Shown one piece after another: positions 1 to 5,614 of a stretch of 5,614 nucleotides of DNA (the stretch's first letter is position 1; each line of letters begins with the position of its first letter). The stretch is from Promethearchaeota archaeon. Lineage in GTDB: Archaea > Asgardarchaeota > Odinarchaeia > Odinarchaeales > JBHLKK01. The position numbers and the translations under genes are program-made. The stretch spans positions 1 through 5,614 of the forward strand of contig JBHLPL010000118.1 of the NCBI GenBank assembly GCA_048939465.1. Direction: 5' to 3'. A model generated the notes under the pieces. It saw nothing but the letters and a program-made list of their open reading frames with translations, had not been told where the DNA came from and searched no databases.

Positions 1-625
1 ATGCATGGTGTATTCGATCGAGACCAATCTCCACAAATTGGAAATAATTCCATTCCTTTTCCTCAATCAAATACCGGATCACTTCAAAATGCTGTTTAGT
101 CATCTCCAGAATTCCTTCTAGTACTCCGTCACGTTCCTCTTTCCTGAAGGTAACGTCGAAAATGTACTCGCCGACGACAGACTCGATTTCCTGTTTTAAG
201 TTTACGGGATAAGTGTAATTTACAGATGCGTCAGGCGTTATGAAACACGAGACAAGACAACCGTTGATTGGTTTCGGAGGATATGAAGGGGGTATCCCAA
301 CTAAAATCGAAGTAAGCCCTTTTTCCCCCAGGTAATCCCAAACTGCCTTTTCCTTAATTAGATTCCCATGTGCGATCCAAATTTCATCATATGTCTTACT
401 TTTCCTATGACGAAAACCATAGAGGCCTAGCTCGCCTGGCGTTTTCCCACTAGCCATAACCATCCATGCAGGTATCGTTATCGCGGGTATGCAACTTTCC
501 ATTGGACCGTAGGTGGATTTATTAAGAAGGCTCTTTACATGAGGCATTTCGTCGAGAAACATGTCAAATAGCAGCTCAGGTGGCGCAGAGTCTAGACCTA
601 TTACCAGTACTTTATCTATTGACAC
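1..625 (-). CDS. AlkP-superfamily type I phosphodiesterase / nucleotide pyrophosphatase-like protein (COG3379-like), 3'-truncated by the window edge
   Basis: Not in the ORF track; translated by hand. The frame is open from GTG at 623-625 to the window edge (208 codons, no stop): MSIDKVLVIGLDSAPPELLFDMFLDEMPHVKSLLNKSTYGPMESCIPAITIPAWMVMASGKTPGELGLYGFRHRK...VWDYLGEKGLTSILVGIPPSYPPKPING...FQFVEIGLDRIHHA. Hallmarks are the first metal-ligand Asp (VIGLDSA), a Thr nucleophile (S-x-x-P-x-x-T-x-P-A-W; Thr50 at 476-478), G-x-x-P-G-x-x-G-x-Y-G-F, and the D-R-x-x-H metal motif. SD-like GTGGTG at 632-637. Confidence 0.9.
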   Translation of the reverse strand, partial: MSIDKVLVIGLDSAPPELLFDMFLDEMPHVKSLLNKSTYGPMESCIPAITIPAWMVMASGKTPGELGLYGFRHRKSKTYDEIWIAHGNLIKEKAVWDYLGEKGLTSILVGIPPSYPPKPINGCLVSCFITPDASVNYTYPVNLKQEIESVVGEYIFDVTFRKEERDGVLEGILEMTKQHFEVIRYLIEEKEWNYFQFVEIGLDRIHHA

Positions 626-643
626 ATTGAGCACCACATAGAA

Positions 644-1804
644 CTACTTCACAAAAGGTTCATTATAATTAAGGATTATTTCGGTAACTTCAGGCCTCAT
701 TATTTCCTTGGGGGGGGATTCACCACGGATCAACATATCTCTTATTATAGTACCACTTGGATGAATTATCTCATCACCGCTATGCGGACATATCTGAGAA
801 CTAACATAACCAAGACATCTCCTGCAATAATGAAATTCCTTGAAGAAAATTGGAGTGATTTCTAAGTCTGGGAATTCTGCAAAAATCTCCTGTGCATCGT
901 ATGGTCCATAGAAATTGCCGATGCCAGCATGATCCCGACCAACAACAAAGTGAGTACACCCAAAATTCTTTCGTATAATTGAATGAAATACTGCCTCTTT
1001 TGGTCCTGCATAACGCATTGCTGTTCTTAGGATGGCCATCACGGCCCTATCTTTCAAATAATAGTGATTAATTAGCTCTTCGTACGTCTTCAAGATAACA
1101 TCATCCTTGAAATCACCAGGTTTCTTTTTGCCGATTACAGGATTAATAAATAATCCATCAACAAATGTCAGCGCTGTTTTTTGAAGGTACTCGTGACCCA
1201 TATGTGGGGCATTTCTTGTTTGGAATCCGACAACGGTTCTCCAACCTTTTTCCTTAAAGAGAACCCTGGTTTCTATGGGTCTCAGAGTGTATTTTGCGAA
1301 TGGATTGTCTGTACTATTAATTAGCTCTATTTTTCCTCCAACCAGCCTATCTCTAGACTGAAGTATTCTTGCGACGCCCGGATGCTTAAGATCCCCTGTT
1401 CCAAATGCCCTTCTTGCGTATTCCATCTTATCGTAGGGGAAGATGTCGTCTATGCATAATCGGGCAACTGCCGTTCCTTTATAAGTCAAAATGACAACGT
1501 CACCTGCTTTGAGGTTTGCATCCTGGACCGTATTAGGGGAAATATCCAAAACTATCGGAATTGTCCATGGCGTATCATCGCCCAGCCTCATTTTATGCAA
1601 TACTGACTCAAAATCAGCACTACTCATTGGACCTTCAAGTGGACTGAAGATACCAAACGCGATATTTTCCATATCAACTGAAGATTCCTCTGAGATTTCA
1701 ATTCTCGTCATTTCATTGAGTTCATCTTGTATTTTCTTCCTTGCCTTGTCGCTCAGTACTCGATTAACTAGCCTGCCACCATGAGGTTTTGGTATTTTAC
1801 TCAC
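644..1804 (-). CDS. sat: Sulfate adenylyltransferase (ATP sulfurylase, Sat type), 386 aa
   Basis: N-terminal PHGGRLVNR, PUA-like domain with PWTIPIVL and HPGV, catalytic FQTRNAPHMGHE (RNxxHxxH), MRYAGPKEA, VGRDHAG, SGTIIR and a C-terminal PPKEIMRPEV. Contains a CRRC...CPH zinc-site motif. GTG start with AAGGAG SD at 1813-1818; TAG stop at 644-646. Confidence 0.98.
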   Translation of the reverse strand: MSKIPKPHGGRLVNRVLSDKARKKIQDELNEMTRIEISEESSVDMENIAFGIFSPLEGPMSSADFESVLHKMRLGDDTPWTIPIVLDISPNTVQDANLKAGDVVILTYKGTAVARLCIDDIFPYDKMEYARRAFGTGDLKHPGVARILQSRDRLVGGKIELINSTDNPFAKYTLRPIETRVLFKEKGWRTVVGFQTRNAPHMGHEYLQKTALTFVDGLFINPVIGKKKPGDFKDDVILKTYEELINHYYLKDRAVMAILRTAMRYAGPKEAVFHSIIRKNFGCTHFVVGRDHAGIGNFYGPYDAQEIFAEFPDLEITPIFFKEFHYCRRCLGYVSSQICPHSGDEIIHPSGTIIRDMLIRGESPPKEIMRPEVTEIILNYNEPFVK

Positions 1805-1816
1805 GCGTAAGTCTCC

Positions 1817-2047
1817 TTAATCCAGATATCCGAGAGCTCGAAGACGTTCCTTAACTTTCTCTTCCTCTTCTTTTGTGAAGACTTCTTCCTCTTCTAAGCT
1901 AGCTAAGATCTCTCGCAGCACATAAGTCACGTAATCTGAAACAGAAGTAAAACCGGTCTTTCCAAGTCTCTTCTTGATTTTATCATACAATTGAATTGGA
2001 ATTGAAACGGTCGCGGGTTTTTCGTCTTTTTCGAGTTTTCTGCTCAT
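1817..2047 (-). CDS. CopG/MetJ/Arc-type ribbon-helix-helix transcriptional regulator with an acidic C-terminal helix, 76 aa
   Basis: Alternating beta-strand ATVSIPI, helix A (QLYDKIKKRL), G-F-T-S-V-S-D-Y-V turn and helix B (YVLREIL): the typical RHH pattern. ATG is preceded by the archaeal SD GGTGA (2052-2056). First gene of the operon; its TAA stop overlaps the sat SD. Confidence 0.88.
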   Translation of the reverse strand: MSRKLEKDEKPATVSIPIQLYDKIKKRLGKTGFTSVSDYVTYVLREILASLEEEEVFTKEEEEKVKERLRALGYLD

Positions 2048-2101
2048 AGAATCACCGTCAGCTGCTTTCGATAAGACGCGTTAATTCCTAAATCTACGAC
2101 A

Positions 2102-2116
2102 TATTTAATTTTATCG
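2102..2116 (-). promoter_or_regulatory. Candidate BRE-TATA promoter of the RHH-sat-AlkP operon
   Basis: The minus strand reads CGATAAAA-TTAAATA (purine-rich BRE followed by a TATA-like box), ending about 55 nt before the RHH ATG. Position and consensus fit; there are no transcript data. Confidence 0.6.
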
Positions 2117-2124
2117 ATAACGCA

Positions 2125-2136
2125 TTTCTTACTTAG
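2125..2136 (-). repeat. Copy 1 of the 12-bp element CTAAGTAAGAAA (putative operator)
   Basis: TTTCTTACTTAG at 2125-2136 is identical to 3797-3808. Both lie just upstream of leftward TATA boxes in the same orientation. Confidence 0.55.
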
Positions 2137-2263
2137 GAAAGATAATTCGAACACAAAACATATAGATATAGCTACTCCCTCTAAAATATCTGTGTGCAAT
2201 GTCTCGACCGAGCGAAGGGCTAATAAAGAGCTTTAAAGGGGATTTAGGGCAGATATGCGTCTC

Positions 2264-3703
2264 TTAAATACCAGATAGGGTCTTGCTAAGGCTTAGTATT
2301 TTCAAATGCTCTCTTTGCCTACCCTTTGTTTTCATCTCCATTCTTATATGCTGTTTTATTTTTTCAAGGAACTCTCTGGCTAGATACGTCTCCTCCTCAA
2401 TGAGATTATAGCGTTCATTAGGATCCTTAGTAAGATCATACAATTCATCAGAAACATCCTCATTGTGCATATCACTGTAAATATATTTCCGATTTTTGAA
2501 CCTATAAGACACTTTGCAGTATCCCTGGTCCAATTTCAAAATTCTGGTTCTTGCTCCCATCAACTTCTCAACTAGGATTCCGACCTCACTAATCGCTGGA
2601 TTCTCGACAATTTGTGGCCTAGATTCCTTTAGGGATTGGCTTAAGTCTCTCCCCAAATAGCTTCCGGGGATATTTTTGTGAAAACCCGAAAGCCCAAGCA
2701 CCGTGGGAGCTAGATCGATCTGGCTTATTTGTTGCGAAAGGACACACGGAGACAGCTCAGGGCCCGCAATAATCAAAGGTACATGAATGGTTTCATCATA
2801 CAATTGACCGTGTCCAAACATTCCATGTTCGAGGAACTCCTGTCCGTGGTCACTTGTTAAAATAAAATATGTATTATCCAGCGTTATGCCGATTTCTTCA
2901 AGCTTTGATAGAAGGAATCCTATGAATCTATCAACATAGAGTACTGAGTCTTTATACCAACTAGAGAGCCACAAAATCTCATCTCTGGAAAGACTTTTTC
3001 TCCCGCCGAGTTTGCTCTCAATCCTCCCAAATTTAAAGGAGGTGAATAAATCTGGTCTATAGGGATGATGCGGCTGGTGCGCATCCATATAGTGGATCCA
3101 AGCAAAGAAGCGACGATCATTTTCTTTTATTAGCTTTAGGAATCTACCAGTAAGCTGTTCCGCAGACAGGAAAGGTGTTAGAAATGCATTCATATATGTG
3201 TAGAGGAAACGTGATAAAAACATCAGAAAGGTACCTAGCCTGAGAGACTTAGCATCCCTTCTTTTCTCAAAGAAGAATTTATTTATATTAAAAATGGCAA
3301 AAGGGCTTCTTTTTCGCTTTCTTGAAGCATTCGTTGCTTCTGAACCATCAAAAAAGGAGGAGAAGCCCCTGTCAAAACCGAAGAATTTTGAAATAAAAGC
3401 GTTAGTTTGACAAGATACGGTTGAAAAGTTCTCTCTTCTTAGCAACTCGACAAACGATTTTCTCGGCGAGAAATTGAGACAGCCATCATACATGAATGGA
3501 TATGTTGATGTCAGAAATGATTGTACAGATAGTGGAGTTCCTGGAGCTACAGAAATCGCATTCTCAAAAAATATGCTCCTTTTGGCAAGCCGCCTAATGT
3601 TCGGCAATCTATTATTCTTGATGAGTGAGTGTGTTGTATCATATCTAAGGGCATCAATTGTTATAAATACGATGTTATGGGTTTCATTGCTTTTTAACAA
3701 CAT
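2264..3703 (-). CDS. Sulfatase-like hydrolase/transferase (AlkP superfamily, Thr-nucleophile type), 479 aa
   Basis: NIVFITIDALRYD (metal Asp), P-N-I-x-x-L-A-x-x-S-x-x-F-x-N-A-x-S-x-A-P-G-T-P-L-S...LTSTYP, FGFDRGF, FFAWIHYMDAHQPH, ILTSDHGQEFLEHGMFGH, LYDETIHVPLII, QIDLAPTVL, ELYDLTKDPNERYNL. The formylglycine motif C/S-x-P-x-R is absent; Thr56 (3536-3538) occupies the nucleophile position. No signal peptide is evident. Confidence 0.92.
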   Translation of the reverse strand: MLLKSNETHNIVFITIDALRYDTTHSLIKNNRLPNIRRLAKRSIFFENAISVAPGTPLSVQSFLTSTYPFMYDGCLNFSPRKSFVELLRRENFSTVSCQTNAFISKFFGFDRGFSSFFDGSEATNASRKRKRSPFAIFNINKFFFEKRRDAKSLRLGTFLMFLSRFLYTYMNAFLTPFLSAEQLTGRFLKLIKENDRRFFAWIHYMDAHQPHHPYRPDLFTSFKFGRIESKLGGRKSLSRDEILWLSSWYKDSVLYVDRFIGFLLSKLEEIGITLDNTYFILTSDHGQEFLEHGMFGHGQLYDETIHVPLIIAGPELSPCVLSQQISQIDLAPTVLGLSGFHKNIPGSYLGRDLSQSLKESRPQIVENPAISEVGILVEKLMGARTRILKLDQGYCKVSYRFKNRKYIYSDMHNEDVSDELYDLTKDPNERYNLIEEETYLAREFLEKIKQHIRMEMKTKGRQREHLKILSLSKTLSGI

Positions 3704-3758
3704 TATTTGTGCCCACTCGTTCGTTGCCCAGTCTTGATTAGGGATTTACCAGAGGGGG

Positions 3759-3771
3759 TTAATAAGGTTTT
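3759..3771 (-). promoter_or_regulatory. Candidate BRE-TATA promoter of the sulfatase-like gene
   Basis: The minus strand reads AAAACC-TTATTAA, a good archaeal BRE/TATA match, ending about 55 nt upstream of the ATG at 3703. Confidence 0.65.
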
Positions 3772-3796
3772 GTCAGTATCGCCGTAACAGATAATG

Positions 3797-3808
3797 TTTC
3801 TTACTTAG
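3797..3808 (-). repeat. Copy 2 of the 12-bp element CTAAGTAAGAAA (putative operator)
   Basis: Exact match to 2125-2136. Confidence 0.55.
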
Positions 3809-3920
3809 CTCTATGAAAGCCCGATTAATGGACTCTCATCGTTCTTTCCCCCATCTGAGAATCTCATCAAAATAGAATCTATCTAATTTCCAACCTCTTT
3901 CATCGAATATCTTTTGGAGG

Positions 3921-3935
3921 AAAGAACTATTAACC
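3921..3935 (+). promoter_or_regulatory. Candidate BRE-TATA promoter of the cryptic + strand gene
   Basis: AAAGAACTATTAACC matches the sulfatase promoter AAAACCTTATTAACC (3757-3771, minus strand) at 11 of 15 positions, including TATTAACC. It ends about 40 nt before ATG 3977. Confidence 0.5.
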
Positions 3936-3976
3936 GGGGAAGGAGTCTAAAATTCGAGTCTTTGGGCGTGAAAAAC

Positions 3977-4330
3977 ATGAAAAGTCGAATATTAGGATAG
4001 CGGACCTATTTTCGCCGAGGGCATAATACTCATCTATATTTCTTAATAAGTTTTCTAAACTTCTTCGTAATACAGTAGACCCTTCTGGTCTCTGATTCTG
4101 AATTACTCGCAACCCTTTTCCAAAGCCTTCTAATATTCGCGATTTCCTTCTTTGCCACCTACGTCCCATTATCAACCATTGTCGGTTGGATTGATTTTAA
4201 ACTTGGTACCGTTCCGATAGATCAAACGATTATAGCCAAGGCAAACCCATGGTTTCGAGACCTAGCAGAGGCCATTCTTCTCTTGGCTGAGGGTAAGAAT
4301 CAAGAAGTGGCAGAAGTAATGAAGAAGTAG
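3977..4330 (+). pseudogene. Cryptic gene for a ~117-aa two-TM membrane protein, interrupted by two in-frame TAG codons (pseudogene or read-through)
   Basis: One frame without indels: MKSRILG*RTYFRRGHNTHLYFLISFLNFFVIQ*TLLVSDSELLATLFQSLLIFAISFFATYVPLSTIVGWIDFKLGTVPIDQTIIAKANPWFRDLAEAILLLAEGKNQEVAEVMKK*. TAG at 3998-4000, 4076-4078 and 4328-4330, then VKK and another TAG at 4340-4342. The protein has a basic N-terminus, two hydrophobic segments and an amphipathic C-terminal helix, with a promoter-like box upstream. An in-frame GTG at 3968 is an alternative start. Confidence 0.7.
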
Positions 4331-4551
4331 GTCAAGAAGTAGACTCGAAGAAATCGTCTCAATCGCTATCCCTGGGGGAACTCAGAGAAGTTTAATCCTG
4401 AATGAAGTTAAAATGCAGGAGTCTAGTTTCACATAAAAACAACATTTAATACCAATCTAGATAATATAGGTTTGGAAGCGTTTGAGGGGACTTAAGAAAA
4501 AGCTTTGCCACACACAGCATAAGGGCTTATCGATGAAATTGGATCAACTGG

Positions 4552-5361
4552 ATGTCTGAAGACCAAACATTTGAGGTGATTGGTTTGCTAGATATTGTTA
4601 TACCGACCAAAAACAGTGATCGAACACTGGATTTATGCCTTAGAGGAATTAAATCAACTATTTCTTATGGGAATGTATTTATTGTAGACAATTTTAGCGA
4701 GGATAACACGAAAGAAATTGCACTAAGTCACGGCTGCAAATATGTGACCAGCCCCTCCAAATATAGCCTGGCTCTGAGGGAAGGAGCTATGATGACCAAA
4801 GGGGATTACTTCATGATTGTTGACAGCGATGTTATTCTTAACAAGAAAGCAAATGTGTTGTTCCGACATATGGGGGATTACGCTGTAATAAAGGGGGTAA
4901 CCAGGCACTGGTTTAGACCCAAGTTTGAAAGCTTAACCAAATACTGGATTGAGAGAATGAGATCAGAAATCTCTGGACTGGAAGCAGCATTGATGAAAAA
5001 AGAGGAGTTCTTGGAATATTCCGGGGATTGGGCTGATAATCAAATGGACGCTGGGGGAGACCTGAATCTGTTTTATAGGTACAAGAAAAATAATATACCG
5101 ATGTTGAATCTACCAGTTGTTGTTAGTACGCACATCACAGGTGATTGGAAAAGGTTTTGGAGACAGGCAATATGGTATGGCAGGAGTTACGGTAACAAAT
5201 CCTATTTACCGATTAGACAGACTAATAGGAACCCATTGAAATCATTTGTTAGGGCTGTCGACGGGGGTCTTAGATACAAAGACATTAAATTGTTTGCTGC
5301 AATCTTTGGCAATATGCTATGTGCAACGATAGGCAGACTTACAAGATTCGCATCCAGATAA
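4552..5361 (+). CDS. Glycosyltransferase family 2 (GT-A fold); true start probably TTG at 4585 (258 aa)
   Basis: DIVIPTKNSDRTLDLCL, IVDNFSEDNT, YSLALREG and the DxD motif IVDSDV. A perfect archaeal SD GAGGTGA at 4573-4579 lies 5 nt before in-frame TTG 4585, giving MLDIVIPTKNS, a typical GT2 N-terminus. ATG 4552 lacks a comparable SD. Confidence 0.93.
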   Translation: MSEDQTFEVIGLLDIVIPTKNSDRTLDLCLRGIKSTISYGNVFIVDNFSEDNTKEIALSHGCKYVTSPSKYSLALREGAMMTKGDYFMIVDSDVILNKKANVLFRHMGDYAVIKGVTRHWFRPKFESLTKYWIERMRSEISGLEAALMKKEEFLEYSGDWADNQMDAGGDLNLFYRYKKNNIPMLNLPVVVSTHITGDWKRFWRQAIWYGRSYGNKSYLPIRQTNRNPLKSFVRAVDGGLRYKDIKLFAAIFGNMLCATIGRLTRFASR

Positions 5362-5614
5362 ATCCAGCGTTGGCGATACTAAGGTGAGATTTTGAGGAAG
5401 TGAAGTACTTAGTTGATGGTTTCGGTTCTGTAACACGCTGCGCAAGCCCAGTACAATTATCTATGATCGAACAACTCGATAGCTGCAATATGTCATTACA
5501 GAGAATTACCCAGTAAAGATTATTATTGCAGTCTAATATTATTGACTAATATGACCAATTTTGTTGTGTTGTATGCTTTTCATAAGACTAGCCCGATTAT
5601 TATGCGCCGATTAT

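Follow-up and report, generated by a model that had tools for sequence, protein, structure and literature searches.

The window, that is, the whole analysed stretch of 5,614 nucleotides, is an entire contig (C65) of a 1.96-Mb metagenome-assembled genome (here G000; 152 contigs, 91% complete) and carries on its plus strand a broken gene for a small membrane protein. With a probability of about 95%, we regard it as a single-copy gene that was recently inactivated in an Asgard archaeon with the standard genetic code, and that lies in an accessory sulfatase/glycosyltransferase segment. It is homologous to intact genes, and the lesions that disable it exist in the DNA itself. The following features of the window are referred to below:

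644 to 1804, minus strand: sat, the ATP sulfurylase gene, with a TAG end here and in the orthologue (context for TAG as a true stop)
2264 to 3703, minus strand: divergent sulfatase gene belonging to the accessory segment of the target gene; the same-genus genome G001 lacks it at this site, and in run X5 it is broken by a nonsense codon
3917 to 3934, plus strand: BRE/TATA-like promoter element with the purine run kept and a TATA part that departs from the more canonical orthologue box
3977 to 4342, plus strand: very probable pseudogene of an unnamed family of small two-helix membrane proteins, 121 codons plus stop, colinear with the intact orthologue at L011:3245-3610 and supported by the family alignment
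3992 to 3994, plus strand: codon 6, TTA (Leu); in sample S3 the strain has TGA here, a stop other than amber (3993 T>G, runs X4 and X5)
3998 to 4000, plus strand: premature TAG at codon 8, TAC (Tyr) in the orthologue, also present in the X2, X4 and X5 contigs
4076 to 4078, plus strand: premature TAG at codon 34, TGG (Trp) in the orthologue, where the family alignment has 87% Tyr and 5% Trp; also present in other samples
4328 to 4330, plus strand: premature TAG at codon 118, four codons before the end, TGG (Trp) in the orthologue (orthologue and family alignment)
4340 to 4342, plus strand: true terminal stop, codon 122 in the alignment with the orthologues, TAG here, TAA in L011 and TAG in L010
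4552 to 5361, plus strand: downstream GT2 glycosyltransferase gene (context)

The sequence-only reading had described this region as a 118-codon plus-strand gene with four in-frame TAG codons, missed by the list of open reading frames. The frame, its stops and the lack of any frameshift hold: starting from the ATG at 3977, TAG occurs at 3998, 4076, 4328 and 4340, and the first other stop is a TGA at 4403. The end of the gene has to be moved from 4330 to 4342, since the TAG at 4340 lies opposite the TAA stop of the orthologue, which makes the TAG at 4328, opposite a Trp codon, a third premature stop. The sole open reading frame listed here, antisense 3930-4175, was considered as a gene and rejected as a shadow; stops interrupt the same frame at the orthologous locus. 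Protein searches with the read-through frame returned intact homologues with 50-74% identity (E 2.4e-42 to 8e-26), and with matches down to E 2.4e-42 and up to 66-74% identity the gene call is sound and the coding signal far above chance. The family profile aligns with the window gene over profile positions 4-122 of 123 (E 9.9e-43), and the family motifs are present.

The intact orthologue (L011:3245-3610) has 121 codons and 73% amino acid identity to the window gene, with 0 indels between the two. The loci L011-L012, where the gene is intact, have the gene order of the window: sat, a small gene that is ribbon-helix-helix-like (RHH-like) by reading of its sequence and has no curated Pfam match, the sulfatase gene, the target gene and GT2. 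The orthologue reads TAC at codons 8 and 19, TGG at codons 9, 34 and 118, and TAA at codon 122, and each premature TAG is thus one base away from a sense codon of the orthologue (TAC/TAG once, TGG/TAG twice). The homologue search across the TAG sites, which the sequence-only reading had proposed as a check, accordingly gives Tyr at codon 8 and Trp at codons 34 and 118, so that the expectation of an aromatic residue at the first two sites is supported (TAC and TGG in the orthologue). The same comparison bears out the proposal that the neighbouring CGG (codon 9) and CAT (codon 19) are decayed Trp and Tyr codons, the orthologue having TGG and TAC there. Every one of the 30 homologue genes examined is intact, and of 34 further Asgard genomes that gave a match, only one showed a stop, in a weak partial match (E 4.8e-5).

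Metagenomes from mangrove and sediment contain DNA that is near-identical to the window, and contigs from run X2 (sample S2) and runs X4 and X5 (sample S3), which belong to a study different from the possible source, were used for comparison. The X2 contig (3222-4652) differs from the window at one position (4049) and has the TAG codons, and the X5 contig (3372-4429) has 10 differences, 0 of them in any TAG. In a metagenome assembly of 152 contigs, one might suspect that the gene is intact and that its stops are errors of sequencing or assembly. However, the same TAG codons recur in contigs from two samples of another study, which refutes this explanation at the contig level and leaves the idea of an artefact, raised before, with next to no probability. 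The S3 strain, seen in two runs of a single sample, has in addition the change at 3993 that turns codon 6 into TGA.

In this genome TAG is an ordinary terminator within the standard code. It ends 395 of the 1181 open reading frames of at least 200 amino acids (33% of stops), and the next in-frame stop lies at a median of 11-12 codons behind TAG, TAA and TGA alike. Among 499 orthologue pairs between G000 and G001 with aligned ends, TAG in G000 stands against TAA or TGA 54 times, and TAG in G001 stands against TAA or TGA in G000 61 times. A census of internal stops in long, high-identity pairs, with shadow frames left out (571 conserved genes, 204,407 aligned codons), gave eight TGA, seven TAG and six TAA codons, and of the seven TAGs all but one, at residue 90 of 580, lie close to or at a gene end or ahead of a probable true start. 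TAG is therefore neither avoided as a terminator nor enriched inside conserved genes, and a genome-wide reassignment does not hold up. The assumption that sat ends in a real TAG is supported by its orthologue, which ends in TAG as well. One further frame with an in-frame TAG was noticed, a wHTH-like open reading frame (C151:238-516) without a match in the 1.1 Mb of G001 searched; given the standard use of TAG in this genome, it is likely to be a pseudogene too.

Pyrrolysine (Pyl) at UAG, as in Sifarchaeia or Methanosarcina, would give a protein with Pyl at three sites. Archaea with genome-wide TAG=Pyl ("code 34") have been described (bioRxiv 10.1101/2024.09.30.615893), and Pyl systems occur in the phylum of the window genome, where Sifarchaeia have Pyl despite 21% UAG stops (PMC9723677). 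This precedent shows that frequent TAG stops are compatible with Pyl and that high TAG use alone is not decisive, and the machinery was therefore searched for directly. In profile searches of the 91% complete genome, with Methanosarcina acetivorans as a control that scored above each cut-off, the best scores were 37.8 bits for pylS (cut-off 178), 24 bits for pylB (348), 44 bits for pylC (248) and 19 bits for pylD (150). For the Pyl-dependent methylamine methyltransferases the search covered mtmB, which was not found while the control was positive. Across the order, pylS and pylB were each found in 0 of 7 genomes, and pylS was present in 2 of 60 relatives, both from another family. No tRNA with a CUA anticodon was recovered by ARAGORN, among the RF00005 matches or by a pattern scan, in a set of only 24 tRNAs of which many have introns, as most of the 24 matches are 87-141 nt long (contigs C2, C21, C66, C77, C79, C88 and C116). 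Several of these introns are apparently located outside the anticodon loop, and ARAGORN miscalls some tRNAs of this genome, for example as a "tRNA-Stop" and a "tRNA-SeC". The window gene shares with the Sifarchaeia and "code 34" systems an in-frame TAG in a gene, and with Sifarchaeia the phylum. Unlike in these systems, pylS, pylB, pylC, pylD and mtmB, and among the tRNAs recovered tRNA-Pyl, were not found in G000, TAG is not enriched inside genes and a TGA allele segregates in the very same gene. The Pyl explanation would furthermore need three read-throughs at aromatic positions in a protein that has lost other conserved residues as well, and its likelihood is minute. Of the two options that the sequence-only reading had left side by side, read-through or recoding of UAG is not supported by the machinery searches, the normal use of TAG or the TGA allele, and the young pseudogene is supported by the intact syntenic orthologue, the presence of the three premature TAGs across samples and the role of TAG as a normal stop.

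Decoding without Pyl was considered as well, either by a suppressor tRNA (Trp, Tyr or Gln) or by leaky, context-dependent read-through of UAG that would yield a little full-length protein. Two of the TAGs are opposite Trp and one is opposite Tyr, and the set of 24 tRNA matches is incomplete, both of which would suit such a mechanism. However, at positions where G001 has Trp, G000 has TAG in only 4 of 2282 cases, all within the first 25 residues of a predicted open reading frame, where start calls are uncertain. The exchange of TAG with TAA and TGA at gene ends also stands against it, three leaky events would multiply, and the TGA at codon 6 puts the S3 strain beyond rescue by any amber decoding. 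This makes suppression or leakiness very unlikely, and the same judgement applies to Pyl-independent read-through restricted to this gene (by suppressor tRNA or mRNA editing, at low expression and with TAG normal elsewhere). Recoding in all its forms together still has only a slight probability. If read-through were true, Asgard archaea would have a new form of stop codon recoding, but the evidence speaks against that.

All three fixed stops are TAG, which is one of the points that can be held against a pseudogene, together with the lack of indels (0), the 91% completeness of the genome, the recovery of only 24 tRNAs and the origin of the TGA variant from one sample. Of all single-base changes that would create a stop in the intact orthologue, 33-36% give TAG, so that three of three stops would be TAG with a chance of about 4% and any one codon three times with about 12%, both before allowing for the selection of the locus, which was picked from a whole-genome scan for an all-TAG pattern. 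About 4.5% of mutations are nonsense, and three stops have a probability of 6-27%, given a rough estimate of 20-40 mutations since inactivation. Neither chance figure requires a special mechanism, and the all-TAG pattern is weak. A targeted process, namely G-to-A hypermutation of the DNA or A-to-I editing of the mRNA that would turn UAG into a Trp codon, would agree with TGG against TAG at two of the three stops. The change from TAC to TAG at codon 8 fits neither process, however, two more TGG codons persist and a third has CGG in its place, and there is no genome-wide excess, which makes a targeted process exceedingly improbable. To our knowledge, A-to-I editing of mRNA has not been described in archaea.

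Several signals of decay agree in pointing toward relaxed selection, each of them modest or weak when taken alone. Fixed changes affect family-conserved residues (R7G, 76% R; W9R, 60% W; Y19H, 76% Y; R76L, 85% R/K), and 10 conserved columns are broken in the window gene versus 0-7 in 15 homologues. The strain variants in the gene are the TGA at codon 6, two substitutions at conserved positions (S25R and N90D) and a single synonymous change, a ratio of non-synonymous or nonsense to synonymous variants of 3:1, compared with 6:22 for the genes that flank it (Fisher p 0.057). In relative-rate counts, made with natural sequences, the gene had about twice as many unique amino acid changes as the orthologue, with p<0.05 for only 1 of 6 outgroups. 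Pairwise dN/dS against the orthologue, another check proposed before, is 0.24 for the target gene, above the values for sat (0.07) and GT2 (0.12) and not near 1; this is a weak point for a pseudogene, although most of the branch would predate the inactivation. Other genes of the genome are broken by TAA, TGA and TAG alike. Apparent nonsense-broken genes with TGA or TAA were noted at C69:44617-44821 and C49:11635, their intact G001 orthologues having 79-88% identity.

The inactivation would have proceeded through three single-base changes to nonsense codons that are common to the sampled strains. Release factor aRF1 would terminate translation at codon 8 and leave a peptide of 7 residues. Between codons 2 and 102 there is no ATG, GTG or TTG in frame, and since the next start codon is codon 103, re-initiation cannot yield a membrane product. 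With selection gone, missense and nonsense changes would keep accumulating and the gene would drift. The window gene resembles ordinary prokaryotic nonsense pseudogenes in variable surface-glycan loci in that its nonsense codons arise from single-base changes, conserved residues are lost, other lesions vary between strains and a close relative lacks the gene. It differs in nothing essential, the three fixed stops being the same codon and an indel not yet having occurred. It is simply another pseudogene, and it serves as a warning that chance can put several TAG codons into one frame.

The intact relatives form a widespread unnamed family (709 clusters at 50% identity matched by its profile) with the motif RxWxYFRRGH...NF...G.DYK.G...NP. 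Its distribution is patchy and includes Bathyarchaeia, Thermoprotei, several Asgard groups, a Woesearchaeon and a few bacteria such as Elusimicrobia; the ESM Atlas clusters of the family are mostly from Nitrososphaerota. Sequence searches of Pfam, NCBIfam, PHROGs and PDB matched no family, and the resemblance to a family of uncharacterised small archaeal membrane proteins, suggested in the sequence-only reading, agrees with intact homologues that lack a curated family. An intact member has two hydrophobic stretches, and its AlphaFold model (pLDDT 95) has a long helix at 6-43, a second helix at 56-81 and a short C-terminal bundle. According to this model, the intact relatives are probably helical hairpins of about 120 amino acids, in which two segments lie in the membrane and the C-terminus forms a small bundle of helices. 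Foldseek returned no match, and the best VIA-align hit (Z 6.4) is a generic helical hairpin, which is no demonstration of a new fold. Clusters of "hypothetical protein" in the ESM Atlas (121-127 aa) are similar to the intact homologue, with Feature scores of 0.94-0.96 and TM values of 0.72-0.78 over about 116-119 residues; unlike the window gene, those genes are intact.

The genomic context of the family often concerns surface glycans. The L010 homologue and five of seven further homologues are located among GT2/GT4, epimerase, sugar aminotransferase or FkbM genes (the other two contigs are too short), GT4 accounts for more of the 40 adjacent genes than any other family (6/40), and several of the homologues in glycan clusters overlap the ends of neighbouring genes. 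At many other family loci the neighbours are unrelated. From this gene context, there are about even odds that the family acts in surface-glycan synthesis as a dispensable accessory factor in the membrane. The family, for which Pfam has no model, recurs in such clusters of archaea and some bacteria (L113, L114, L117, L118, L119 and L010); it is a by-product of the analysis and could receive a model of its own.

At the corresponding locus of G001 (L103:1-1200, G001:C4) the RHH-like gene and GT2 are adjacent, and a segment of about 2.5 kb with the sulfatase and the membrane-protein gene is missing. A family profile search gave no match in G001 (78% complete) or G002 (82% complete). The whole segment, sulfatase and membrane-protein gene, may be decaying. 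The altered TATA part of the element at 3917-3934 is possibly a sign of promoter decay; a sigma-70 promoter scan, a model unsuited to archaea, gave chance-level matches only. In run X5, codon 62 of the sulfatase gene is a premature TAA (variant at 3519), and contig C32 of G000 carries another copy of the sulfatase gene with 57% identity. Compared with L011 (window 3917-5378), dS is 0.6-0.7 for the target gene and GT2 and saturated for sat and the sulfatase, which suggests that the glycan segment was exchanged later than the divergence of its neighbours. Just downstream of the intact orthologue (L011:3735-3875) lies a duplicated fragment of the GT2 C-terminus with 81% identity over 47 amino acids, an apparent sign of rearrangement in the locus.
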